Source: Candidatus Hydrogenedentota bacterium
GTDB lineage: Bacteria; Hydrogenedentota; Hydrogenedentia; Hydrogenedentales; JAJRTN01
NCBI GenBank assembly: GCA_024278275.1
Contig: JAJRTN010000123.1
Location: forward strand, 508-64,507
Direction: 5' to 3'
Length of the DNA stretch: 64,000 nucleotides
Shown here: piece after piece, positions 1 through 64,000 of the stretch
Layout of the letters: each line of letters starts with the position of its first letter
How positions within the stretch are numbered: position 1 is the first letter of the stretch
The notes under the pieces: model-generated
The model's database searches: none
What the model saw: the letters and a program-made list of their open reading frames with translations, nothing else
What the model was told of the DNA's origin: nothing
Position numbers and translations under genes: made by a program

Positions 1-533
1 GCGTACTCTTCGCGGACATTATCGAGGAGAAGCTCTTTAACAGTGTGAATGTGGCCATCACCCTGTTGGTGGGCGGCGTGGTGCTGGTCGTGATGGAGCG
101 TGGACGACGGACGCATCGCCTGGACAATATGCGCCAGGTGGGTTATGGCATGGCCCTGCTCATCGGCTGTTTCCAATGCCTGGCCATGATCCCCGGCACG
201 TCACGGTCGGCGGCGACCATTATCGGCGCCATGCTGCTTGGCGCAAGCCGCGTGGCCGCCGCGGAGTTTTCCTTCCTCCTCGCCATCCCCACCATGGCCG
301 GGGCAACGGCCTATACCCTCTTCAAGCATGGCATTGCCTTCACGGCCGCCCAGTGGGGACTCCTCGCCGTGGGGTCGGTGGTCTCCTTCGCCGTGGCCTA
401 CGGCGTGATTGCCTTCCTCATGAACTACATCAGGAAGCACGATTTCCAGCTCTTCGGGTACTACCGGATCGTCCTCGGGACAGCGGTGCTGGCGCTTTTC
501 TTTCTCGGCTGCATGAGCACGCCCTCCCCCTGA
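1..533 (+). CDS. uppP: undecaprenyl-diphosphate phosphatase (UppP/BacA), 5'-truncated by the window edge
   Basis: The frame is open from nt 3 to the TGA at 531-533. The translation (...LLIGCFQCLAMIPGTSRSAATIIGAMLLG...AAEFSFLLAIPTMAGA...) carries the conserved UppP PGxSRS and EFSFxLA membrane motifs and is hydrophobic throughout. Confidence 0.85.
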   Translation, partial: VLFADIIEEKLFNSVNVAITLLVGGVVLVVMERGRRTHRLDNMRQVGYGMALLIGCFQCLAMIPGTSRSAATIIGAMLLGASRVAAAEFSFLLAIPTMAGATAYTLFKHGIAFTAAQWGLLAVGSVVSFAVAYGVIAFLMNYIRKHDFQLFGYYRIVLGTAVLALFFLGCMSTPSP

Positions 534-723
534 GCCCCGGCACATCCCTGTTGTCATTTCGAACGTACCCATGATCATTCTTACCCACCACGTCACCGCA
601 GCACTTGTGAAAAAGGGGAGCCGCGAAAGGCTGCGGTCACATCATAAAAGGGTGCCCCGGGACCACGGCTCTCGGCATGAACCGCTGCCCGTGCCCTTTC
701 CCATCGTGCCGTGTCTTTGGCGC

Positions 724-767
724 GAATCGCTAAAAACGCGATTCTTGGGGGAGTCGTGTGGTATACT
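724..767 (+). promoter_or_regulatory. candidate extended -10 promoter (TGgTATACT) upstream of typA, preceded by a 7-bp inverted repeat
   Basis: TG at 759-760 and TATACT at 762-767. There is no good -35 hexamer. The inverted repeat gaatcgc(724-730)/gcgattc(738-744) lies where the -35 would be. About 180 nt of leader follows before the typA ATG at 948. Confidence 0.3.
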
Positions 768-947
768 TTCACCGCGGGTGCAGGGCTCGGTGTGTTCCAA
801 CGATCCTGCGAGACCCGCCTCCAATCCCGAGGGTCCAAACAGATTCTTGTTGCAGGCTGTGTTACGTTCGGGCGGCGCAGGCCAACCGTCCGGGCACACG
901 CCCTCCGGCCCGTTCCCTAACCTTGAGTCTTTACCCAGAGAACATTC

Positions 948-2858
948 ATGACACCCATCGAACGCATACGTAATGTTGCCATCATCGCCCACATCGACCA
1001 CGGAAAAACGACCCTGGTTGACAGCATCTTTCGCGCGGCCCACGTGTTTCGCGACAATGCCCGGGTCAAAGAGCGGGTCATGGATAACAACGAACTGGAG
1101 CGGGAACGGGGCATCACCATCCGGTCCAAGCATTGCACGGTCGAGTGGAACGGCTACCTTATCAATATCGTGGACACGCCGGGCCACGCCGATTTCTCGG
1201 GCGAGGTGGAGCGCGTTCTCTCCATGGTGGATTCCGTACTGCTCCTGGTGGACGCCAATGAAGGCCCCATGCCGCAGACGCGGTATGTGCTGATGCGGGC
1301 CTTGCGCCTGGGGCTGCGGCCCATCGTCATCGTGAACAAGGTGGACCGGCCCCGGGCGACGCCGGCCAGGGCGCTGGATGAAACCTTCGATCTTTTCGTG
1401 GAATTGGGCGCGAGCGATGAACAGTGCGATTTTCCCGTGCTTTACGGTTCGGGGCTGAATGGCTGGCTCGTGAACGACCTGGAGACGGAGCCCCACGAGG
1501 GCATGGACGCGCTGTTTACCACCATTATCGAGAACGTGCCCGCCCCCGCGGGCGACCCGGATGCGCCCTTCCTTATGCAGGTGAGCACCATCGGCTGGGA
1601 CGACCATCTGGGCCGCACCGGCACGGGGCGCGTGCTCCAGGGGCGTCTGCGCAAGGGGCAGATCCTGAACCGCGTTCAGACCCAATGGGTCGACGGTCCC
1701 CACGACCTCACTCCCGAGGCCGGGCTGGCCGAGAAACACGCCAAAGATTGGGAAATCACCGGTGTGTCGCCGGTAAAGAGCGCCTATCTCTGGTTGACCC
1801 GGGGCCTGGAGAGCGTGATTGTCGAGGAGGCGGGCGCGGGCGACATTCTCACCCTGGCCGGGCCGAAGGAACTGAGCATCGGCGACACCCTCACGGCGGC
1901 CGAGCTGGAGGACCAGGCCCTGCCGCCCCTCGATATCGAGGAGCCGACAGTCTCCATGATGTTCCTTATCAACAACGGCCCCTTCGCCGGCCAGGAGGGC
2001 GACGCCGTCACCCTGCGCCAGATTCGCGCCCGTCTTGAGCGGGAGATTCGCACCAACGTGGCGCTTCGCATCGAGGAGGCCAACCAGGGCACGGGCATCA
2101 AGGTGTCGGGCCGGGGCGAACTGCACATCGCCATCCTGATCGAGGAAATGCGCCGAGAAGGCATGGAACTGTGCGTGTCCTCCCCGGAGATCATCACCCA
2201 CCGCGACGAGAACGGCAAGGTGCTCGAACCCATCGAGGAACTGGTGGTGGACGTGCCCATGGACTTCCAGGGGGTGGTCATGGAGAAGTTGTCGAAGCGC
2301 AAGGCCGAATTGGTGAACATGCACAACGAAGGGTCGGGCACGGTCCGCCTCGAGTTCCGCATTCCCACGCGCGGCCTCATCGGCTACCGCGGCGAGTTCC
2401 TCACCGACACGCGGGGCCTGGGGATCATGGCCTCCCGCTTCATCGGTTACGACACCTGGAAAGGCTCCGTGGGAGAACGCAGCCGCGGCTCCATGGTCAG
2501 CATGGAAACGGGAGAGGCCACGGCGTACAGCCTGGAGAACCTTCAGCAGCGGGGCACCCTGTTCATTTCCGCCATGACCACGGTCTACGAGGGCATGATC
2601 ATCGGCGAATACTCGCGGCCCACCGACCTGCCCTGCAAGCCCACCAAGCGCAAGGCCCTCACCAACCACCGCGCCGCCGGCAAAGACCACTCCGCGGGGC
2701 TCGACGTGCCGCGCACCATGACCCTGGACGCGGCCCTCGAATGGATCGCCCCCGACGAACTCGTCGAGGTGACTCCCAAGAGTATCCGCGTCCGCAAGGC
2801 CCTGCTCGACGCCAACGACCGCAAGCGGGAAGATCGCAAACGCGCCGCCGCGGGGTAA
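948..2858 (+). CDS. typA: translational GTPase TypA/BipA
   Basis: 636 aa. The N-terminus [19 protein letters not shown]...DTPGHADF...NKVD gives the G1-G4 motifs, and the full-length EF-G-like layout is typical of BipA. Confidence 0.95.
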
Positions 2859-2998
2859 TCACCTTTTCCCCGACTCTTACACCTGGCCCGGTCAAGCCGG
2901 AACCAGGAATCGTCTCCACGGAAAGCCGTGGTCCCAGGGAAACGTGGATGCGGCATCCTGCCGCATTCAAAGCCGCTGGATGCCGCTTCTACATTTCC

Positions 2999-3115
2999 GT
3001 CATCCCGGCGAAAGCGGGGCTCCATGATGGGGGCAGCACCTTGACTTTCCCGTGGATTCCCGCTTTCGCGGGAATGACGGCTGGGTGGTTTCCCGCGTGC
3101 GTGGGCATGACGGCT
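2999..3115. repeat. REP/MITE-like unit (family A): inverted arms GTCATCCCnGCGAAAGCGGGG ... ATTCCCGCTTTCGCGGGAATGAC, plus a degenerate third arm
   Basis: Left arm at 2999-3028 and right arm at 3056-3080, which are reverse complements of each other. Each arm is itself a GC hairpin (CCCGCGAAnGCGGG). The same unit recurs at 9565-9647, 32852-32935 and elsewhere. Confidence 0.8.
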
Positions 3116-3221
3116 GGGAGGGGCAACGACACATTGTCGTGACCATGGGTTCCGAACTCCACGGGCAGGGGAGCGACGCCATCGCCCGTTTATGGCGACC
3201 GACACGCAATGCGGTTCTCAC

Positions 3222-3629
3222 CTACAGCGTAAGCAAATCCTTCAGTGTTATCGAATCCAATTGCGCGAGCAGTCTTGCTTTCTCCTCGGCCCACATGCGA
3301 TGGAGGGGACACGGGTTGCCCTGGTCACAATTCGGCAGCCCAAGGACGCAGGAATCGAAGGTGTCTTCTCCGTCCACGGCCCGGATGATTTCGAGAAGGG
3401 TGAGTGCCGACGGGCTCCGGGTGAGTTCATAGCCTCCGCCCGGCCCCGGAACCGTCTTGAGAAAGCCCCCCTGAACCAGGGACTGGAGCACTTTGCGCGT
3501 GTATGCTTCCGGAATGCCGCTCCGCTCGCACACGTCCCGGGCGCGAAACCTTCCTTCCCGAGCGCTTGACACAGCGCAAATCAGCGCGCGGATTGCGTAT
3601 TCACAGCCCTTCGAGTACAGACGAAACAC
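3222..3629 (-). CDS. Rrf2-family transcriptional regulator
   Basis: Translation (V)FRLYSKGCEYAIRALICAV...GIPEAYTRKVLQSLVQGGFLKTVPGPGGGYEL has the Rrf2 winged-helix signature. I prefer the GTG start at 3629 because GGAGG (complement of 3637-3641) lies 7 nt upstream. The longest ORF would start at 3683. Confidence 0.8.
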   Translation of the reverse strand: MFRLYSKGCEYAIRALICAVSSAREGRFRARDVCERSGIPEAYTRKVLQSLVQGGFLKTVPGPGGGYELTRSPSALTLLEIIRAVDGEDTFDSCVLGLPNCDQGNPCPLHRMWAEEKARLLAQLDSITLKDLLTL

Positions 3630-3842
3630 GGAGCAGCCTCCTTCTTTCCACCGTCGCGATACAACCCCCGTGCCGACAATCATGGACTGTATTGTCCATT
3701 ATCACGCCCCCCATCTGTCAACCGTTATGGGTGGTTGACTTGGGAGGAGCTATCATGGATAATAATGTCTGTAATTTGCTTAATGGAGGACGCTTGCGCG
3801 TTCTGTTCGCCGGGTTGCTTCGTCGAACAGGATTGAACAGAT

Positions 3843-3943
3843 GTCTCCGAGCCCTCGCGGTCTAAAAGGCGCCGCCTCATGACCCGTGGGCCGGTCAGGG
3901 TACGGTTGGAAACGCCCGTGCCTCCCGTGTTTGGAAAGGAGAC
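3843..3943 (+). promoter_or_regulatory. candidate molybdenum-cofactor (Moco) riboswitch in the moaA leader
   Basis: gtCTCCGAGCC at 3843-3853 and GGAAAGGAGac at 3933-3943 resemble, from memory, the conserved 5' and 3' elements of the Moco RNA motif. gtctcc(3843-3848) pairs perfectly with ggagac(3938-3943) as a closing P1 that sequesters an AAGGAG Shine-Dalgarno. It sits directly upstream of moaA-moaC-moaB. Confidence 0.55.
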
Positions 3944-4014
3944 CCCGAAATGACTCGCCCACGTCTGGCGTGGCCCCCCGGGGCCGCGTGCATGTTTTTG
4001 GCCGCCCCCCGGCC

Positions 4015-4998
4015 ATGGAGGGCCGCCCGGTGACGGCGTCATCCACCCCGGGACTCCTGGTGCGGCTGTCGGTCACGGACGGTTGCGGGTTGCGGTGCCT
4101 GTACTGCAAACCGGCCGGGAGTGCATCCCCTCCGCGAACCCATGCGCCCATGTCCGTCCGAAAGATCCGCGTCCTCCTTGAAAAGCTCGTTCAGATCCAT
4201 GGCATCGCCAAGGTCCGCATCACCGGGGGGGAACCGTTACTCCGGAGCGATTTACCCGAGATTATTTCCGGCATCCGCGAGATGGGCATTCCCGATATTG
4301 CCCTGACCACCAATGGGCAACAACTCGCGCGGCAGGCCCGTGTCCTGCGTGACGCGGGGCTGGATCGGGTCAACGTGAGCCTGGATTCCTTGGAAACCGA
4401 CACGTTCTCCCGCATCACGGGCGGCGGCGACCTGGATCGGGTGCTTCTCGGCATCGAGCGTGCCCGGGCCTGCGGTTTGACGCCCGTCCGGGTTAACATG
4501 GTCCTCATGCGCGGCATCAACGACCACGAAGCCGTGGAGATGGTCCGCTTCGGGTTGCGTACGGGCTGCACGGTCCGCTTCCTGGAGTTGATGCCCATCG
4601 GGGCTATGGCCAACGATTTTCAGCGCCTCCTCGTGCCCTGGGAAGAGACCCACGAACGCGTCTCTTCCGCTTTCGATCTTGAAGCGCTGCCCCACGAGGC
4701 CGGTGAAACGAGCCGGGATTTCCTTGTTCGCGACGGCGATGGCACGGGACGTTGCGGATTCATCTCCCCTTCCACGAAGCCCTTCTGCGCGGGGTGCCGC
4801 CGGCTTCGGGTGACGGCGGGCGGCGAGCTTATCGGGTGTCTGGCGAATCCCAGGCGCATCCCCCTTGGCGCGGCCCTCGACCAGGCGATGGGGGGGGATA
4901 ATAAACCCTTGGAGAGGATTATCGCGTCCGCCTTCCGTCTGAAGCGAGGGGTTCATGCCCTGGAGCGGCAGTATGAAATGTCGGGAATCGGCGGATGA
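4015..4998 (+). CDS. moaA: GTP 3',8-cyclase MoaA (radical SAM)
   Basis: LVRLSVTDGCGLRCLYC has the CxxxCxxC radical-SAM cluster, and a C-terminal CxxCxRLR region is present. The start is uncertain. The ATG at 4015 is the first ATG in frame, and the track ORF begins at the GTG at 3886, inside the riboswitch candidate. The stop overlaps the moaC start (ATGA at 4995-4998). Confidence 0.85.
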   Translation: MEGRPVTASSTPGLLVRLSVTDGCGLRCLYCKPAGSASPPRTHAPMSVRKIRVLLEKLVQIHGIAKVRITGGEPLLRSDLPEIISGIREMGIPDIALTTNGQQLARQARVLRDAGLDRVNVSLDSLETDTFSRITGGGDLDRVLLGIERARACGLTPVRVNMVLMRGINDHEAVEMVRFGLRTGCTVRFLELMPIGAMANDFQRLLVPWEETHERVSSAFDLEALPHEAGETSRDFLVRDGDGTGRCGFISPSTKPFCAGCRRLRVTAGGELIGCLANPRRIPLGAALDQAMGGDNKPLERIIASAFRLKRGVHALERQYEMSGIGG

Positions 4999-5534
4999 AC
5001 GTCACACCGACGAACCGGCCAAAGGCCGAAGGGGACGGTCCCACCATGACCCCACCGGAACTCTCGCATGTGGATAAAGCGGGCCGGGCGCGCATGGTCG
5101 ATGTGAGCGCCAAGCCCACCACCGTGCGCACGGCCCGGGCCGAGGCCCGCGTGCAGCTTGGCGAGGCCCTGGCGCGCCGGCTCCAGGAAACGGGCGGCGT
5201 GGAGAAGGGGCCGGTGCTGCCGACGGCGCGCATCGCCGGTATTCTCGCGGCGAAAAAGACGGCCGATCTGATACCCATGTGCCATCCCCTGGCGCTGGAC
5301 CATGTGGAACTTGATTTTGCGTTCGAGGGGGACGTGCTTCGCATTGAAGCGGAGGCGCGGTGCCAGGGCCGCACGGGGGTGGAAATGGAAGCCATGACGG
5401 CGGTCATGGTGGCCGCCCTCACCGTCTACGATATGTGCAAGTCGGCGAACAAGGGCATCGTCATTCAACAGGCGCGCCTGTTGGAAAAGACCGGCGGTAA
5501 GTCCGGCCGATGGACCTCAGAGCCAAGCCAGTAA
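4995..5534 (+). CDS. moaC: cyclic pyranopterin monophosphate synthase MoaC
   Basis: LSHVDKAGRARMVDVSAKPTTVRTARA...IPMCHPLALDHVELDF...TGVEMEAMTAV are MoaC family motifs. Confidence 0.9.
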   Translation: MNVTPTNRPKAEGDGPTMTPPELSHVDKAGRARMVDVSAKPTTVRTARAEARVQLGEALARRLQETGGVEKGPVLPTARIAGILAAKKTADLIPMCHPLALDHVELDFAFEGDVLRIEAEARCQGRTGVEMEAMTAVMVAALTVYDMCKSANKGIVIQQARLLEKTGGKSGRWTSEPSQ

Positions 5535-5554
5535 TTCACCGGAGTTCTTGAATC

Positions 5555-6508
5555 ATGGGCCGTATCGAAGCCATCTGCGTAAGCGACCGGAAGGGCGTCA
5601 GGAAGCAACCATTACCGCGGGCCACGCTGTTGGAGAATCACGGGATCGAGGGGGACTGTCACGCCGGTCCCTGGCATCGGCAAGTGAGCCTGCTGGACGT
5701 GGCCGACATCGAATGGATGCGCGGCCGGGGCCTGCCCAACCTGAAGTTCGGGGATTTCGCGGAGAACCTGGCCGTCTCCGGCGTGGACCTGGCCGGTCTC
5801 GGACTGGGAAGCCGCCTGCGGCTGGGGGACGAGGCCGAGGTGGTGTTGACCCAACTGGGAAAGGTATGTCACGCGCGCTGTGCCATTTACTTCCAGGCGG
5901 GGGACTGCATCATGCCCCGCCGGGGGATCTTCGCGCGCGTGCTGCGGTGCGGTACCATCGAAAGGGGCGCACCCGTGGAAATCCTGGCGGAAGTGTCCCG
6001 CGACACCATCCAGGCGGTCGTATTGACCATCAGTGACAAGGGTTCGCGGGGTGAGCGGGAGGACACCGCCGGTCCTGCCGTGGCGCGGCGCCTGGAAGAA
6101 GAACTGGGTGCGCATGTCTACGCAACGGAGATTCTGCCCGACAAGGGGGAGCTAATCGAGGAACGGTTGCGCCACTATGCCGGCGGACACAGCATTGACC
6201 TGGTGGTCACGGCGGGGGGAACCGGCTTCTCGCCGCGCGACGTGACCCCCGAAGCCGTGCGCAACGTGGTGGAACGCTTTACGCCCGGGCTGGACGAAGC
6301 CATGCGCCTGGCCTCCGCCGGGAAAACGTCGCGCGCCTGGCTTTCCCGAGCGGTCTCCGGCATTCGAAACCGGACCCTCATCGTGTCTCTGCCGGGCTCC
6401 GAACGGGCTGCCACCGAAAACATCGACGCCGTTCTCCCCGCGCTGGGCCATGGGCTCAAGAAACTGCGCGGAGACGAATCAGACTGCGCGACACCATCCC
6501 CGGAATGA
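5555..6508 (+). CDS. MOSC domain fused to a MoaB/MogA-type molybdopterin-binding domain
   Basis: The N-terminal roughly 150 aa (ICVSDRKGVRK...ENHGIEGDCHAG...VCHARC) look like a MOSC domain. The C-terminal roughly 160 aa (VLTISDKGSRGEREDTAGP...DLVVTAGGTGFSPRDVTPEA...SLPGS) look like MoaB/MogA. Confidence 0.75.
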   Translation: MGRIEAICVSDRKGVRKQPLPRATLLENHGIEGDCHAGPWHRQVSLLDVADIEWMRGRGLPNLKFGDFAENLAVSGVDLAGLGLGSRLRLGDEAEVVLTQLGKVCHARCAIYFQAGDCIMPRRGIFARVLRCGTIERGAPVEILAEVSRDTIQAVVLTISDKGSRGEREDTAGPAVARRLEEELGAHVYATEILPDKGELIEERLRHYAGGHSIDLVVTAGGTGFSPRDVTPEAVRNVVERFTPGLDEAMRLASAGKTSRAWLSRAVSGIRNRTLIVSLPGSERAATENIDAVLPALGHGLKKLRGDESDCATPSPE

Positions 6509-6562
6509 ATCTTGAGCGCCCCGGGCGGCCCCCGTGTGTGCGTAACCACGGCTGACAACACG

Positions 6563-8068
6563 TTATGGCCCGCCCAAATAACCACCGGGAAAGCGCCGGT
6601 AGATCTCGCTTGACATCTCGCGGACGTGGCGGGTGAATTTCCGTGCGGTGATGTAATGCCACCGCTCACCCGCGCAGGGCGGACGGAATATCATAAGGTG
6701 GAAGCCCCGGTCGAAGAGCCAGGCGTCCCAAGCGTCCCGAACCGCGCGGAGGGCGGTGGCGTTGAGTTTCCCGGGGCCGTAACGCAGCAGCAAAGTGCCT
6801 CCCGTTTTCAATGCGCCGAAGGCCCATGCGAGTACATTCTCCATTGCGTCATCCACGGCCTCCCCCATGGACCACACGACGGCATCCACCGGCCGCAAGA
6901 GGTGCGGTGCAATGGGCCATCGGTGCATTACATCATAGGACCGGGCGCGCCGCTTTGCCCAAGCCTCGTCGGGCGCCACGGCGATGATCGTTTCGATGCC
7001 CATCCGGTGCAGGGCAATCCTGGATTGGCCCATGTTCGCGCCCACGTCAATCATGGTGCGAACGCCGTGGGGCAAGTAGGCCGACGGACGGTCGCCCTCG
7101 CGCAACAAGGGTCCCGCCTCGAACCGGCCGCGATCCGTCAACACCGTCTTGAGCAGGGTTTCCACGCGGTGGCGGTAGGTGTGCTTCGCCAGGACCTCGG
7201 CCCGCGCCGCCGCGCCGATACGCCGCCGTGCTTCACCATCGGCCAGGTAGCGCCGCGCCTGTTCGATGAGATCCCCGTCGTCATAGGTGATGAGGTGTCG
7301 CCCCTCCTCGAAGAGCTCAAACAGGCCGTTAACCTCGGCATCCCGGTTGGTCAACAGGGGCCGCCCCATGGCCATGACCTCGAAGACACGCATATTCACG
7401 TCCTGCGCGATGGAACTGTTGAAGGCCAGCCTGCCGCGGCAAAAAGCGCGGCGCATGTCCTCCGGCCCCGCACCGGTCTGTTTGGCCACGCGGAAGTGCT
7501 TCCCCAACCGCCCCAGCCGCTGTATCCGCTGCTCGTTCACTTTCATCCGCAACGTGCCCACGAAGACAATGTCGAACGCTTCCTCGACCGCCTCGGGATG
7601 ATGGTGAGCGGGCGAACAGGCCAAAGGCAGCCACCGCGCGTGGCGGCAGCCCCCGTCGTGGAGATAGGGCACCAGCGCCCGTTGCGCCGCGAAAACGTAG
7701 TCGTAGTTCCGCGCCACCTGGAATTCGCGCGGGTCGTGCCAGGTATCCACGGAGATGTAGGCCGTCGGACAGGCCATGTCGTGAATGTTGCGATAAGCCG
7801 GCGCGGCCGACTGAATACCCACGACGAGGTCGGGCTGCCAACCCTTGGGTAGAAGCGCAAGCGCCTCCCGGGCGTCGTCCGTTTCGGTCACGAAATCATT
7901 GGGCTGCCGATACATGGCGGCATGGCCCAGGCCCGCTTCTTCCAGGAACCCCCGGTCCAGCCCGGGACCGACAGTGACCACCTCGCAGCACTGACGGAAG
8001 GCGTCCACGTAAAAAGGAACCCAATGGAGGACGTTCTCCCGGCAGAGGATGCAAACCCGCGGTGTCAT
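6563..8068 (-). CDS. CgeB-like glycosyltransferase fused to an FkbM-like methyltransferase-type C-terminal domain
   Basis: The central part (FDIVFVGT...FNSSIAQDVNMRVFEVMAMGRPLLTN...GRHLITYDD..LIEQARRYLADGEARRRIG) resembles CgeB/Glyco_trans_1_2-type glycosyltransferases. The C-terminus has MIDVGANMGQS, which is FkbM-like. I chose the ATG at 8068 (MTPRVCILC...). The longest ORF starts at 8131 and would overlap the upstream gene. Confidence 0.6.
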   Translation of the reverse strand: MTPRVCILCRENVLHWVPFYVDAFRQCCEVVTVGPGLDRGFLEEAGLGHAAMYRQPNDFVTETDDAREALALLPKGWQPDLVVGIQSAAPAYRNIHDMACPTAYISVDTWHDPREFQVARNYDYVFAAQRALVPYLHDGGCRHARWLPLACSPAHHHPEAVEEAFDIVFVGTLRMKVNEQRIQRLGRLGKHFRVAKQTGAGPEDMRRAFCRGRLAFNSSIAQDVNMRVFEVMAMGRPLLTNRDAEVNGLFELFEEGRHLITYDDGDLIEQARRYLADGEARRRIGAAARAEVLAKHTYRHRVETLLKTVLTDRGRFEAGPLLREGDRPSAYLPHGVRTMIDVGANMGQSRIALHRMGIETIIAVAPDEAWAKRRARSYDVMHRWPIAPHLLRPVDAVVWSMGEAVDDAMENVLAWAFGALKTGGTLLLRYGPGKLNATALRAVRDAWDAWLFDRGFHLMIFRPPCAGERWHYITARKFTRHVREMSSEIYRRFPGGYLGGP

Positions 8069-8076
8069 ATCACCCG

Positions 8077-9024
8077 TCAATCGTCCTTCGTCCAGATCAC
8101 GCGCTCGATAAGCGGGAGATAGTCCGACCATTTCTGACCACGCTCGCGGGTCTCCTCGACAATCCGCGAGATGGCGGCCGCCTGGGCGTCCAGGTTGTCG
8201 ATATGGTGCAGCACGATGGCCTCCAGGGTCTTGGGCACCACGGGTGAACCGAACTGCAATTCCCCATGGTGCGAGAGGATGAGGTGGAGGAGTTGCACGC
8301 GGATCTTTTCGGGAAAGCCCTCGATAGTGTTCATTTTTTCGATGGCCATGTCGGCCCCGATCTGGAGATGGCCGATAAGCTTGCCTTCCGTGGTATAGTC
8401 CACGTGAAGGTCATGGGTCATTTCGCTGAGCTTACCCAGGTCATGGAGCAGGATGCCCGCCAGGAGAACGTCCCGGTCGAGGGCCGGGTAAAGCTCGCAC
8501 ATGGTCTGCGCGATGCGGGCCATTTCATAGCAATGGCGCACCAGGCCGCCCCGATGTTCATGGTGCCACTTCTTCGCCGCGGCCGCATGGGTGAATCGGC
8601 TGACAAAATCAGCGTCCGCCATGAACTTATCCACCAACTGCCTGATATGGGGTTCCTCGATGGTGTCCAGGATCTCGCGGAAGCCGTCCAGGTGTTCCCG
8701 CGTGTCCTCCGGCGTGAAAACGAGGTCCTCCGTGTCGTACTCGCCCTCGCGCAGGGGCACCACCTGGTCCACCACCACCTGGTTGCGCCCCTGGTAGACC
8801 GACACCCGGCCGCGCACGCTCACCACGTCGCCCACCTCGAAGCGCTTCGAGGTCTGCACGGCGTTGTTCCACATGATGCCGCCCACCTCGCCGGTGCGGT
8901 CCTTGAACACCATGCCCAGGAACTTGCCCCCGTCCTGCTTGGTGCGCAGGTCGTTACGCGTGGCCACGAAGACATCATTCACAATGTCCCCTTCCTGAAG
9001 GGTGTTCACATACTGGTTTTTCAT
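8077..9024 (-). CDS. YhaM-like 3'-5' exoribonuclease (OB-fold plus HD domain)
   Basis: An N-terminal OB-fold (DVFVATRNDLRTKQDGGKFLGMVFKDRTGEV...VSVRGRVSVYQGRNQ) is followed by an HD domain (HHEHRGGLVRHC...LLHDLGK). Confidence 0.8.
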   Translation of the reverse strand: MKNQYVNTLQEGDIVNDVFVATRNDLRTKQDGGKFLGMVFKDRTGEVGGIMWNNAVQTSKRFEVGDVVSVRGRVSVYQGRNQVVVDQVVPLREGEYDTEDLVFTPEDTREHLDGFREILDTIEEPHIRQLVDKFMADADFVSRFTHAAAAKKWHHEHRGGLVRHCYEMARIAQTMCELYPALDRDVLLAGILLHDLGKLSEMTHDLHVDYTTEGKLIGHLQIGADMAIEKMNTIEGFPEKIRVQLLHLILSHHGELQFGSPVVPKTLEAIVLHHIDNLDAQAAAISRIVEETRERGQKWSDYLPLIERVIWTKDD

Positions 9025-9129
9025 GGAATACTCCGATGTGTTAAGCGGGCGGACCCGCGCGGATGACCTTTGAAATCGTCTTCGTCACAGCCTATCCCGA
9101 AGGCGAGGGGAGGCGCAAGTCCCGGGGCC

Positions 9130-9512
9130 GGGTCTGTTTGTCCGTAAGGGTTTGTGGCAAGCGTTGACAGGGGTCTGTATGGGCCGGGTATTGAGCCGCG
9201 AAAGACGCGAATCCCTGGAGTGCCGACGGCTTGGGACGGTTCGGAAGGCAACATTGGACCCCTCGGTATTGCAAGAGGCGTTCAGGCTCCACGTGATCAC
9301 AGACCCCATGGGCGTTCGGAAGTTTCTTGCACGGAAGCCGGGAGATCCCGCAGTTGGCCTTGACCTGTTGTCAAGGTCCGCGTGGTCAGAATGAAATACA
9401 ACCACGATAAACGACAGTGGTCCGACAAACCCATAGTACCGCAGAAGCGCGCGAACAAAGAGCAGGGGAGACACTGCCCGGCGGAGCGCGTGGAGGGAAG
9501 AGGCACTATCTA
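9130..9512 (+). mobile_element. possible 3'-truncated group II intron relic (structured RNA plus the first ~40 codons of an intron-encoded-protein-like ORF)
   Basis: This roughly 250-nt non-coding stretch has long-range pairings, for example gggtctgt at about 9172 with acagaccc at about 9298, and GAAA-type loops (gagccgcGAAAgacgc). It is followed by an ORF fragment, ...SDKPIVPQKRANKEQGRHCPAERVEGRG. That fragment resembles, from memory, the Lys/Asn-rich N-termini of many bacterial group II intron reverse transcriptases (..IVxxKxxNKxGxxxAExxExRG..). No GUGYG 5' end, RT domain or domain V/VI is present, and the segment stops where a repeat element begins at 9516. Confidence 0.3.
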
Positions 9513-9515
9513 TAC

Positions 9516-9695
9516 CCCAATGTTGCATAAAGGTACCGGCCAGCCGTTGGTATCCCCAAGAACCGCCATCCCCGCGAACGCGGGAATCCACGGGAAAGGT
9601 CAAGGTGTTGCCCCTATCATGGATCCCCGTTTTCGCGGGAATGACGGTTGGTTGTGGCACGGACGGCGGTAGCGATTCTTGGTTCCGGTTCGGCC
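9516..9695. repeat. composite REP/MITE-like element (family A unit with conserved left and right flanks)
   Basis: 9516-9564 (ccaatgttgcataaaggtacc...ccccaagaacc) matches 32805-32851. The core unit at 9565-9647 has inverted arms. The right flank at 9647-9695 (ggttggttgtggcacggacggcggtagcgattc..) recurs at 48166-48210 and, inverted, at 54431-54480. Confidence 0.8.
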
Positions 9696-9711
9696 GGGGT
9701 AGGAGGCCATC

Positions 9712-11223
9712 ATGATCATTATTGGAAAGGACGTTTCGAGGGGAGGTGGGGACACGTTGGAGCGAGTCTCCGCGAAGCCGCGTGTGTGGGTAGCGGACCG
9801 TTTTTTATCGGAGGAGGAGACGGAGGCCCTGCTTGTCCAAGTGTCGGCGCGGGAAAGCGAATCCGCAAGCAAACTGGAGGCGAGGGAGGATCAAGCCGGT
9901 TTCAGTTTTGAATGGCTTATCGACGGGAACCTGCTATTGGAAACTATTCGTGAAAAGGTGACTAACATCCTGGGACTGGAAAACCAGTTGCCCGAGACCT
10001 TCCGCGTCCGCCATTACCGGCCCGGCAACGGGCATCCGCCTCATCTTGATTGCTATGAGATAGACGGCTACTCCCTGGTCTTTACAGCGCTCATGTATTT
10101 AGAGGACGCGACCGAGGGAGGCGAGACGCTTTTTCCGGAGACGGAGGAAGGGCCCTTCGCGGTCGCGTCGCGACTGGGCCGTCTGGTTGTGTGGTGCAAT
10201 TATCTTCCGGACGGGCGGCCCGACCCGCGATCCAGTCACGAGGGCATGCGCCTCGCGCGGGGTAGCAAGACAACCTTGGCGTGGTTCGTATACGCGCCGC
10301 TCTCGGCGGCGACGCACACCCCGGGAAGGGGTTGTTTCACGGAGAAAGCGCCCGGTCTCGGCGGGCGTCTTTTCTATATCGATGATGGGGTGCCCGAGGA
10401 GACAACGGAGGTGATGGAAAAGGCGTGCGGCGCGCGGGGAGTGCATTTTGCCTATGTTGATGTCCGCCAGTTTGATTTTTCCGCGGCCTCTCCCCTCCTG
10501 CCGGGCGATATGATCTACCGCGCGGCGGTCAGCGCCGATGCCATCAAAGCGGAGCAGCATCTCTTTGTGGACGGTGTCGCTACGCTCTACCGGAAACCGG
10601 AAGGCGTCTTCTTCGACACCGGTGCGGCGTGGGCGCTGTTTGAACGCGCCGGGGTGCCTACCCCGCGCGCCGTGTATTGTCATACCTCGGACCGCGCAAG
10701 ACTACGAGGCTACGCGGAATACTTGGGGGGATTCCCCCTGATTGCCAAGTTTGCGGGGGGCTCCGGGGGGGTAAATGTCGTGCTCATCGAATCGCTGCAA
10801 GGGTTGTTTTCGCTCATGGACCATGCCCACTATAACGGTCGCACGCCCTACTTGACGGCTTATGTCCCCGATGCGGAGCATTGGCGTATGGTCGTTGTGG
10901 GCGACTCGGTCGTCGCGGCCTATCGGAACCAGACGCAGACAGACGATTTTAGAACCTACGACGCGGAACGCGCCGAGGACTATCTTTTCCCTAAGGATCC
11001 CGCAATGGCCGCGTCCGCCGTGGCCGCGGTGCAGGTGCTGCAAGTCGAACTGGGCGGGGTGGATATTCTTCTGCACCCGAGTGGCCGACATTATGTGCTT
11101 GAGGCAAACTTTCCCTGTTACTTCGCCACGGCCCAACTCACGGGAGGTTTCGATATCGCCGGCGCGATAGTCAAGTTGCTGCGGAAAAAGGCGACCCGCC
11201 TTGCGGGGGCGGGCACGCCGTAA
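9712..11223 (+). CDS. fusion protein: prolyl 4-hydroxylase-type 2OG/Fe(II) oxygenase (N-terminal) and RimK-type ATP-grasp ligase (C-terminal)
   Basis: AGGAGG at 9701-9706 lies 5 nt before the ATG. The N-terminal roughly 200 aa carry HPPHLDCY (HxD), GGETLFPE, and SSHEG..GSKTTLAWFV. The C-terminal roughly 290 aa carry FPLIAKFAGGSGGVNVVLIE, HWRMVVVGDSVVAAYRN, and GGVDILLHPSGRHYVLEANFPCYF. Confidence 0.8.
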   Translation: MIIIGKDVSRGGGDTLERVSAKPRVWVADRFLSEEETEALLVQVSARESESASKLEAREDQAGFSFEWLIDGNLLLETIREKVTNILGLENQLPETFRVRHYRPGNGHPPHLDCYEIDGYSLVFTALMYLEDATEGGETLFPETEEGPFAVASRLGRLVVWCNYLPDGRPDPRSSHEGMRLARGSKTTLAWFVYAPLSAATHTPGRGCFTEKAPGLGGRLFYIDDGVPEETTEVMEKACGARGVHFAYVDVRQFDFSAASPLLPGDMIYRAAVSADAIKAEQHLFVDGVATLYRKPEGVFFDTGAAWALFERAGVPTPRAVYCHTSDRARLRGYAEYLGGFPLIAKFAGGSGGVNVVLIESLQGLFSLMDHAHYNGRTPYLTAYVPDAEHWRMVVVGDSVVAAYRNQTQTDDFRTYDAERAEDYLFPKDPAMAASAVAAVQVLQVELGGVDILLHPSGRHYVLEANFPCYFATAQLTGGFDIAGAIVKLLRKKATRLAGAGTP

Positions 11224-11268
11224 GAATTTGGGCCACGGAAGACCTGCTTTCAAGGCGGCTTCGGCGGC

Positions 11269-12102
11269 CTACTTGCGAGTCTGCTCAGAGGCGGAACCAC
11301 CGCGGCGACCCGCGCGCGCAGTCTCGCTCACGTTCGTCTTCTTGGCCCTCTCCTCACTGCCTCGCGCCTGGACGGCCTTTTCCTTCGCTTCCCCGGCGCG
11401 TTTCTTGGCTACCGTGAACAGCTTATTCTCCTGCTCCGAAAGCCGCCGTGCTTCTTGAAGCGCCTTTTCAGCCCCCTTTACCTGCTCCTCCGCATCCTTG
11501 GTCTTGTACCTCTTGTGCTCTTTCTCCGCGGCGCGCACATCGCGCCCGGAACTACGCACGGCACGTTTGGCTTCTTGCCAATCCTGGCGTGTTAGCTTCA
11601 CTTTCTCTTCGGCATTGCGCCACGTAAGCTTGGCCTTATCCTCCGAGGCACGCAAATCGCGCCTCACCTGCTTCACTCCCTCCTCCGCGTCGCGAACGTT
11701 CTTGCTGTGCTCCTCGCCCGTGCGTGCCAAATCCTTCGCCTGCGCAAAGGCTGATACCGTAGGCGCCATCACCGCGTACGCGGCGGCGGCCCCGGCAAGC
11801 CGCATCATGTCGCGACGAGTGGCATGGTTGCTGCCCGCGGGAGGCGTAACGCGGCTTTCAAGCATGCCCGCATCGGCAAGACGGTCGAGCGACAGAAACA
11901 CCGTTTCACGCGTTGCGGAAGCATCTACGTCGCGACGAACGACGTCAACAATTGCGTCGATGTCATTCGTGCCGTCGGCAGCCAGCAACACAGCGGCGTC
12001 GGTTCCCTCCAGGCCAATTGTTTGGTCAGAACGCAGGTTTACGCCCAGTCCTTTACCATGGCGCCGCAAGGTGATTTTCGCATAGCGAATTGGATTCTTC
12101 AT
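11269..12102 (-). CDS. hypothetical protein: PqqD-like N-terminal domain, internal twin-arginine/hydrophobic segment, Lys/Glu-rich repeat tail
   Basis: AGGAGA lies 9 nt before the ATG at 12102. Residues 20-85 (..LEGTDAAVLLAADGTNDIDAIVDVVRRDV..RETVFLSLDRLADAGMLE) resemble the PqqD/RRE fold pattern. TRRDMMRLAGAAAAYAVMAPTVSAFAQ follows at about residue 95. The last roughly 160 aa are charged repeats (..DAEEGVKQV..NAEEKVKLT..DAEEQVKGAEK..). Confidence 0.6.
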   Translation of the reverse strand: MKNPIRYAKITLRRHGKGLGVNLRSDQTIGLEGTDAAVLLAADGTNDIDAIVDVVRRDVDASATRETVFLSLDRLADAGMLESRVTPPAGSNHATRRDMMRLAGAAAAYAVMAPTVSAFAQAKDLARTGEEHSKNVRDAEEGVKQVRRDLRASEDKAKLTWRNAEEKVKLTRQDWQEAKRAVRSSGRDVRAAEKEHKRYKTKDAEEQVKGAEKALQEARRLSEQENKLFTVAKKRAGEAKEKAVQARGSEERAKKTNVSETARAGRRGGSASEQTRK

Positions 12103-12265
12103 TGTGGCACTTCTCCTGTTGGGTTTATCACCAGATTGAATCGCTTATAACAACGACTGTTCCGTCGCACCGAGTCACCTTGCATAAATCAACCTAACTT
12201 AACGTCACAACACCGGCCCGCAGAGACCTATTCCCACGCCATTAACAGCATTAACAGGAGCAGAC

Positions 12266-12312
12266 GACATGACTTCGCCCTTTTTCATGGGTTCCTGCGA
12301 ACGCGGGAATGC
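12266..12312. repeat. partial family A repeat (right arm only)
   Basis: gacatgacttcgccctttttcatgggttcctgcgaacgcgggaatgc aligns with 32888-32934. Confidence 0.7.
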
Positions 12313-12415
12313 TCCCCGCCAAGGTTCAAAATGACAAAAAGTGGGATGCGGCGCCACGCCGGGAAAAGCCCCAACCCGCTTCCGGAGACACGGGCGGGGA
12401 CGCATGAATTCCGGT

Positions 12416-13234
12416 TCATGCCTTCAGGCCGCCCTCGGACAGGCCCCTGATGAAGTACTTCATGCCCGCGAGAAGCAGCAGCGTCAGCGGCAGGGAGCCG
12501 ATGGCGTAGGCAGCGAAGGTCAGGCCGTATTCGGAGCGGTACACCGTGGAGAGATCGAAAATGGCCACGGCGAAGGTTTTCAGATGCTGATTCTGAAGGA
12601 CCATGAGGGGCCAGACGAAATCGTTATAGATGCCGTGGAAGTTGATGATGGCGACGACCGTCAGGATCGGCAGCGAGAGGGGTAAGACAATCCGGCGGTA
12701 GATGGTGAATTCGCCGGCCCCGTCGAGCCGGGCACTCTCGAAGTAGTCCTCGGGAATGGTGGAAAAGAATCCGCGGCAGAGAAGGATTCCCACGATTTGG
12801 CCTTGCGCGATGTAGGGCAGGATCAGCGCCCAGTAGGAATCGAGGAGCCCGAGCTGCTTGACCTCGACAAAGAGGGGCACCAGCAACAACACTTGTGGAA
12901 CCATGACCAGCGCCAGCAGCATGATGAACAGGAGCTCACGCCCCGGGAAGCGGTGTCGCGCGAAAACGAACCCGGAAAGGGAACTGACAAAGACAATCCC
13001 CCCGCAACTGACCACGGCGACGAAAAGGCTGCTCAGGATACTCCAATGGATCGTGGCAAAGGCTTCGGTGTAATTACTCCACTGGATCCGCGTGGGTGGT
13101 CGCCAGAAGGACGTAATGATCTCTAGGTTGCTCTTGAGGGAAAGAAACAACATGAGCGCCACCGGCAGAAGACTCAATGCCAGCAGAAGGAAGAGCACCG
13201 CCCTGGCCCACCAGACATGGTTCTGTTTACGCAT
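12416..13234 (-). CDS. carbohydrate ABC transporter permease (MalG-like)
   Basis: Six-TM profile with an EAA-like loop (ESARLDGAGEFTIYRRIVLPLS). The ATG at 13234 overlaps the upstream stop (ATGA). The longest ORF, starting at 13366, is unlikely. Confidence 0.85.
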   Translation of the reverse strand: MRKQNHVWWARAVLFLLLALSLLPVALMLFLSLKSNLEIITSFWRPPTRIQWSNYTEAFATIHWSILSSLFVAVVSCGGIVFVSSLSGFVFARHRFPGRELLFIMLLALVMVPQVLLLVPLFVEVKQLGLLDSYWALILPYIAQGQIVGILLCRGFFSTIPEDYFESARLDGAGEFTIYRRIVLPLSLPILTVVAIINFHGIYNDFVWPLMVLQNQHLKTFAVAIFDLSTVYRSEYGLTFAAYAIGSLPLTLLLLAGMKYFIRGLSEGGLKA

Positions 13235-14121
13235 CACGATTCCATGTCGCTCCTCAGCAGACGAAAGATAAGCAGGCTGCCCAGGAGTATCGTCACGAAG
13301 AGGGCGAGACCGATGGCGGAAGCATAGCCAAAGCGGGAAACCTGGAAAGTCTGCTCGTACATCCACAGGCCGGGTACATAGGTGGCAAAACCGGGACCGC
13401 CGCTGGTCATCACCAGTATTCGACCGAAATCCTGGAGACTGGCGATCAGGGTCAACACGGTGACCAGCCGGAACTGGGGGATAAGCATGGGCATTTCAAC
13501 GCGCCAAAGCCGTGAAAGCGGCGTGGCGCCGTCAAGGGAGGCCGAATCCAGAACGTCCTTGGGCAGGTCGTTGAATCCCGCCAGAAAAATGAGGAAGGAA
13601 AGTCCCGTGACCCACGGAAAACCCATGGCGATGATGGAACCCAGCGCCACGCCGGGATCGCCCAGCCACGGGCGCTTCGCGCCTTCGAGCCCCACGGCAT
13701 CCAGGGTCTGGTTGAGCAGGCCCAGGTTGGGATCGTAGATGAAGTACCACATGAGGACAAGAACCATGGTGGGCGTGATGATGGGCAGGACAAAAGCGGT
13801 ACGCAGCCAGTAGCGCTCGCGTTCGGAACGAAGGTGATAGATCAGGGCGGCCACGGTGAAGGGGAAGATCATCGCCTTGAGCAGGTCCGTCAGAAAGAGA
13901 ATCGCCTGGTTTACCACGCCGTGCCGGATGAAAAGGTCGGTCGCCATTTCCGCGAAATTGGCCAGGCCCACGAAGCGCGACGCGCCCACGGCCTGCCACC
14001 GGGTGAAGGCGTGGTAAATGCCCGACAACGCGGGGTAGTAGAGGAACAGTCCCGCCAGGGCAAAGCTGGGGATCAGGAGAAAGTAGGAGCCACGCGCCTT
14101 GACGATGCGCCGCCACATCAT
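13234..14121 (-). CDS. carbohydrate ABC transporter permease (MalF-like)
   Basis: Multi-TM protein with DSASLDGATPLSRLWRVEMPMLIP (EAA loop). Its start overlaps the stop of the solute-binding-protein gene (ATGA at 14118-14121). Confidence 0.85.
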   Translation of the reverse strand: MMWRRIVKARGSYFLLIPSFALAGLFLYYPALSGIYHAFTRWQAVGASRFVGLANFAEMATDLFIRHGVVNQAILFLTDLLKAMIFPFTVAALIYHLRSERERYWLRTAFVLPIITPTMVLVLMWYFIYDPNLGLLNQTLDAVGLEGAKRPWLGDPGVALGSIIAMGFPWVTGLSFLIFLAGFNDLPKDVLDSASLDGATPLSRLWRVEMPMLIPQFRLVTVLTLIASLQDFGRILVMTSGGPGFATYVPGLWMYEQTFQVSRFGYASAIGLALFVTILLGSLLIFRLLRSDMES

Positions 14122-15647
14122 TTCACGTGGTCCTCCGTGGTGGGGTCCAGGTCGTAGCCGCGACGCGCGATGATCTTTCTGACCAGACGCAGGGTCAACG
14201 CCTGCTTCTTACGCAGGAATGCCTTGGGCGTCATCCGGCCCAGCGCGAGCAATTGACTGTAAGGACGGATGCGAAGGGCGGTGTCGCTGTCGTTGGGGTC
14301 GGGCAGCAGGTCGCCCTTAATGTAGCCGCGCCTGCCGAAGCCTTCGAGCTTCTCCGCGAGTTCGGGGGGCAGTTTCACCCCTTTGATCATCGGCGCGCCC
14401 TGAATGAACTCACCCACTTCGAGCGTCCGCCGGGTCAGGTAGGCGGCCTGTTCGGGGGCATAGAGAAACATGAGGAAATCCATGACGCGCCGGTGTTGCT
14501 CTTCGTCGCCTTTATCGACGACGCTCAGTTGGTGGCCCGCGCCGCCGATGCCCCGCATGGGCGCCAGGCCATGGACACTTCCTTTGATCGAAGGGACCGG
14601 AAAGACTCCCCAGTCGAAGCGTTGGTCCGGGGGAAGTTCGGTCATGTCCCGCATCGGGCTGCCGATGCGCCAGCTTCCGATAAGCCACATGGCCGCCTTG
14701 CCGGTAATGAAGAGATTGTACGCCCCGGTCTGATCGGTTCCCAGGTGGCCGAATTCATAGTATTGCGTCAACTCCTGCAAGTGCGTGTAGGCTTCCACGA
14801 AGACAGGCTGTTCATAGCTCATCCGGCCATCGAGAAAGGCCTTCATGAGCCGCTCGGGATTGATGGTAATCAACTGGTCGGCGTACGGATCGTCGAGGTT
14901 GCCTCCGTAGCCCGCGTTGGCGGGGACATAATTCCAATCCCCCGGCCGGGCAATGACATCGGGGATGAAACGCCGCAGGCAGGCATCCTCGAGCATCCCC
15001 ACTATCCAGGCCGCCATGTCGGTGTTCGCCGCGCCGGGCACGGACACCGGCGTAACGCCGCCGTCGTGGAAGACCTTGCAGACGGTGATCCATTCCGCCC
15101 AGCTCTTGGGTGGGACAACCCCAAAACGTTCAAACAAGTCCTTGTTATAGAAAATACCCACGGCGACATAATCCAGGGGAAGGATGCAGTAATGGATCCC
15201 ATCGACGGCAAGACTGTTGAGAAAGACCGGGTCGAACAGGCTTTCCCAGGTCACGCCGCCCGCATAGGGGTTGGGTTCACGCAGATACGCGTTGCACGCC
15301 AGAAAGCGGCCCGCGTGGTAGTTCTCGGAGACGCCCAGGATGTTGCCATGCACGATGTCCGGCGCGTCGCGCCGTCCCGCGGCCATCTGTGCCGTGTAAT
15401 AACGTTTCAGGCTGAGATTGTCGGGTTGCAGGTTGATCTCGACGGTCACATCGGGATGCAACCCCATGTATTGCTTCGCCAACTCCTCCAGCGCGGTGGT
15501 GTAAAAACCTTTTACCGTGGAGATAAGGACCCGGCCGCCCGCGCCCGCATTGTCCATGGAGGCCAGCCATCCCAGGAGGAACAGAAGGACGATCACGCAC
15601 GGCGCACGGGGATGTCCCCCCCGGCGCCCATCGGGCGCGCCCGTCAC
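14118..15647 (-). CDS. ABC transporter extracellular solute-binding protein (family 1, sugar-type)
   Basis: About 500 aa with a signal-like N-terminus (..RRGGHPRAPCVIVLLFLLGWLAS) and typical SBP_bac_1 composition. I prefer the GTG at 15647 because it forms a GTGA overlap with the stop of the upstream gene. The longest ORF starts at 15731. Confidence 0.75.
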   Translation of the reverse strand: MTGAPDGRRGGHPRAPCVIVLLFLLGWLASMDNAGAGGRVLISTVKGFYTTALEELAKQYMGLHPDVTVEINLQPDNLSLKRYYTAQMAAGRRDAPDIVHGNILGVSENYHAGRFLACNAYLREPNPYAGGVTWESLFDPVFLNSLAVDGIHYCILPLDYVAVGIFYNKDLFERFGVVPPKSWAEWITVCKVFHDGGVTPVSVPGAANTDMAAWIVGMLEDACLRRFIPDVIARPGDWNYVPANAGYGGNLDDPYADQLITINPERLMKAFLDGRMSYEQPVFVEAYTHLQELTQYYEFGHLGTDQTGAYNLFITGKAAMWLIGSWRIGSPMRDMTELPPDQRFDWGVFPVPSIKGSVHGLAPMRGIGGAGHQLSVVDKGDEEQHRRVMDFLMFLYAPEQAAYLTRRTLEVGEFIQGAPMIKGVKLPPELAEKLEGFGRRGYIKGDLLPDPNDSDTALRIRPYSQLLALGRMTPKAFLRKKQALTLRLVRKIIARRGYDLDPTTEDHVK

Positions 15648-16657
15648 GAGAAAACGGCCTCCCAGCTTGCGTAGACCTGGCGGACGTTCCCGGGCTTCGC
15701 GCCGGGGCCGAACTCGCATTGGGCGATACACCCGCCGTTTTTCCAGAGCTTTTCATGAACTTCGCGCACGGCGGCGTCCACCTCCTCCAGGCTCGCCTCG
15801 GGCAGGATGTGCTGGCGATCCATCTCGCCCCAGAAGGTGATGCGCCCCGCGAATTCCGCCACCCGGTCGATGCCCATGCAGAAGATCTGCGAGTTGAAGG
15901 CGTCCAGTCCAAGCTCGATCAAATCCGGGTAGATGTCGAGGGTGTATCCGTCGGAGTGCATGAAGATCTTCTTGCCCGCCCCGTGGGCGATCTGGATGTA
16001 GTCCCGGTACAGGGGTTTGAACGTTTCGCGCCACACGGCGGGACTGATCAGCAGGCTTTGCTGCGTCCCCCAATCGTCCATGAACATAACGGCGTCCACG
16101 TCGGTGGCCACCCACTTTTCCAGCAGGGCGCAATAGAAGGCGTGCATTTCCTTCACGAAGGCCGCCATGGACGGGGAAGGGTCCATGAGATCCATGTAGA
16201 GGTTCGCGGTTCCCCGCAGGAACTGGAGTTGTTCAAAAGGCCGGGGACAACAGCCCGCCATGATGAACTTGTCGGATTCGGCGCAGGCCCGGTTGACGCG
16301 GCCGGGATCGATGGTGAGCCATTCCCGCGGGATATGCACCTTGGCCGTATCATTTTCCCAGTCCTTGATAAGGGGATCCTTCACCTCGCCAATGACACCG
16401 GCCTGCAAGTTGGTGAACACCGACCCCCACTCGTCCACGAAGGTGCCCACGCCATGGGGATCGCCCTCGGTTTTCGGCGTCTCGGCCAGGAAACCCGGCA
16501 CACCGCCGATATCATCGGGGAAACGTTCCTGGATCTCCCTGAGTTCCCGCTCGTGATGCAAGGTTGCCCAGGGCAGATGCCACAATTGCCGCGGCGCCCG
16601 GGCCGGGTTCTCGAAGTTCAAGGTCTGCAAGACCAATTCACGGGAAGTTGCGGCCAC
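15644..16657 (-). CDS. uroporphyrinogen decarboxylase (URO-D) superfamily protein, MtaA/CmuA-like, not HemE
   Basis: About 337 aa with the URO-D/methyltransferase-like TIM-barrel pattern (..IMAGCCPRPFEQLQFLRGTANLYMDL..VDAVMFMDDWGTQQSLLISP..IFMHSDGYT..). The GTG at 16657 is preceded by AAGGAGGA (complement of about 16664-16671). The longest ORF starts at 16870. Confidence 0.7.
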   Translation of the reverse strand: MAATSRELVLQTLNFENPARAPRQLWHLPWATLHHERELREIQERFPDDIGGVPGFLAETPKTEGDPHGVGTFVDEWGSVFTNLQAGVIGEVKDPLIKDWENDTAKVHIPREWLTIDPGRVNRACAESDKFIMAGCCPRPFEQLQFLRGTANLYMDLMDPSPSMAAFVKEMHAFYCALLEKWVATDVDAVMFMDDWGTQQSLLISPAVWRETFKPLYRDYIQIAHGAGKKIFMHSDGYTLDIYPDLIELGLDAFNSQIFCMGIDRVAEFAGRITFWGEMDRQHILPEASLEEVDAAVREVHEKLWKNGGCIAQCEFGPGAKPGNVRQVYASWEAVFS

Positions 16658-16868
16658 GTGCCTGTCCTCCTTCTTCTGCGTTCTGTCGTCCGCGGTCCGT
16701 CCACACGGGAACCATCGTGCTCCAGTATACCCCAACGTTGCAGAATTAAGAATACCGGCCGCCACCGCCTTGAACCGGTCTTGGCCGATGAGACAGAATG
16801 ACAGGCGTGGTTTGGGCGGCCGGGCGGTGTTGGCCCGGGACAGAGGAGGCGGATTGGGCGGGGAATCC

Positions 16869-17936
16869 ATGGCATCATCGCCGGAGCAGGCGGCGCGGCA
16901 ACGGCAGGTACGGTCGGAAGTGGCCCCCGTGGTGCGGCGTTTGGTGGAAGGCGCCCTGATAGGGCCTTCACATCAGTTGCTTTGCTATGGTTGTGGCCGG
17001 GGGGCGGATGTGGCCTGGCTGAAGGTACGTGGCTTCGATGTCACCGGTTTTGATCCCTACCCGCCCTTCGGTTACAGTGAAGCGCCGCGGGAAAAGTATG
17101 ACCGGGTGCTGATGATCTACCTCATGTCCCGTCTCAAGACGGACGCGAACCGGCGTTCGGCCGTCATGAAAGCGTTTCGCCATGTTCGTCCCGGGGGATA
17201 TCTCATCATCGCCAGCCGCAATGGCGCGCGTTTGGCCCGTGCCCGTGGCGGCACGCGCGAGGAGGGTGCCGCCTACCTCGAAGGACTGCTTGACGAATGC
17301 GAAACGGAATCCATCAGTACCCCGGTGTTGCGGGATGAAGGAAGCGGCCTCTGTCTCATGGCGCGTCGTGCGGGCCTGCATCAACCGTCCACGCCCTGGG
17401 AGTGGGTGGATGACCCGGTGCGTTTCGCCGCGGTATGTGAACAACTCAACCGGGCGCCCGTGGTAGCCCTGGATGTGGAAACCACCCTGGAGGAACCGCG
17501 GAAACTTTGCACCATTCAGTTGGGTGTTCCGGGCCAGACCTGGATCGTGGATGCCCTGGCCTTGGATGATCTCGATCCACTGAAGCGTGTCATGGAAAAC
17601 GACGCCGTGGAGGTGGTCATTCACAATGCCCTCTTCGAGGAGCAGATGTTGGGGAAGCATGGAATCCGCATCACCCGTATCTTCGATACCCTCCCCGCCT
17701 CGCGGAAAAAGCATGGCCGGAACAAGGTGCGCGGGAGCCACAAACTGGGGGACGTGTGTGAGCGGGAATTGGGCATCTACCTTGACAAATCCAAGCAGAC
17801 CTCCGATTGGACCCGCCGCCCCCTGGACCCGACCCAGTTGGCCTACGCCGCCATTGACGCCGAGGTGCTGCTCGATCTTTATCACGTCTTCAAGCCCCCC
17901 AGGGAACCCGAACCGCTGGATTTATTTCCCATGTAG
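16869..17936 (+). CDS. fusion protein: small class I SAM-methyltransferase-like domain and DEDDy 3'-5' exonuclease (RNase D/DNA pol A exo type)
   Basis: The N-terminal part has LLCYGCGRGADVAWL..GFDVTGFDP...VLMIYLMSRL...RPGGYLII. The C-terminal part has VVALDVETT (DxE), VIHNALFEEQML, and LAYAAIDAEVLLDLY (Yx3D). I chose the ATG at 16869. The track ORF begins at 16770. Confidence 0.75.
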   Translation: MASSPEQAARQRQVRSEVAPVVRRLVEGALIGPSHQLLCYGCGRGADVAWLKVRGFDVTGFDPYPPFGYSEAPREKYDRVLMIYLMSRLKTDANRRSAVMKAFRHVRPGGYLIIASRNGARLARARGGTREEGAAYLEGLLDECETESISTPVLRDEGSGLCLMARRAGLHQPSTPWEWVDDPVRFAAVCEQLNRAPVVALDVETTLEEPRKLCTIQLGVPGQTWIVDALALDDLDPLKRVMENDAVEVVIHNALFEEQMLGKHGIRITRIFDTLPASRKKHGRNKVRGSHKLGDVCERELGIYLDKSKQTSDWTRRPLDPTQLAYAAIDAEVLLDLYHVFKPPREPEPLDLFPM

Positions 17937-18048
17937 GGACGGGAGCGTGTATGGGGAGAGGCTTCATTCTCCGGGAAGAGTCCTTGGTAAGAAGACAACC
18001 CCGCTGAAAAACAGTTTTGCGGATGGCCTTTCGAAGGCACCCGGAATG

Positions 18049-18077
18049 TTGACCTTTGGCGGCGCGGGGTGTAAGGT
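18049..18077 (+). promoter_or_regulatory. sigma-70-like promoter for the DUF151 nuclease gene
   Basis: TTGACC (18049-18054), a 17-nt spacer, then TAAGGT (18072-18077). GGAGG at 18085-18089 follows, then the ATG at 18096. Confidence 0.45.
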
Positions 18078-18095
18078 GGCATGCGGAGGTTCGAC

Positions 18096-18560
18096 ATGCT
18101 TGAAGTAGAGGTATTACGGGTTATGAGTCCGGGGGAACGGGAATTACCGTGGGTCTTGCTGCGCCATGAAAACCGCGTCCTGCCCATTGTGATCGGCATT
18201 CTTGAAGCGACGGCCATCCAGATCGCCCTCCTGGGCGAAAAAATGGTACGGCCCATGACCCATGACCTGGCCTGCAACCTGCTCGCGGGCCTGCGTGGCA
18301 AACTCACGTCGGTAAGCATCTACAGCCTCAAGGACGGCACCTTCTTTGCTCACCTCAATATCGAGCAACGAAACAGTGAAGGGCAGGTGGATCAGATCCT
18401 GCGGATTGACAGTCGCCCCAGCGACGCCATCGCCATCGCGCTACGTACGGGAAGCGCCGTGCTGGTCGCCGAAGAGGTCATGGATGAAGCGGGCCGGGAG
18501 ATCGAGTTCTTCGATGCCGGTGAATCCGAGGAAGAGGATGGGGAGTATCCGGGGGACTGA
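18096..18560 (+). CDS. bifunctional nuclease family protein (DUF151/BFN domain) with acidic tail
   Basis: LPIVIGILEATAIQIAL..RPMTHDL...VSIYSLKDGTFFAHL......IDSRPSDAIAIALRTGSAVLVAEEV is the DUF151 pattern. The ATG at 18096 has a GGAGG 6 nt upstream. The track ORF starts at 18081. Confidence 0.75.
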   Translation: MLEVEVLRVMSPGERELPWVLLRHENRVLPIVIGILEATAIQIALLGEKMVRPMTHDLACNLLAGLRGKLTSVSIYSLKDGTFFAHLNIEQRNSEGQVDQILRIDSRPSDAIAIALRTGSAVLVAEEVMDEAGREIEFFDAGESEEEDGEYPGD

Positions 18561-18794
18561 AGTGACGGTCCGCGAGCGGGCAAGCCCCCCGTGGCACACC
18601 ACGGAAAATCCGCATTTTCTTCGGTTCCATCGTGTTTTCAGTACCATTTTCGAAATGACTGTTTTGCAGCTGTTCACGGCCCTGCCCCGGCTTGGCCGGA
18701 ACCAGGCATCGCCACCGCCGTCCACGCCCGGCCAACGGACAAGCGGGCAAACCTTTTTTCGTGACTGTTGTTACGGAACTTCACGGGTAGGGGA

Positions 18795-18983
18795 CTACTT
18801 CAGCGGCGCGGTCACCACGTTGGCGGCGGCACCGATGACCTTACCGGTGCCGCGCACGACCCCGCCCACGGTCTTACCGACCGCCCGGGGGATGAGGCAG
18901 CCCTGCAAACCCATTGCACTCAGTAACAACACCAGCAACAGGACGTGCCGCCAGGGGTACTTCCCTTTTCCCTTATGCTTCAT
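18795..18983 (-). CDS. small putative lipoprotein (62 aa)
   Basis: MKHKGKGKYPWRHVLLLVLLLSAMGLQGC has a signal peptide with a lipobox-like LQGC, followed by a Gly/Val-rich tail. Its start overlaps the end of hemE by 11 nt. Confidence 0.45.
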   Translation of the reverse strand: MKHKGKGKYPWRHVLLLVLLLSAMGLQGCLIPRAVGKTVGGVVRGTGKVIGAAANVVTAPLK

Positions 18984-19992
18984 GGACCACCTCCACGAGT
19001 TGAAGGATGTTTTCGTAAGGGGTCTCTCGAAGGAGACCGTGGCTGAGATTGAAGATGTGCCCCCGATGTCCGCCTTGCGCCACCACGTCACGGGCGGCGG
19101 CGGCGATGGCCTCCGGGGAGCCCGTCGCCAGCAGGCCGTTGTCGAGGTTGCCCTGGAAAACGCGGTCTTCGCCAAGTCGCGCGCGTGCCTCGGTAATGCT
19201 GATGGACGCGGGAAGGCTGATCACGTCCGCGCCCGCGGCGTCGAGGGTTTCAAGATCGTTCCATTCGCGGGCGAACTGGATGGTGGGTGTCACTTCCTTC
19301 AGGGCGGAAAAGATACATTGCTGATAGGGCAGGGCAAACTCGCGATAGGTATCCATGTCGAGCAGAAACGCCGCCGATTCAAAAAGCTGCACGGCCACCG
19401 CACCGTGGTCCGCCTGGTAAATCAGGTATTCGATGGTCATGTCGGTGAGCTTTTCGAGGAAGGCATGGACCGTTGCCGGGTGCTCCCGCAGGAAGGCCAT
19501 CGCCCGGTCGGCGGATGTCCCGAAGCTCTTTCCTTCAAGCACGAAGATCGCCAGGGTGAGCGGCGCGCCGGCGAAGCCCAGCACGGGCAGGGCTCCGCCC
19601 AGTTCCGCATGGATACGGTCGAAGGTCTCGCCCACGAAACCCAGATCTGCGTTCACATCGAAGGGCGCCAGGGCATCGAGGTCGCGGGGCGATTCAATCG
19701 GTTGCTGGAGCGTCGGTCCGGGCGCGAAAACGAAATGTGCGCCCATGGGCGACAGAATTGTGAGGATGTCCTGAAAGAAAATGATCCCGTCAATTCCCAG
19801 CCGTCTGGGCAGAAGCGAGATTTGCGCCGCCAGTTCCGGGTGGCGGAAGAGTTCCTCCAGGGGGAGGGCGGCGTCCTCTTTCAGCTTGCGATAGGCCGGG
19901 TCAGTGCGGCCCGCCTGGCGCATGAGCCATACGGGGACGGTGGGGGGTTCTTCGCCACGAAGGGCGCTGATCAGGCGTTCACTTTGCTTCAT
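18973..19992 (-). CDS. hemE: uroporphyrinogen decarboxylase
   Basis: MKQSERLISALRGEEPPTVPVWLMRQAGRTDPAYRKL...IIFFQDIL is the canonical HemE N-terminus (PVWxMRQAGR). I chose the ATG at 19992. The longest ORF starts at 20088. Confidence 0.9.
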   Translation of the reverse strand: MKQSERLISALRGEEPPTVPVWLMRQAGRTDPAYRKLKEDAALPLEELFRHPELAAQISLLPRRLGIDGIIFFQDILTILSPMGAHFVFAPGPTLQQPIESPRDLDALAPFDVNADLGFVGETFDRIHAELGGALPVLGFAGAPLTLAIFVLEGKSFGTSADRAMAFLREHPATVHAFLEKLTDMTIEYLIYQADHGAVAVQLFESAAFLLDMDTYREFALPYQQCIFSALKEVTPTIQFAREWNDLETLDAAGADVISLPASISITEARARLGEDRVFQGNLDNGLLATGSPEAIAAAARDVVAQGGHRGHIFNLSHGLLRETPYENILQLVEVVHEA

Positions 19993-20800
19993 CGCATCTT
20001 TCTTTCGGGATATTCCATCGGGGTTTCTCAATCGTGTAGGCCGCGAAGCCCACGTACCGCGTGGCGTTCTGTTGCATGTATTCCGCAAGATCCACGGCGG
20101 CCACTTTGCCCGCTTTTGAGCTGGCGTGGTAGAGCTTGCCGCCGCCCGCTTCGTCCGGCAGGTAGAGGCCGCAGTGTAGTGCGAACAGCCAATCCACCTT
20201 GCCCACGAAGATAATGAGGGCGGCTTCGGTGAGCTTTCGGGCCGCGCGAGCCGCGTGTTTCGGCGGGACGACCGTTATCGTGCGGACCAGGTCGGGCAGG
20301 TCTTGCCCAAGTTCCGGCGCGTTGACCCGCTTGAAGTAGTCTTTCTTGCGAATGGTGCGCGTAACTTCGACTACCGGTGTATCCAGGGCGGACGTCACCG
20401 CCTCGCACCAACGATTGTTGGAAAGCCAATCGGTGATCATGAAATGGTTGCGCGACGCGAAATCGACGCGGCCCTCCCGGTACCGGATACGCTGAAGCAG
20501 GTCAAAGGCATCCTCATAGGAGGCGGACGCGGCCAGCGCAACGGTTTGTTCCACGTAGGTAACACAGTCCACGCGGCCCAGATCGATGAGGGGGTCCTGA
20601 TCGTGTTTACCCTTCGGTCCTTCCCCGAGCGGCCCGTTGGCATAGGGCGTGCCGAGCGCGTCGCGGGCCACCCGTGCAAGCCGGTCCTGAAAACTCGGAC
20701 AAGCCCGCCGCACATCCGAAAGATAAGCATCCACCCCGGCGGGTCCCATTCCACCCAGTACGGGTGCGCCGAGCACCAATATGGCGATAAAGACATGCAT
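19979..20800 (-). CDS. DUF1460 (N-acetylmuramoyl-L-alanine amidase-like) domain protein, secreted
   Basis: Signal-like N-terminus MHVFIAILVLGAPVLGG. ALGTPYANGPLGEG......LIDLGRVDCVTYVEQTVALA resembles the DUF1460 signature. The start at 20800 is chosen; the longest ORF starts at 20887. Confidence 0.6.
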   Translation of the reverse strand: MHVFIAILVLGAPVLGGMGPAGVDAYLSDVRRACPSFQDRLARVARDALGTPYANGPLGEGPKGKHDQDPLIDLGRVDCVTYVEQTVALAASASYEDAFDLLQRIRYREGRVDFASRNHFMITDWLSNNRWCEAVTSALDTPVVEVTRTIRKKDYFKRVNAPELGQDLPDLVRTITVVPPKHAARAARKLTEAALIIFVGKVDWLFALHCGLYLPDEAGGGKLYHASSKAGKVAAVDLAEYMQQNATRYVGFAAYTIEKPRWNIPKERCDEAK

Positions 20801-21049
20801 GTTTGTGGCAACTCCCTGGCGGAAACGCCTTCCGGAATCCATGCGCGAAAAAACGACTTTCACCGGGATCGCCACGTGATTTCCCATGTTGTGACTCTTT
20901 AAACCACCACACGCGGAATGGCACGCAAGGCGATCCCCGATGCTGCAAACGGCTCTTCGGCGCCATCATACCACGGAGAATCCCCTCGGGGGCGAGGTAT
21001 AACTGAAAGTTGTGGCCATCCGGCCTGGTCGGCACCAGGAATCGCTACC

Positions 21050-21106
21050 GTCATCCCCGCGAAGGCGGGGCACCATGATACGAGCGCCCCCTTGCCCTTT
21101 CCCGTG
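21050..21106. repeat. solo family A repeat arm plus central segment
   Basis: gtcatccccgcgaaggcggggcaccatgata...ccctttcccgtg aligns with the left halves of the units at 2999 and 9565. Confidence 0.7.
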
Positions 21107-21278
21107 TATTCACGCCTTCCACCGGTTTGTAAGTCGTGTGCCTGTTTTCTTTGCAGGTTGGTTTCGTGCGGTGTTATATTCCGCCGAGCCGATCCATGCC
21201 TGAAAAAGGGGACTGCCAACCATGCTCACGACCTGCCTGATTACCGTGCTTTCCATGGCCACCACGGAGGAAAACGTA

Positions 21279-23231
21279 ATGGCTCGGCACAAACATCCGT
21301 TTCTTTTTCTGAATGCCGCGGACGTGGCACGGGCGAAGGCGTCGCTCCGGAAGAATGATGCGCTGGCGAAGAACGCCAAGGCACAGCGGGACCGCGCGCT
21401 AAACGCCAGGCTGGAGGACCTGCCGGCCTTTGAAACGGAATGGTGGGAAACGGACAGGGACAAGCCCTGGGCGGAGATCTATCCCGCCATCAACCACCAC
21501 ACCGGCGAGGTGCCCCGCGCCTGGGCTCGGGTTGCGCAGGACTGCGCCGAGGCCGGCCTGCTCTTTCCCGATCCCGCGTTGCGGGAAAAGGGCAAGGCGG
21601 TGTTGCTGGGCATGTCGGGTTACACCTTTGAATTCGACCACTACGACGTGGGCATGAACTATACCACCTGGGGTTACCAGGCGATGCTCGCGTATGACGT
21701 GCTCCATGATGATTTTTCCGGCGAGGAACAACAGCGCATGGACGCTTTCTTCCGCCGCATGGTCACGGCCATCATCAAGAGCGACGATTACTGGGTGGAA
21801 CACATGCCCGGCGGGCCCATGAACAACCATTACGCCTGGCACAAGCTGGGCCGCATGATGTATGGCTTGTTCTATGACAAACCGAACATGGTGCGTGACG
21901 CGATCTTCGGTCCCAAGGGCGTGATGGACAGCCTGTGTTATGGTTTCACCGACGATGGCCTCTGGCTGGAGGCCTCGCTGAATTACCAGTTCGCTCAAAC
22001 CAGCCCCATGGTCATCATGGCCCGCCTGCTGGAGAATGCCGGGGCCGGGTACAACCTGTGGGCCTTGACCACGGATGATGGCCGCAACCTGAAGCAGGCC
22101 TATGACGCGCTGATTCCCACGCTTTTTCCCGATGGCACGCTGCCTAACATCGGCGACTGCTACGGATACCGGATGCCCCTGGGAAGCCGAGGCGACTATG
22201 AAACCCTCCTGACCCGCTTCGGGGATCCCGCCTATGCGTGGCTCCTGTCGCGCCATGGCACACGGTCTTCACAGGCCTTATTCCACGGTCCCGCCACGCT
22301 TCCCGCCGGTGAAGCACCCCGGCTGACAAGCCGGCACTGGCCGGAGCACGGCTACGCCATGCTGCGGGAGAAGGAAGGCGCCGATTACTGGACGGGGGAG
22401 GGTTGGACCCTTTTCGGCACTTTTGCCGCCGGTTCCGTCCACCAGAACCAGGACAAGCTGTCCATCATGCTCTTCGGCGACAACCACCACTGGCTGGTGG
22501 ATGCCGAGGGCCGCGCCGGGGTTTATCATGCCTTTTCCTCCAACATGCAGCGCGAATTGAACCGCGAAACGGTGTGCCACAATACCTTGCTCGTGGACGG
22601 CGCGAGCCAAAGAACCCCGAGACGCCGCCTGGATCTCGTGGAGTACCAGATCCTTCCCGGGGCCAAACGCCTGAGCATGGGCGACCTCGATGGCCGGCTC
22701 TACGCGGGCGTGCGACAGCTACGAACACTTATTGTGCGCAAGAACTATGTACTGGATCTCTTCCAGGTGGAAAGCAAAGAAGAGCACACCTATCGCTGGT
22801 TGACCCATGTGGACGGGGAACCGGAAACCCGCTCCATTGACGACTGGGCCGCCGAGGCGTTGCCCGAGGGGCCGCCGTGGCATTGGCTGCGCGACGCGGT
22901 GGCCGCGGATGCGCCGCAAGGCTACGCGGAAACCTTCATCCACGGAGGCCGGACCTTTCGCCTGGATCTGGCTACCGACGCGCCCGCCCGAGTCACCCGC
23001 TGCGCCTTTCCCCGCGACGACAGCGACACGCCCGAAACCTATGCCATGCGCATGGTACGGCGACAGGGCAAAACGGCCTGGTTCGCAGCAATCTACCAGC
23101 TTGGCGGAAAAGCGCCACGGCCCGCCACGGTCCGGGTCGAAAAGGCCGACATGGGGCGGTATGATGTTCGTGTGCGTATCGACGGAGAGGAGACGCGACA
23201 CCTGGTTCCCATGCTGCGGTCCTTGCGATAA
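21279..23231 (+). CDS. heparinase II/III-like / alginate-lyase-like polysaccharide lyase family protein
   Basis: The N-terminus HPFLFLNAADVARAKASL.. and the alpha/alpha toroid-like first half, plus the later ..HQNQDKLSIMLFGDNHHWLVDAEG...CHNTLLVDGASQ, resemble the Hepar_II_III C-terminal domain. The ATG at 21279 follows GGAGG (21266-21270). Confidence 0.65.
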   Translation: MARHKHPFLFLNAADVARAKASLRKNDALAKNAKAQRDRALNARLEDLPAFETEWWETDRDKPWAEIYPAINHHTGEVPRAWARVAQDCAEAGLLFPDPALREKGKAVLLGMSGYTFEFDHYDVGMNYTTWGYQAMLAYDVLHDDFSGEEQQRMDAFFRRMVTAIIKSDDYWVEHMPGGPMNNHYAWHKLGRMMYGLFYDKPNMVRDAIFGPKGVMDSLCYGFTDDGLWLEASLNYQFAQTSPMVIMARLLENAGAGYNLWALTTDDGRNLKQAYDALIPTLFPDGTLPNIGDCYGYRMPLGSRGDYETLLTRFGDPAYAWLLSRHGTRSSQALFHGPATLPAGEAPRLTSRHWPEHGYAMLREKEGADYWTGEGWTLFGTFAAGSVHQNQDKLSIMLFGDNHHWLVDAEGRAGVYHAFSSNMQRELNRETVCHNTLLVDGASQRTPRRRLDLVEYQILPGAKRLSMGDLDGRLYAGVRQLRTLIVRKNYVLDLFQVESKEEHTYRWLTHVDGEPETRSIDDWAAEALPEGPPWHWLRDAVAADAPQGYAETFIHGGRTFRLDLATDAPARVTRCAFPRDDSDTPETYAMRMVRRQGKTAWFAAIYQLGGKAPRPATVRVEKADMGRYDVRVRIDGEETRHLVPMLRSLR

Positions 23232-23282
23232 TTAACCGTTCATCCTAAAAAAAGCAGTTGCGCCCTTATCGCGGAGGCTTTT

Positions 23283-23580
23283 CCTCGTAATGACGGTCTC
23301 ATTGGGCGTGAACGGTTACCGGTACTTGCGTGAAAGCAAAGATGGAACCCCTGCATGTTCCATCGCCCCCGGTTCGGGCCGGGTACGGCCCACAGAGGGC
23401 ATTCAATAAGCGCCATGAACGGGTCACGTGGGAACACACGTGCGGCAGAACACGGATTCGTCCCGTGGGCGAAGCCCACGTCAGCAAAGGGTGGGCCTTG
23501 GCCCACCATGCCCCCTCTTCCTGGGGAGGCTGTTTCGTCGCCAGGGTTTCAGTCTTGGTGGGCCAAGGCCCACCCTATGG
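23283..23580. repeat. mosaic of degenerate family A remnants and family B palindromes (GGTGGGCCnnGGCCCACC)
   Basis: aatgacggtc..gggcgtgaacggttac (23286-23322) matches 32930-32957. Palindromes: cgtgggcgaagcccacg at 23464-23480, ggtgggccttggcccacc at 23489-23506, and ggtgggccaaggcccacc at 23558-23575. Confidence 0.7.
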
Positions 23581-23814
23581 AGCTTCTAATTTCGTGTGTT
23601 TTGTGTATTTCGTGGTTAAACCTGAAAAGGGCCGTTGCGCCCTCATTGATGACTTACGACCAATCCTGCGATTTAACCGCCTTTTTTAGGTTCATGGCCC
23701 TTTTTCCCAACCGGGCCGGAACCGGGAATCGCACCGCCGTCCGTGCCATGGCCCACCGTCATCCCTGATCAAAATCAAATGTCCTGCTCGTTGGGTGAGC
23801 CGCGTTTATCAACG

Positions 23815-23851
23815 AAACCGCCCGCCCCGCAATGACCGGGACGGGCGGTTT
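23815..23851 (-). terminator. candidate intrinsic terminator after the LamG gene
   Basis: A 10-bp stem, aaaccgcccg (23815-23824) with cgggcggttt (23842-23851). On the minus strand it is followed by TTTCGTTGATAAA. It lies about 30 nt downstream of the stop at 23883. Confidence 0.5.
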
Positions 23852-23882
23852 ATCCCATTCAGCTTGTCATGGTTTCACATCT

Positions 23883-25358
23883 TCAGGCGGTGCGGCGACG
23901 AAGCAGGGTCAAACCGGCCAGCGTTAAGGCCAAGGCCAACGCGGCCAGGCCGAGCCCACCGGCCACCGGGATGATCGGGAAGCCGACCGGATCCAGCGGA
24001 TCCGTGCCGTTTTGGACCTCCAGGCCATCACTCACGCCATCGCCGTCCGTGTCCTCGACGAACGGATCGGTGCCAAGGATGTTCTCGTAGCCGTTGCTCA
24101 GGCCATCGCCATCACAGTCACCCGAGGCGTCATCCGCGGCGGGAGGCGAGTAACCGGGATCATTCGTGATGGCCAGCCAATCCAACGTGAACATGGTGCC
24201 CGCGTTGATAAAATCGCTCGAGTCGCCAAGGTCGGGGAAATCGAGACGAATGGTGTGGACCGAGGCGTCCCAGCTCGCAGCGCCGGAATCCTGACTCGCC
24301 GGCACGTTCATGCGCACCGTGTAGTCGCCGTCACCGTCCAGGGTGAAGCCCGCGCGGCCATGGCCGCCGTCGGCGAACCAGAAAAATGCCGCCGGGAAGC
24401 TGTTGACCGGCGAATCGGTCACGTTGATTTGCATGGCAAGTTCTTCGGCCGCCGTACCGTCGATGGCGGCTTCCAGCGTCATGAACGGATCCTGGCCCTT
24501 GGGCACGAAGGTGAGTGAACCAATATTATCGGTAAGGTCCACGCTGCCATTGGGGACGAAGCCCTCGTTGCCGCAGTCGAAGGTTTTCAGCAGGCCTTCG
24601 CCACCGCTGCTGCCGCCGCCTTCGTTCATGGCGGCCTGAATTTCCGCCACCGACAGGGCTTCATCGTAGATGCGCACCTCGTCTATGGCGCCGACCCATC
24701 CGTTATCACTGGCGCCGACACGATTGCCGATAATCACCGGAACGCCGTTGTCACTGAATTGACTCGCCGGAACACCGCTTGTCAATGAGCTGACCAGGTT
24801 TCCATCCAGGAAGATTTCCATGGACGTGCCCGGTGTGTATACGGCCGCGAAATGAACCCACTGCTCCGCGGGTAGGGGGGAATCGCCGAAGACATCCACG
24901 AGGGTGTTACCATCCTCCGCAATCCACAGAAGCGGCGAATCGGTTACCCCTTCCCAACTGTGTTCGATATTCAGCGACCAGGACCGGCTTCCTCCCGCAC
25001 CCATCTTGGCCACAATGCGGCCATTCCGGGTGCTCGTACTATCCAGCCAGACCCAGGCCATCAGGGTTATGGCACCCGTTATGCGGAATTCCGGCGCGTC
25101 ACTGACTTCGATCCGGTCGCCGCCATCTCCGCCAAACAACATGGCGCCGTTTGCATTACCAAATCGGTCCGCTACTACGGTCACATTCCCTTGGATGGTC
25201 CCGTCATTACCATTGCCGCTGGCATCCACCGCGTCACCGTCGAGCGGCCAGTAGCCCACCAAGGCGGCCGAAGCCGTGCCGCTCAGGCCGAGAACGAGGC
25301 ACATGCTCATCCATACCACCATGGCTCGCAAATTGCCTGGATTCATTGGGGTACGCAT
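23883..25358 (-). CDS. secreted LamG/concanavalin-A-like domain protein with thrombospondin-type-3-like Ca-binding repeats and a C-terminal hydrophobic/Arg-rich anchor
   Basis: Signal peptide MVVWMSMCLVLGLSGTASA. LamG pattern GNDGTIQGNV..GAMLFGGDGGDRIEV..ITLMAWVWLD. C-terminal DCDGDGLSNGYE..GTDPFVEDTDGDGVSDGLEVQNGTDPLDP, then AGGLGLAALALALTLAGLTLLRRRTA. GGAGGGAG lies upstream of the ATG at 25358. Confidence 0.75.
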   Translation of the reverse strand: MRTPMNPGNLRAMVVWMSMCLVLGLSGTASAALVGYWPLDGDAVDASGNGNDGTIQGNVTVVADRFGNANGAMLFGGDGGDRIEVSDAPEFRITGAITLMAWVWLDSTSTRNGRIVAKMGAGGSRSWSLNIEHSWEGVTDSPLLWIAEDGNTLVDVFGDSPLPAEQWVHFAAVYTPGTSMEIFLDGNLVSSLTSGVPASQFSDNGVPVIIGNRVGASDNGWVGAIDEVRIYDEALSVAEIQAAMNEGGGSSGGEGLLKTFDCGNEGFVPNGSVDLTDNIGSLTFVPKGQDPFMTLEAAIDGTAAEELAMQINVTDSPVNSFPAAFFWFADGGHGRAGFTLDGDGDYTVRMNVPASQDSGAASWDASVHTIRLDFPDLGDSSDFINAGTMFTLDWLAITNDPGYSPPAADDASGDCDGDGLSNGYENILGTDPFVEDTDGDGVSDGLEVQNGTDPLDPVGFPIIPVAGGLGLAALALALTLAGLTLLRRRTA

Positions 25359-25709
25359 TTCACTCCCTCCCTGGCGTAAATACATGTCGATACGCCTGAT
25401 AGAAACTCCTCGGGCACTACCCAGCGGGGATCCCTTCGGGTTGTCTCCTTGCGCCAACAACCCCTACTGATCCCCGCCACAATCGCTTCAGGATAGCAGA
25501 GAGGTTCCGTTCTGTCAAACCGTCGAATTGGCGAATTTGGGATCGGTTTACGCTCTCGCTGCACCAATGGGGCCTTGCCGATTCGTCCCGTAGACGGTTG
25601 CACCTGTGCCCGGGCCTGGCTCCGTACCGCATGGAAGGCATGTCGTGATGCGTGCTACACTCCGGGTCGGGCATTTCATGTTTCATTTCCCACGCAGGAC
25701 GGACGTATC

Positions 25710-26768
25710 ATGAAGGTTGGAATCATCGGCTTCGCCAGATCGGGTAAGACCACTATTTTCAACGCCTTGACCGGATCCCAAGCCGAGGTGGGCACATTCG
25801 GGAGCCGGGAGGCCAACATGGCGGTGATTAAAGTGCCCGATGCCCGGGTGGATGCGCTGGCGGCGATCTACCATCCTAAAAAGATTACCTACGCGGAGAT
25901 AGAGTTTGTCGATATCGCGCCCAATGAGGCCGCTTCCGACAAGAAAGCCCTGGACGGCGCCGCCCTTACGGTGCTGAAGAACGTGGATGCCCTGGTCCAC
26001 GTGGTACGCGCCTTTGACAACCCGAACGTCATGCATCCCCTGGATCGCGTGGAGCCCGTGGCGGACGCGGGGGCGCTGGAGGAGGAGCTGCAACTGTGCG
26101 ACCTCATCATCCTGGAGCGCCGTATCGAGCGGCTTGAGAAAGAGAACAAGAAAAACAACGAATATGACCTGTTGTGCCGGTGTCGCGCCCAGGTGGAGGA
26201 AGGCAAGGCGCTGCGTGATTTGGCGCTGTCCGAACAGGAAGAGAAGCTGGTTCTCGGATACACCTTTCTGTCCCGTAAGCCCATGTTGCTTTTGGGCAAC
26301 TATGGCGAGGATAAGATCGGGAAAGAGGATCCGGCGGGGCTGGCGGCCTTCGCGGCGGAGCGGGCTCTTACCCTCATCGAGTTCTGCGGCTCCATGGAGA
26401 TGGAGCTTTCCGAATTGCCCGAGGAGGACCGCGCGGAGTTTCGGGCCGACCTGGGATTGGGCGAGGAGTCCAGGACACGCTTCATCCAGACCGCCTACGA
26501 CATGCTGGGGCTCATGAGTTTCTTCACGGCGGGCGAACCGGAGGTCCGGGCGTGGACCATTCGCAAGGGAACCCGTGCCGTCGATGCCGCCGGGGTGATC
26601 CATTCCGACATTCAGCGCGGTTTCATCCGCGCGGAAACCGTGGCCTTCGAGGATCTTGTCGCGTTGGGTTCCATGACCAGGGTCAAGGAACAGGGCAAGG
26701 CCCACCTGGAAGGCAAGGAGTACATCATGCAGGACGGCGATGTTGTCCTGTTCCGCTTCAATGTTTGA
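25710..26768 (+). CDS. ychF: ribosome-binding ATPase YchF (Obg-like GTPase family)
   Basis: MKVGIIGFARSGKTTIFNALTG.. (P-loop) and the C-terminal TGS-like ..FIRAETVAFEDLV..GSM..VKEQGK..LEGKEYIMQDGDVVLFRFNV. Confidence 0.85.
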   Translation: MKVGIIGFARSGKTTIFNALTGSQAEVGTFGSREANMAVIKVPDARVDALAAIYHPKKITYAEIEFVDIAPNEAASDKKALDGAALTVLKNVDALVHVVRAFDNPNVMHPLDRVEPVADAGALEEELQLCDLIILERRIERLEKENKKNNEYDLLCRCRAQVEEGKALRDLALSEQEEKLVLGYTFLSRKPMLLLGNYGEDKIGKEDPAGLAAFAAERALTLIEFCGSMEMELSELPEEDRAEFRADLGLGEESRTRFIQTAYDMLGLMSFFTAGEPEVRAWTIRKGTRAVDAAGVIHSDIQRGFIRAETVAFEDLVALGSMTRVKEQGKAHLEGKEYIMQDGDVVLFRFNV

Positions 26769-27034
26769 GGGGAATACCTGGCACCTTGTTTCAAGGCAAC
26801 GATTCAGGACTGTAATCGCTCATGAATTCCACGCGCCCCTGGAGGATGGGGCCCACAGGAACGGATACAGGGAAGATTCCTTTCTTATGCGGCACGGCCG
26901 CCCTCGGCTGCGCCACATAAGAGATGGTCCATCCCAAGGCACTTCAAAGGGGCCCGTAAACGGTTACTGAATAGTTAGATTTCAAGACCCGCCGGGATTC
27001 CGTTGCGCGGAACTTTGGCGGGCTTTCGTGTATC

Positions 27035-30000
27035 ATGAAGGCAGGGGGCAGGACTGCCTGCCACGTTGCCGAACCCGCTTGGGGCCGGACCCCTTACCAT
27101 GGAGGCCTTTCAGTCGTGTCCCGCCGTTTTCTCTCCCTGCTTTTACTGGCCATGTTGCTTCTCGTCATTATTGGGGTCGTGGCCCGGGGACAAGTCGAAG
27201 CGCCCCTTTCTCCGCAATCCGGCACGCCCGCCGCGCTTCGGCCCGTGGGCCTTTTCCCCTTGGACGGGGAGTGCTTTACGGGGCGCTTTATCGCCTACTT
27301 CGACGAGAACCTTGTGTGGGGCGCCGACGTGGCGGACAGGAATCCGATCATTGTCACCCCCGCGTTGCCGGGCACGTTCCAGGTGGACGGAAAGCACGTT
27401 TCATTCACCTGGCGGGGCGAGGGAAGGCTTGCGCGGGAACAGTATACCTTCCAATTATCGCCCCGGTTGCGGTCGGTTTCAGGCAAGGCCGTGGGCTCCA
27501 ACACGCCACGGTATACCTACTGGACACGGCTGTTGACGGTGCGGGACGTGGCATTTCTTCGCGAGGAAAAAGGGCAACGCATTTTTCGGGCATCCTTCAC
27601 GGCCGATGTTGCCCCGGAAAGCCTCGCCACCGTCCTGACCGTCCATGACGGCGCGAAGCTGCGCGTACCGGTCTCGATGCTCGATGAAGCTCCCGGACAG
27701 CATCAGCGTTTCAGCGTGTCCGTTTCGGCGGCCTATCCGCTTACCATCGCCATCGCGCCCGGCCTGTCGGGCGCTCGTGGCGCGGGGCCCCTGGCCAAGG
27801 GCTTCGAGACCTGCTTTCCCAAGCGTGGCGACTTGCGGGTCGAAAAAGCCACCTGGTCCGAGATCAATCCCGGGCAAGATCGCATCGAGATCCAGCTCAA
27901 TGAACCCGTGGCGCCCGTGGCGCTGAAGTCCCATTTGCATATGGCGCGTGTGGACACGGGGGAAGCGCTTACGTTCAAGACCGAGACCGGCGGTGTCACG
28001 AATCGGCATCGCTTCGTCCTCACGGCTTCGGGCACGCCGCCCGCGGCGCTCCGGCTGGTGATTGATCCCGGCCTGGTCGGCACCAAGGGACACCTGTTGA
28101 AGGAAGCCTGGCAGGAAACCTTGAAACCCCGGGGAAACACCTTCGGCATCCGCTATCACTACTGGACCGATCAGGGCGTGGACGGTCCCCGGCTGCGTCT
28201 CCAAACCGCCGTCGCCGTGCCCGCGGAGATGCTGGAGAAGCATCTCACGGTGTCACCAGCCGCCGGGAACCTGGAGGTGCGTGGCGAGGGTTATCGTGTC
28301 TACACGGTCGAAGGGGCCTGGCGGTCCGGGATGCACTACGAATTGACCGTGACCGCCGGGCTGAGCCGCGACGACGGGCGGGTTGTCCTGGAAAAGCCGC
28401 TCAAGGTCAAGCTGAAGAAGACTCCGAAGACCCGTGGTGCCCGGCTGGGCCATGACGGTAAGTTCTATTTTCCCCGCCGGGCCAGGGGACCCATGCCCCT
28501 GCGGGTTCGGAATATGGACGAAGTCACGGTGGAGGCCTACCAGTTGCTTCCGTCCACCATCGCTTTCGCGGTGGATGCTTTGCGGAACGACTATACCCAG
28601 CATGATTTCACCGACCGCTATGCCCGGAAGATCGGAAGCGAGACCGTGAAAATCACGGTAGGCACCGATGAAGAAACCACGGTACCGCTGGCGCTGGAGG
28701 ACCTGCTGCCGGGTGATGCGCGGGGTGTGTACGGGCTTCGGGTTTCCGGCGGGCGCTATCTCTCGACCAAGATCGTCTTGTGGACCGACCTGGGCGTGCT
28801 GGCCCACTGGCAGGCCGATTCCCTCCTGCTTTTTGTCCATAACCTGGACACCCTCGCGCCCGTGGCGGGCGCGAAGATCACCATCCGGTCGAGCAAGAAC
28901 CAGGTGCTGGGTGAAATCCACACGAACGCCGAAGGAATTGCACGGTTGGGGGCCTTCGACGAGACCCTGGGCACGCCCAAGGTCGCCGTGGTGGAGACGG
29001 ACGGCGACTACACCTTCCTGGAATTGACACCGCGCGGAGAGGATGTCACCGGGTTCACGGCGTCCATGCCACCCTACCTGGAGAAAGGCTACGACGGCTA
29101 TGTCTATTGCGACCGCAACCTCTATCGGCCCGGCGAGACCGTTCACGCCCGGTGGATCGTGCGCGATACCGCGGGGAAGGGCGCGGCGGGGATGCCCCTC
29201 GTCTTCCGCGTTACCAATCCCAAGGGGCGGGAGATTCACCGCGAAACGTTAGCGCTCACCGATTTTGGCACGGGGGGGGCGGACTTCGTCACCCGGCCCG
29301 ACCACCTCACCGGCGCCTATCGCCTGGCCCTTCGTCTTCCGGGCGAGAAAACAGATTTGGCGTGGGCGCAGGTCAACCTGGAGGAGTTCGTTCCCAACCG
29401 GCTTGCCGTGGAAGTGAAGGCGCCGGACGGGGCGCTGCCGGCCGGCGTGGAAGTCCCCGTCACCGTGCGGGCCACGAACCTGTCCGGGCCGCCCGCGGCG
29501 AACCGGAAATGCACGGCCCGGGTGATCCTCAGCAAAACGGACCATGCCTTTCCCCAATGGCCGGGCTATTACTTCGGCAACGAAGAAGATTTCACCCCCG
29601 CCGTGGTGCCCCTGGGGGAGGTCAAGACCGACGCGCAGGGCCTGGCCACCTTCACCTTCAAGCAAGGGCTGATCCCGAGCATGACCACGCCGCTCAAGGC
29701 GCGGATTCGGGCCGAGGTAACGGAGTTGGGCGGACGGTCGGTCAGTTCGAGCATGGAGCGTACCTTCTTCCCGGCGGACATACTCCCGGGCCTGGCGGTT
29801 GACACGGACGACGAGGCGCGAACGCTGGACCTCTCGGTGGCCGCCGTAACGCCCGAGGGGAAACCCGCCGGCCTGCCGTCGCTCCAGGTCGTTTTGGAAC
29901 GGCGCACCTGGCGCTACTACCTGCGCCGTGTCAACGGCCAGGATCAGCCCGGCTGGAACATGTCCTTCGAGGTGGTAAGCACCATGGAGGTTCCCCTGGA

Positions 30001-32800
30001 GAAGGGCGTGGGCCACACGCGGGTGGATATGGCGAACCGTTATGGTTACTACCGCGTTCGTGTTTTTTCCGACGCCACGCCCATGGTGACAACGCGCACC
30101 TTTTACGCGGGCTGGCGAAGCATCCGCCTGGAGAAGGAAGGGCGGCCGAGCCTGGTGAAGCTCACCCTGGACAAGCCCGCCTACACGGTGGGCGACGAGG
30201 TGTGCCTGCGGGTGGAATCGCCCTTTGACGGCGTGGCCCTGGTGGTGTTGCAGGGGAGCGGCCTCGGCAAGACCTTTCGTGTGCCCGTCAGGGAAGGCGT
30301 GGGCGAGGCGCGGTTCTTCGTGGATCGCGCCGCCTGCCCCAATCTCTGGGCCGAGGTGACGGCGATTCATGGCGCGGACGCCGATGGCGTGGAGACCCAT
30401 CCCTACGCCAGCTTCGCCATGGTGAACATCCCCGTCCACGATCCCGAGCGGGTACTGGACGTGGCGTTATCCGGCGTGCCCGGCGAAACACGGCCCGGCA
30501 CGACGGTGGAAATCCAGGTGGCCACCCACGGGCATGACGGATCGCCCGTGGCGGCGGAAGTCACGCTGGCCGCGGTGGACGAGGGCATTCACGCCATTCT
30601 GGACTACGCCAACCCGGACCCGACGGCCTGGTTCGCACGTTCACGCCGGGCCGATTACCGGCGCGCTCACTATTATGACAAGGTGGCCTACGACTTCAAG
30701 GCGTCCCCCATTGGCGGCGGCATGTTGGCCAAACGCCTGGGCAAGGACACGCCCGACGTGGGCGAAAACTGGATCAAGCCCGTGGCCCTGTGGTCGGGCG
30801 TGGCGCGGACCGACAAGAACGGCGTGGCCACAGTGCGCTTCACCCTGCCCGAGTTCAACGGCAAGCTGCGGCTGGTGGCCGTGGCGGCGAACGGCCACGC
30901 CACCGGCGCGACCCACGACACCTTTCTCGTGCGTCGGCCCTTTATCCTGCGCACGAGCCTGCCCCGTTTCGCCCTCCCCGGCGACCGCTTTACCTGCCGC
31001 GCACTCGTGTTCAATACCACGGACGTACCGCGTCAAGTACGTTTTGCGTGGTCGGCGGATGGCACCCTGGGCACGCAGGCCGGCGAACGCGCGTTGACGG
31101 TCCCGGCCAAGGGCGAAGTTTCCACCACCGCCGACTTTACCGCGTTGGACGCCGTGGGACAGGGGACGATTCATTGGCGCGCCGATGTGCTGGATGAAGC
31201 GGGCGCCGTGCTGGAGGCCCTGCGCGAGGACGCGCCCCTGCCCGTGCGCGAACCAGCGGGCTACCAGACGGAGCATACCTTGACCGTTCTGGATCCGGGC
31301 GAGGACCGCACCTTCGGCAACCTCTGGTTCAAGGATGACGCGCGGGTGGATGCGCGTATCACCGTGGGGGGAGCGCCCTTCCTGCGACTGCGCCAAGCGC
31401 TGATGCGGGTCGTGGGCTACCCCTATGGCTGCGTCGAACAGACCACCTCGCGGTGCCTTCCCATGTACCTTTTGCGCAAGAGCGGGCGGCTGGTTCACGA
31501 CGTGCTTCCCGAGGGCGATACCCTGGACCACTACCTTGCGGCGGGGATCGACCGGCTCTTCACCATGCAGACCGGTGGCGGCGGGTTGGCCTTCTGGCCG
31601 GGCGGGACGGATGCCTACCCCTATGGCTCGGTCTATGCCTGTCACTTCCTGACGCTGGTGCATCGGGACCGGGCGCTGCCGGTGCCGGAAGCACCTTTCA
31701 AGCGGTTGCAGGACTACCTGCGGCGGCTCATGAACGACAGTGTCGACAACTCACCGTCGGGGCTTTACCTGCGGGCCTACGCCCTGTACGTGTTGGCCCT
31801 GGATGGCGACCTGGAGGCCCTGGAATCCATCGAACGCTTTGACGACCTGCTCATGCCGAAGCCGGGGCGCTACCTGCTCGCGGCCGCGCTGGCCATCAAT
31901 ACAAAGGACGTGGCGCGGGTCCGGGCCTACTTGGCGGAACGGCCCTCGCAACCTTTCCAGGAACGCCATACCCGGGGCGTGCTGAACTCCGATAGCCGGG
32001 CGGCGGCGGTCGAGTTGCTGGCCCTGGTGGAGATGGGCGCCTCGCCGGAGGACTGCCGGGACCAGGTGCGGACGCTTGAGGCCTTTTTGACCGATGCCGG
32101 TAACAAGAGACGGCACACCACCCAGGAGATGGCCTTTGCCACCACGGCCTTCGGCGCCTACCTGAATAGTCTGCCTTCCGGGACGGGCCGTGTGGGCGGA
32201 GTGCTGGTAACGCCCGAGGGCGAGCAAACCATCACCGGCGACGAGCTCGTTTCGGGCGAACACCACGGCCCGGGTACGGCCTTCACCGTGCGGAACACGG
32301 GCGAGACCGCGCTCTACGTGAACCTCAGCGTTTCGGGCATCCCCCTCAACCCGGTGACGGGTGCGTTGAACGAGGGTATCGGCATCAGCCGTTCCTATAT
32401 TGGACCGGGCGGCGCGGTAAACGACTCCGACGGTTTCGTGCAGGGCGAGACCTACCTGGTGGACCTGGCGCTTCGGGTGAGCCGTAACGCGGATCATGTC
32501 GTCGTGGCGGACCTCTTGCCGCCGGGCTTCGAGATTGAGAATCCCCGGCTCAATGCCGATGCTTTGGCGGGCTATAACCTCAAGGACTCCGTCGTGCCGT
32601 CGCACCTGGAAGTGCGCGATGACCGCCTGGTGGCGGCCTTCAACCGGCTGGCACGCGGTACGCATCACCTCTACTACCTGGTCCGGGCCGTGACCCCCGG
32701 TACCTTCCAGCACCCGGCGGCGACGGCGGAATGTATGTACGCGCCCGAGGTTCACGGACGTTCGTCCTCCGGAAGGATTACCATCGCGGGGGTGGAGTAA
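27035..32800 (+). CDS. bacterial alpha-2-macroglobulin family protein with intact thioester motif
   Basis: 1921 aa with an N-terminal membrane/signal segment and MG-domain repeats. The thioester site GYPYGCVEQTTSRC (CxEQ) is at about nt 31420, followed by a terpenoid-cyclase-like TED region. An alternative GTG start at 27116 has a GGAGG 10 nt upstream. Confidence 0.9.
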   Translation: MKAGGRTACHVAEPAWGRTPYHGGLSVVSRRFLSLLLLAMLLLVIIGVVARGQVEAPLSPQSGTPAALRPVGLFPLDGECFTGRFIAYFDENLVWGADVADRNPIIVTPALPGTFQVDGKHVSFTWRGEGRLAREQYTFQLSPRLRSVSGKAVGSNTPRYTYWTRLLTVRDVAFLREEKGQRIFRASFTADVAPESLATVLTVHDGAKLRVPVSMLDEAPGQHQRFSVSVSAAYPLTIAIAPGLSGARGAGPLAKGFETCFPKRGDLRVEKATWSEINPGQDRIEIQLNEPVAPVALKSHLHMARVDTGEALTFKTETGGVTNRHRFVLTASGTPPAALRLVIDPGLVGTKGHLLKEAWQETLKPRGNTFGIRYHYWTDQGVDGPRLRLQTAVAVPAEMLEKHLTVSPAAGNLEVRGEGYRVYTVEGAWRSGMHYELTVTAGLSRDDGRVVLEKPLKVKLKKTPKTRGARLGHDGKFYFPRRARGPMPLRVRNMDEVTVEAYQLLPSTIAFAVDALRNDYTQHDFTDRYARKIGSETVKITVGTDEETTVPLALEDLLPGDARGVYGLRVSGGRYLSTKIVLWTDLGVLAHWQADSLLLFVHNLDTLAPVAGAKITIRSSKNQVLGEIHTNAEGIARLGAFDETLGTPKVAVVETDGDYTFLELTPRGEDVTGFTASMPPYLEKGYDGYVYCDRNLYRPGETVHARWIVRDTAGKGAAGMPLVFRVTNPKGREIHRETLALTDFGTGGADFVTRPDHLTGAYRLALRLPGEKTDLAWAQVNLEEFVPNRLAVEVKAPDGALPAGVEVPVTVRATNLSGPPAANRKCTARVILSKTDHAFPQWPGYYFGNEEDFTPAVVPLGEVKTDAQGLATFTFKQGLIPSMTTPLKARIRAEVTELGGRSVSSSMERTFFPADILPGLAVDTDDEARTLDLSVAAVTPEGKPAGLPSLQVVLERRTWRYYLRRVNGQDQPGWNMSFEVVSTMEVPLEKGVGHTRVDMANRYGYYRVRVFSDATPMVTTRTFYAGWRSIRLEKEGRPSLVKLTLDKPAYTVGDEVCLRVESPFDGVALVVLQGSGLGKTFRVPVREGVGEARFFVDRAACPNLWAEVTAIHGADADGVETHPYASFAMVNIPVHDPERVLDVALSGVPGETRPGTTVEIQVATHGHDGSPVAAEVTLAAVDEGIHAILDYANPDPTAWFARSRRADYRRAHYYDKVAYDFKASPIGGGMLAKRLGKDTPDVGENWIKPVALWSGVARTDKNGVATVRFTLPEFNGKLRLVAVAANGHATGATHDTFLVRRPFILRTSLPRFALPGDRFTCRALVFNTTDVPRQVRFAWSADGTLGTQAGERALTVPAKGEVSTTADFTALDAVGQGTIHWRADVLDEAGAVLEALREDAPLPVREPAGYQTEHTLTVLDPGEDRTFGNLWFKDDARVDARITVGGAPFLRLRQALMRVVGYPYGCVEQTTSRCLPMYLLRKSGRLVHDVLPEGDTLDHYLAAGIDRLFTMQTGGGGLAFWPGGTDAYPYGSVYACHFLTLVHRDRALPVPEAPFKRLQDYLRRLMNDSVDNSPSGLYLRAYALYVLALDGDLEALESIERFDDLLMPKPGRYLLAAALAINTKDVARVRAYLAERPSQPFQERHTRGVLNSDSRAAAVELLALVEMGASPEDCRDQVRTLEAFLTDAGNKRRHTTQEMAFATTAFGAYLNSLPSGTGRVGGVLVTPEGEQTITGDELVSGEHHGPGTAFTVRNTGETALYVNLSVSGIPLNPVTGALNEGIGISRSYIGPGGAVNDSDGFVQGETYLVDLALRVSRNADHVVVADLLPPGFEIENPRLNADALAGYNLKDSVVPSHLEVRDDRLVAAFNRLARGTHHLYYLVRAVTPGTFQHPAATAECMYAPEVHGRSSSGRITIAGVE

Positions 32801-32805
32801 GCCCC

Positions 32806-32972
32806 AATGTTGCATAAAAGTACCCGCCAGTTGTTGGTGTCCCCAAGAACCGTCATCCCCGCGAATGCGGGGCTCCATGGGGTGACGGCATGACCTCGCC
32901 CCTTTTCATGGATTCCCGCGTTCGCGGGAATGACGGTCGGGGGGCGTGAACGGTTACAGTTTATGCAACAAG
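32806..32972. mobile_element. MITE-like composite element filling the A2M-pbpC spacer (11-nt terminal inverted repeats around a family A unit)
   Basis: tgttgcataaa (32808-32818) and its exact reverse complement tttatgcaaca (32960-32970) flank the inverted-arm unit at 32852-32935. The left part is shared with 9516-9564. Confidence 0.7.
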
Positions 32973-32981
32973 AGAGTCAGG

Positions 32982-35396
32982 ATGAACGATCCCCGTAGGG
33001 TGGGCCTCGGCCCACCAGGCCCTAACCTTGAAGACAAGACAGCGCCCTCCCGGAGCGAAGCCGATGGTGGGCCAGGGCCCCGTGGGCCGCGTACCCGGCC
33101 CGGAATCCCCATCCTGCGCGCCGTCACCTGGAGCACGGTATTCGCCGTGGTGGCCCTCGCCGGCTATATCCTCGCGCCCATGGATACGTCCCCCTATCTC
33201 ACGGCCCACGCCTCCGTGGAAATGCTGGACCGGGACGGGAAGGCGCTGTATGCCTTTCTGAACGACGCGGAACAATGGTGTTTCCCGCGGTTCTACGACG
33301 GCTTCAGCCCCAAGCTGATTCGGGCCACGGTAGCCGTGGAAGACCGGCGCTTCTGGAGCCATCCCGGCGTGGATCCCGTGGCCGTCTTGCGGGCGGCGTG
33401 GGGGAACCTCACCCACCGGGGACCCTTTTCCGGGGCCTCCACGATCACCATGCAGGTGGTGAAACTGACCGACCCCACGCCGCGTACTTTCTGGGGAAAG
33501 GTGCGACAAATGGGCACGGCCCTTCGCCTGGATTGGCACGCGGAGAAGAAGGACATCCTGCGCGCCTACCTCAACCACGCCCCCTACGGGCTTAACCTGG
33601 TGGGTGCCGAGGCCGCGTCACGGCGGTACTTCGGCAAACCCGCGTCAGAGTTGAACGTGACCGAGGCGGCCCTGCTGGCGGGTCTTCCGAGGGCGCCCGG
33701 CGCATTGCAGCCCTTGCGTCACGCGGAAGCGGCCACGGCGCGGCGGAATCATGTGCTGGCTCGGATGAACGCGGCGGGTTATCTGGACGAAGAGGAACGG
33801 GCCGCCGCGGCGGGCAAAGCACTTGGCGCGGCGTGGCATGCGTTCCCCCGGCACGCGCCCCACCTGGCGATGCGGCTGAGGGGGGAGGGTGGTGTTCCAG
33901 CATGTTCGCGTGGACCCAACATCCGGACCACCCTGGATGGCACGCTGCAGGCGCGAGTCGAGGCGTTGCTTCCCCGATACCTGAAACGTTTCGACGGCGA
34001 GGTGACCAACGGGGCGATCATGGTGGCGCGGGTGCCCACCGCCGAAGTGCTCGTCCGCGTCGGGTCGGCGGACTTCCTTCACACGCCCGGCGGCGGCCAG
34101 GTGGATTTGTGCCGCGCGTCGCGGTCGCCGGGCTCGACGTTGAAGCCCTTCACCTATGGCCTCGCCATGGAGCGGCAACGGCTTTACCCGACGGAACAGT
34201 TTCTCGACGGCACGCTGGATTACGGGGGCTACCGTCCGGGTAATTTCGATGGAAAGTTCAACGGCCTGGTGTCCGCCACCGAGGCCCTGCGCTACTCGCT
34301 GAACGTGCCCGCCGTGACGGTTCTCGACCGCGTTGGCGCGCAAGCCCTGGAAGCGTTTCTAAAAGACGGCGGGCTGAGCACGCTGACGGAATCCGCGGAA
34401 CACTATGGCCTCGGCCTTACGCTCGGGAGTTGCGAGGTCCACCTCGACGAAATGATGGCGGCCTACTGTGCCCTGGCGAACCTGGGCGAATACCGGCCCT
34501 TGCGCGAGCTTTCGGGAGAAGCGGCCGGCCCGGCCGGAACCTGGTTCTCGCGGGGCACGGCGCTCGCGCTGTACGCCATGCTCGAACAGCCTTTCCCCGA
34601 TGAGATTGAAAGCGGCCTGACCCGTGCTCGCGGCGCCCCAAGGCGCGTGGCCTGGAAGACCGGTACCTCCACGGGCCTGCACGATGCGTGGTCTTTCGTC
34701 TTCAACCGGCAGCACCTGGTGGGCGTGTGGCTGGGGAACAATGACGGGCGATCTTCAACGCGGCTGGTGGGCGCGACGGCCGCCCTGCCGCTCGCCGCTC
34801 GAATCTTTCGGATGCTGGAACCCGGCGCGGGGCCCGACTGGCCCGTGCCGGGGGACGCCCTCCGGGAGGTGACTGTCTGTGCCGTGAGCGGCCTGCCCGC
34901 CCGTGACGGTTGCACACGGGTGAAGACGGTCCTGCTCCCGCGCCGTCAATACCTGCATCGCCGTTGCGGCGTGCATGGCGCGGACGGCATCGAGCGCTGG
35001 CCGGGCACCGCGCGTGCGTGGGACCTGGCCGACGTGAAGGCTCCCGTGGTGGTTGCCCCGCCTTTCGCGGACGGGGAGCGGGCCGTGGCGCTCAAGATCC
35101 TTGCCCCGCCCGACGGCGCGGAGTACGTCATGACCGGGATGGACGAAGGCGACCGTATCCTGGCGAAGGCATCGCTCGACGGCGACCTGCCGTTGCACTG
35201 GTTCCTGGACAGCGCCTATCTCGGGGTCAATCCGCCGAAGGCCGCGCAATGGATCGATCTCACGCCGGGGGCGCATCGCCTGGTATGTCTCGCCGCCTCG
35301 GGCGAGACGGATGTGGTGGGCTTCAACGTGGTGGGGCGGGGTGGGGCGGACAAACACGGACGGGCACGGACCGGCACGGACGGCGTGGAGCGGTAA
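32982..35396 (+). CDS. pbpC: penicillin-binding protein 1C (transglycosylase/transpeptidase)
   Basis: TM anchor VTWSTVFAVVALAGYIL. GT51 motifs RATVAVEDRRFWSHPGVDP and GASTITMQVVK. Transpeptidase motif SPGSTLKP (SxxK). C-terminal PBP1C-type domain. The start is uncertain. The track start at 32946 lies inside the MITE, and the ATG at 32982 is the first ATG outside it. Confidence 0.85.
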   Translation: MNDPRRVGLGPPGPNLEDKTAPSRSEADGGPGPRGPRTRPGIPILRAVTWSTVFAVVALAGYILAPMDTSPYLTAHASVEMLDRDGKALYAFLNDAEQWCFPRFYDGFSPKLIRATVAVEDRRFWSHPGVDPVAVLRAAWGNLTHRGPFSGASTITMQVVKLTDPTPRTFWGKVRQMGTALRLDWHAEKKDILRAYLNHAPYGLNLVGAEAASRRYFGKPASELNVTEAALLAGLPRAPGALQPLRHAEAATARRNHVLARMNAAGYLDEEERAAAAGKALGAAWHAFPRHAPHLAMRLRGEGGVPACSRGPNIRTTLDGTLQARVEALLPRYLKRFDGEVTNGAIMVARVPTAEVLVRVGSADFLHTPGGGQVDLCRASRSPGSTLKPFTYGLAMERQRLYPTEQFLDGTLDYGGYRPGNFDGKFNGLVSATEALRYSLNVPAVTVLDRVGAQALEAFLKDGGLSTLTESAEHYGLGLTLGSCEVHLDEMMAAYCALANLGEYRPLRELSGEAAGPAGTWFSRGTALALYAMLEQPFPDEIESGLTRARGAPRRVAWKTGTSTGLHDAWSFVFNRQHLVGVWLGNNDGRSSTRLVGATAALPLAARIFRMLEPGAGPDWPVPGDALREVTVCAVSGLPARDGCTRVKTVLLPRRQYLHRRCGVHGADGIERWPGTARAWDLADVKAPVVVAPPFADGERAVALKILAPPDGAEYVMTGMDEGDRILAKASLDGDLPLHWFLDSAYLGVNPPKAAQWIDLTPGAHRLVCLAASGETDVVGFNVVGRGGADKHGRARTGTDGVER

Positions 35397-35412
35397 CCCC
35401 CCCTTTTTTCCT

Positions 35413-36306
35413 TTACGCCCCGATGGCCCGTGCGGAGGCGAATTGCCGCGCGCGCACGACCAGGACGGTCAGGCCGAGAAACACGGCGCTGATCAACAGC
35501 AATGTGATGCACGCCTTTGCCGCGCCCACGGCGTAGACCTCGCGCGTGAACTCGAGGAGGGCGTCCCGGGCCGCCGGGGAGGTTTGCATGCCGCGCTCCG
35601 AGGCCAGCGCGGGAAGCATGGCATCGGTGTACTTCTGGATGGTGAAGAAATCGATCACGCCGGGCACTTTCATGGCGAGTTGTTGCCAGCCATAGAGCAC
35701 GAGGACGCCGAAGATGATGGGGCGCTTCGTCAAGGCGCCCAGGAAGACGGCCACGGCGCCGTTCCCCAGGAGGGCCAGCACCGCGACGGCACTGTATTGT
35801 GCGAGGATGCCGAGGTTCGTGGCGCTCACGCCGAAGCGGGCCAGGCTGGTGCTGGAGGCGAAAGTAAGCCCGATGGAAAGCAGCAGGATAGTGCCGGTGA
35901 CGGTCAGGTAGGCCCCGAAGCGTCCCAGCACCCAGGCCGAACGGGGAATGGGACGGGTGAGAACATAGGGGATGTTTCGCGCCTCGATATCCTCGCCGAT
36001 GAGCATGCTGCCGAAAAAGAGGGCCAGCAGTGGCGCAAGCATGGTGATATGGGCGTGCTCGACCAACATGCGGAACTGCACGGCCCCTTCCTGGGCGAAG
36101 CGGTCGCGGGAGAGGAAGGCCGTGGCCAGAGGGATGAGCACGGGCAGCAGACAGATCACCGCCGCCATGACGACGCGCATGCGCCGGACCATCATCACCG
36201 TGGCGTGGCCGTAGGCGGCGCGGAAGTAGTTGAAATAGCCCGCCCGTTCCGGCGGCGCGGGCGGCAACAGGACGGCGTGCGGGGCCGCGATGGGTTCTTC
36301 AGTCAT
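35413..36306 (-). CDS. ABC-2 type transporter permease
   Basis: 297 aa, about 6 TM segments, immediately downstream of an ABC ATPase gene. Confidence 0.65.
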   Translation of the reverse strand: MTEEPIAAPHAVLLPPAPPERAGYFNYFRAAYGHATVMMVRRMRVVMAAVICLLPVLIPLATAFLSRDRFAQEGAVQFRMLVEHAHITMLAPLLALFFGSMLIGEDIEARNIPYVLTRPIPRSAWVLGRFGAYLTVTGTILLLSIGLTFASSTSLARFGVSATNLGILAQYSAVAVLALLGNGAVAVFLGALTKRPIIFGVLVLYGWQQLAMKVPGVIDFFTIQKYTDAMLPALASERGMQTSPAARDALLEFTREVYAVGAAKACITLLLISAVFLGLTVLVVRARQFASARAIGA

Positions 36307-36315
36307 GGCGTTTTC

Positions 36316-37263
36316 CTATTTCTCCACCAGGTAGGCGAAGACCGATTGCAAATCGTCGTCGGCGCAGCGGATACTCTTGATGGCCGGGCCATTGTTTTCA
36401 AGCACCATGTCGTTCAGCTTCTCGTAGCAGGCGGCCGGGTCGCGGGTGCGGATGGTGAGTTTTCCTTCCTCGAACTCGACGCTCATGGCGCCGGGGTGAA
36501 GCAACTGAAGCGACAAAGCACGCGGATCCGGGGTCTCGACGGTGATGGTGTGGGGGTGCTCGTCGATAAGATCGCGTATCTCGTGGATGCGGCCCCGGGC
36601 AAGGATACTGCCGTTGTACATGAGCACCACGTTGTCGGTGACGCGCTCGATTTCGTAAAGAATGTGGCTCGACACGATCACGCTGTAGCCTTCGTCGCCC
36701 AGGCGGCCGATGAGGGCGAAGATCTCCTCGCGGCCCCGGGGATCGAGGCCCGCCATGGGTTCGTCGAGGAAAAGCAGTTCCGCCCGGCTGCCGAGGCACT
36801 GGGCCAGTTTGATGCGCTGGCGCATCCCCTTGGAGTACTCGTCGATGGGATCGTGCATACGGTCCGCCATGCGTACCAGTTCGCAGGCGGACTCCGTCGC
36901 GGCCCGCGCGTCCTTCTTGCCCATGCCCCAGTAGCGGTTGAGCCAGTAGACGTATTCAAAGCCGGTCATGTTGTCGTAGAAGTGGTCCGTCTCCGGACAA
37001 TAGGCGATGCGCCGCAACACGTCCAGGTTGTTCCGGGGTGCCCCGCCCAAAACCCGCAGCGTGCCCCGGCTGGGCCGGTAGAGACCGAGGGCCAGCTTGA
37101 TAAAGGTGCTCTTGCCCGCGCCGTTGGGGCCGAGGAGTCCGGTGACGCCCCGCCCGATGGTGAAACTCAGGTCGTTCACGGCGATGACCTCGCCAAACCA
37201 CTTGGAGAGACCCCGTACCTCCACAACGGGCGCGTCCCGTGTGACATCAGGTGTGTCGTTCAT
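36316..37263 (-). CDS. ABC transporter ATP-binding protein
   Basis: Walker A GPNGAGKST, signature YSKGMRQR, Walker B LLFLDEP. Its start overlaps the upstream stop (ATGA at 37260-37263). Confidence 0.9.
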   Translation of the reverse strand: MNDTPDVTRDAPVVEVRGLSKWFGEVIAVNDLSFTIGRGVTGLLGPNGAGKSTFIKLALGLYRPSRGTLRVLGGAPRNNLDVLRRIAYCPETDHFYDNMTGFEYVYWLNRYWGMGKKDARAATESACELVRMADRMHDPIDEYSKGMRQRIKLAQCLGSRAELLFLDEPMAGLDPRGREEIFALIGRLGDEGYSVIVSSHILYEIERVTDNVVLMYNGSILARGRIHEIRDLIDEHPHTITVETPDPRALSLQLLHPGAMSVEFEEGKLTIRTRDPAACYEKLNDMVLENNGPAIKSIRCADDDLQSVFAYLVEK

Positions 37264-38135
37264 GCGGGCACCTCCGCGCGCCGCACCCGTTGCGCGAGAA
37301 TAACGAGGCTGAGGGCGGACACGGCGGCAATGAGTCCGGCGGCCTGACCCCAGGGAACGTCAACGATGTGGAAGGTGATGCCGAAGAGTTCCTCCCCGAC
37401 CCGGTTGAGGGCAATGCCATAGTTGAGCACGAGAAACCCGGGGCGGCGCAGGGTTTCCGCCAGGATGCCGCTCATGGCGGAATCGGCGAGGAGCAGCATG
37501 AACACCATGATGCCCGCGTAGTTCTCGCTGCGAAGGAGGGAAGAACTGGCCAGCACGGCCAGCGCGCCCGGCACCACCATGATCAGGGAGAAGCCCAGGA
37601 TGGAGAAAGGCCACCACCAGGTGGCCTGGATGGTTTCCAGCCCCGGCATCATAAGGTTGTGGAGCAGGGTGAGAAAGATGGCCGGGACGGCCGTGAAGAC
37701 CAGGCCGATGAACACGAGGGTCATCAGCTTGCCCAGGGCGTAGTCGCGCCAGGTGAGGGGCTTGGAAAAATAGATTTCGGTCAGGTGGTTGCGCAGGTCG
37801 TTGCAGATCATGCCCGACCCCGCGAAAAGGAGACAGACAAAGACCAGCGGACCCTGGATGCGGATAAAATCGAAGAAGGTCTCATCATTGACCACCACGG
37901 CCGTCAGGCTGACAAGGAAGGGGCGGAGGGGGCTGTTGGGATCCTGCATGATGAAGTCGAAGGCCACCACTTGCAGGAGGCGGAGGAGGAAATGAATCAG
38001 TGTGCCCGAAAGGAAAAGGAGAAAAACCTTCGATTTCAGCAGCACGCGAATCTCTTGTTCGACAATGATGGCCCAGCGGAAGTGTCTTCGCGGATCACCG
38101 TCATAGTTACGGTACGTACGCCGGTAAATGGGCAT
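37260..38135 (-). CDS. ABC-2 type transporter permease
   Basis: 291 aa multi-TM protein located between the two ATPase genes. Confidence 0.65.
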   Translation of the reverse strand: MPIYRRTYRNYDGDPRRHFRWAIIVEQEIRVLLKSKVFLLFLSGTLIHFLLRLLQVVAFDFIMQDPNSPLRPFLVSLTAVVVNDETFFDFIRIQGPLVFVCLLFAGSGMICNDLRNHLTEIYFSKPLTWRDYALGKLMTLVFIGLVFTAVPAIFLTLLHNLMMPGLETIQATWWWPFSILGFSLIMVVPGALAVLASSSLLRSENYAGIMVFMLLLADSAMSGILAETLRRPGFLVLNYGIALNRVGEELFGITFHIVDVPWGQAAGLIAAVSALSLVILAQRVRRAEVPA

Positions 38136-38139
38136 GGTG

Positions 38140-39051
38140 TCAGTCCTCTAATGCTTTCAGGAACGCTTCGGCCAGGGAACCGCGCCGCGGCAGGAAATGG
38201 CGGATATGGGTGCCCTTGGCGCGGGCGATCTCGAAGAGGAAACGCGGGTCCTCCCCGTCGGAGGTGGTAATAACCAGGCTACCGTTTTGTTCGTCCCGCC
38301 ACGTGCAACCCGCCGCCTCGATCCCGGCGAGAAACGGACCCGGGTTATCCCGCACGCGCACTTCGTATTGCCCTTCCCGGGCCGCCGTGAGTTCGGCGAT
38401 GCTCCCGTCGCGGACGATGCGGCCCCGGTTGATGATGAGCACCCGCTCGCACACCTGCTGCACGTCGGGCAGGAGGTGGGACGATAGCAGGACGGTCACG
38501 CCCCGCCCGGCGGCCACCTGCCGGATGAGGGCCAGCATTTCCAGCCGTCCGTCGGGATCCAATCCGTTGGTCGGCTCGTCGAGGAGCAACAGCTTGGGAT
38601 CGTGGACCAATGCCTGGCCGAGCTTCACCCGCTGGAGCATGCCGGTCGAGTAGGTCTCCATCTTGCGGTAGCGGTTTTCGCCCAGGCCCACGTAATTGAG
38701 CACCTCGTGGGTGCGCTCCATGGCGTCCACGCGGGACATACCGAAAAGCCGTCCCACGTAGGTGAGGAATGAGACCGCGCTGACCTTCGGGCTGGTGGCC
38801 TCCTGCTCCGGCATGTAGCCCAATTGCTGGCGTACTTCCAGGGCGTGTTTCGGCATGTCCAACCCGAAGAGGCGCGCCGTGCCCCGGCCGGCGCGGTTGA
38901 AGCCCAGCAGCGTTTTCATGAGGGTGCTTTTTCCTGCGCCATTGGGTCCCAGCAGCCCCACCGCGCCGCCCTCGATGGCGCAACTCACGCCATCCAGCGC
39001 CTTGAGGTCGCCATAGGCCACCTCCAGGTCTTGCAGTTCAATCATGGCCAT
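38140..39051 (-). CDS. ABC transporter ATP-binding protein
   Basis: MAMIELQDLEVAYG.., Walker A GPNGAGKST, signature YSTGMLQR, Walker B LLLLDEP. I chose the ATG at 39051. The longest ORF starts at 39210. Confidence 0.9.
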   Translation of the reverse strand: MAMIELQDLEVAYGDLKALDGVSCAIEGGAVGLLGPNGAGKSTLMKTLLGFNRAGRGTARLFGLDMPKHALEVRQQLGYMPEQEATSPKVSAVSFLTYVGRLFGMSRVDAMERTHEVLNYVGLGENRYRKMETYSTGMLQRVKLGQALVHDPKLLLLDEPTNGLDPDGRLEMLALIRQVAAGRGVTVLLSSHLLPDVQQVCERVLIINRGRIVRDGSIAELTAAREGQYEVRVRDNPGPFLAGIEAAGCTWRDEQNGSLVITTSDGEDPRFLFEIARAKGTHIRHFLPRRGSLAEAFLKALED

Positions 39052-39315
39052 GGCGTTGTGTCCCCTGTCCCCACGGCCCTCCGTGGGAATGTAGGTCGCG
39101 TGCGTTCCGTCGTAACCGTTCACGGGAATCCGGTAGGGTCGCGCTCCCGCGCGACCGTAGGCGTCAAGTGCTTTGTGGTACCCAAGAGGTCTCTTTCGGG
39201 CATTGACCACACCCGGTCAGCGGACAAGCGGGAGCTTGTCCCTACCCTGTCCGCTTGAAGCCCGATATGACTACGCGCCAATACATGCTCTAATCAAATG
39301 TTTTTTTCCGCTCGC

Positions 39316-40884
39316 CTAATTACACGGCGGTGCCTCGATATCGACCACGGCCTCGCGGCCCACTTCCTCGCCGGTCACGGTGACCCGTGCGCTGTTGCGG
39401 TAGGTCAGTTGCATAAAGTTCATGCCCGGACCGCTGTAATACACGTCAAGCTGCCAGTCCCCCGGCGGAACGTCTTCAATGGTGAAGTTGCCGGTAGCGT
39501 CCAGGGCCGCGGTCACGCCGTCGCTCAACTGGACCACCTCGATGACGCCGCACCGCGGCACGAGGGGCGCGCCGGGACGCCGCAATACCACGGCGCCCCC
39601 CACGAGGGGGTTCACCGGGGGGGGCGTGCAACGGCCCGTGAGCCGGATTCCCGTCATGGCGCCGAAGTCATGGCGCGTGGTCCGGCCCGATTCGATCTCG
39701 ATGGCGGCCGTTTGGAGACCGGTCATATTGCCCAGGCCCATGAGCCCGGAAATGTCGGACATGCCCGAGGGCATCACCACGGCCTGGATGAGACCGGGCG
39801 GGAGTTCGTCCATCTCGTACCATCCCGAGGCGTTTGCCGTGGCGGTCTTGGGCTGACCCTTGGCCATGACCACGACCAGCGCGTTCGGAACCGGCGCGCC
39901 GTCCTTGAAGACATAGCCCTCCAGCCCCCCGCCCGTACCCAGCACGAGGTCGATACCGCCGACCTCCCCTCCCGCGACCAACTCGACGGGGCCGCTTTCC
40001 GCCGCCGCATAGGACGGATGGCGGGCGATCACGTTGTAGGTGCCCGGCGGCTGGTTCTCGAAGAGAAACGCCCCGTCCTCGCCGACCGTTTGCGTCGTGT
40101 TGTTGTCCGCGGCGAAAGCCAGTTGAATGACTTCCTGGGCCGACGTGCCTGCTTCGGTGAGAAAGATCCGCGCCCCCTGCGGACTGGAGCCGTCGGCAAC
40201 GCGCACGTGGCCGCTCAACCGGCCGCCTTTCCGCGTGACATAGAGGGTAATCCCGTCGATGACTTCGCCCGGTTCCACGTTTACTTCGGTCCGGCCCGGG
40301 GTGAGTTCCCGGGACATTGCCTCCAGACGGTAGTACCCGCCGGACAGGGTCAACTCTAAATGCCCGTCGGGATAGTTGAAGGAGCCCGACGCCCCGCCCT
40401 GGTTATCGCTGAAAAGGAGTGCCGACACCGTGCCCTGTTGCGTGATCGGCGTGGCACGGACCGTGTAGTAATCGGGAGGACGGTTGGTTTCTTTCACCAG
40501 TACCACGCCGCGAACCACGGATCCGGGGCTCATGGTAATGGTGTTCTCCCTGTCGATGAGAACCCGGTCCATGCGCTGCGTGGCGTAGCCGTCCAGGCGC
40601 GCGATGATTTGGTACACGCCCACTTCCACCCCGTCGAACAGGAACCGGCCGGCGCCGTCGGACGTGGTGGATCGTTCGGTGCTGTTCAGGCTCTCCGTGC
40701 TGAGCCCCTGGAGCGACAGGTTGACACCGCCCAGCCCGTTGCCCGCCAGGTCCACCACCGTGCCGAAGATCTCGTGCTCGCCTTCCTCCACGCCTTGCAG
40801 CACCATGTGAATGTTCTTGATATCGTTGTAGCCGTCGGGGAAAACGGGCCGGCCCATGGCGGAGTACTTGTACCCCTGTTTCAT
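39316..40884 (-). CDS. CarboxypepD_reg-like repeat protein; C-terminal portion of a reading frame interrupted at 40975-40977
   Basis: Repeated modules of the form G.V.D..G.p..ga.v.......tTd.dG.F....v..G.Y.v.a...GY. The same frame stays open upstream to 40974 and continues a domain begun in the upstream ORF (see findings). Confidence 0.7.
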   Translation of the reverse strand: MKQGYKYSAMGRPVFPDGYNDIKNIHMVLQGVEEGEHEIFGTVVDLAGNGLGGVNLSLQGLSTESLNSTERSTTSDGAGRFLFDGVEVGVYQIIARLDGYATQRMDRVLIDRENTITMSPGSVVRGVVLVKETNRPPDYYTVRATPITQQGTVSALLFSDNQGGASGSFNYPDGHLELTLSGGYYRLEAMSRELTPGRTEVNVEPGEVIDGITLYVTRKGGRLSGHVRVADGSSPQGARIFLTEAGTSAQEVIQLAFAADNNTTQTVGEDGAFLFENQPPGTYNVIARHPSYAAAESGPVELVAGGEVGGIDLVLGTGGGLEGYVFKDGAPVPNALVVVMAKGQPKTATANASGWYEMDELPPGLIQAVVMPSGMSDISGLMGLGNMTGLQTAAIEIESGRTTRHDFGAMTGIRLTGRCTPPPVNPLVGGAVVLRRPGAPLVPRCGVIEVVQLSDGVTAALDATGNFTIEDVPPGDWQLDVYYSGPGMNFMQLTYRNSARVTVTGEEVGREAVVDIEAPPCN

Positions 40885-40974
40885 GGCGAAGATCTGGTAA
40901 TTCCCTGCGGGTACCTGGGTGATGACGAAGTTGCCTTCCTCGTCCGAATTGTCTTCGCGGAAGGCATGAGGCTT

Positions 40975-42315
40975 TTACATCGGGGCGAGCAGTTTGCCAA
41001 TGGTTGGAACGCAGATGACCTCCGCCCCGGCCACGGGATCGCCGTGGGTGTCGGTCACGTAACCGTATATGTCGGTGCCGGTGAACATGAACACATCGAC
41101 CCGGGCCGACCGATGGCTTTGGGTCAGGATAAAGGACTCGCTCAACTGGGGCGGGAAGTCGTCCGTCGTCACATAGACGTTCCACTCCTTGTTGAGGGGC
41201 ACGCCCACCAGCTCGTAGTAGCCGTCATCGCCGCGGCTCCTGGCATGGACGGGCGGCGCCTGCTTGATGGCGGCCTGCATGAACTGGGTCAAGAGGCTCT
41301 CGGAGGTACACAGGATAACATCCGACCCGACGGGGGCTTGGTCCGGCGTCGTGACATAGCCCCAGACAACCCCCGCGGCCTCGACGCTGAAGTTAATGTT
41401 GGTGACGTGCTGCCTGGGACTCGTCACCTTGACGCGCCGGTAGGGAAGCACTTTCCCCGGCCCGTAGGGCACATCGGACAGGTCCAGGGAAATCTCGTAT
41501 TCGCCGGGTTCCAGCCCGTAAAGGGTGTAATACCCGTCTTCGTCCGTAGAGACCGATATATAGTCGAATCGGGACGCACTTTGTACCAGGCGACGTTCGA
41601 CGGATACGCCGGCGGCGCCACGGGAGGTACCCGCCTCCGTTACCCGGCCGGCAATGGAGGCGCCACGGCTCAGCCGGATTTCAACGGTTGTTTTCGGTGC
41701 CTCTTTCGACAGGCCGATCACAAGCGGTGTAAAAGGAACGTACCCACTATCCACGATCTTGATGTTGTATTGACCCGCGCCGGGTGTTTCAATGGAGAAG
41801 CGCCCCTCTTCGTCGGAAGTTGCGTCGGCTTCGTATTGGAAATGCTCTTCTTCCCGATACAGTGCCTCAAGGACCGCTGTATCGCGGTCTTTGGAGGCCA
41901 GGGCGGCCTGCTCTCGTGCCGTCCAGTCCTTTTTCGCCGCGTCGGGCCAGATGCGGCGCACGACAACCGTTATCCTGGACACGGCCTTCCCGGTTTCTTC
42001 CTCCACCACGCGCCCGGCGATGACAAACCCGGGCATGACCGGACGCTTGCCGGGTTCGCCGGTTTCGGGCGCGGGGGTGGGGGGCCGCGGGACCGTGGAC
42101 GGCTCGGAAAGTACTTCGGGAGGCCCGGCCCCGGATCCTGAATTAACCGGTTCCGCGTTGGGGCGCTCCGCGTAGGTGAGTACGGAGTTCGGTGGAGCCA
42201 GGGGCTTATCGGGCGCCAGGATCAGGGCCAGTACAATGACCATCACCAGCAGCATGACCACCGCACCAGTGATTTGCAGGGTGGAGATGGATGATGTACT
42301 GCGGTGGCGGCCCAT
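40975..42315 (-). CDS. membrane-anchored CarboxypepD_reg-like repeat protein; N-terminal portion, ending at an in-frame TAA
   Basis: N-terminal TM anchor ITGAVVMLLVMVIVLALIL, a Pro-rich linker, then several CarboxypepD_reg-like modules. It ends ..IYGYVTDTHGDPVAGAEVICVPTIGKLLAPM* in mid-domain. Confidence 0.7.
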   Translation of the reverse strand: MGRHRSTSSISTLQITGAVVMLLVMVIVLALILAPDKPLAPPNSVLTYAERPNAEPVNSGSGAGPPEVLSEPSTVPRPPTPAPETGEPGKRPVMPGFVIAGRVVEEETGKAVSRITVVVRRIWPDAAKKDWTAREQAALASKDRDTAVLEALYREEEHFQYEADATSDEEGRFSIETPGAGQYNIKIVDSGYVPFTPLVIGLSKEAPKTTVEIRLSRGASIAGRVTEAGTSRGAAGVSVERRLVQSASRFDYISVSTDEDGYYTLYGLEPGEYEISLDLSDVPYGPGKVLPYRRVKVTSPRQHVTNINFSVEAAGVVWGYVTTPDQAPVGSDVILCTSESLLTQFMQAAIKQAPPVHARSRGDDGYYELVGVPLNKEWNVYVTTDDFPPQLSESFILTQSHRSARVDVFMFTGTDIYGYVTDTHGDPVAGAEVICVPTIGKLLAPM

Positions 42316-42484
42316 TATGATGCTATTCCCTCACCCTGCAACATTTGTCCCGTTCCCGACGGAACGAGGATGTCATTCCCAAAAGGCGGGCCAGGGCCCA
42401 CCCTGCCTGGCCCGGATACTTCACCAGCCCCTTGACCCGACCCCCTCTTCACACACGCACAACATAGTTGGTGAAATGTCCGGG

Positions 42485-42901
42485 CTAATCGCGGTGCACA
42501 CGGCCACCGCTTCGCACAGAAGGCTCCCCTCGTTTGTCCCACCACCATGCCAGGATCAGGATGGCGGCGCAAGTGGCCGGCAGGGCGCTCATAAGCAGCA
42601 TGTGATTGCCCTGGTAGGCCGACCAGGCCATCCGCAGGGAGGCCAGGTAGTAGTCCAGGTGCCCGAGAAAGCCCGGCGGGATGTATCGATCCACATCGTT
42701 CATGTCCGTCCGGGACACGGCAAAAACAGCCACGGCCGCCACCAGGACAACCGAGAGGGCGAAAATCGCGGCGGCGTGACGGAGCTGGCGTGCCAGGCGG
42801 TCCTGGTGTGATGCGATATACACCCGCATGGTCACCCGCCGATGAAGACCTTCCGGCACGGGACGCAAGGGGGCCGCGACGCCATGGAACTCCTCAGCCA
42901 T
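42485..42901 (-). CDS. putative anti-sigma factor / membrane protein
   Basis: Small protein with 2 TM segments whose start overlaps the ECF sigma stop by 8 nt. The call rests on position only, since no zinc-finger anti-sigma motif is present. Confidence 0.35.
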   Translation of the reverse strand: MAEEFHGVAAPLRPVPEGLHRRVTMRVYIASHQDRLARQLRHAAAIFALSVVLVAAVAVFAVSRTDMNDVDRYIPPGFLGHLDYYLASLRMAWSAYQGNHMLLMSALPATCAAILILAWWWDKRGEPSVRSGGRVHRD

Positions 42902-43511
42902 CCGTACACAGCTCCTTTTCCATCCGTTTGCGCAGTTGTTTTCGAGCGCGGAACATCCAGGTTTTGAGTGTCCCGGCGGGCACGCCGAGGTCATTCGCGA
43001 TTTCCCGATAAGATCGCTCCTTCAAATAATACTGCGTGATGATGTTGGCGTAGCGCCCCGGCAGGCTTTCCACGCACCGGCGAACGATTTCGGGCATGTC
43101 GTCGGCGCCCGCGGGTGGAACCGTTGGAAGATCCGGGCTTCCCTCGACAAGATGGACCTCCCGGCGTCTCTTGCGCCGGTTCAGCTCCGTGAGGCAGACC
43201 GTGCAGGTGACGCGGTAGAGCCACGTGGAGAACTTGCTGTCGCCCCGGAAACTCTTGAGCAGACGGAAGGCCTTGATGAAGGCCTCCTGGGCCATGTCTT
43301 CCGCCGCCGCGCCGTCCCGCATGAAGCGGTAGGCCACGTTGTACACAATGGTTTCGTGGCGTCGTGCCAACTCGGAGAACGCCTCTGTCTCACCGTCGAG
43401 GGTCAATCGGACCAGGTCCATGTCATCCAGCGCCGCATGGGGGCGTGTCGGCGCGGGCCCCGCTGCCGCCGCCGTGCCCGGGGCCGGGATCGATTCGGTC
43501 GTGTCAGTCAT
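42894..43511 (-). CDS. RNA polymerase ECF-type sigma-70 factor
   Basis: Region 2 (FSELARRHETIVYNVAYRFMRDGAAAEDMAQEAFIKAF..FRGDSKFSTWLYRV) and region 4 (YREIANDLGVPAGTLKTWMFRARKQL). Confidence 0.9.
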   Translation of the reverse strand: MTDTTESIPAPGTAAAAGPAPTRPHAALDDMDLVRLTLDGETEAFSELARRHETIVYNVAYRFMRDGAAAEDMAQEAFIKAFRLLKSFRGDSKFSTWLYRVTCTVCLTELNRRKRRREVHLVEGSPDLPTVPPAGADDMPEIVRRCVESLPGRYANIITQYYLKERSYREIANDLGVPAGTLKTWMFRARKQLRKRMEKELCTDG

Positions 43512-44434
43512 AAAGCGCTCCTTGTGAGCCAGATGTTGCCGTTCAGCGAATGGAGCGACAAGGCCGTACCCCCTTCGCCAATCGTGCCGCGGAGACTGCG
43601 GCGTTTCACGGATGCTCCATTATTCACCAACGTGAAGTCGGAGCGTACTACACCGCGCAAGGTGGTTGCATTCACTTTCGCGGAGCAATCCGCGGGCATG
43701 GCCAGTGTAACGCCCCCGTTGGTGGCATTCAAATCACATGCTAACACCTTGTCGCTCAACAGGTTGGCAACGATCTGCCCGTTGGTCGTGGTCGCTTTGA
43801 GCGATCCGCCTGATATATGAACGTAAATGCTGCCGTTAATGGTGACCAGGGAGGCATCGACGGGCGCGTCGTACAGGCGAATACGCCCGTTGGTGGTTTT
43901 CACCGTCACCGTTCCCCGGGGAGCGCTGATACGGACATCCGTGTTGCCGCCCCGTACCGTCACCTGGCCCGCGCCTTCGCCCACCTCCACATTACCATTG
44001 ATCCCTTCAATCAGCACATCGGTTCCTTCGGGCATGCGAATGGCGTAATCCACGCGAAGATCCACGGCGTCCGGCCGTTGCCCGGGTTCCGTTCGCAGGA
44101 TCAGCGTATCGCCACGCCGCTCCTCCACCAGCAGGGTCTTGAGGTACGCCCGGGCGGTCTCGCGCATATCACGGCTTGGTACATAGGCACGAATATCGGC
44201 TACCACCTGCACCGTATCCCCGGGAACCGTCATGGTTCGGACCGTGCCATCCGCGTTATTCACATGCAGACGCCGGGTTGCCGGAAAAGTGAAGGTGCGA
44301 CTCGAACGAACCAGGGGACGGCAGATCTCGCGCGGCAGGTAGGGCGCCAGGAACCCCACCGTGAAGCACTGGATGGACGCCGCAATGGCGGCGGCAAGAA
44401 TGACGCTGCGCAGAATCATGCCTTGATAGTACAC
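43508..44434 (-). CDS. DUF4097-like beta-strand repeat protein (putative adhesin fold) with N-terminal TM segment
   Basis: Repeated ..INGNVEV..GQVTVRGGNTDVRIS..GTVTVKTTNGRIRL..TINGSIYVHISGGSLKATTTNGQI.. pattern. Its stop overlaps the sigma start (ATGA). The start is either the GTG at 44434 or the ATG at 44419. Confidence 0.6.
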   Translation of the reverse strand: MYYQGMILRSVILAAAIAASIQCFTVGFLAPYLPREICRPLVRSSRTFTFPATRRLHVNNADGTVRTMTVPGDTVQVVADIRAYVPSRDMRETARAYLKTLLVEERRGDTLILRTEPGQRPDAVDLRVDYAIRMPEGTDVLIEGINGNVEVGEGAGQVTVRGGNTDVRISAPRGTVTVKTTNGRIRLYDAPVDASLVTINGSIYVHISGGSLKATTTNGQIVANLLSDKVLACDLNATNGGVTLAMPADCSAKVNATTLRGVVRSDFTLVNNGASVKRRSLRGTIGEGGTALSLHSLNGNIWLTRSAL

Positions 44435-44636
44435 TTTCCATCGGCAGACGTTTCCGCCGGTTGCTCAAGAAACCGGTCTTCGTGAACCACTCTCGCGGCT
44501 AAGCCCGTGAACCGCCATGTCTTTTTGACCGGGTGGCGGTAGGGGCGGGTTTCAGGAACACACGCCGCGGGGCAGGCGGTTCCCATGACACCATGAGGGC
44601 CGGAACCACGGTCTTATCGCAAATGGAAGGCGTCTC

Positions 44637-45056
44637 ATGGTTTCACTGATTCTCATTTTGCCCGCCCTGCTCGTATTCCTCGTGGTGGGCTACCTCATCC
44701 TGCGGGCCCTGGTCCGGGCCTTCTTGGAGTACCGGGTCAAAATCTCCCTGCTGCGGCGGTTGGAACGCAAGCCGGAGTTGTTGGGGTCCCTGGAAGACCT
44801 GAACGCCTTGGTGGAAGCCGACGTGGAAATGCACCCCCGCCGTTCTCATCTGGATTGGAGTGTCACGGGGGCGGCCCTGGCGGTGATGGGCCTGGCCTGC
44901 GCCTTTGCCGCCCAACGCTATGGCGCGGGGCAATGGGCGGTGGGCGCCTATTTAGGCGGCGTGGCCTCGGTGGTGTTGGGGGCGTTGTTGGCCCTGGCGG
45001 GACTGGTGGTGCGCCTGCTCGGCCGGTCCGCACGAGGCCTTCGCGGCGGCGAATGA
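44637..45056 (+). CDS. hypothetical membrane protein
   Basis: 139 aa with an N-terminal TM segment (LILILPALLVFLVVGYLIL), an amphipathic middle and two C-terminal TM segments. I recognise no family. Confidence 0.45.
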   Translation: MVSLILILPALLVFLVVGYLILRALVRAFLEYRVKISLLRRLERKPELLGSLEDLNALVEADVEMHPRRSHLDWSVTGAALAVMGLACAFAAQRYGAGQWAVGAYLGGVASVVLGALLALAGLVVRLLGRSARGLRGGE

Positions 45057-45179
45057 AATCGGCGGCGCTGATTCGCCCCATTGGACATGGCGCAACTTCC
45101 GTCGGCCATGTTGTCGTGAATGGTTTCAACAAACAGAATCGGACCCGGCCACACCGGCCGGGCCCGATTCCCTTCGGTC

Positions 45180-45551
45180 TCAATGAATCAGGTTGGGAGG
45201 GCGGGCCGGTTTCGGCCCGAGGTGATAAACGCGCACATTGAGAAGCCCATCGTTTCGCGACAGGGAAAGGGCCTCCATGGCGGCTTCGGAAAGGTCGATG
45301 ACACGGTTCTTGATATAGGGACCGCGGTCATTGAGCTTGCAGACCACCGACTTGCCCGTCTCCGAAACGACCAGGTAGTAGTCGCCAAACACGCCATCGA
45401 GCATGGCGCAGGTCATCAGGTCGTCCCGCATGGGTTCGCCCGAGGCCGTCAAGTGACTGCTGCTGGCGACGGTGTAGTACGAGGCCACCCCTTCGGCAAC
45501 GGGCTGCAGGGGCTGCTGGGCCAGCAGCACCAGTGCAAGAATCTCCAACAT
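45180..45551 (-). CDS. RlpA-like double-psi beta-barrel (DPBB) lipoprotein/lytic transglycosylase-like protein
   Basis: GVASYYTV.....TASGEPMRDDLMTCA....FGDYYLVVSETGKSVVCKLNDRGPYIKNRVIDLSEAAMEAL is the RlpA/DPBB_1 pattern. A signal-like N-terminus follows the ATG at 45551. Confidence 0.7.
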   Translation of the reverse strand: MLEILALVLLAQQPLQPVAEGVASYYTVASSSHLTASGEPMRDDLMTCAMLDGVFGDYYLVVSETGKSVVCKLNDRGPYIKNRVIDLSEAAMEALSLSRNDGLLNVRVYHLGPKPARPPNLIH

Positions 45552-45799
45552 TACGGCTTCTTGGCCTCCTCCCCCGTTCCACGCTTCGTCCACCTGCCAT
45601 GGGGCATCGGGGACTTCGCGTCACCACGCCTCGGGGAGACCACGGGTCTCACGCCCTGTGCGGGGGTGCCGGGGCCACGCCCGCCCCGGAAACGGTGGAA
45701 AACAGTAGCTTTAGCGTTTATAACAGCATTGGGCAAGTATTTATTCGCCGTAGCGCGCTGGAATCAACGCTTTGATAAATACGCTCGCTGCCACGGTAG

Positions 45800-47008
45800 T
45801 TACCGTGGGTCCAACGGCTTTGGGACTTCGCCTGGCTCGGCGTTGGTTTCGCCGGCCAGGATCCTTCGCACCTGCTCCAGCGCCCACACACTGGTTCGAA
45901 CCTGTCCACGCGCACCGGTACCATACTGCCCCACCTCCCGAAAGTGATCGCCCTCCGGGGTGCGAAAGACCACGGAACTGCGTTGTTTCCGTGGCAGGTA
46001 GAGCAATACCAACGCGCAATCAGCTTTGCAGTCTAGCAAAAGACGGCCGGCCAGGTCAATAGCGGTTTCTTCATCTCTTGGGAAGCCGGCTTCCACGGGC
46101 CAAACCCGCCCCCCGGCAAAGGCGGTGGACCCGGCGGCGGTCAACCGTTGGGCGATCATGCCGCCCGTTCCCGTTTCGCCGACGGCCAGGGTCCAGTGCC
46201 GCTCCCGAAGCAAACGACATACCACACCTTCGAGGGTATCCTCACCGGCCCCCATGATGAGACCCGGAAGACGCCGCCGCACTTCCTCCTCCACGGGCGC
46301 AATGCGTGCCCGGGCATCGTCTTCGTCGCGGCCGTGGGCGGCAATACGAATTTTCACCGATTCCGGGTTCGCCAGTAAACCCACGGTTGGATTGACCTGG
46401 GAATTGATGAGGTCGCCCATGACGGCGTCGATGCGGGATTCCCCCACCCCGCAAACCTTGAGCACGCGATAACGGAGCACGCCGGTCATGCCGAAGACCT
46501 CGCGCAAGCGGGGAATCACCCGCTCCACAAGCATGGGTTTGAGTTCGAAGGGAACGCCCGGCATACAGACCACGAAGCCCCGCCCCGTGTCGGCCCACAG
46601 CCCCGGCGCGGTGCCATGGGGATTCTCGATGGCTTCGGCGCCTTCAGGCAACAGGGCCTGTTTCTTGTTGTTCCCGGTAACGCTGCGCCCGATCCGGGCG
46701 AAACGCCGACGGATGGCCTCGAAGAGTTCCTCGTGGTATTCGAGGCGGACCCCCATGACATCCGCGACACATTCGCGGGTGATATCGTCCTCGGTGGGCC
46801 CCAGACCGCCACTGCACAAAACCACGTCGCAACGCTCCAGCGCGGCGTTCAGCGCGGCGTTGATGCGGTCCCGGTTGTCGCCCACGGTGGTCTTTTGATA
46901 GCAGTGAATGCCGTGCTCCGCCAACACGCGGGACATAAACGTGCTGTTGGTATCCTCGATTTGACCGATCAGCAATTCCGTGCCAATCATCAACAACTCG
47001 GCGCGCAT
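45800..47008 (-). CDS. cinA: CinA family protein (competence/damage-inducible; MoCF-binding domain plus nicotinamide-nucleotide amidase domain)
   Basis: MRAELLMIGTELLIGQIEDTNSTFMSRVLAEHGI...VVLCSGGLGPTEDDITRE. AAGGAGA lies 5 nt before the ATG at 47008. Confidence 0.85.
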   Translation of the reverse strand: MRAELLMIGTELLIGQIEDTNSTFMSRVLAEHGIHCYQKTTVGDNRDRINAALNAALERCDVVLCSGGLGPTEDDITRECVADVMGVRLEYHEELFEAIRRRFARIGRSVTGNNKKQALLPEGAEAIENPHGTAPGLWADTGRGFVVCMPGVPFELKPMLVERVIPRLREVFGMTGVLRYRVLKVCGVGESRIDAVMGDLINSQVNPTVGLLANPESVKIRIAAHGRDEDDARARIAPVEEEVRRRLPGLIMGAGEDTLEGVVCRLLRERHWTLAVGETGTGGMIAQRLTAAGSTAFAGGRVWPVEAGFPRDEETAIDLAGRLLLDCKADCALVLLYLPRKQRSSVVFRTPEGDHFREVGQYGTGARGQVRTSVWALEQVRRILAGETNAEPGEVPKPLDPR

Positions 47009-47194
47009 GTTTTTCTCCTTCGTCATGGGGAAGGGAAGGACTATAGCAGATTATCCCAGCCAATCGTCCCGTCGTGGCATTTGCGAAATGGCGCTTTCCA
47101 GGTGCCATCCGCAGGACCGCGTTCGCGGGAGCGACGGAAGAAAAGAGCCAATACATATTCGTGACCCTTTGTACAGAATGCCATGGGAAAGGGA

Positions 47195-48097
47195 CTACTC
47201 TACAGGCCTTTGAGGCCGTGCCCGGTTACCCTCATTCTTTCGCGAATGGCACCCCCGGCGTGTAATAAGGTCGCCGTATCCCTCCCGGTAGGTGGGGAAT
47301 TGGAATGAAAAGCCCGTTTCGCGCAGGCGGCGGTTGCGGTAGCGGCGGTTCACGCCCCGGCCCCCGGCTTCGGCCGTGTTCCGGTCCAGCGGCGGCCGGG
47401 GCAGATCCAGTCGGTGGGCCACCCAGTCCAATGCCTCCGAACGCTCGACCGGTTCGTCATCGGTGGCCAGGTACCGGTCTGCCAACCCGGTGCGACCCAT
47501 GAGGTGAGCCAGCACCCCCGCCGCATCGTCCCGATGAATATGATTCAGATATCTTCGGCCGGGATATCGGCGCGCCTCGCCGGCGCGCACGGCGTCGATG
47601 ATCCGGCATCGCCCGGGACCGTAGATGCCGCTGAAGCGGACCACGGTCGCGGGAAAGGGGCCTTCGAGCACACGTTGTTCTCCTGCGAGCAGGCACCGCC
47701 CCGCAAAATGAACGGCACTGGTGGGACTGGATTCATCCACCCATTGGCCGTCTTCCTGGCGGTAAACCCCCGTGCTCGACACGAAAAAAAAACGTCCCAC
47801 GGGTTGTTGCCGCTCCCGAAGAACCTCAAGCAGGTTGGCGGGACCGTCCACGTAGGCGGCGTGATAGGCCCCGGGGGTGTGCGCACCGGCACCGGCCATG
47901 TAGAACAGGGTCTGCACGTTGTGTGGAAGGCTGCCGAGGGAGGACCGGCAGGTCAAGTCGGCGGCGACGGGCTGAATCGCCCCGGGAAGGCCGTTGGGGT
48001 CTCTGCGAAGACCGAAAACTTCGTGCCCCTGCCGCGCCAGTTGCGCGCCCAGCACGGTCCCTACATAGCCGCACCCGGCAATTAACACGCGCGACAT
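47195..48097 (-). CDS. NAD(P)-dependent SDR/epimerase-family oxidoreductase
   Basis: MSRVLIAGCGYVGTVLGAQLARQGHEVFGLRR is a Rossmann GxGxxG motif. The length and pattern resemble atypical SDRs. Confidence 0.7.
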   Translation of the reverse strand: MSRVLIAGCGYVGTVLGAQLARQGHEVFGLRRDPNGLPGAIQPVAADLTCRSSLGSLPHNVQTLFYMAGAGAHTPGAYHAAYVDGPANLLEVLRERQQPVGRFFFVSSTGVYRQEDGQWVDESSPTSAVHFAGRCLLAGEQRVLEGPFPATVVRFSGIYGPGRCRIIDAVRAGEARRYPGRRYLNHIHRDDAAGVLAHLMGRTGLADRYLATDDEPVERSEALDWVAHRLDLPRPPLDRNTAEAGGRGVNRRYRNRRLRETGFSFQFPTYREGYGDLITRRGCHSRKNEGNRARPQRPVE

Positions 48098-48137
48098 TAC
48101 CGCTTGATCCCCCTGCCCACCCAAGGGGGAATTGCTC

Positions 48138-48210
48138 CATGGAGCCCCGCGTTCGCGGGGATGACAGTGGAGCGTGGTACGGGCGGCGGTAGCGATTCCC
48201 GGCTCCGGCC
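48138..48210. repeat. family A right arm plus conserved right flank
   Basis: catggagccccgcgttcgcggggatgac is followed by ..gtggtacgggcggcggtagcgattcccggctccggcc, which aligns with 9620-9695. Confidence 0.75.
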
Positions 48211-48292
48211 AAACGGGCCAGGCGCCTTCGCAATGACGAAACAGGACTGGTCTTGGATTTTTCCGGTGGTGTTTCGCGCTTGAACGCCGGGC

Positions 48293-49204
48293 CTACTCAT
48301 CCTCGAACTCGTCGCTCTCCGGAATCAGCGGCTCAAGCTCCGCAAGCGTAAAAGCGCCCTCCGGCTTGGAGGCCAAGCCATCGTAGAAAGCGCGCCATTC
48401 CTCGGGGGTATACAGGCTTCGTCCGGCGGTCTCGTCTTGCCACAATGCCTTGAGGGCCGAGCGGCTGGCGTTGGCGACTTTCAGGCTTCTGTCCCCAAGC
48501 GCCTCGATAAGGGCGGGCGTGGCGTTCCGTGCCTTTAACGCCGCCAGGGAATGGGCGGCGGCAATACGGACCTCCGGGGCATGATCGACGAGTCCGCGGA
48601 CAACCAGGGGTATGCTGTCCAAATCCCTGAGCCTGCCGATAAGCCCGATGCTCATGGCCCGTGTTCCGGCGTACTCATGAAAGCAATTCTCCCGTGCAAA
48701 GCCCCGTCCTCGGCGCGGGTCCAGGATGACCATGGTCTCCAGGACCCATGGCGAAAAGCGCTGCGACAACTCGGGGAAACGGAAGGCCAGGTACGGGACG
48801 ATATCCACTTCGGCCTGCATGCCGGCCATCTTATCGCGGATTCGTCCGCGTTCGCCCGCGTGGGGCGTGCGCAACTCAAACATGAGCGCCTCCACGCGCC
48901 TTCGCTGATCGGCCGTGAGTCCCGTTCGCCGGGTTATTTCGGCATCTCGCTGCGCCCAACGGGCCTTCGCGGCCTCCTTGTCGATAACACCGGTCTTGTT
49001 ATTCTTCTCCACATGGTCAACTTCGGAAGCGCGATAGATAATCTTCCGTTTTCCCGCTTCCACCAGCAGGTGACCGTTGGGAAGGTCGCGAACCATGCCG
49101 TCGAATCTCACGCCGTTTTTCAGATACACCGTATCCGCGGCGCCCGTGAAACCCAGCAACAGCAAAAGGGCCGTGAGCCTTGTGACTCTTTTTATTATCA
49201 TCAC
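48293..49204 (-). CDS. secreted HEAT-repeat protein
   Basis: Signal peptide MMIIKRVTRLTALLLLLGFTGAA. C-terminal HEAT-like repeats (LVDHAPEVRIAAAHSLAALKARNATPALIEALGDRSLKV). Confidence 0.6.
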   Translation of the reverse strand: MMIIKRVTRLTALLLLLGFTGAADTVYLKNGVRFDGMVRDLPNGHLLVEAGKRKIIYRASEVDHVEKNNKTGVIDKEAAKARWAQRDAEITRRTGLTADQRRRVEALMFELRTPHAGERGRIRDKMAGMQAEVDIVPYLAFRFPELSQRFSPWVLETMVILDPRRGRGFARENCFHEYAGTRAMSIGLIGRLRDLDSIPLVVRGLVDHAPEVRIAAAHSLAALKARNATPALIEALGDRSLKVANASRSALKALWQDETAGRSLYTPEEWRAFYDGLASKPEGAFTLAELEPLIPESDEFEDE

Positions 49205-49225
49205 GGTAAACCTCTATGATTCGGC

Positions 49226-51568
49226 CTACGTTTCGTTCCGTTCAAAGTAGAAGACGCGCCGTGCCAAAGTCGCCTGTTCGGTGTCGCGCAGTTCGATAAA
49301 ACGCTCCACCCGGGGGTCGTAAAAAAGATTCAGACCACGGCCGTTCTGGCCGGGCACGAACATGCCCAGATCGGCGCTGATCACGCCGCCGCGTATCTGC
49401 ATCCGTCCCAGGGTGTTGGACTTGTGGCGTGTCTTGCTGCGAACGATGGCGAAGATCGAGTTATTGCTGTAAAGCAGCCCGTCGAACTGATACTCCCGAC
49501 CACCACTGGGGCGGCTCATTTCGTCTTCGTACCATATGTTGCGCAGCGTATCTTCCGATATCCAGTTGGAGGTCATTTCGCTGCCGGGCGCGTGACTTCC
49601 CCCGGGGCTGCAATAGAGGTAAGCCGCCTTATCCAGGATATCCAGGGGCAGCCCTTTTGCAACCAGGTAATCACTCAGAAGTGTCACGCCGCTTTCGGAA
49701 TAGCGCACGGCGTGTTCATCCCCCGAATCATAGACATAGATGTTGTCGGGCTGACTTTCACGCAGTCCATAGAAACGGGGCGTATAATCGGGGTCGGCCA
49801 AGGCTCTTTCCAGTTCCCGATTGTTGAAGAGCATTAACTCCGAGGTGGTGAAACTGTACTGCTGACCGGGCCGTCCGGCCACCTTCTCGCCGGAATCCAC
49901 CGACCATTGGTCGAAGTAGCCCCACTCCAGGGTTTCCGTTTTGCCGTTAAGCGTTATGGTGTTGCTGCGGTGTTTGTCACGGGTGTGAATGCTGTATTGA
50001 CTCCACTTGGGATATTTCCGGTTGTTGTACTTGCTGTGGTTCACGCCGCGCACGGTAAGGTAGTCACCCATCATGATGCTGCCGCCGGCAATGACCGCCA
50101 AAGCGTTTTCACGGCCATCCGTTCCCACGCCAAAAGCGCCCGGCGCGTCGTCATAGGTCACATCGCCCACGACGTACACGTTCCCCCGCACCAGCAACTG
50201 GCCGAAACCCTTCACCGGCCCCTTGATAACCAAATCACCGTTCACCGCTACCGTGCTGTTGATGATGATAGGATCATCGTCGGTACCCACCAGGATAAGA
50301 TGGCCGTCGTAGCTGCCGGTATCACGGAGATCCTGGAGGGCGCCATTGGAACCCGTGGGAAGCCCCGCTTCCTCGTACAGGGTGCCGTCGTGGGGCACCC
50401 CAAAGGCCACACCGGCCTGAATCGATCCGGATCCCTCGGCATCGGGACCAAAGGCGAAGTCCACGCTGCCGTTGGCGGTGTTGACCTCGATGGCGAACTC
50501 CTCGTCACCCACATACCGGTCTCCATCCTCATCGGGATAGGGGGCTGGAAAAGTACTGGGGAGAATGCCATCGGTCTGGCCCTCCTCCTCCAGGGGGTAA
50601 TTCATGTAAAGATTGGCAAAGGGCTCCAACTCGCCCGCCCCGTTTTTCCCCGCGTTCACCAGGTCGACACGGCGCATATTGCCACTGCCGTCCTGTTCGA
50701 TGGCACCATTGTCTTTGCTTAAAGCGTAGCCGTCAAAGTTGGTGGACGCGAGTTCGTCGGTGGAGTAGAGCGACCCATTGGGTTTGTACACCTCGCCGCG
50801 GGTGTAAACGGTGCCGGCCACGGTGGAATCAGAACTACTGCCCGTACGCACGAGCAGCGACTCCAGCGCGGCCACTTTCACCCGGTCGAAAGAGTTGTAA
50901 AGGTCTGCGTCCCTGTTACGCTCCAGCGGCATGGATTTGATCTCGGCGTGACACAAAATGCAATTAATGTTGTTGGCCAGGATGGCGAACTGGGTGTGCG
51001 TGGTGGCCCGTCCGCCAATTTCGAAAACCTGCACGGCGGTCTGCCTGACGCCCCCCGCGGAAGCTGTTGAGCGGACGGTCAACACGGCGTTTTCCGGCGT
51101 GTCATAGCGCAACACCCGCACGGAATCAATCGTGGCAATCACGCGATTCGAGGTGGGGTCCCGGAAATCCAGGGGTTCCTCCAGCATGGCCCAGCCTTCC
51201 GGGCCGGCCGTCTCGAACCCGTCCTTTCCGTTCCCCTCCTCGCCCCGATCCTGTACCCCGTTGAAATTGAGGTCTTCATTGATGGGGATTTGAAGGGTGT
51301 TGTTGAGGTAATAGCGATAGGACGCCCAATTCCCCGTGGTGTTGCCATTGCTGACGATATAGTCGGCCCACAGGCGCTTGACGGCGAGTTCAACGCCGGC
51401 CCGGGCCGCCTCTTCCGCGACAGCCTGGCTGTAGGCCAGGTCTGTCTGCTGTTTGCTCACCTGGACGCGCGTCATCATAAGCCCGAGAGCGCCGAGAATC
51501 ACGACAACCGCGACCATTACTACAATGAGGGCCATGCCCTCGCATTGATGCAGGCGTTGGTATTTCAT
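49226..51568 (-). CDS. large (about 780 aa) PilX_N/GspK-like pseudopilin-associated protein
   Basis: The N-terminus ..CEGMALIVVMVAVVVILGALGLMMTRVQVSKQQTDLAYSQAVAEEAARAGVE resembles the PilX N-terminal/minor pseudopilin helix. It is the last gene of the pseudopilin operon. The alternative start is at 51595. Confidence 0.55.
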   Translation of the reverse strand: MKYQRLHQCEGMALIVVMVAVVVILGALGLMMTRVQVSKQQTDLAYSQAVAEEAARAGVELAVKRLWADYIVSNGNTTGNWASYRYYLNNTLQIPINEDLNFNGVQDRGEEGNGKDGFETAGPEGWAMLEEPLDFRDPTSNRVIATIDSVRVLRYDTPENAVLTVRSTASAGGVRQTAVQVFEIGGRATTHTQFAILANNINCILCHAEIKSMPLERNRDADLYNSFDRVKVAALESLLVRTGSSSDSTVAGTVYTRGEVYKPNGSLYSTDELASTNFDGYALSKDNGAIEQDGSGNMRRVDLVNAGKNGAGELEPFANLYMNYPLEEEGQTDGILPSTFPAPYPDEDGDRYVGDEEFAIEVNTANGSVDFAFGPDAEGSGSIQAGVAFGVPHDGTLYEEAGLPTGSNGALQDLRDTGSYDGHLILVGTDDDPIIINSTVAVNGDLVIKGPVKGFGQLLVRGNVYVVGDVTYDDAPGAFGVGTDGRENALAVIAGGSIMMGDYLTVRGVNHSKYNNRKYPKWSQYSIHTRDKHRSNTITLNGKTETLEWGYFDQWSVDSGEKVAGRPGQQYSFTTSELMLFNNRELERALADPDYTPRFYGLRESQPDNIYVYDSGDEHAVRYSESGVTLLSDYLVAKGLPLDILDKAAYLYCSPGGSHAPGSEMTSNWISEDTLRNIWYEDEMSRPSGGREYQFDGLLYSNNSIFAIVRSKTRHKSNTLGRMQIRGGVISADLGMFVPGQNGRGLNLFYDPRVERFIELRDTEQATLARRVFYFERNET

Positions 51569-51640
51569 ACGCCCTCCTTTCCGGCCGCCCATCAAGCGGG
51601 GCTGGCGCGACTTTTGCGGGACGGAAGCCGGGTGCCGCCG

Positions 51641-52288
51641 TCAGTTGGCCATGGTGATGGAACCCTGAAGCTGGGCGCGTATGAGCCGCCCTTCGCCCTG
51701 GCCGTATCGTTTGGATGCGGTCAGCAATACGGAGAGCACCGTTCTTGGCCCGTTGGCGACGGGTTGCAACTGGAACCGCACATTGGAGATGCAATTGGCG
51801 GCGCCCAAGACGGTGGTCGTGTTGTCCTGGATACGAAGAAGGCGCCGCGTCAACACGCCGTCGTCGTTCTCGTCCTCTCCATCGTCAAGACGGCCATTGC
51901 CTTCATTGGTCTCTCCCACCGGAAAATCCTCGTTTTCCAGGGAGATGGTTATCGGGTTGGAGCCAACCACCATGCGCGAATCGCCCGAGGGCTCGGGCAC
52001 CTGAAACACAATGCTGCGTCCATCTTCACTCACGCTGATGGCTTCCACCCCGTCGGGCGAAAGGGGAGGCTCGGCATCGGTGCTTCGTTCGGAGTAGGCC
52101 TCACCCACCTCGGCGTTGAGGAGCGACATCACGTCCCGCAATGCCGATTGCATCTCCTCCTTCGCATTGACCAGGGCGGCCGATTCCGTGGAGGTCTTGA
52201 GCACCACGAAGCCCAGGAGGGAAACCACCGTCAGAATACTGATGGCGAGCATCACTTCAAGCAGCGTGTAGCCCCCACGTTTTTTCAT
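51641..52288 (-). CDS. prepilin-type N-terminal cleavage/methylation domain protein (pseudopilin)
   Basis: MKKRGGYTLLEVMLAISILTVVSLLGFVV is a class III signal (G/YTLLE). I chose the ATG at 52288. The track ORF start at 52585 is implausible. Confidence 0.8.
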   Translation of the reverse strand: MKKRGGYTLLEVMLAISILTVVSLLGFVVLKTSTESAALVNAKEEMQSALRDVMSLLNAEVGEAYSERSTDAEPPLSPDGVEAISVSEDGRSIVFQVPEPSGDSRMVVGSNPITISLENEDFPVGETNEGNGRLDDGEDENDDGVLTRRLLRIQDNTTTVLGAANCISNVRFQLQPVANGPRTVLSVLLTASKRYGQGEGRLIRAQLQGSITMAN

Positions 52289-52304
52289 GGCCTTCGCCTC
52301 CATC

Positions 52305-52772
52305 CTACTCACTCGCCAGGTACGTGACGATCTCGGCTTCAAGAGGGCGGCCGGAACGGTCCAGCCAGGTACAGAAGACACGCACCTCGAGGACGGTATC
52401 CCCGGCCGTCGGCGCCCCCCCCGCGCGATTCGTGCATTCCACGGTAATCGCCTGTCCCGGCAAATCCTCTTCGCCTTGATCCTGGAGTCGCTGATACTCG
52501 GGCCAGCCCTCTTCGTTTTTATTCTCCACCCAAGCCACCAGGTTATCCGGCCATTCGAGCGGATCGAGGAGCCCTCGCTGATCACGCACGGCGCCCGCTA
52601 CATCCTTGCAAACGCGGATGGCCTCGATGCGCTGCTCCTGGATGTCAATCGCCACATAAAACGTCACCAGCGCCTGGGCCGTAATCGCCGTCACAACAGC
52701 GAATATGGCCAGCGCGAAAGTTACCTCCATGAGGGTAAGCCCGCGTGCATCCCATTTTCTGTCTGTTTTCAC
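52305..52772 (-). CDS. prepilin-type N-terminal cleavage/methylation domain protein (pseudopilin)
   Basis: (V)KTDRKWDARGLTLMEVTFALAIFAVVTAI is a class III signal. The GTG at 52772 is preceded by GGAG 8 nt upstream. The track ORF start at 53114 runs through an AT-rich non-coding region. Confidence 0.7.
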   Translation of the reverse strand: MKTDRKWDARGLTLMEVTFALAIFAVVTAITAQALVTFYVAIDIQEQRIEAIRVCKDVAGAVRDQRGLLDPLEWPDNLVAWVENKNEEGWPEYQRLQDQGEEDLPGQAITVECTNRAGGAPTAGDTVLEVRVFCTWLDRSGRPLEAEIVTYLASE

Positions 52773-53110
52773 GGCACGGACTCCAAAGGTTAGATTCGTA
52801 TATTTCCCGGCGAAAACATCCATCGGGCATTCACCGTAAATTCCACGCCACAAATGGATACTACCAGCCATACCGACAAGCGTCAAGCAATAGGGGGCTA
52901 AATCTTTACAAGATACTGAAAAATAATGGTTTAGAACGAATTTCCACTTTTTGGTACCGGATTCGCACCTTTGAAAAAAACGACGGATTTTAGACAGTTT
53001 CCAAGCTGTTTCTTCATATTTTCGGGCGATACCGCCACCGGCCTTGCAACGCAGGCCCTTACCGGTGAAGTTTTTATCCAAATGGTCACAAAAACGTGTC
53101 TTTGTCGCCT

Positions 53111-53168
53111 TCACCCCCGCGAAAGCGGGAATCCACGAAAAAGGGCAGGGTGTGGCCCCCTGTCATGG
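53111..53168. repeat. family A left arm plus central segment
   Basis: tcacccccgcgaaagcgggaatccacgaaaaagggcagggtgtggccccctgtcatgg aligns with 9566-9622. Confidence 0.75.
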
Positions 53169-53271
53169 CGTCCGCCCTTTTGAATGCCGCCTTTCCCCGG
53201 TGCTACCATGTTTTTTCCGCCCCGTGTTGTGGCGGGTGTCCCGGGGAAGACAACGGAAGGAAAGTCACACC

Positions 53272-54351
53272 ATGGCGACGTATAAGATTGCACTTATGGG
53301 CGGCGACGGCACGGGGCCCGAGGTTTTGCGTGAGGGGGTCAAGGTGTTGGAGGCCGCGGCACGGCGCTGCGGGTTCAGCCTGGACACGGCGAGCTTCGAT
53401 TTTGGCGGCGACCGTTACCTGGCCACGGGCGAAATCCTTCCCGATTCCGCCATCGAGGACTTTCGCCAGTTTGACGCCATCTATTTGGGGGCCATCGGCC
53501 ATCCCGAGGTGAAACCCGGCATCCTTGAAAAGGGCATCCTCCTCAAGGCCCGCTTCGAGCTGGACCAGTACATCAACCTTCGCCCCGTGAAGCTCTATCC
53601 CGGCGTCGAGACGCCCATCAAGGACAAAGGCCCCGAGGACATCGACTTTGTCGTGGTTCGCGAGAATTCCGCCGGTCTCTACACCGGTTTCGGCGGCGTA
53701 CAACGCAAAGGCACGCCTCACGAGGTGGCGGTCCAATCCATGGTTTACAGCCGCAACGAGGTGGATCGCTGCCTCAAGTTCGCGTTTGACTATGCCCGTA
53801 AACGGAACAAGGACAAGACCCTCACCCTTTGCGGCAAGACCAACGTGCTGACCTACGTCTATGATTTGTGGGAGCGCGCCTTTCATGCAATGGGTGAGAA
53901 GGAATATCCCGACATCAAGCGAGAATACGCCCACGTGGATGCCACCACCATGTGGATGGTTAAAAACCCCGAATGGTTTGACGTTATCGTTACGGGCAAC
54001 ATGTTTGGCGACATCGTCACCGACCTGGGCGCCATGGTGCAGGGCGGCATGGGCATCGCCGCCGGCGGCAATATCAACCCCGAGGGCGTCTCCATGTTCG
54101 AGCCCATCGGGGGCAGCGCGCCCAAGTACACGGGGCTGAACGTAATCAACCCCCTGGCCTGCATCTTCGCCGGTCAAATGCTGCTTGACCACCTCGGCGA
54201 AAGCGAAGCGGCCCTGCTCGTTGAAAAAGCCTGCGTCGCCGTTATCACCTCCGACGATTTCCCCGGTATGTCCGCCCGGGAGATCAAGGAAGGCGGCTGG
54301 TCCACCACCCAGATTGGCGACCGCGTCGCCGAGGCGGTGGCGTCGGCCTGA
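53272..54351 (+). CDS. isocitrate/isopropylmalate dehydrogenase family enzyme (3-isopropylmalate or tartrate/D-malate dehydrogenase-like)
   Basis: MATYKIALMGGDGTGPEV..., FDAIYLGAIGHP, YINLRPV, DFVVVRENSAGLY, NMFGDIVTDLGA, FEPIGGSAPKY. The exact substrate cannot be assigned by eye. Confidence 0.85.
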   Translation: MATYKIALMGGDGTGPEVLREGVKVLEAAARRCGFSLDTASFDFGGDRYLATGEILPDSAIEDFRQFDAIYLGAIGHPEVKPGILEKGILLKARFELDQYINLRPVKLYPGVETPIKDKGPEDIDFVVVRENSAGLYTGFGGVQRKGTPHEVAVQSMVYSRNEVDRCLKFAFDYARKRNKDKTLTLCGKTNVLTYVYDLWERAFHAMGEKEYPDIKREYAHVDATTMWMVKNPEWFDVIVTGNMFGDIVTDLGAMVQGGMGIAAGGNINPEGVSMFEPIGGSAPKYTGLNVINPLACIFAGQMLLDHLGESEAALLVEKACVAVITSDDFPGMSAREIKEGGWSTTQIGDRVAEAVASA

Positions 54352-54353
54352 GC

Positions 54354-54389
54354 GGGCATTGGAAAAACAGGGCAATAGCCGTGTTTTTT
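54354..54389 (+). terminator. candidate intrinsic terminator after the dehydrogenase gene
   Basis: An imperfect hairpin, gggcattg..caatagcc (54354-54380), is followed by gTGTTTTTTc (54381-54390), 3 nt after the stop. Confidence 0.4.
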
Positions 54390-54430
54390 CGTCACGCGGG
54401 CAACATCCTCCATGTGCGGTGTGCCGGCAA

Positions 54431-54563
54431 GGCGCCGCCGGAGCCAGGCATCGATACAGCCGTCCGTGCCACAACCAACCGTCATTCCTGCAAAGGCGGG
54501 AAACATGGATTGGCTGCATGATTACGCTCATTTCCCGTGGGTCCCCAAGTTTGCGGGAATGGC
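54431..54563. repeat. family A composite element in inverted orientation (flank plus both arms, degenerate)
   Basis: 54431-54480 is the reverse complement of the 9647-9695 flank (gccgtccgtgccacaaccaacc is exact). Arms: gtcattcctgcaaaggcggga (54481-) and ccccaagtttgcgggaatggc (-54563). Confidence 0.7.
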
Positions 54564-54762
54564 TGAAAGGGATGCCGGGGGCTTTGCTTTGCCGTTGTGG
54601 GCCCTGCAAGAGAGAACATCACCGGGAATGCATTCCAGCCAATCGCCCGTGCCGCCAACCGGAAATCCTTTCAACCCATGACGACGGTCCTGTTCGTCAC
54701 TCACTCCCGCTTGGAGGTCCGGGTGATTGCAACGAGAGAGAACCCTTTCCCCAGACGAGACC

Positions 54763-54827
54763 GTCGAGGTGTCGAGGTGAAGTCGAGGTGAAGTCTGTTG
54801 ACAAGTCTCCCGAATTCCTGTTACATT
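54763..54827 (+). promoter_or_regulatory. three tandem GTCGAGGTG(AA) direct repeats abutting a sigma-70-like promoter of the response-regulator gene
   Basis: Repeats at 54763-54770, 54771-54781 and 54782-54792. Then TTGACA (54798-54803), an 18-nt spacer, and TACATT (54822-54827). The ATG of the HTH-REC gene is at 54899. Confidence 0.45.
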
Positions 54828-54898
54828 TGAGGTGCGTATACGCCGCAAATCCAAGAGAATCCGTCCATCCGTGACGTGGCGAGCAAGGATACACGACG

Positions 54899-55504
54899 AT
54901 GAAGAATCGCGTTTTTACCACCGGCGAGGTGGCAAGCATCTGTGGCGTGTCCGCCGATACGGTGTCGCGCTGGTTCGACCTTGGTCAGATCGACGGTTAC
55001 CGGCTCGGACCGGGCGGAGACCGTCGCATCCCCTATGAGAGCCTGCGTAAGTTCATGCTGAGCCACGGGATACCGCTTGAACGGCTTGAGGCCGGCGAGC
55101 GGCGTATTCTCGTCGTGGACGATGATCCCTACTACCTTGACATTATCCCGGCGATCCTGGCCCGGGAGGAAGATTATACCGTGCTCACGGCTTCTACCGG
55201 CTTCGACGCCGGGGCCATGGTGGTTGAGAACAATCCGCAGATGGTTATCCTCGATATTCACCTTTCGGACATGGACGGGCGCATGGTCTGCGAGCGCATC
55301 AAGGATCGCGCAGAGACCCGGAACACGCGTATTCTCGGCATATCGGGCTTCATTGACGAGGATGAGGAGCGGGAACTCGCCGATTACGGGTTCGATGATT
55401 TCCTGAAAAAGCCCTTCCGGGTGGAAGAACTTCAGGCGCGGGTAAGTGCCCTTTTCGGCCTGTCCAATGCCCGCGTGAGCCGCCCCAAGCGCCAAGGCGC
55501 CTGA
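54899..55504 (+). CDS. response regulator with N-terminal MerR/excisionase-type HTH and C-terminal receiver domain
   Basis: The N-terminus VFTTGEVASICGVSADTVSRWFDLGQIDGYRLGPGGDRRI is HTH_17-like. The receiver has RILVVDDD...VILDIHLSDMDG...KP. Confidence 0.8.
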   Translation: MKNRVFTTGEVASICGVSADTVSRWFDLGQIDGYRLGPGGDRRIPYESLRKFMLSHGIPLERLEAGERRILVVDDDPYYLDIIPAILAREEDYTVLTASTGFDAGAMVVENNPQMVILDIHLSDMDGRMVCERIKDRAETRNTRILGISGFIDEDEERELADYGFDDFLKKPFRVEELQARVSALFGLSNARVSRPKRQGA

Positions 55505-55536
55505 CCCGTCGCGGGTGTGCCCGCGAATACCTTCCC

Positions 55537-56514
55537 TCAGCCGCGTTCCGGCTTAGCTTCACGCTGCATCAGTCGGATGACCGCCTCCCGTGGATCGTCC
55601 CCCTCGAAAAGCACCCCATGCACGGCCCTGGTGATGGGCATGTCCACCTTCAGCCGGTCGGCGAGCGCATGGGCCGATTTCGTGGTCCGCACGCCCTCGG
55701 CGACCATGGGGGTGCTGCCCGTAAGCTCTTCGAGTGTTTTTCCCTGCGCGATACCTTCGCCCAAATGGCGGTTTCGGGAGTGCCTGCTGGCACAGGTTAC
55801 GATGAGGTCGCCCATGCCGCTCAGGCCCGCGAAAGTGATGGGCTCGGCCCCGTGGGCCACACCCAAACGCGCCATTTCCGCCAGGCCGCGCGTGATGAGC
55901 GCCGCTTTGGCATTATCGCCCAGGCCAAAGCCGTCGCATACGCCCGCCGCGATGGCCACCACGTTCTTCAGGGATCCGCCCAATTCCACTCCCACGATGT
56001 CGGGGCTGGTGTACACGCGAAGCGTGTCGGCCATGAAGGCTCTCTGCACGCGTTCGCACGCGACCATGTCCGAGCCCGCGGCCACAAGCGTGGCGGGCAG
56101 CCCCCGGGCGACCTCCTCCGCGTGACTTGGGCCCGACAGGGCCACCACGGGACCACCGGGCGCGGTCTGCCCGATCACTTCGCTCATGCGCAGAAGCGTG
56201 TCGTTCTCGATGCCCTTAGCCACGCTCACGCGCACGGTCGTATCGGAGACGGGATGCTGCGTCACGGCGGCGCGCATCACGTGGGACGGCACCGCGTAGA
56301 CGGCGATGTCCACGTCCGGGTCGCTCTCGGGGTTGACGTCCACCGCTTCGGGGATATGCACCCCCGGCAGAAACGCCGGGCTTTCCCGCGTGGCACGAAG
56401 GGCCGCCGGGTTGTCCTCCTCGCGGCTCCACAGCCGCACGCCATGTCCATTGAGCGCGAGATGCCGCGCAATGGCCAATCCCCAACTGCCGCCGCCGATG
56501 ATTTGTATACGCAT
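55537..56514 (-). CDS. gpsA: NAD(P)H-dependent glycerol-3-phosphate dehydrogenase
   Basis: MRIQIIGGGSWGLAIARHLALNGHGVRLWSR...FLPGV.....GPSHAEEVARGLP...LKNVVAIAAG. I chose the ATG at 56514. Confidence 0.9.
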   Translation of the reverse strand: MRIQIIGGGSWGLAIARHLALNGHGVRLWSREEDNPAALRATRESPAFLPGVHIPEAVDVNPESDPDVDIAVYAVPSHVMRAAVTQHPVSDTTVRVSVAKGIENDTLLRMSEVIGQTAPGGPVVALSGPSHAEEVARGLPATLVAAGSDMVACERVQRAFMADTLRVYTSPDIVGVELGGSLKNVVAIAAGVCDGFGLGDNAKAALITRGLAEMARLGVAHGAEPITFAGLSGMGDLIVTCASRHSRNRHLGEGIAQGKTLEELTGSTPMVAEGVRTTKSAHALADRLKVDMPITRAVHGVLFEGDDPREAVIRLMQREAKPERG

Positions 56515-56534
56515 GGGTTTCTTCTTTCCTTGGT

Positions 56535-57539
56535 CTATTGACTGATGTAATCCGCAATGCGTGCGAGGAAGAAATCCCGGGTGCGGGCGAGGCCTTCTTC
56601 CAAGCCGACGCGGGGCGACCAATCGAATCGTTGTTTGAACTTCGCGTTGGAGATGACCACGTCGCCCACGTCCATGACTTTCCAATCCCCGGGCCAGGGG
56701 ATATGTTTCACGCCGCCTCTACCGACCACTTGGACGACTTTCTCGGCGAAATTCGTGATGGCGTGGCCCGCGTCGGCCGCCGCGAACCACACACCGCCCC
56801 GGGCCGACCCGTCCTCGGCGACGGCGATGAGGGCGTCCACGCAGTCGTCGACGAAAAGCATGTTGCGCTTCTGCCGGCCTTCGCCGTAGAGGGTGAGTTC
56901 CTTGTCTTGCAGGGCGAGGCCGATAAAGTAATTGAGTACCCCCGCGTCGCGGCTTCGAATGTTGGCACGGGGGCCGTAGACGTTGGCCAGCCGCACCACG
57001 GCGGTGTTCAGACCATGCACGGCGTGGTAAATCAGGTGGTATTTCTCGGCGACGCTTTTGTTGGCGGAGTAGATGTCCCGGGGAAACTCGGGGTGCGACT
57101 CGTCAATGGGATTGCGCACCATGGCCCCGCACTGGGTGCTGGTGCCGATGTAGATCACGTGGGCCGCCGGGTTGTGGCGCCGCACCGCCTCCAGCACGTT
57201 CATCGAGCCTTTACAGTTGATGGCGATGTCGAGAAAGGGGTCTTGCAGGGAATAGCTGTGCGAGGTGTGCCCCGCGCAGTGGAAGATGATGTCCTGTTCC
57301 CGGATGGCGCGATCCACCAGGTTAAAGTCGCGAATGTCGTTGTGGACCACGCGGATGCGGTCCTCCAGGCCCGCCAGGTTGGCCGGATTGCCCCCGCCGT
57401 GATCCATGAGCGAGTCATAGACCGTGACCCGTGCGCCGAGGGCCGAGCAGCGGATGGCCAGGTTGCTGCCGATGAAGCCCAAGCCCCCCAGGACCAGCAC
57501 GCGCCTGCCGTGGAACGCTTTGGGGCCGGACTTACTCAT
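56535..57539 (-). CDS. NAD-dependent epimerase/dehydratase family protein (extended SDR)
   Basis: [17 protein letters not shown] (GxxGxxG), YSANKSVAE (YxxxK), about 330 aa. Confidence 0.85.
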
Positions 57540-58197
57540 CCGCGTCTTCCAGGATCCGGAGACCGGCGCTGGTGCCGATGCGTGTGGCGCCGGCCTGAAC
57601 CATGGCGATCACGTCGCCCAGGGTGCGGATGCCCCCGGCGGCTTTGATGCCCAGTTCATCCCCGACGGTCTGCTTCATGAGCGCCACGTCCTCGACCGTG
57701 GCCCCGCCATCGCCGAAGCCGGTGGAGGTTTTGACGTAGGCGGCACCCGCCCGTTGGCTCATGAGACACGCGGCAATTTTCTCGTCCTCGGAGAGATAGC
57801 TGCACTCGAGGATAACCTTCACGGGAATGCCCTTGACCGCCTTGACCACCGCGGCAATCTCCCGCTCGACGAATTTCACATAGCCGGACTTGAGCGCGCC
57901 AACGTTCAGCACCATGTCGATCTCGGTGGCCCCCGCGCGCACCGCGTCGCGGGCTTCCTCCACCTTCATACCGGCGGAATTCGCCCCCAGGGGAAAGGCG
58001 ATACAGGCATCAACACCCACATCGGTGCCTGCGAGTTTCTTGGCGCAGAAAGGCACCCACACGGGATTTATCGTGACCGACGCGAAGCCGTGTTCCAAGG
58101 CTTCTTCGCACAGCTCACGGATATCCACCTCGGTGGCGTATGCCGCAAGCATGGTATGGTCGATCATGCGGGCCGCTTGTGCGCGCGTGATGGGCAA
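57532..58197 (-). CDS. deoC: deoxyribose-phosphate aldolase
   Basis: [22 protein letters not shown]...ASVTINP...FPLG...[14 protein letters not shown]...VKVILE...YVKTSTGF...[10 protein letters not shown] are the class I DERA motifs. Confidence 0.9.
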
Positions 58198-58366
58198 GAC
58201 AGGTCTCCCGAGGGTTCAACGAAGCGGGGGCTGCCGGTCTCCCGTAACCGGCGTCTATCGTAACACGGGCGGGCGTGACGGCAAAAGAAGGTTTCGTCGC
58301 GTTTTCGCGGACAAAACCACGGCGGCCCTTTGGGAGATCAACAGCGGAACCGCCGGTTTTCGCGAA

Positions 58367-59020
58367 TCAATCGCCGGGCCTGCCGCGCACAACCTCGAAG
58401 CCTTCGGGACCCAACTCGCGCAGACGCTTTCGGATAAACGTCGTGATCGTCTCCAAAACCACGGGGTCCGGTCCGATGAACTCACAACCGAACAGCCTTC
58501 CACCGTCTTCGCTGACGGGGGTATGGATCACTTTACACGTAATGCTCTCCGATTCAATACCCGGCAAAGCCAACTTCACATCCACCACCTCGCCGACCTT
58601 GACCGCTTCGTCGGCCTTGACCAGAAGGCCCCCCGCGGAGAGATCGAGAATGGTCACCGGGTGACGGCGGGGATGCACTTGGTCCTTCATTTCTCCCCGG
58701 AGCTTCACGGGCACGCGCCAGAAACTTCGATGACGGCTCATGACACCGCCGGGGGCCATACGCAACAACAGGCCGTCGCCGGGCGCCTTGGGCGCCTCCA
58801 ACACTTCGCAGACGTAAGTGGTAAAGCCCAAGTCGTCATGGAACTCCAGCAGCACCGTCATCCCTTCGACGGGGAACTCTCCCATGGGAAAACTTACCCG
58901 GAGGATGTCGTCGGTCACTTTAAGCAGGGTGACAAGATACCGCTGTTCAAGGAGGACCACGAAACAGCGGTTTCCCACCTGGATGTGTTCCTCGGGACGG
59001 ATAGAACGCAAAGGTGTCAC
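58367..59020 (-). CDS. PilZ domain protein (YcgR-like two-domain layout)
   Basis: C-terminal RHRSFWRVPV (RxxxR) and ILDLSAGGLLV (DxSxxG) are PilZ c-di-GMP-binding motifs. The GTG start at 59020 has GGGGAGA 7 nt upstream. Confidence 0.8.
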   Translation of the reverse strand: MTPLRSIRPEEHIQVGNRCFVVLLEQRYLVTLLKVTDDILRVSFPMGEFPVEGMTVLLEFHDDLGFTTYVCEVLEAPKAPGDGLLLRMAPGGVMSRHRSFWRVPVKLRGEMKDQVHPRRHPVTILDLSAGGLLVKADEAVKVGEVVDVKLALPGIESESITCKVIHTPVSEDGGRLFGCEFIGPDPVVLETITTFIRKRLRELGPEGFEVVRGRPGD

Positions 59021-59051
59021 GATTCAATCTCCCCAGTAGTATTTCCACCTC

Positions 59052-59103
59052 ATTGTAGCATAGGCGGACCGGGTGAAAAACGAAAAATCCCGGTAACCCC
59101 GGG
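59052..59103 (-). promoter_or_regulatory. candidate terminator of the upstream operon followed by an extended -10 promoter for the PilZ gene
   Basis: On the minus strand, cccgg-ggtta-ccggg (about 59089-59103) is followed by ATTTTTCGTTTTT. Then comes TGcTACAAT (TACAAT is the complement of 59052-57, TG the complement of 59059-60). Confidence 0.35.
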
Positions 59104-59191
59104 GGACGGTTCGGAGACTGCCGGGAGCAGCGCACCGCATGAAAACCCCCAACATTGACGCAGGCCCGGCCCCGGGTTTCTCGGGCCTGGG

Positions 59192-61792
59192 TCATGGCTT
59201 TTGCTTCCCGGCGCGGGCCTGCTGGAGGAGTACGGTCAGGTCGGGGTCGCCGGGCATGAAGGCCAGCGCGCCTTCCAGGGTGGTGATGGCCCTGTCGTAT
59301 TCTTCCCAGCGTATCCTTGCCCCGGCCTGGGACAGGGCAATTTGCTTGAGGTAGTATTGGGCGTTGTAGTCGTCGGGGTCGATGGCCAGGGAGGCCTTGA
59401 AATCGTCGGTAATGCCGTCGTCGATGGCCAAGCCGCTGTAGTAGCGGCGCAGGCCTTTGAGATCGTTGCGGTGCGCCCGATGGCGGCGCTCGAGTTTAGC
59501 GATGGTTTCCGGGGTCAATTCCTTTTTCTCGAGGATGGTGAGGTTTTGGGCAACGTGGGGTTCGATCTCCTGTAGTGCATCGGGAACGTGGCGCTCGTAG
59601 ACCAGTTTGGGGGCGATGAATTCGGCCCAGGGCCGGTCGTCGGTCATGGCGGCGCCCTTCGCGGCGTAGGCGTCGAGACCGGCCTTGTCCATGAGGAAAC
59701 AGGCGATGACCTCCGCCGTGTCGCGCAGCCCCACGGCGTCGAGGGCGGCCCGCAGTTCGGGCCGGGACAGACGTGCGTCGGCGGCGGCGTAGTCGATGCG
59801 CAGGGGCGCGTTGGATCCCACGAGAAAGAGGTCGGCGTTGATGAACCACGCGCAGTATTCGGGGAAGACGTCGGTGAAGGTGTGGACCAGGGAGCGCACG
59901 ACTTCCGGGTTGAGGCTGTGGAGGGGCACCCACTGGGAAACCATGCCGCCGGGGGCGAGGCGCGCGAGGCACAGTTCGTAGTACTCGCGGGTGTAGAAGG
60001 TACTCACGCCGGCGAGGGCGAGGGGCATGGGCTCGAAGGTGATGAGGTCGTAGGTCTGCCGCGTGGTGAGGAGGTAGTTTCGCCCGTCGTCGATGTGGAA
60101 GGCGATGTTGGACCGGTCGAGCACGCCCAGGTTGTCCCGCGCGAAAAAGGGCGCGGCGTCGAGTACGTCGGGCGAGATCTCCACCGCGTCGATGCGGTCG
60201 AAATCGGAGAGGGCCAGGGTGCCCGCGGTGATGCCGGAACCGAAGCACATGAAGAGCACGTTCCGGGGTTCGCGGTCGAAGAGCAGGGGAAGCACACCCT
60301 GGAGGCGGTTCATTTTCACGCCTTTTTCGATGGACGTGGTCGCCTGTACGCGGTTGATCCACAGGACCCGGTTGGTGCCGTTGTCCTCATCGACGGGTTC
60401 GGACACGGCGACGGTGCCTTCCACGCCTTCCTGGTAGTGGATCACCCGGTGGTCCTTGGGCACGTAACCGGCGGTGAGCGCCAGGTTTACGTCCTCCGGC
60501 GCGCGCATCCATGCGGCTGCCCAGAACACGGTGCCCAGGAGGATTAGTGCGGTTTTCCAGCGAAGGGCGGTCTCGGGACAGCGCAGGATCAGCGCGGTGC
60601 CCGCGAACACCATCAACATGCCGAGGGCCACGATGCCGCCGTGTGTGCCGAGTCGGGGCAGGAGCAGGTAGGCGGCGGCCATGGCGCCCAGCACGCCGCC
60701 CATGGTATTGACGCAGTAGAGCCGTCCCACGTCCCGTCCGAGGGTATCGCGGCCCGAAGCGGCGATCTTCACCACGAGGGGGAAAGTAACACCGAAGCAG
60801 AACGTCGGCACGAGCAGGGCGGCGAAGGCGAGGAAAAATTTGCCGCGAATCACGGCGGCCCAATCGCCGCCGCCGGCCAGTTGCAGTTCCGTGACCTTGG
60901 CGGGCATGCCCGCCAGCCACCCCAGCATGAGCAGGCAACCCACGCCGATGACCAGGAAAGCCCCGCCCAACACCGCCATGCGCCCCCGCAGTTTGTCGAC
61001 GAAGGCGGAGGCCACGGCGCTGCCCAGGGCGATGCCGCAGAGCATGGCCGTGAGCATGGTGGTGTAGGCGTAGGTGGTGCCAAGAAAGATGATGGTCAGC
61101 AGCCGGGTCCACAGCACTTCGAGGGCGAGACCACAGAAACCGGAAATAAAAAAGGCGGTCAGCACCAGCCGCAGGTTCCCCGGGGAAAGCCGGCCGCGCG
61201 GGGGGCGCGGATAGTGGCGCGCGAGCATCAGGTCTATTTCGTCGGCGGTGGCGGCCACGGCTTCCACCGGGCGCTTTACCATCTCGCTCAAGAGAACCCG
61301 GTTTTCTTCATTGTCCGGCTCGGTGGTTGCCACCACCAGTACGTCGCCATGTTCCGCCACGGGGATCACGCGGAAGAGCCGGGCCACGCTGCCGGAAATC
61401 AGCCCATGGACGGGGTCTTCATCCCGTGACGGTGGCCTGGGTGCGGAGGCAAGAGCGCTTTCGCCGTGCCACGAGAGCAGGAGTGCCAGCACCCCGATGA
61501 TCCCGTTGGCCAGGGCCCCCGCGAAGGTGGCGTGGGTATAGCCAAGGGCGGGGAGCAGAACAAAGCCGGTGAGGAAACATCCCGCCACGGCGCCGAAGGT
61601 GTTGAGCGTGTACAGCGCGCCGATACGAAGGCCCTGTACCGCGCTGCTTCGGTTTACGAAGCGGGCGAGGAGCGGCAGAGTCGCCCCCATGAGGAACACG
61701 GGGACAAAGAGCAGCAGCAGCGCCAGAATTTCGCGCAAAAGGATGGCGGACCACCGGGCGCCGCCCACGGCGCGGAGGATGGCCACGACCAC
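59192..61792 (-). CDS. fused polytopic-membrane/spermidine-synthase-like protein with internal GspE-N-like domain and C-terminal TPR; downstream portion of a frame interrupted by TAG at 61850-61852
   Basis: The TM module FFISGFCGLALEVLWTRLLTIIFLGTTYAYTTML.. is followed by a class I MTase-fold SpeE-like domain (VLFMCFGSGITAGTL....IDAVEISPDVLD...IDDGRNYL....YDLITFEP) and a TPR-like tail. The frame is open upstream to 61849. Confidence 0.75.
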   Translation of the reverse strand: MVVAILRAVGGARWSAILLREILALLLLFVPVFLMGATLPLLARFVNRSSAVQGLRIGALYTLNTFGAVAGCFLTGFVLLPALGYTHATFAGALANGIIGVLALLLSWHGESALASAPRPPSRDEDPVHGLISGSVARLFRVIPVAEHGDVLVVATTEPDNEENRVLLSEMVKRPVEAVAATADEIDLMLARHYPRPPRGRLSPGNLRLVLTAFFISGFCGLALEVLWTRLLTIIFLGTTYAYTTMLTAMLCGIALGSAVASAFVDKLRGRMAVLGGAFLVIGVGCLLMLGWLAGMPAKVTELQLAGGGDWAAVIRGKFFLAFAALLVPTFCFGVTFPLVVKIAASGRDTLGRDVGRLYCVNTMGGVLGAMAAAYLLLPRLGTHGGIVALGMLMVFAGTALILRCPETALRWKTALILLGTVFWAAAWMRAPEDVNLALTAGYVPKDHRVIHYQEGVEGTVAVSEPVDEDNGTNRVLWINRVQATTSIEKGVKMNRLQGVLPLLFDREPRNVLFMCFGSGITAGTLALSDFDRIDAVEISPDVLDAAPFFARDNLGVLDRSNIAFHIDDGRNYLLTTRQTYDLITFEPMPLALAGVSTFYTREYYELCLARLAPGGMVSQWVPLHSLNPEVVRSLVHTFTDVFPEYCAWFINADLFLVGSNAPLRIDYAAADARLSRPELRAALDAVGLRDTAEVIACFLMDKAGLDAYAAKGAAMTDDRPWAEFIAPKLVYERHVPDALQEIEPHVAQNLTILEKKELTPETIAKLERRHRAHRNDLKGLRRYYSGLAIDDGITDDFKASLAIDPDDYNAQYYLKQIALSQAGARIRWEEYDRAITTLEGALAFMPGDPDLTVLLQQARAGKQKP

Positions 61793-61849
61793 GCCCTCGC
61801 CCTGGCCGACCAGGAGCAGGAACAGGATTGCCCACAGTCCGATGAGGAT

Positions 61850-62119
61850 CTAGAAACAGCCGTAGAGCCGGAGGGGCCGTTGCGTCCGGTCCGCCATGCG
61901 TCCGCCCCAGAGACTGCCGAGCGCCAGGCCGGTGAAGAAGATGGAGAGGACGGCGCTGACGGCGTGGGAGGTGGTGCCGATGAGCAGCACCAGCTTGCGG
62001 GTCCACACCACCTGGTAGAGCAGGCCGCACGCGCCCGACACAAAGAAAAAAAGCAGCACGGCCAGGAAAAGATACCGTGCCTTTGGAGCGTCGTGGTTGT
62101 CGTGTCGCGGGGCGGTCAA
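61850..62119 (-). CDS. N-terminal fragment of the same spermidine-synthase-like membrane protein (ends at the in-frame TAG)
   Basis: ..YLFLAVLLFFFVSGACGLLYQVVWTRKLVLLIGTTSHAVSAVLSIFFTGLALGSLWGGRMADR.. is the typical N-terminus of this family. A probable TTG start at 62119 overlaps the LOG stop (TTGA). The track ORF start at 62239 lies inside the LOG gene. Confidence 0.6.
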   Translation of the reverse strand: MTAPRHDNHDAPKARYLFLAVLLFFFVSGACGLLYQVVWTRKLVLLIGTTSHAVSAVLSIFFTGLALGSLWGGRMADRTQRPLRLYGCF

Positions 62120-62718
62120 AACAGCTTCGTCTCCGGCACGGGGGGCACATAGTTCTCGAAATAGCGGAACACCTCGTTCGGCTCCGCGGCCACATGATAC
62201 AGGGCACGTTGACTTGCTTTCACGAAACGCCTTTCGCAAAGGTGGTTGAACAAGCGGAATAAATGATCGAAAACGCCCGCTGTGTTGAGGAAGACAATGG
62301 GGCGGTCGTGATAGTTCAACTGCTTGAGCACCAGCACCTCGAGGATTTCTTCGAGCGTGCCCAGGCCGCCGGGCAGGGCCACGAAAGCATCCGCCCGCGT
62401 CTCCATGGCCGCCTTGCGTTCCCCCATGCTCTCCGTGATGATCAGTTCATCGGCGTCATCATAGGCCAGTTCCATATCGCGCAGTTTCTCGGGGATCACG
62501 CCGATCACGTGCCCGCCCCCGGCGTGAACCGCGTGGGCGACCACGCCCATGAGACCGATGTTGCCGCCGCCATAGACCAGCGCTTGGTTCCGTTCGGCCA
62601 GGCCATGTCCCAATGCGCGGGCCGCCTCGGCAAACACCGGGTCCACCGCGTCGCTCGAAGACGCATAAACGCACACGCGCTGGATGGAACGGGTCACGCC
62701 GGCCGCTCCAGGCGGCAT
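62116..62718 (-). CDS. LOG family protein (TIGR00730-type nucleotide 5'-monophosphate nucleosidase / cytokinin riboside 5'-monophosphate phosphoribohydrolase)
   Basis: VCVYASSS....LVYGGGNIGLMGVVA....VIGVIP......M.ERKAAM...ADAFVALPGGLGTLEE (PGGxGTxxE). The ATG at 62718 is chosen. The alternative GTG at 62697 forms a GTGA overlap with the upstream stop. Confidence 0.85.
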   Translation of the reverse strand: MPPGAAGVTRSIQRVCVYASSSDAVDPVFAEAARALGHGLAERNQALVYGGGNIGLMGVVAHAVHAGGGHVIGVIPEKLRDMELAYDDADELIITESMGERKAAMETRADAFVALPGGLGTLEEILEVLVLKQLNYHDRPIVFLNTAGVFDHLFRLFNHLCERRFVKASQRALYHVAAEPNEVFRYFENYVPPVPETKLF

Positions 62719-63854
62719 ACGGTCTCCACGTGTGCCGTGGCGGGAAAAAGGTCCAGGGCGACCGTGCGGACGGGCCGCCATCCCCCTTGCGCCAACACGC
62801 GCACGTCGCGCGCCAGGGTGGCGGGATCGCACGAGACATAAACGATGGCCCGCGCCGAGCATGCCGCCAGGGCGGGCGCCAGGATCTTTGCGCCGGAACG
62901 GGGCGGATCCAGCAGCACCGTGTCCCAGGTTCCCCTTCGAAGCTGGGCGATCATTTTGTCTTCGCCCCCGCTTTGATAGCTGCCCTTGCGCCGGCGGTAA
63001 GCCGCTTTGACGGACGCTTTGTTGTGGTCCAGTCCCAGCACGTCGGGGGTGTCTTCGAAGGGCAGACTGAGGTTGCCGTTTCCACAATAGAGGTCCAACA
63101 GGGAGACCGGCTCGCCCACCAGGGCACACACCACCCCGCGTAATTGCCGGTTGAGCAGCAGGCTGGACTGGCTGAAGGTGCCGTTCACGATGGGCACCTC
63201 ATCGAAGAGAAAACTTGCCCGGCCGCCTTCATCCTTCGGCGATTGGGCCAGTGGGAAGTACTGCTTGAGCTTGCGGTTGGTGAATTTCGACCACACCAGG
63301 GGTTCGCCGCCCTCGGGGTTGACCGTTACCGTCACCGTTCCCTTAATCCCCACTTCACGCAACCGGTTCAGGGCCTCGTTAAGTTGGTCGTGACACAGCG
63401 GACACCGGTCGATGGGGACCACGTCGTGACTGGCCCGTTCGTGAAAGCCCACGCGATCCCCGTCTCCCTGGAAAGTGGCGCGGGTGCGGTAGCCCAGGCG
63501 CGGCTCGGGCTCCCCGCCCCACTCGACCCCGGTTTCCACGCCGCCCATACGCTGCAACAAGTCCTGGACGATACGCCGCTTCCATTCGTCTTGCGTGGCC
63601 TCCTGAATATGCAGCCAATTGCAGCCCCCGCAGACGCCAAAGTAGGGACAGATCGGTTTTCGCCGGTCCGGGGACGCCTGGAGGACGGCCTCGATGCGGC
63701 CCCACAGTGCCTGCCTGGTGCGTCGCGTGATCTCGATGCGTAATTCGTCGCCGGGCACGCCACCCGGCACAAAACACACCTGCCCATCGATGCGGCCGAT
63801 GCCATCGCCGCCGTTGGCGAGGGCGGTAATCTCTATGGTCGGGGTTTCCGTCAT
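62694..63854 (-). CDS. TRAM-domain SAM-dependent RNA (uracil-5-)methyltransferase, RlmD/RumA family
   Basis: The N-terminal TAL.ANGGDGIGRIDGQVCFVPGGVPGDELRIEI is a TRAM domain. It also has the Cys cluster CPYFGVCGGCNW and the C-terminal LDLYCGNG...VLLDPPRSGA...YVSCDPATLARD. Confidence 0.85.
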   Translation of the reverse strand: MTETPTIEITALANGGDGIGRIDGQVCFVPGGVPGDELRIEITRRTRQALWGRIEAVLQASPDRRKPICPYFGVCGGCNWLHIQEATQDEWKRRIVQDLLQRMGGVETGVEWGGEPEPRLGYRTRATFQGDGDRVGFHERASHDVVPIDRCPLCHDQLNEALNRLREVGIKGTVTVTVNPEGGEPLVWSKFTNRKLKQYFPLAQSPKDEGGRASFLFDEVPIVNGTFSQSSLLLNRQLRGVVCALVGEPVSLLDLYCGNGNLSLPFEDTPDVLGLDHNKASVKAAYRRRKGSYQSGGEDKMIAQLRRGTWDTVLLDPPRSGAKILAPALAACSARAIVYVSCDPATLARDVRVLAQGGWRPVRTVALDLFPATAHVETVCRLERPA

Positions 63855-64000
63855 GGAATGCTTTCTGTTGTCGAGTAACCGGAAAGAAAGGCCAAAGGGC
63901 CATATTGTACGGTATTCCGCGGGACCACGCTACTTGTCGCCTGTAAAAAGAAGCAGGGAAGTATTCTCGGAATGGAGGACTTTTCACGTCTCATCCGCTC

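Follow-up and report, generated by a model that had tools for sequence, protein, structure and literature searches.

In the window analyzed here, a 64,000-nucleotide stretch of a contig from a Candidatus Hydrogenedentota bacterium (JAJRTN010000123.1), a single gene at positions 9712-11223 (plus strand) encodes a 503-aa protein in which a prolyl 4-hydroxylase (P4H)-type 2OG/Fe(II) oxygenase is followed by a RimK/LysX-type ATP-grasp ligase. The question raised by this locus is what such a protein would modify, and whether its two halves would act on the same substrate. We find that the gene converges on a neighbor encoding a repeat protein, and that this neighbor is kept beside the enzyme in distant lineages. 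The pair is most likely an uncharacterized, widespread relative of the corallotide pathway (Carter et al., ACS Chem Biol 2026; PMC13097080), with a predicted chemistry that we set out below.

The fused enzyme

The open reading frame (ORF) of the fusion gene is uninterrupted from its ATG, which lies 5 nt downstream of a Shine-Dalgarno sequence (AGGAGG, positions 9701-9706, plus strand); both features are read from the sequence, as an earlier sequence-only reading of this locus had reported. About 45 full-length homologs were recovered in the homolog search. The AlphaFold2 model of the protein has a mean pLDDT of 93.1, falling to 81 at the inter-domain linker (residues ~199-218; positions 10306-10365, plus strand), which varies in length across the family (alignment columns ~235-290) and is conserved among close orthologs. 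With a pTM of 0.68 beside a pLDDT of 93, the relative orientation of the two modeled domains seems uncertain. The protein is predicted to be cytoplasmic because it has no signal peptide.

The oxygenase domain comprises residues ~18-198 (positions 9763-10305, plus strand). The Pfam model 2OG-FeII_Oxy_3 (PF13640) matches residues 98-193 of the fusion protein, scoring 27.8 bits (E 4.9e-6) with the N-terminal half alone and 25.5 bits with the full protein against a gathering cut-off of 27, and many orthologs have a precomputed PF13640 match. In phmmer searches of the PDB, the Chlamydomonas P4H (2jig) matched residues 18-198 (E 3e-9), and the Bacillus anthracis P4H and human C-P4H alpha-2 were also found. 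The metal triad (H111-x-D113 and H176) is conserved in 44-47 of 47 family domains, the 2OG-binding K186 lies at +10 from H176 and is K or R in all 47, and residues 96-195 form a beta-rich core in the model. The P4H-type core recognized earlier is borne out by these matches and the conserved triad, and the domain looks catalytically intact by its residues.

The ligase domain follows at residues ~219-500 (positions 10366-11211, plus strand), its pre-ATP-grasp N-subdomain included. Pfam RimK matches residues 308-489 (E 5e-13; 49.5 bits versus a cut-off of 21), and phmmer found the RimK structures 5zct and 4iwx in the PDB at E ~2e-14. The key residues K346, D412-F-R414, D451 and E464-x-N466 are conserved, as is a Gly-rich loop, GGSGGV (residues 349-354). 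Using Foldseek, the C-terminal half superposed over the whole of ArgX (3vpb), RimK (5zct) and LysX (3vpd) with a target-relative TM of ~0.8 (~0.79 for RimK) across ~290 columns; the graspetide synthetase PsnB gave a TM of 0.66. Stand-alone ligase homologs of ~285 aa start at the ligase-domain boundary. The RimK-like ATP-grasp core was thus correctly recognized, profile searches having matched Pfam 2OG-FeII_Oxy_3 in the N-terminal half and Pfam RimK in the C-terminal half, and this domain likewise looks complete and catalytically intact, as judged from its conserved positions.

Assignment within the ATP-grasp enzymes is less direct. The models considered were TIGR00768, NF007764 and PF08443 for the RimK family and TIGR04187, TIGR04184 and TIGR04185 for graspetide synthetases. 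The NCBIfam cut-offs were missed for rimK_fam (77.7 bits versus 143.4), the RimK S6-glutamate ligase equivalog (53.2 versus 331) and LysX (58 versus 276), and those of the graspetide models were missed for TIGR04187 (24 versus 350), MvdD (16.7 versus 475) and MvdC (12.1 versus 425). The S-N-L-H-R-G-G segment that follows DFR in RimK, whose Asn and Gly-Gly we take to be associated with binding of the incoming amino acid, is replaced here by TYDAERA, which is not conserved in the family.

The oxygenase-then-ligase fusion is present in 39 of 85 non-redundant loci, the complete chromosomes of Polyangium aurulentum and Candidatus Lustribacter among its carriers. Fusions in the reverse order, ligase then oxygenase, also occur (L056, P0128, P0131 and P0137), and elsewhere the two are split adjacent genes. 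These split versions are what might make one suspect an assembly error or frameshift that joined two separate genes. Given, however, the identical single-ORF layout in 39 independent loci, finished chromosomes included, the linker kept in close orthologs and a model that is confident across the junction, this suspicion has next to no probability and was dropped. Literature and database searches found no characterized member with the fused architecture, in agreement with the sequence-only reading, and a literature search for ATP-grasp together with prolyl 4-hydroxylase in a RiPP context found no papers.

The convergent partner gene and its repeats

The fusion gene had been described as standing alone. 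This holds for its own strand only, as a gene encoding a 277-aa protein at positions 11269-12102 (minus strand) converges on it, with 45 bp between the two stop codons and AGGAGA 8 nt upstream of the partner ATG. Checking the orthologous loci, as had been advised, showed that this neighbor is retained: a partner adjoins the enzyme in 67 of 85 loci, representing at least nine phyla (58 loci via an N-domain HMM and nine via ExxxK content). ExxxK-rich ORFs account for 54 of 4,084 within 2.5 kb of the enzyme versus 2 of 3,366 farther away. In the 85 loci this repeat protein is the only conserved neighbor, as neither a third conserved gene (CorD-like beta-lactamase, protease or transporter) nor another conserved small ORF was found near the enzyme. 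There is no partner within 5 kb in 18 of the 85; some of these are contigs that are broken off, which is not the case for an Anaerolineae group. The constant pair is the ligase and the repeat protein; some lineages do without the recognition (RRE) domain, some without the twin-arginine (Tat) signal and some without the oxygenase. The enzyme family as a whole covers at least nine phyla and 523 clusters at 50% identity. A promoter and terminator scan around the gene pair yielded matches at chance level; a hairpin and T-run at positions 11194-11214 (minus strand), which could terminate the partner transcript, was not significant.

The N-terminal part of the partner (residues 1-85; positions 11848-12102, minus strand) has a PqqD/RRE fold in which beta1-3 (residues 10-15, 18-23 and 27-30) precede alpha1-3 (residues 33-41, 48-58 and 65-77), modeled with a pLDDT of 86-91. 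A profile of the partner family matched the PqqD structures 5sxy and 3g2b in the PDB at E ~2e-4. PF05402 (PqqD) was detected in 17 of 32 family members and the ApyI RiPP-binding model in 10 of 32; with the present partner alone, the PF05402 E was not below 0.1. Foldseek matched the domain to TbiB1, lasso B1, ThcOx, LynD and PbtF with a probability of 1.0 and a target-relative TM of 0.65. A single-query protein-database search with the N-terminal 125 residues returned no matches, and an alignment query of the N-domain against the same database returned mostly Thalassolituus-type relatives.

Between this domain and the Tat signal lies the motif R84-V-T-P87-P88 (positions 11839-11853, minus strand). 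The signal itself (residues 94-122; positions 11737-11823, minus strand) consists of T-R96-R97-D-M-M, an Ala-rich h-region and AFA/AQA. Among 32 partner sequences, R84, P87 and P88 are invariant, as are R96 and R97, and the family-wide pattern of [ST]RRx[FLM][LM], h-region and AxA is matched here by T-R-R-D-M-M-R-L. Pfam TAT_signal gave an E of 0.06 with this partner; other family members match TIGR01409 (E 2e-4) and formate_TAT (E 3e-5). The position of the signal is atypical in that it is not N-terminal and sits after a folded domain of ~90 residues. No papers were found in a literature search for PqqD, ATP-grasp and twin-arginine together.

The remaining residues, 123-277 (positions 11272-11736, minus strand), make up a Pro-free tail that is predicted to be helical (helices at 133-185 and 189-266; pLDDT ~80-85) and has 11 E-x-x-x-K pentads, with Glu at positions 130, 140, 154, 165, 193, 205, 223, 238, 250, 251 and 273. 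The pentads are of the form E-[QES]-x-x-K, and the final one, EQTRK, is the C-terminus of the protein. Across the family, partner-type proteins are 150-660 aa long with up to ~30 such sites, and the inter-motif spacers are entirely different from one phylum to the next. Measured against composition-preserving shuffles, E-x3-K was enriched 4.4x (z 43) and EQxxK 16x, compared with 1.36x for K-x3-E, 1.26x for E-x2-K and 0.85x for E-x4-K; D-x3-K (0.56x) and E-x3-R (0.55x) were depleted. The enrichment is directional and residue-specific, and fits a carboxylate and an amine paired at a fixed spacing, as in the reaction of ATP-grasp enzymes. The E-to-K(i+4) spacing is also favored by salt bridges in charged single alpha-helices. 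A generic helix of this kind was rejected because Arg and Asp are underrepresented at the paired positions; Gln-/Ser-rich tails, in which every repeat retains precisely one Glu and one Lys, also speak against it.

A predicted cross-linking module and its alternatives

We propose that the two convergent genes constitute a graspetide-type protein-modification module, and assign this explanation as a whole a probability of about one half. The partner is very probably the substrate, with its RRE-fold domain as a handle of its own by which the enzyme would recognize it. The reaction would take place in the cytoplasm: the ligase domain would phosphorylate the gamma-carboxylate of every motif Glu, and the activated Glu would be linked to the Lys four positions further downstream through the epsilon-amine of that Lys. 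The predicted product is a 21-membered side-chain lactam that would act as an i to i+4 helix staple on long alpha-helices; if the partner is indeed the substrate, we consider formation of this Glu-Lys lactam likely. The fused 2OG/Fe(II) oxygenase would then hydroxylate the cross-linked unit, with the Lys side chain as its most likely target by analogy with CorC, the corallotide oxygenase, and on the same analogy it may also activate the ligase. Given the lactam, the balance is somewhat in favor of hydroxylation within the ring. Since a cross-linked product cannot be threaded unfolded, it would take the Tat route, directed there by the internal twin-arginine signal, and a signal peptidase cut at AxA would separate the modified tail from the leader domain and set it free. 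Export and cleavage in this manner seem reasonably probable to us. Among synthetic lactams, K(i)-E(i+4) and D(i)-K(i+4) are reported to be unsuited to helices (PMC9285742); these are patterns that are not enriched in partner tails.

That hydroxylation and ligation are coupled on one substrate had been suggested from the sequence, and the proposal is strengthened by the split genes and by the fusions in both orders, which point to a shared substrate by Rosetta-stone reasoning, as well as by the corallotide precedent. The target of the oxygenase is the weakest of these inferences, because no oxygenase lies within 5 kb in 38 of 46 stand-alone-ligase loci and because, among the loci compared, no tail feature convincingly tracked oxygenase presence. 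The density of ExxxK, for instance, is 5.7 per 100 aa in oxygenase-plus and 5.6 in oxygenase-minus loci. At L032 and L016, fusion enzymes with an intact triad are paired with partners lacking both the RRE and the PP segment, which leads us to place the oxygenase target in the tail.

The oxygenase could instead be a true prolyl 4-hydroxylase acting on P87/P88, for example in oxygen-dependent control of export, with the ligase working separately on the tail. Its nearest solved relatives are prolyl 4-hydroxylases, the invariant R-x-x-P-P stands 6-12 residues before the RR motif in the 32 partners, and the absence of Pro from the tail beside the 9712-11223 gene fits a target in this segment. However, the PP is equally invariant in partners of the oxygenase-less loci L037 and L045, and CorC, likewise a PF13640 enzyme, hydroxylates Lys and not Pro. 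The Pro-free tail, together with the intact-triad fusions of L032 and L016 and their PP-less partners, makes the prolyl hydroxylation considered in the sequence-only reading doubtful, and we regard a P87/P88 hydroxylase as unlikely. A different role for the ligase half is suggested by RimK, LysX and ArgX being its best sequence and structure matches: in the manner of RimK, TTLL or LysX, it might add free amino acids to the gamma-carboxylate of the motif Glu or to the partner C-terminus, from which the last pentad is 0-6 residues away in most partners. Here the Lys at +4 would be a recognition element only, and the oxygenase would tailor the result. A recognition role leaves unexplained why Lys is strict (Arg is depleted, 0.55x), why the spacing is exactly i+4, and why the minimal repeats of L007 and L087 have a stoichiometry of one Glu to one Lys. 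Moreover, the amino-acid-binding segment of RimK is replaced by a non-conserved one, and partner C-termini are not Glu-rich, such that addition of amino acids appears to be a poor candidate.

Two further explanations dispense with the partner as a substrate. RRE domains are normally found on the enzyme side, where they bind a separate leader peptide, and the partner family includes tails of other kinds (Thr/Pro-rich in P0094, Cys-rich in P0122); the partner might on these grounds be a membrane-anchored RRE scaffold or regulator, with the enzyme modifying another peptide or making a small molecule. A hydroxylated dipeptide would be an example of the latter. We judge this improbable, as no other conserved neighbor or small ORF was found, lineages that lost the RRE keep the ExxxK array beside the ligase, and the motif is as residue-specific as a reaction site should be. 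The names of the RimK and P4H families, some relatives of which have ribosomal targets, had also raised the idea of a housekeeping enzyme that hydroxylates and glutamylates a ribosomal protein (S6) or EF-Tu. The comparison gave this idea no support: no rpsF, rimA/rimB or lysW context and no ribosomal gene context occurs beside the enzyme in any of the 85 loci, the NCBIfam cut-offs for RimK (53 bits versus 331) and rimK_fam are missed, and SNLHRGG is replaced. Tight linkage is to a repeat protein, and a housekeeping modifier would not typically show so patchy and laterally scattered a distribution. It is thus very improbable.

If the cross-linking module is real, graspetide-type chemistry would reach beyond short peptides to exported proteins as a whole, and its range would grow from the one genus of corallotide, Corallococcus, to at least nine phyla. 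Synthetic helix staples built from i to i+4 lactams would have a natural counterpart, an RRE domain would be at work on the substrate side of a pathway, and cytoplasmic cross-linking would be tied to Tat, the one export route for pre-folded cargo. Fusion in both orders would then be independent support for the published corallotide ligase-oxygenase complex. More tentatively, and with the odds against it, the family may represent a class of ribosomal products that is widespread and had not been surveyed before: naturally stapled helices that are exported by Tat and have the RRE on the substrate. Members of such a class would be 150-660 aa long, with up to ~30 Glu(i)-Lys(i+4) lactams that are optionally hydroxylated, and the RRE would double as a cis-acting leader removed by signal peptidase, perhaps also acting as a chaperone with a proofreading function, which would keep hold of the Tat signal for as long as modification is unfinished. 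The products could be structural polymers of the surface or periplasm, or fibers resistant to mechanical stress or proteolysis. The enzyme and partner family seems to lie outside the published graspetide census of more than 20,000 graspetides, the co-occurrence tables of which contain neither PF08443 nor PF05402, so that the ExxxK motif combined with a RimK-clade ligase offers a new handle for genome mining.

Comparison with known systems

The oxygenase domain resembles collagen-type, algal and bacterial P4Hs over residues 18-198 (E 3e-9 to 7e-7), and shares with Chlamydomonas P4H-1 (2jig) and the Bacillus anthracis P4H (5iax) the same double-stranded beta-helix core, the HxD...H triad and, 10 residues after the distal His, a Lys. 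Unlike these enzymes, it is fused to a ligase, its predicted substrate tail contains no Pro, and CorC, the characterized PF13640 enzyme with the same partner logic, hydroxylates the C-delta of Lys. The ligase half is closest in sequence and structure to RimK, LysX and ArgX, enzymes that couple free amino acids to carboxylates on proteins, and is nearer to these than to the curated graspetide synthetases. RimK, LysX, ArgX and PsnB all activate a carboxylate borne by a protein or peptide. In contrast to RimK and LysX, the putative substrate linked to the enzyme here is an ExxxK-repeat protein. Partner residues 1-85 have the same fold and profile as the RREs of PqqD, lasso-peptide B1, LynD, ThcOx and PbtF, but known RREs, which bind the leader of a precursor, either stand as separate proteins or are part of an enzyme, whereas here the domain lies inside the presumed precursor, next to a Tat signal. 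An RRE on the substrate instead of the enzyme is an unorthodox arrangement.

The graspetide systems MdnB/MdnC and PsnB likewise combine an ATP-grasp fold with an adjacent ribosomal precursor that has repeated donor and acceptor motifs. The adjacent graspetide precursor, in which conserved donor (Lys/Thr/Ser) and acceptor (Asp/Glu) residues stand at a fixed spacing, has its equivalent here in the ExxxK partner of 67 of 85 loci. Side-chain macrolactam formation, which is a graspetide trait, is predicted in the present case. Graspetide ligases bind a linear leader directly, whereas this partner has a folded RRE domain; multi-core graspetide precursors differ from the partner family, whose members, the predicted substrates, are proteins of 150-660 aa with up to ~30 sites; and export is by a peptidase-containing ABC transporter in graspetides, whereas here it would be by way of the Tat signal.

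The closest known system is the corallotide pathway, CorA/CorB/CorC(/CorD), of Corallococcus exercitus, which belongs to graspetide group 15. The 22-kDa precursor of this pathway has an N-terminal recognition domain of 86 residues and five repeats, in each of which CorB links Lys(i) to Asp(i+4) by an isopeptide bond; CorC, a PF13640 oxygenase, then hydroxylates the C-delta of the cyclized Lys (PMC13097080). CorB and CorC co-purify, and CorC activates CorB (PMC13097080). With this work, published in 2026 (PMC13097080), coupled ligation and hydroxylation by enzymes of these types can no longer be called unprecedented. Both systems pair an ATP-grasp ligase with a PF13640 2OG/Fe(II) oxygenase; the corallotide enzymes form a complex, whereas here the two are covalently fused and a complex is suggested by the fusion. 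CorA is, like the partner in its presumed role, an unusually large precursor (~22 kDa for CorA) with an N-terminal domain (~86 residues in CorA) followed by repeated sites in which Lys and an acidic residue are exactly four positions apart.

The two systems are nevertheless distinct in their details. No similarity between CorA and the partner was detected by BLASTP (E above 0.2), and none to the fusion protein in a comparison limited to the first 133 residues of CorB and CorC. The motifs differ in polarity and in the acid, being E-x3-K in the partner and K-x3-D in CorA, with 11 ExxxK in the partner versus eight KxxxD and zero ExxxK in CorA. The N-domain of CorA is all-helical, while that of the partner has the RRE fold; CorA, unlike the partner, has no Tat signal; and the CorA core is Pro/Gly-rich as opposed to the Pro-free helical tail of the partner. 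A gene resembling CorD (PF00144 beta-lactamase) lies beside the ligase at L007/L008 only and is not conserved across loci. CorB falls within TIGR04187, against which the ligase described here scores 24 bits versus the cut-off of 350, being nearer to RimK and LysX. Lastly, graspetide group 15 has been reported from Corallococcus only, in 18 clusters, whereas the family of the fusion enzyme occurs in at least nine phyla.

The fused oxygenase-ligase and its relatives

The fusion gene at 9712-11223 (+) is an uninterrupted ORF of 503 aa that begins at an ATG and is preceded, 5 nt upstream, by an AGGAGG at 9701-9706 (+). The sequence-only reading had described a continuous polypeptide joining an oxygenase to an ATP-grasp ligase, and this was borne out by ORF reading, profile searches, matches to solved structures and conserved catalytic residues. 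Both halves were supported in the profile searches, the N-terminal one marginally: residues 98-193 matched Pfam 2OG-FeII_Oxy_3 (the N-half alone scored 27.8 bits, the whole protein 25.5 bits, versus a cut-off of 27), and residues 308-489 matched the Pfam RimK ATP-grasp model (E 5e-13). Among solved structures, residues 18-198 matched the prolyl 4-hydroxylases of Chlamydomonas and Bacillus (E 3e-9 to 7e-7), and residues 308-496 matched RimK (E 2e-14). An alignment of 30 full-length homologs showed conservation of the iron triad (H111-x-D113...H176), the 2OG-binding Lys at +10 (K186), the ATP-grasp Lys (K346), the Gly-rich loop, the DFR motif and the Mg ligands D451 and E464-x-N466. Across the family, 44-47 of 47 oxygenase domains have an intact triad. 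With a mean pLDDT of 93.1 and a pTM of 0.68, the AlphaFold2 model is confident. Superposition of its C-terminal half covers ArgX, RimK and LysX in full (TM ~0.8 relative to target), and the next structural match is the graspetide synthetase PsnB (TM 0.66).

An exhaustive HMMER search returned 523 clusters (50% identity) at E <= 1e-30. Roughly 45 full-length homologs were found, and when one genome was scanned for each species, 85 non-redundant loci emerged, 39 of which, finished chromosomes included, carry both domains in one ORF. These counts rule out an assembly artefact, the probability of which we regard as practically nil. Stand-alone ATP-grasp relatives of ~285 aa share ~50% identity with the C-terminal half of the fusion and have the same neighbor gene; in two of three cases a separate 2OG-FeII_Oxy_3 gene directly adjoins them. 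The reverse order, ligase then oxygenase, was recovered by HMMER and confirmed by Pfam in three related proteins (P0128, P0131 and P0137), and it also occurs at a Viridibacterium locus (L056). The occurrence of the activities both as separate genes and as fusions of either order is classic evidence for partnership, and the oxygenase and ligase are predicted to be physical and functional partners. Further architectures in the enzyme family (P0226, P0266, P0237) include a tandem pair of RimK-type ATP-grasp domains (proteins of 564-570 aa) and, in a protein of 745 aa, a pair of oxygenase domains.

The convergent partner gene and its surroundings

The fusion gene had been thought to stand alone, which proved incorrect when the neighbors of orthologous fusions were compared. 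In the window, as in the first three ortholog loci inspected, a convergent gene without Pfam annotation abuts the fusion stop codon, and the four products align with one another. With an HMM of its N-domain, this partner was located within 5 kb of the enzyme in 58 of the 85 loci; 9 more have an adjacent ORF rich in the pentad E-x-x-x-K (ExxxK), with the N-domain absent or lost at a contig end. All-against-all clustering of neighboring ORFs revealed no other conserved neighbor gene. Across loci, ExxxK-rich ORFs cluster by the enzyme (54 within 2.5 kb versus 2 farther off), and the partner is by a wide margin the most ExxxK-rich ORF of the window.

The window partner, at 11269-12102 (-), is 277 aa long. 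Its residues 1-85 form an RRE-fold domain according to profile matches and predicted structure. The family profile matches the PqqD structures 5sxy and 3g2b (E ~2e-4); 17 of 32 members match Pfam PqqD and 10 of 32 the RiPP-binding ApyI model. The domain is predicted as beta1-3 followed by alpha1-3 (pLDDT 86-91), and its best structural matches are leader-bound RREs (TbiB1, lasso B1, ThcOx, LynD/TruD and PbtF). An R-x-x-P-P motif at residues 84-88 is invariant in 32 sequences. Residues 94-122 carry the pattern of a twin-arginine (Tat) signal: the RR is invariant and comes with an [FLM][LM] pair, the h-region is rich in Ala, Gly and Leu, and there is an AxA site; curated Tat models are reached by several members, the window copy attaining only E 0.06, and the internal placement of the signal is unusual. 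The tail (residues 123-277) contains no proline, is predicted to form two long helices and holds 11 ExxxK pentads, the last of which, EQTRK, is the C-terminus.

Partners vary in several lineages. In a clade of Myxococcota MAGs and MAGs with other labels (L015, L017, L018, L019, L023, L024, L026), the mature part opens with a conserved, Cys-containing acidic segment, C-G-D/E-D-K-x-L-I-D/E-E-I-A-W/Y-L-E-A, ahead of the ExxxK region. One Myxococcota MAG locus (L076, 3449-9304) encodes three tandem partner paralogs, each with RRE domain, Tat signal and a tail finishing in a common non-repeat C-terminal domain (...GTEGEFAAVG...); the flanking genes encode a stand-alone ligase and a second enzyme of the fused type. 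Two distant relatives have the RRE domain and RR-hydrophobic segment in common, and their tails differ, being Thr/Pro-rich in P0094 and Cys-rich in P0122; this suggests that the scaffold of leader domain and export signal is modular and reused for other kinds of modified protein. A group of Anaerolineae/Chloroflexota stand-alone ligases (L051, L060, L063, L066, L068) has conserved neighbors of its own. Within 5 kb of these ligases there is no RRE partner, ExxxK-rich ORF or oxygenase, so their substrate may differ or be encoded elsewhere.

Other features of the window lie around the pair. Upstream of the fusion gene, a gap of 687 bp contains a full-model match to Rfam group-II-D1D4-6 at 9087-9306 (+) (93.7 bits; gathering score 49); since neither a domain 5/6 match nor an intron-encoded protein was found nearby, it has the look of a group II intron reduced to an orphan 5' fragment. 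An inverted repeat at 9541-9670, with units of type CCCCGCGAACGCGGGAAT / CCCCGTTTTCGCGGGAATGA, resembles REP-like palindromic elements and gives rise to weak, spurious matches to miRNA models on both strands. A GC-rich hairpin followed by a T-run at 11194-11214 (-), which lies 55 nt beyond the partner stop and still within the fusion ORF at its 3' end, could terminate the partner transcript, the scan overall being at chance level. A molybdenum/tungsten cofactor (Moco) riboswitch aptamer lies at 3833-3957 (+) (80 bits; gathering score 36). The upstream neighbors encode an OB-fold plus HD-domain protein (8077-9024, -), an architecture we take to be YhaM-like, and a 522-aa glycosyltransferase-family protein (6563-8131, -); neither gene is kept beside the fusion in other loci. 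Downstream of the partner, an ABC sugar-type uptake operon (12416-15731, -), which comprises a pair of BPD_transp_1 permeases plus a binding protein (SBP_bac_1), is unrelated to the fusion-partner module.

The ExxxK array and the proposed modification

Motifs were counted in 50 tails (9,789 aa) against composition-preserving shuffles, yielding observed/shuffled ratios, with z-scores inflated by tandem duplication, of 4.4 for E-x3-K (z 43), 9.5 for E-[QES]-x2-K (z 53), 16 for EQxxK (z 55), 1.36 for K-x3-E (z 4.4), 1.26 for E-x2-K (z 3.5), 0.85 for E-x4-K (z -2.0), 0.56 for D-x3-K (z -3.6) and 0.55 for E-x3-R (z -5.1). The motif recurs across phyla between wholly different spacers, as in the repeats QEQKQK (Gemmataceae MAG), REQHTK (Caulobacterales MAG), AQESxxK (Acidimicrobiales MAG) and ESEAKK (Polyangium), and between its last copy and the C-terminus there are usually 0-6 residues. 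Arg and Asp, both of which are depleted at the paired positions, would be acceptable in a generic charged single alpha-helix; this depletion points to a chemistry that would need a Glu carboxylate four residues away from a Lys amine.

Some Planctomycetota partners have neither RRE domain nor Tat signal, the two partners at a Bradymonadia fusion locus retain the Tat signal alone, and an oxygenase is missing within 5 kb in 38 of the 46 loci with a stand-alone ligase. Because each of these parts is absent somewhere, the invariant core is the ligase plus the ExxxK array, with RRE domain, Tat signal and oxygenase as common add-ons.

We propose that the partner is the substrate of the fusion (probability about 0.8). 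The cytoplasmic enzyme would dock onto the partner via its RRE-fold domain, and the ATP-grasp half would activate each motif Glu as an acyl phosphate, to be attacked by the Lys at +4. If the partner is the substrate, the product is probably this side-chain Glu-Lys lactam. The oxygenase would then hydroxylate the cyclized unit, and possibly stimulate the ligase; given a lactam, we lean towards hydroxylation within the ring. The cross-linked helical protein would be exported by the Tat system and its RRE-plus-signal leader removed by signal peptidase, with the cut predicted after AFA120 or AQA122, a predicted export and cleavage that we favor with some reserve.

Other readings assign the two activities differently. 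The ligase half, with its structural likeness to RimK, might instead add amino acids to the motif Glu in a RimK- or TTLL-like manner; we consider this unlikely. True prolyl hydroxylation at P87/P88 would suit the prolyl 4-hydroxylase matches and the invariant R-x-x-P-P, but the triad is also intact in fusions whose partners lack the RRE and the PP segment, which argues for an oxygenase target in the partner tail; we hold the P87/P88 reading to be doubtful. That the partner is a scaffold, as its RRE-fold domain might allow, and not a substrate is quite improbable in view of the ExxxK array, and modification of S6 or EF-Tu, activities known from the two parent families, is very improbable for an enzyme that keeps this partner beside it.

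Comparison with corallotides and other known systems

Both domains and their fusion are real, as the sequence-only reading had it, and its interpretation is borne out in part. The combination has more precedent than that reading supposed, for a system in which an ATP-grasp enzyme and an oxygenase of PF13640 act together on repeated i/i+4 motifs was published in 2026 (PMC13097080). In that corallotide pathway, the enzymes bind the N-terminal 86 residues of the 22-kDa precursor CorA, which has five KxxxD motifs in its C-terminal part; the ATP-grasp CorB (TIGR04187; WP_171433379.1) joins Lys(i) to Asp(i+4) through an isopeptide bond, after which the cyclized Lys is hydroxylated at C-delta by CorC (WP_171433381.1), the PF13640 oxygenase (PMC13097080). 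CorB co-purifies with CorC and is activated by it, and the beta-lactamase-fold protein CorD is dispensable (PMC13097080). This graspetide group 15 is reported solely from Corallococcus, and the co-occurrence tables list PF13640 for no more than two groups, PF05402 and PF08443 being absent (PMC13097080).

The logic is strikingly parallel, the window fusion being a covalent version of the CorB-CorC complex. However, CorA is not homologous to the partner, the motif polarity is opposite, and the window ligase scores 24 bits versus a cut-off of 350 for TIGR04187, the model of CorB; it is nearer to RimK/LysX, yet below their own cut-offs too. A CorD-like gene is not conserved in the enzyme family: a PF00144 beta-lactamase-fold gene convergent to a stand-alone ligase (L007, 6869-8101, -, and L008; Caulobacterales MAG) recalls CorD, but is not kept across loci. 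Membership in the corallotide family fails where tested, CorB/CorC being comparable over the first 133 residues only.

Among model lactams, K(i)-D(i+4) are reported as the best helix inducers, and K(i)-E(i+4) and D(i)-K(i+4) as unsuited to helices (PMC9285742). These helix-disfavored patterns, K-x3-E and D-x3-K, are not the enriched ones in partner tails. Lactams of E(i)-K(i+4) are helix-compatible too. The natural motifs, KxxxD in corallotides and ExxxK in the partner, would match helix-compatible orientations. The finding exceeds a bare fusion in offering an identifiable predicted substrate and a testable chemistry, and the window system differs from known ones in its fused enzyme, RimK-clade ligase, reversed Glu-to-Lys motif, substrate-borne RRE, internal Tat signal and broad phylogenetic spread.

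Follow-up and report, generated by a model that had tools for sequence, protein, structure and literature searches.

Does the protein encoded at positions 11269 to 12102 of this DNA serve as the substrate of the enzyme whose gene converges on its own? Within the window, i.e., the whole stretch of 64,000 nucleotides that was analysed, the neighbouring gene encodes an oxygenase fused to an ATP-grasp ligase, and an initial annotation had put forward a substrate/enzyme link between the two as speculation. We consider the chances to be about even that the protein, referred to here as the substrate protein, is a dedicated precursor for this enzyme; how it is modified, how it is exported and what its N-terminal domain does are inferred.

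Gene layout, reading frame and partner enzyme

The open reading frame is a genuine gene on the minus strand, and 45 nt separate its stop codon from the end of the enzyme gene, in the convergent layout described initially. The features of the locus are as follows:

11269..12102 (-): whole substrate gene, 277 aa from an ATG start, comprising an RRE-like domain, a Tat-type signal and an ExxxK-repeat tail
11827..12102 (-): PqqD/RRE-like winged-helix domain, residues 1-92, assigned from the AF2 model, the TbiB1 alignment and PF05402 in relatives; modelled strands at 11-15, 18-22 and 28-31, modelled helices at 34-41, 48-58 and 65-77
11740..11826 (-): Tat-type signal, residues 93-121, with T-R-R-D-M-M-R, an Ala-rich h-region and A-Q-A ahead of K122
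11269..11739 (-): helical tail in the AF2 model, residues 122-277 plus stop, with helices at 122-199 and 202-267; ExxxK units at E130, 140, 154, 165, 193, 205, 223, 238, 250/251 and 273
12113..12117 (-): Shine-Dalgarno-like AGGAG, 10 nt 5' of the ATG at 12102, by direct sequence reading
11194..11214 (-): terminator-like hairpin and T-run, 3' of the substrate gene and within the final codons of the enzyme gene
9712..11223 (+): partner enzyme, 503 aa, a P4H-type 2OG/Fe(II) oxygenase (Pfam stretch at residues 98-193) fused to a RimK-like ATP-grasp (residues 308-489), from Pfam and NCBIfam

It is by position alone that the hairpin is suggestive, because the number of terminator-like sites in the region (4 observed, 4.7 expected from shuffles) does not exceed that of the shuffled sequence.

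The initial annotation had also raised the option of a start at an internal Met, which would leave a simple Tat-exported protein that lacks the RRE-like domain. Met80 does sit ahead of the RR motif; however, this residue is Leu in all four close homologues, none of which has a Met between the N-terminal domain and the arginines, and a Shine-Dalgarno sequence precedes the first ATG. Comparison of codons 33-92 with those of the L003 homologue gave 21, 15 and 41 differences at codon positions 1, 2 and 3, respectively, 25 of the changes being synonymous, a divergence pattern that is typical of a translated region. Furthermore, the N-terminal domain is kept in the 150 matches listed of the 174 clusters of the family. 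An internal start is hardly credible on this evidence.

Compared with solved structures in the PDB, the family profile of the enzyme identified RimK (the ribosomal protein S6 L-glutamate ligase; 4iwx, 5zct) as the closest relative of the ligase half (5e-31), together with prolyl 4-hydroxylases (7e-19) and the graspetide synthetase PsnB (7drm; 1.5e-11). The best-scoring model for the ligase was the RimK-family TIGR00768 (8.9e-22), and its scores against graspetide-maturase models lie under the cut-offs (24 bits vs 350 for TIGR04187; 16.7 vs 475 for MvdD). The HxD...H triad (H111/D113/H176) is conserved in 31 homologues, as are K346, D451, E464 and N466. By name, the sources of the enzyme homologues are Hydrogenedentota, Myxococcota, Chloroflexota, Acidobacteriota and Caulobacterales, and half of the enzyme relatives among the matches listed carry a fused oxygenase domain. 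The sole match to the enzyme in a plasmid collection was to an oxygenase, at 36% coverage, in Thioalkalivibrio.

The N-terminal domain and the Tat-type signal

The N-terminal 85 or so residues had been likened to PqqD, a resemblance which is borne out, albeit through relatives and structure. The query itself does not match PqqD (PF05402) in Pfam even at E<=1, and its top match there is the PKMT_2nd winged helix (E 0.023). Among 77 relatives, however, 38 match PF05402 at E<=0.01 (best 2.7e-10), and relatives also match the TIGR03859, ScmD and ApyI models. The comparison with PqqD and RRE structures, proposed in the initial annotation, revealed fold similarity: the family profile matched PqqD 3g2b at 3.2e-5 and the lasso-peptide RRE TbiB1 (5v1u) at 1.9e-3, while the AF2 model, which exhibits pLDDT values >90 for residues 1-80 and places three strands before three helices, aligned with TbiB1 over 85 of 88 residues (Z 10.7, rmsd 2.3) at a target-normalised TM of 0.72-0.73. 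Searches of the ESM Atlas retrieved PqqD-annotated clusters only, and at 0.85-0.86, under the 0.9 mark, these serve as leads only. We regard it as confirmed, through the relatives and the predicted structure, that residues 1-90 adopt the PqqD/RRE fold.

The arrangement of three strands and three helices is thus common to this domain and to PqqD and discrete RREs such as TbiB1 and other lasso-peptide B1 proteins (5v1u/5v1v, 3g2b, 5sxy). The RREs known to us are enzyme-borne or stand-alone and bind the leader of a precursor, whereas the RRE-like domain described here belongs to the very protein presumed to be the precursor, in which it lies ahead of the export signal. A complex prediction for the enzyme with substrate residues 1-150 scored 0.62, and an unrelated control reached 0.61. 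The domain ends in a conserved LDxLADAG(L/M)L..R..PPAG stretch. Its invariant Pro87-Pro88 pair was considered as a target of the P4H domain, but this is unlikely to explain its conservation, as the pair is also retained in loci without an oxygenase.

A twin-arginine/hydrophobic segment in mid-protein had likewise been noted, and it is real: the family consensus around the arginines is [ST]-R-R-x-[LVMF]-L-[RK]. In the query, T95-R96-R97 and RRDMMRLAGAAAAYAVMAPTVSAFAQA are present, and residues 95-121 provide a weakly hydrophobic stretch between T-R-R-D-M-M-R and A-Q-A, the h-region of which contains one Pro and is rich in Ala, as in Tat h-regions. An A-x-A follows the RR in 133 of 150 members. 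Profile-based support is more modest: the query scores 13.6 bits against PF10518, below the cut-off of 22.7 (E 0.066), and weakly matches TIGR02811 (E 0.047); five of 77 relatives match TIGR01409 at E<=0.01; and profile region 94-131 resembles the N-termini of solved Tat substrates, every single match being weak. The host genome (G000) encodes TatC (E 5.2e-59, above cut-off). The segment therefore has the motif, the h-region and the A-x-A of a Tat signal but not its N-terminal location, the arginines (96-97) lying behind a translated, conserved domain. Six of the 77 relatives carry a C-terminal PEP-CTERM sorting signal.

The internal position of this segment, with some 95 residues ahead of it, had suggested a signal-anchor. 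Under that reading the protein would remain uncleaved with its N-terminus in and its C-terminus out, the RRE-like domain serving in the cytoplasm as a sensor or an adaptor and the helical tail as a TolA-like periplasmic spacer; one homologue is indeed named 'colicin import membrane protein' by JGI, and two of 77 relatives match the TolA model TIGR02794. The likeness to TolA is one of composition alone, however. On the Hessa scale, membrane insertion is predicted for none of the 19-residue windows, the best of which sums to +4.4 kcal/mol, and no family member falls below +1. Taken with the widespread A-x-A and the Pro- and Ala-containing segment, this makes an anchor unlikely: the hydrophobic segment stands, and it looks more like a cleavable signal.

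The ExxxK tail and its genomic association with the ligase

The tail had been described as a series of charged, heptad-like repeats. Repeats are present, as ten R-x-[AS]-E-x-x-x-K units on the two long modelled helices, although they are not heptads, because the spacing between successive motifs varies from 10 to 28 residues; a DNA-level tandem repeat was not found in the tail region. The tail comprises 23 Ala, 22 Lys, 22 Glu and 21 Arg, with only seven Asp. Eleven E(i)-K(i+4) pairs are present, where 3.0 are expected and none of 10,000 shuffles reaches 11, and ten of these 11 are invariant in five homologues. By comparison, no Glu is followed by Arg at i+4, though Arg is about as frequent as Lys. 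The same preference holds across 153 family tails, in which Lys stands four residues after Glu in 1091 cases (256 expected; z 67), while E to R (102 vs 164) and D to K (44 vs 92) are depleted at this spacing. In the reverse direction, K to E was counted 365 times (257 expected) and K to D 79 times (93 expected), the latter not being enriched. Hence, of the residues Lys, Glu, Asp, Thr and Ser, for which the tail had been pointed out as rich in potential ligase targets, Glu and Lys form the motif, with no evident contribution from Asp, Thr or Ser. Likenesses of the tail to HlyD, MacA, colicin coiled coils and ROP (Foldseek, VIA) reflect generic helical hairpins and are functionally uninformative.

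Close homologues of the query share 52-62% identity with it, and the wider family comprises at least 174 clusters at E<=1e-3. Its architecture, judged from these sequences, is an RRE domain, an S-R-R-x-L-L-R signal and a variable tail, for which no architecture-specific family was found in Pfam or NCBIfam. Judged by source names, the family appears to span several phyla, one substrate coming from Rhodospirillales. In seven of the eight loci with DNA (the window, L003, L045, L046, L047, L048 and L049), an ATP-grasp homologue adjoins the family gene, in convergent, divergent or same-strand orientation and with no other neighbours in common. The substrates of the seven loci other than that of the window carry between 3 and 38 ExxxK motifs each, which begin between just past the signal and about 60 residues downstream. 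Locus L044 is syntenic with L003 and retains 12 ExxxK motifs, and there the enzyme gene is absent between the substrate gene and a DUF6901 gene (3.1 kb of contig). An oxygenase, fused or separate, is found in three of the eight loci only and is therefore considered accessory; in L045, the oxygenase and ligase genes are separate and overlap by 4 nt.

Co-occurrence, which had been suggested as a check, was found in the 135 genomes of the phylum: true family members and the full-length fused enzyme occur in the same two genomes, G000 and G005, and in these only. Together with the adjacent ligase genes, this gives genomic support to what had been a speculative link. Furthermore, eight of 22 ExxxK-class clusters have a source and an exact contig size equal to those of an enzyme homologue, as compared with none of the 11 motif-less clusters with a recorded contig size (12 looked up). 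A profile search of the phylum yielded eight further loci (L006-L013), none with the family motif or a tblastn match to the N-terminal domain; their products are PqqD-like or Tat-signal proteins from outside the family. A metagenome scan with the close-homologue alignment returned 304 pattern matches and no relative, and a second scan, with a different alignment of the family, gave six loci. Two family-member queries had no match in the plasmid collection.

Proposed maturation and comparison with known systems

The domain anatomy, the statistics of the motif and the linkage of the genes are what is shown; on this basis, a maturation route may be proposed. The RRE-like domain would remain in the cytoplasm as a built-in leader and recognition module. 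The RimK-like ATP-grasp may activate the Glu side chain in every R-x-[AS]-E-x-x-x-K unit, coupling it to the Lys at +4, so that, judging from the motif statistics and the corallotide analogy, one-turn lactam staples would line the two long helices. The fused 2OG oxygenase might, more speculatively, add a hydroxyl, perhaps to the stapled Lys in the manner of CorC. The folded, cross-linked tail would then leave via Tat using the internal twin-arginine signal, with signal peptidase I presumably cleaving after A-Q-A121. Neither a dedicated protease nor a dedicated transporter would thus be required for leader removal and export, in keeping with a module of two genes. We view the case for such a self-contained precursor, with its RRE leader, Glu-Lys staples, hydroxylation and Tat export in a folded state, as evenly balanced. 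Against cross-linking stands the placement of the ligase, by its scores, in the RimK family rather than with the TIGR04187 graspetide maturases; against Tat export, the start of the motif at residue 95 and the sub-threshold PF10518 score.

What, then, might the motif do if it were not stapled? Ion pairs of the E(i)-K(i+4) type lend stability to helices and are a favoured salt-bridge pattern of single alpha-helices, which counts against the precursor model, as does the persistence of 12 motifs in L044 with no enzyme in 3.1 kb. These points, and the two long helices of the AF2 model, would suit a structural protein, either a single helix or a coiled coil, that is exported without modification; ExxxK would then provide salt bridges only, and the neighbouring ligase would have another target. 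ER/K helices use Arg freely, however, and Lys and Arg are not interchangeable at i+4 here, given the depletion of E to R in the family and its absence from the query; moreover, the ligase adjoins in seven of eight loci, in three gene orders. We hold this explanation to be very unlikely. A RimK-style addition, whereby free amino acids (e.g. glutamate) would be added to the motif Glu or the motif Lys would be acylated, the other residue serving for recognition only, draws on the RimK matches (5e-31, far ahead of PsnB at 1.5e-11; TIGR00768 at 8.9e-22). RimK itself appends free glutamate to a C-terminus and does not cross-link. In the present family the C-termini are not conserved, so S6-like C-terminal tailing is unlikely; the partner is a presumably exported repeat protein, and the oxygenase domain fused to half of the enzyme relatives listed also sets the system apart from RimK. 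Since both Glu and Lys are fixed, one helical turn apart, and Arg and Asp are excluded at the motif positions, a carboxylate-amine pair is a better fit than a recognition motif, and we judge addition of this kind to be improbable.

If the precursor model were true, bacterial cross-linking of ribosomal products would extend to Glu-Lys helix staples made by an enzyme, with a RimK-type instead of a microviridin-type ligase as the cross-linker. This would be the first case found with the recognition element on the precursor itself, and it would connect maturation of a RiPP-like kind with the export of an already folded product through Tat, by a route needing neither leader protease nor transporter. 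Such proteins would constitute a natural counterpart to synthetic lactam-stapled helices and a minimal two-gene tool for protease-resistant stapled helical proteins. A wider generalisation, in which the RRE and twin-arginine cassette serves broadly as a leader for modification ahead of export in the folded state, with RimK-type Glu-Lys staples here and perhaps other chemistry in a Cys-rich branch, is possible but doubtful. The combination of RRE, Tat signal and tail was not found in our searches of the literature for Tat or PqqD with graspetides, RiPPs or RimK. As in Tat signal peptides, the signal has a motif resembling S/T-R-R-x-F-L-K, an h-region of low hydrophobicity and A-x-A; unlike ordinary ones, it follows a folded 90-residue domain in the same chain. 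Tat signals have proofreading chaperones (NapD, TorD), and a peptide-binding module beside a Tat signal recalls such chaperone-gated export, although the cargo here is without a cofactor.

Graspetides offer a close parallel to the proposed chemistry. Multi-repeat graspetides of the plesiocin type are short peptides with Thr/Ser ester links that have a linear leader and lack an export signal, in contrast to the repeat protein with a Tat-type signal described here. In plesiocin, one ATP-grasp enzyme (PsnB) cross-links side chains across several core-motif repeats, much as is proposed for the present system. As expected of a graspetide precursor, the substrate gene lies beside an ATP-grasp ligase (7/8 loci) and encodes a conserved acid/Lys core motif (z 67; 10/11 pairs invariant), while the ligase falls outside the synthetase models. 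The family motif LADAGLL was not found among the listed entries of the RODEO graspetide precursor table, which accompanies >20,000 predicted graspetides (PMC13097080), and as far as those entries extend, the family escapes graspetide catalogues.

Among the nearest described systems is the corallotide pathway of Corallococcus exercitus (CorA/CorB/CorC/CorD; graspetide group 15), which has a 22-kDa precursor with five repeats, whose N-terminal domain binds the enzymes; an ATP-grasp links K(i) to D(i+4) through isopeptide bonds in these repeats, and a PF13640 oxygenase subsequently hydroxylates Lys (Carter et al. 2026, PMC13097080). Both systems combine a large precursor, in which an N-terminal domain is followed by acid/Lys repeats at four-residue spacing, with an ATP-grasp and a PF13640 2OG oxygenase, which form a CorB/CorC complex in corallotide and are fused here (adjacent in L045). 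L045 also encodes a PF00144 beta-lactamase like CorD, which the other seven of the eight loci are without. The substrate protein does not conform to the corallotide type, given its ExxxK motif, RRE fold and RimK-like ligase and a beta-lactamase in one of eight loci. The motif is E-x-x-x-K here and K-x-x-x-D in corallotide, and the tail is predicted to be helical, as opposed to coil in CorA. The N-terminal domain likewise has the RRE fold, where that of CorA is described as alpha-helical, and a Tat-type signal lies between domain and repeats, none being apparent by eye in CorA in the printed supplement. The ligase is RimK-like here and TIGR04187 there, a distinction that follows the published CorA, CorB and CorC descriptions. 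Finally, the present system appears to occur in several phyla, whereas corallotide is described from Corallococcus only.

An RRE-like domain at the N-terminus of the putative substrate protein

The putative substrate gene faces a gene encoding a 2OG/Fe(II) oxygenase fused to a RimK-like ATP-grasp ligase:

11269-12102, (-) strand: substrate gene, from the ORF list, 277 residues
10 nt before the substrate ATG, (-) strand: AGGAG, read from the sequence
9712-11223, (+) strand: enzyme gene, 503 aa, convergent, ending 45 nt from the stop of the substrate gene

A word-indexed search retrieved four close homologues of the substrate protein (identity ~53-62%), all of which keep the tail motifs and the RR segment as well as the N-terminal domain. 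When 1.84 billion representatives were searched exhaustively with phmmer, 174 relatives appeared at E<=1e-3, six of them at E<=1e-10; the 150 that are listed share the first ~120 residues and diverge beyond, and the signature LDxLADAGLL..R(V/A)xPPAG...SRR occurs in ~100 of the 154 proteins examined.

Pfam PqqD does not match the substrate protein itself, whose weak Pfam matches are to PKMT_2nd winged-helix (E 0.023) and TAT_signal (E 0.066). The PqqD-like N-terminal domain proposed in the initial annotation is nevertheless borne out by its relatives, by the family profile and by structure prediction. Indeed, at E<=0.01 the Pfam PqqD model hits 38 of the 77 family members aligned (best 2.7e-10), the NCBIfam PqqD, ScmD and ApyI models match 14 members each (n=77), and the family profile matches the solved PqqD structures 3g2b (3.2e-5) and 5sxy (6.5e-4) as well as TbiB1, a lasso-peptide RRE (1.9e-3). 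An AlphaFold2 model built on the family alignment (mean pLDDT 85.8, above 90 over residues 1-80) folds this domain as three strands followed by three helices. Its top Foldseek match is TbiB1 (E 1.5e-3, target-normalised TM 0.72-0.73), while the lower ranks hold 6jx3, also a lasso B1 protein (TMt 0.74), and PqqD 5sxy (TMt 0.62), with unrelated helical proteins in between; VIA-align superposes model residues 2-86 on TbiB1 with a Z of 10.7 and an rmsd of 2.3 over 85 of 88 residues.

Compared with the 42-46%-identical genes of L003 (a Hydrogenedens locus) and L044 (a metagenome locus), codons 33-92 differ at positions 1/2/3 by 21/15/41 and 17/14/38, respectively, with 24-25 synonymous codon changes. 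Since these differences fall mostly at third positions, the codon pattern indicates that the N-terminal domain is translated. Met80, previously raised as an alternative start, can be set aside, its position being Leu in all four close homologues.

The ExxxK tail and its association with the ligase

The tail is modelled by AlphaFold2 as two long helices (122-199 and 202-267). The heptad-like repeats described initially proved to have another unit, R-x-[A/S]-E-x-x-x-K, with Glu at positions 130, 140, 154, 165, 193, 205, 223, 238, 250/251 and 273; no tandem repeat is present at the DNA level in the tail region. Instead of the 3.0 E(i)-K(i+4) pairs expected, the tail holds 11, a number reached in none of 10,000 shuffles, and 10 of the 11 are invariant across five close homologues; there are no E(i)-R(i+4) pairs, despite 21 Arg versus 22 Lys. 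The family tails taken together show the same preference, their local motif logo being [A/S]-[Q/A/K]-E-[Q/E]-x-x-K.

Residue pairs at i+4 in 153 family tails
E to K: observed 1091, expected 256, z 67
E to R: observed 102, expected 164, z -5.5
D to K: observed 44, expected 92, z -5.6
K to E: observed 365, expected 257, z 7.6

Two or more ExxxK motifs occur in 110 of the 153 tails, one in 5 and none in 38, and many of the motif-less tails are Cys-rich, with a signal ending of the APTPA type. This Cys-rich branch of the RRE and RR-signal family has short tails with 6-14 Cys, no ExxxK repeats and a signal ending in ...APTPA (P0051, P0057, P0063, P0082, P0089, P0112, P0119, P0122, P0124, P0136, P0138, P0142, P0146 and P0153); none of its 11 members with a recorded contig size shares that size with a ligase homologue among the matches listed.

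On the enzyme side, Pfam reports RimK (5.1e-13) and, slightly below its cut-off of 27, 2OG-FeII_Oxy_3 (25.5 bits), while in NCBIfam the RimK family (8.9e-22) far outscores the graspetide maturases (TIGR04187 reaches 24 bits, its cut-off being 350). A profile of 31 enzyme homologues finds RimK structures (5e-31), prolyl 4-hydroxylases (7e-19) and PsnB, a graspetide ligase (1.5e-11), and the iron triad (H111, D113, H176) and ATP-grasp residues (K346, D451, E464, N466) are invariant or nearly so. Relatives occur as fused forms of ~500 aa and ligase-only forms of ~285 aa, the source names listed including Polyangium, Chloroflexota, Acidobacteriota and Caulobacterales. A short way upstream of the enzyme gene, 9087-9306 (+) matches Rfam group-II-D1D4-6 over its full length (93.7 bits, E 3.2e-26), the only Rfam match in 8500-13000; with no long intron-protein ORF among the 61-191 aa ORFs listed around it, the element may be a group II intron that is truncated or lacks an ORF.

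Among 135 genomes of the phylum, the enzyme is matched in 38 at E<=1e-10, but full-length only in the present genome and in G005, a Candidatus Hydrogenedens MAG; the other 36 match the ATP-grasp part only, at 26-33% identity. A family-profile search of the 135 found true substrate-family members in these two genomes only, G005 being the one further species-level genome in the phylum with a homologue. There too, the substrate gene converges on a fused enzyme of 67% identity, the stops overlapping. The remaining neighbours are not the same in the two genomes; no homologues of the L003 flanking genes lie in the window. A metagenome scan with a narrower alignment, followed by local tblastn and ORF reading, added six loci.

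Metagenome loci with family members
L044: syntenic with L003; substrate gene abuts a DUF6901 gene without an enzyme gene between (3.1-kb contig)
L045: oxygenase (205 aa) and ATP-grasp (294 aa) as separate genes with a 4-nt overlap, divergent from the substrate gene; PF00144 beta-lactamase alongside
L046: ATP-grasp alone, convergent
L047: ATP-grasp alone, same strand, one ORF in between
L048: ATP-grasp fragment at contig end
L049: ATP-grasp fragment at contig end

Counting the window, a ligase adjoins the substrate gene in seven of eight loci and an oxygenase is present in three of eight. Between 3 and 38 ExxxK motifs follow the signal in each of the seven substrates from outside the window, two of which also have a C-terminal globular part. 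Comparison of L044:935-1857 with L003:6001-8416 reveals that the enzyme gene is missing in L044, yet 12 ExxxK motifs are intact. The beta-lactamase-family gene (L045:4145-5377 (+), E 9.2e-67) parallels CorD of the corallotide cluster and has no homologues in the window or the six other loci. Directly upstream of two family members lie a caspase-like Peptidase_C14/CHAT protein (L049:2887-5523 (+)) and a 1006-aa dockerin-bearing protein (L046:3833-6853 (+)).

Among the 92 enzyme matches listed, 8 of 22 ExxxK-class clusters have the same source and exactly the same contig size as an enzyme homologue (181713, 9587, 3019, 25102, 73864, 72541, 4052 and 2753), against none of 12 motif-less clusters (11 with a recorded size); given the length of that list and the many short contigs, non-matches carry little weight, and at the shortest sizes a match could have arisen by chance.

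A twin-arginine signal in mid-protein

The Tat-type signal noted in mid-protein stands: RR is invariant in the family within the logo [S50%/T20%]-R-R-x-[L/V/M/F]-[L50%]-[R44%/K11%], the longest uncharged stretch thereafter has a median of 20 residues, and A-x-A follows 12-38 residues downstream in 133 of 150 members. The sole NCBIfam match of the substrate protein is a weak one to the Tat-target model TIGR02811 (E 0.047), and family-profile positions 94-131 align weakly (E 0.06-5 each) with the N-terminal ends of numerous Tat substrates of known structure, including the NapA signal, arsenite oxidase Rieske subunit, MelC1, copper oxidases, NosZ and nitrite reductase. The genome encodes TatC (E 5.2e-59). 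The suggestion that the hydrophobic segment acts as a signal-anchor is less likely, as the best 19-residue window of this protein sums to +4.4 kcal/mol on the Hessa scale and no family member falls below +1; these sums argue for a cleavable Tat-type h-region over a stable anchor. Furthermore, Pfam places a PEP-CTERM sorting signal at the C-terminal end of 6 of 77 members, and several NCBIfam PEP-CTERM models also match family members (n=77); such a signal requires a tail that lies outside the cytoplasm and implies that these members are passed to an exosortase after export. PEP-CTERM-type ends are seen in P0013, P0026, P0052, P0062 and others.

A possible RiPP-like logic and the corallotide precedent

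Several features of the predicted substrate and ligase, taken together, fit a RiPP-like logic: the N-terminal part is conserved and leader-like and the tail hypervariable, the ligase is dedicated, and acid and amine are strictly paired at a distance of one helical turn. Tat would be used as the product would already be cross-linked and folded, and signal peptidase may also serve as the leader protease, which together would explain why two genes suffice. In the full-text literature outside subscription journals, no related paper was found for PqqD with twin-arginine or for a twin-arginine signal on a RiPP precursor peptide, and none for graspetide with twin-arginine; the system is absent from the passages on RimK with PqqD, and the combination of an ATP-grasp, an isopeptide, a RiPP recognition element and a helical product leads only to the corallotide paper.

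Corallotide, the subject of that paper (PMC13097080), is the nearest characterised case: an ATP-grasp links Lys(i) to Asp(i+4) by isopeptide bonds across five repeats of a 22-kDa precursor, whose N-terminal domain binds the enzymes, and a PF13640 oxygenase, in complex with the ligase, hydroxylates Lys afterwards. The present system differs in motif orientation and residues, predicted tail helicity, N-domain fold, ligase type, Tat-type signal and taxonomic range. The family motif does not occur in the RODEO table of PMC13097080 as available, in which 18 of 19 Hydrogenedentota rows are listed, all of them small group-2 precursors.
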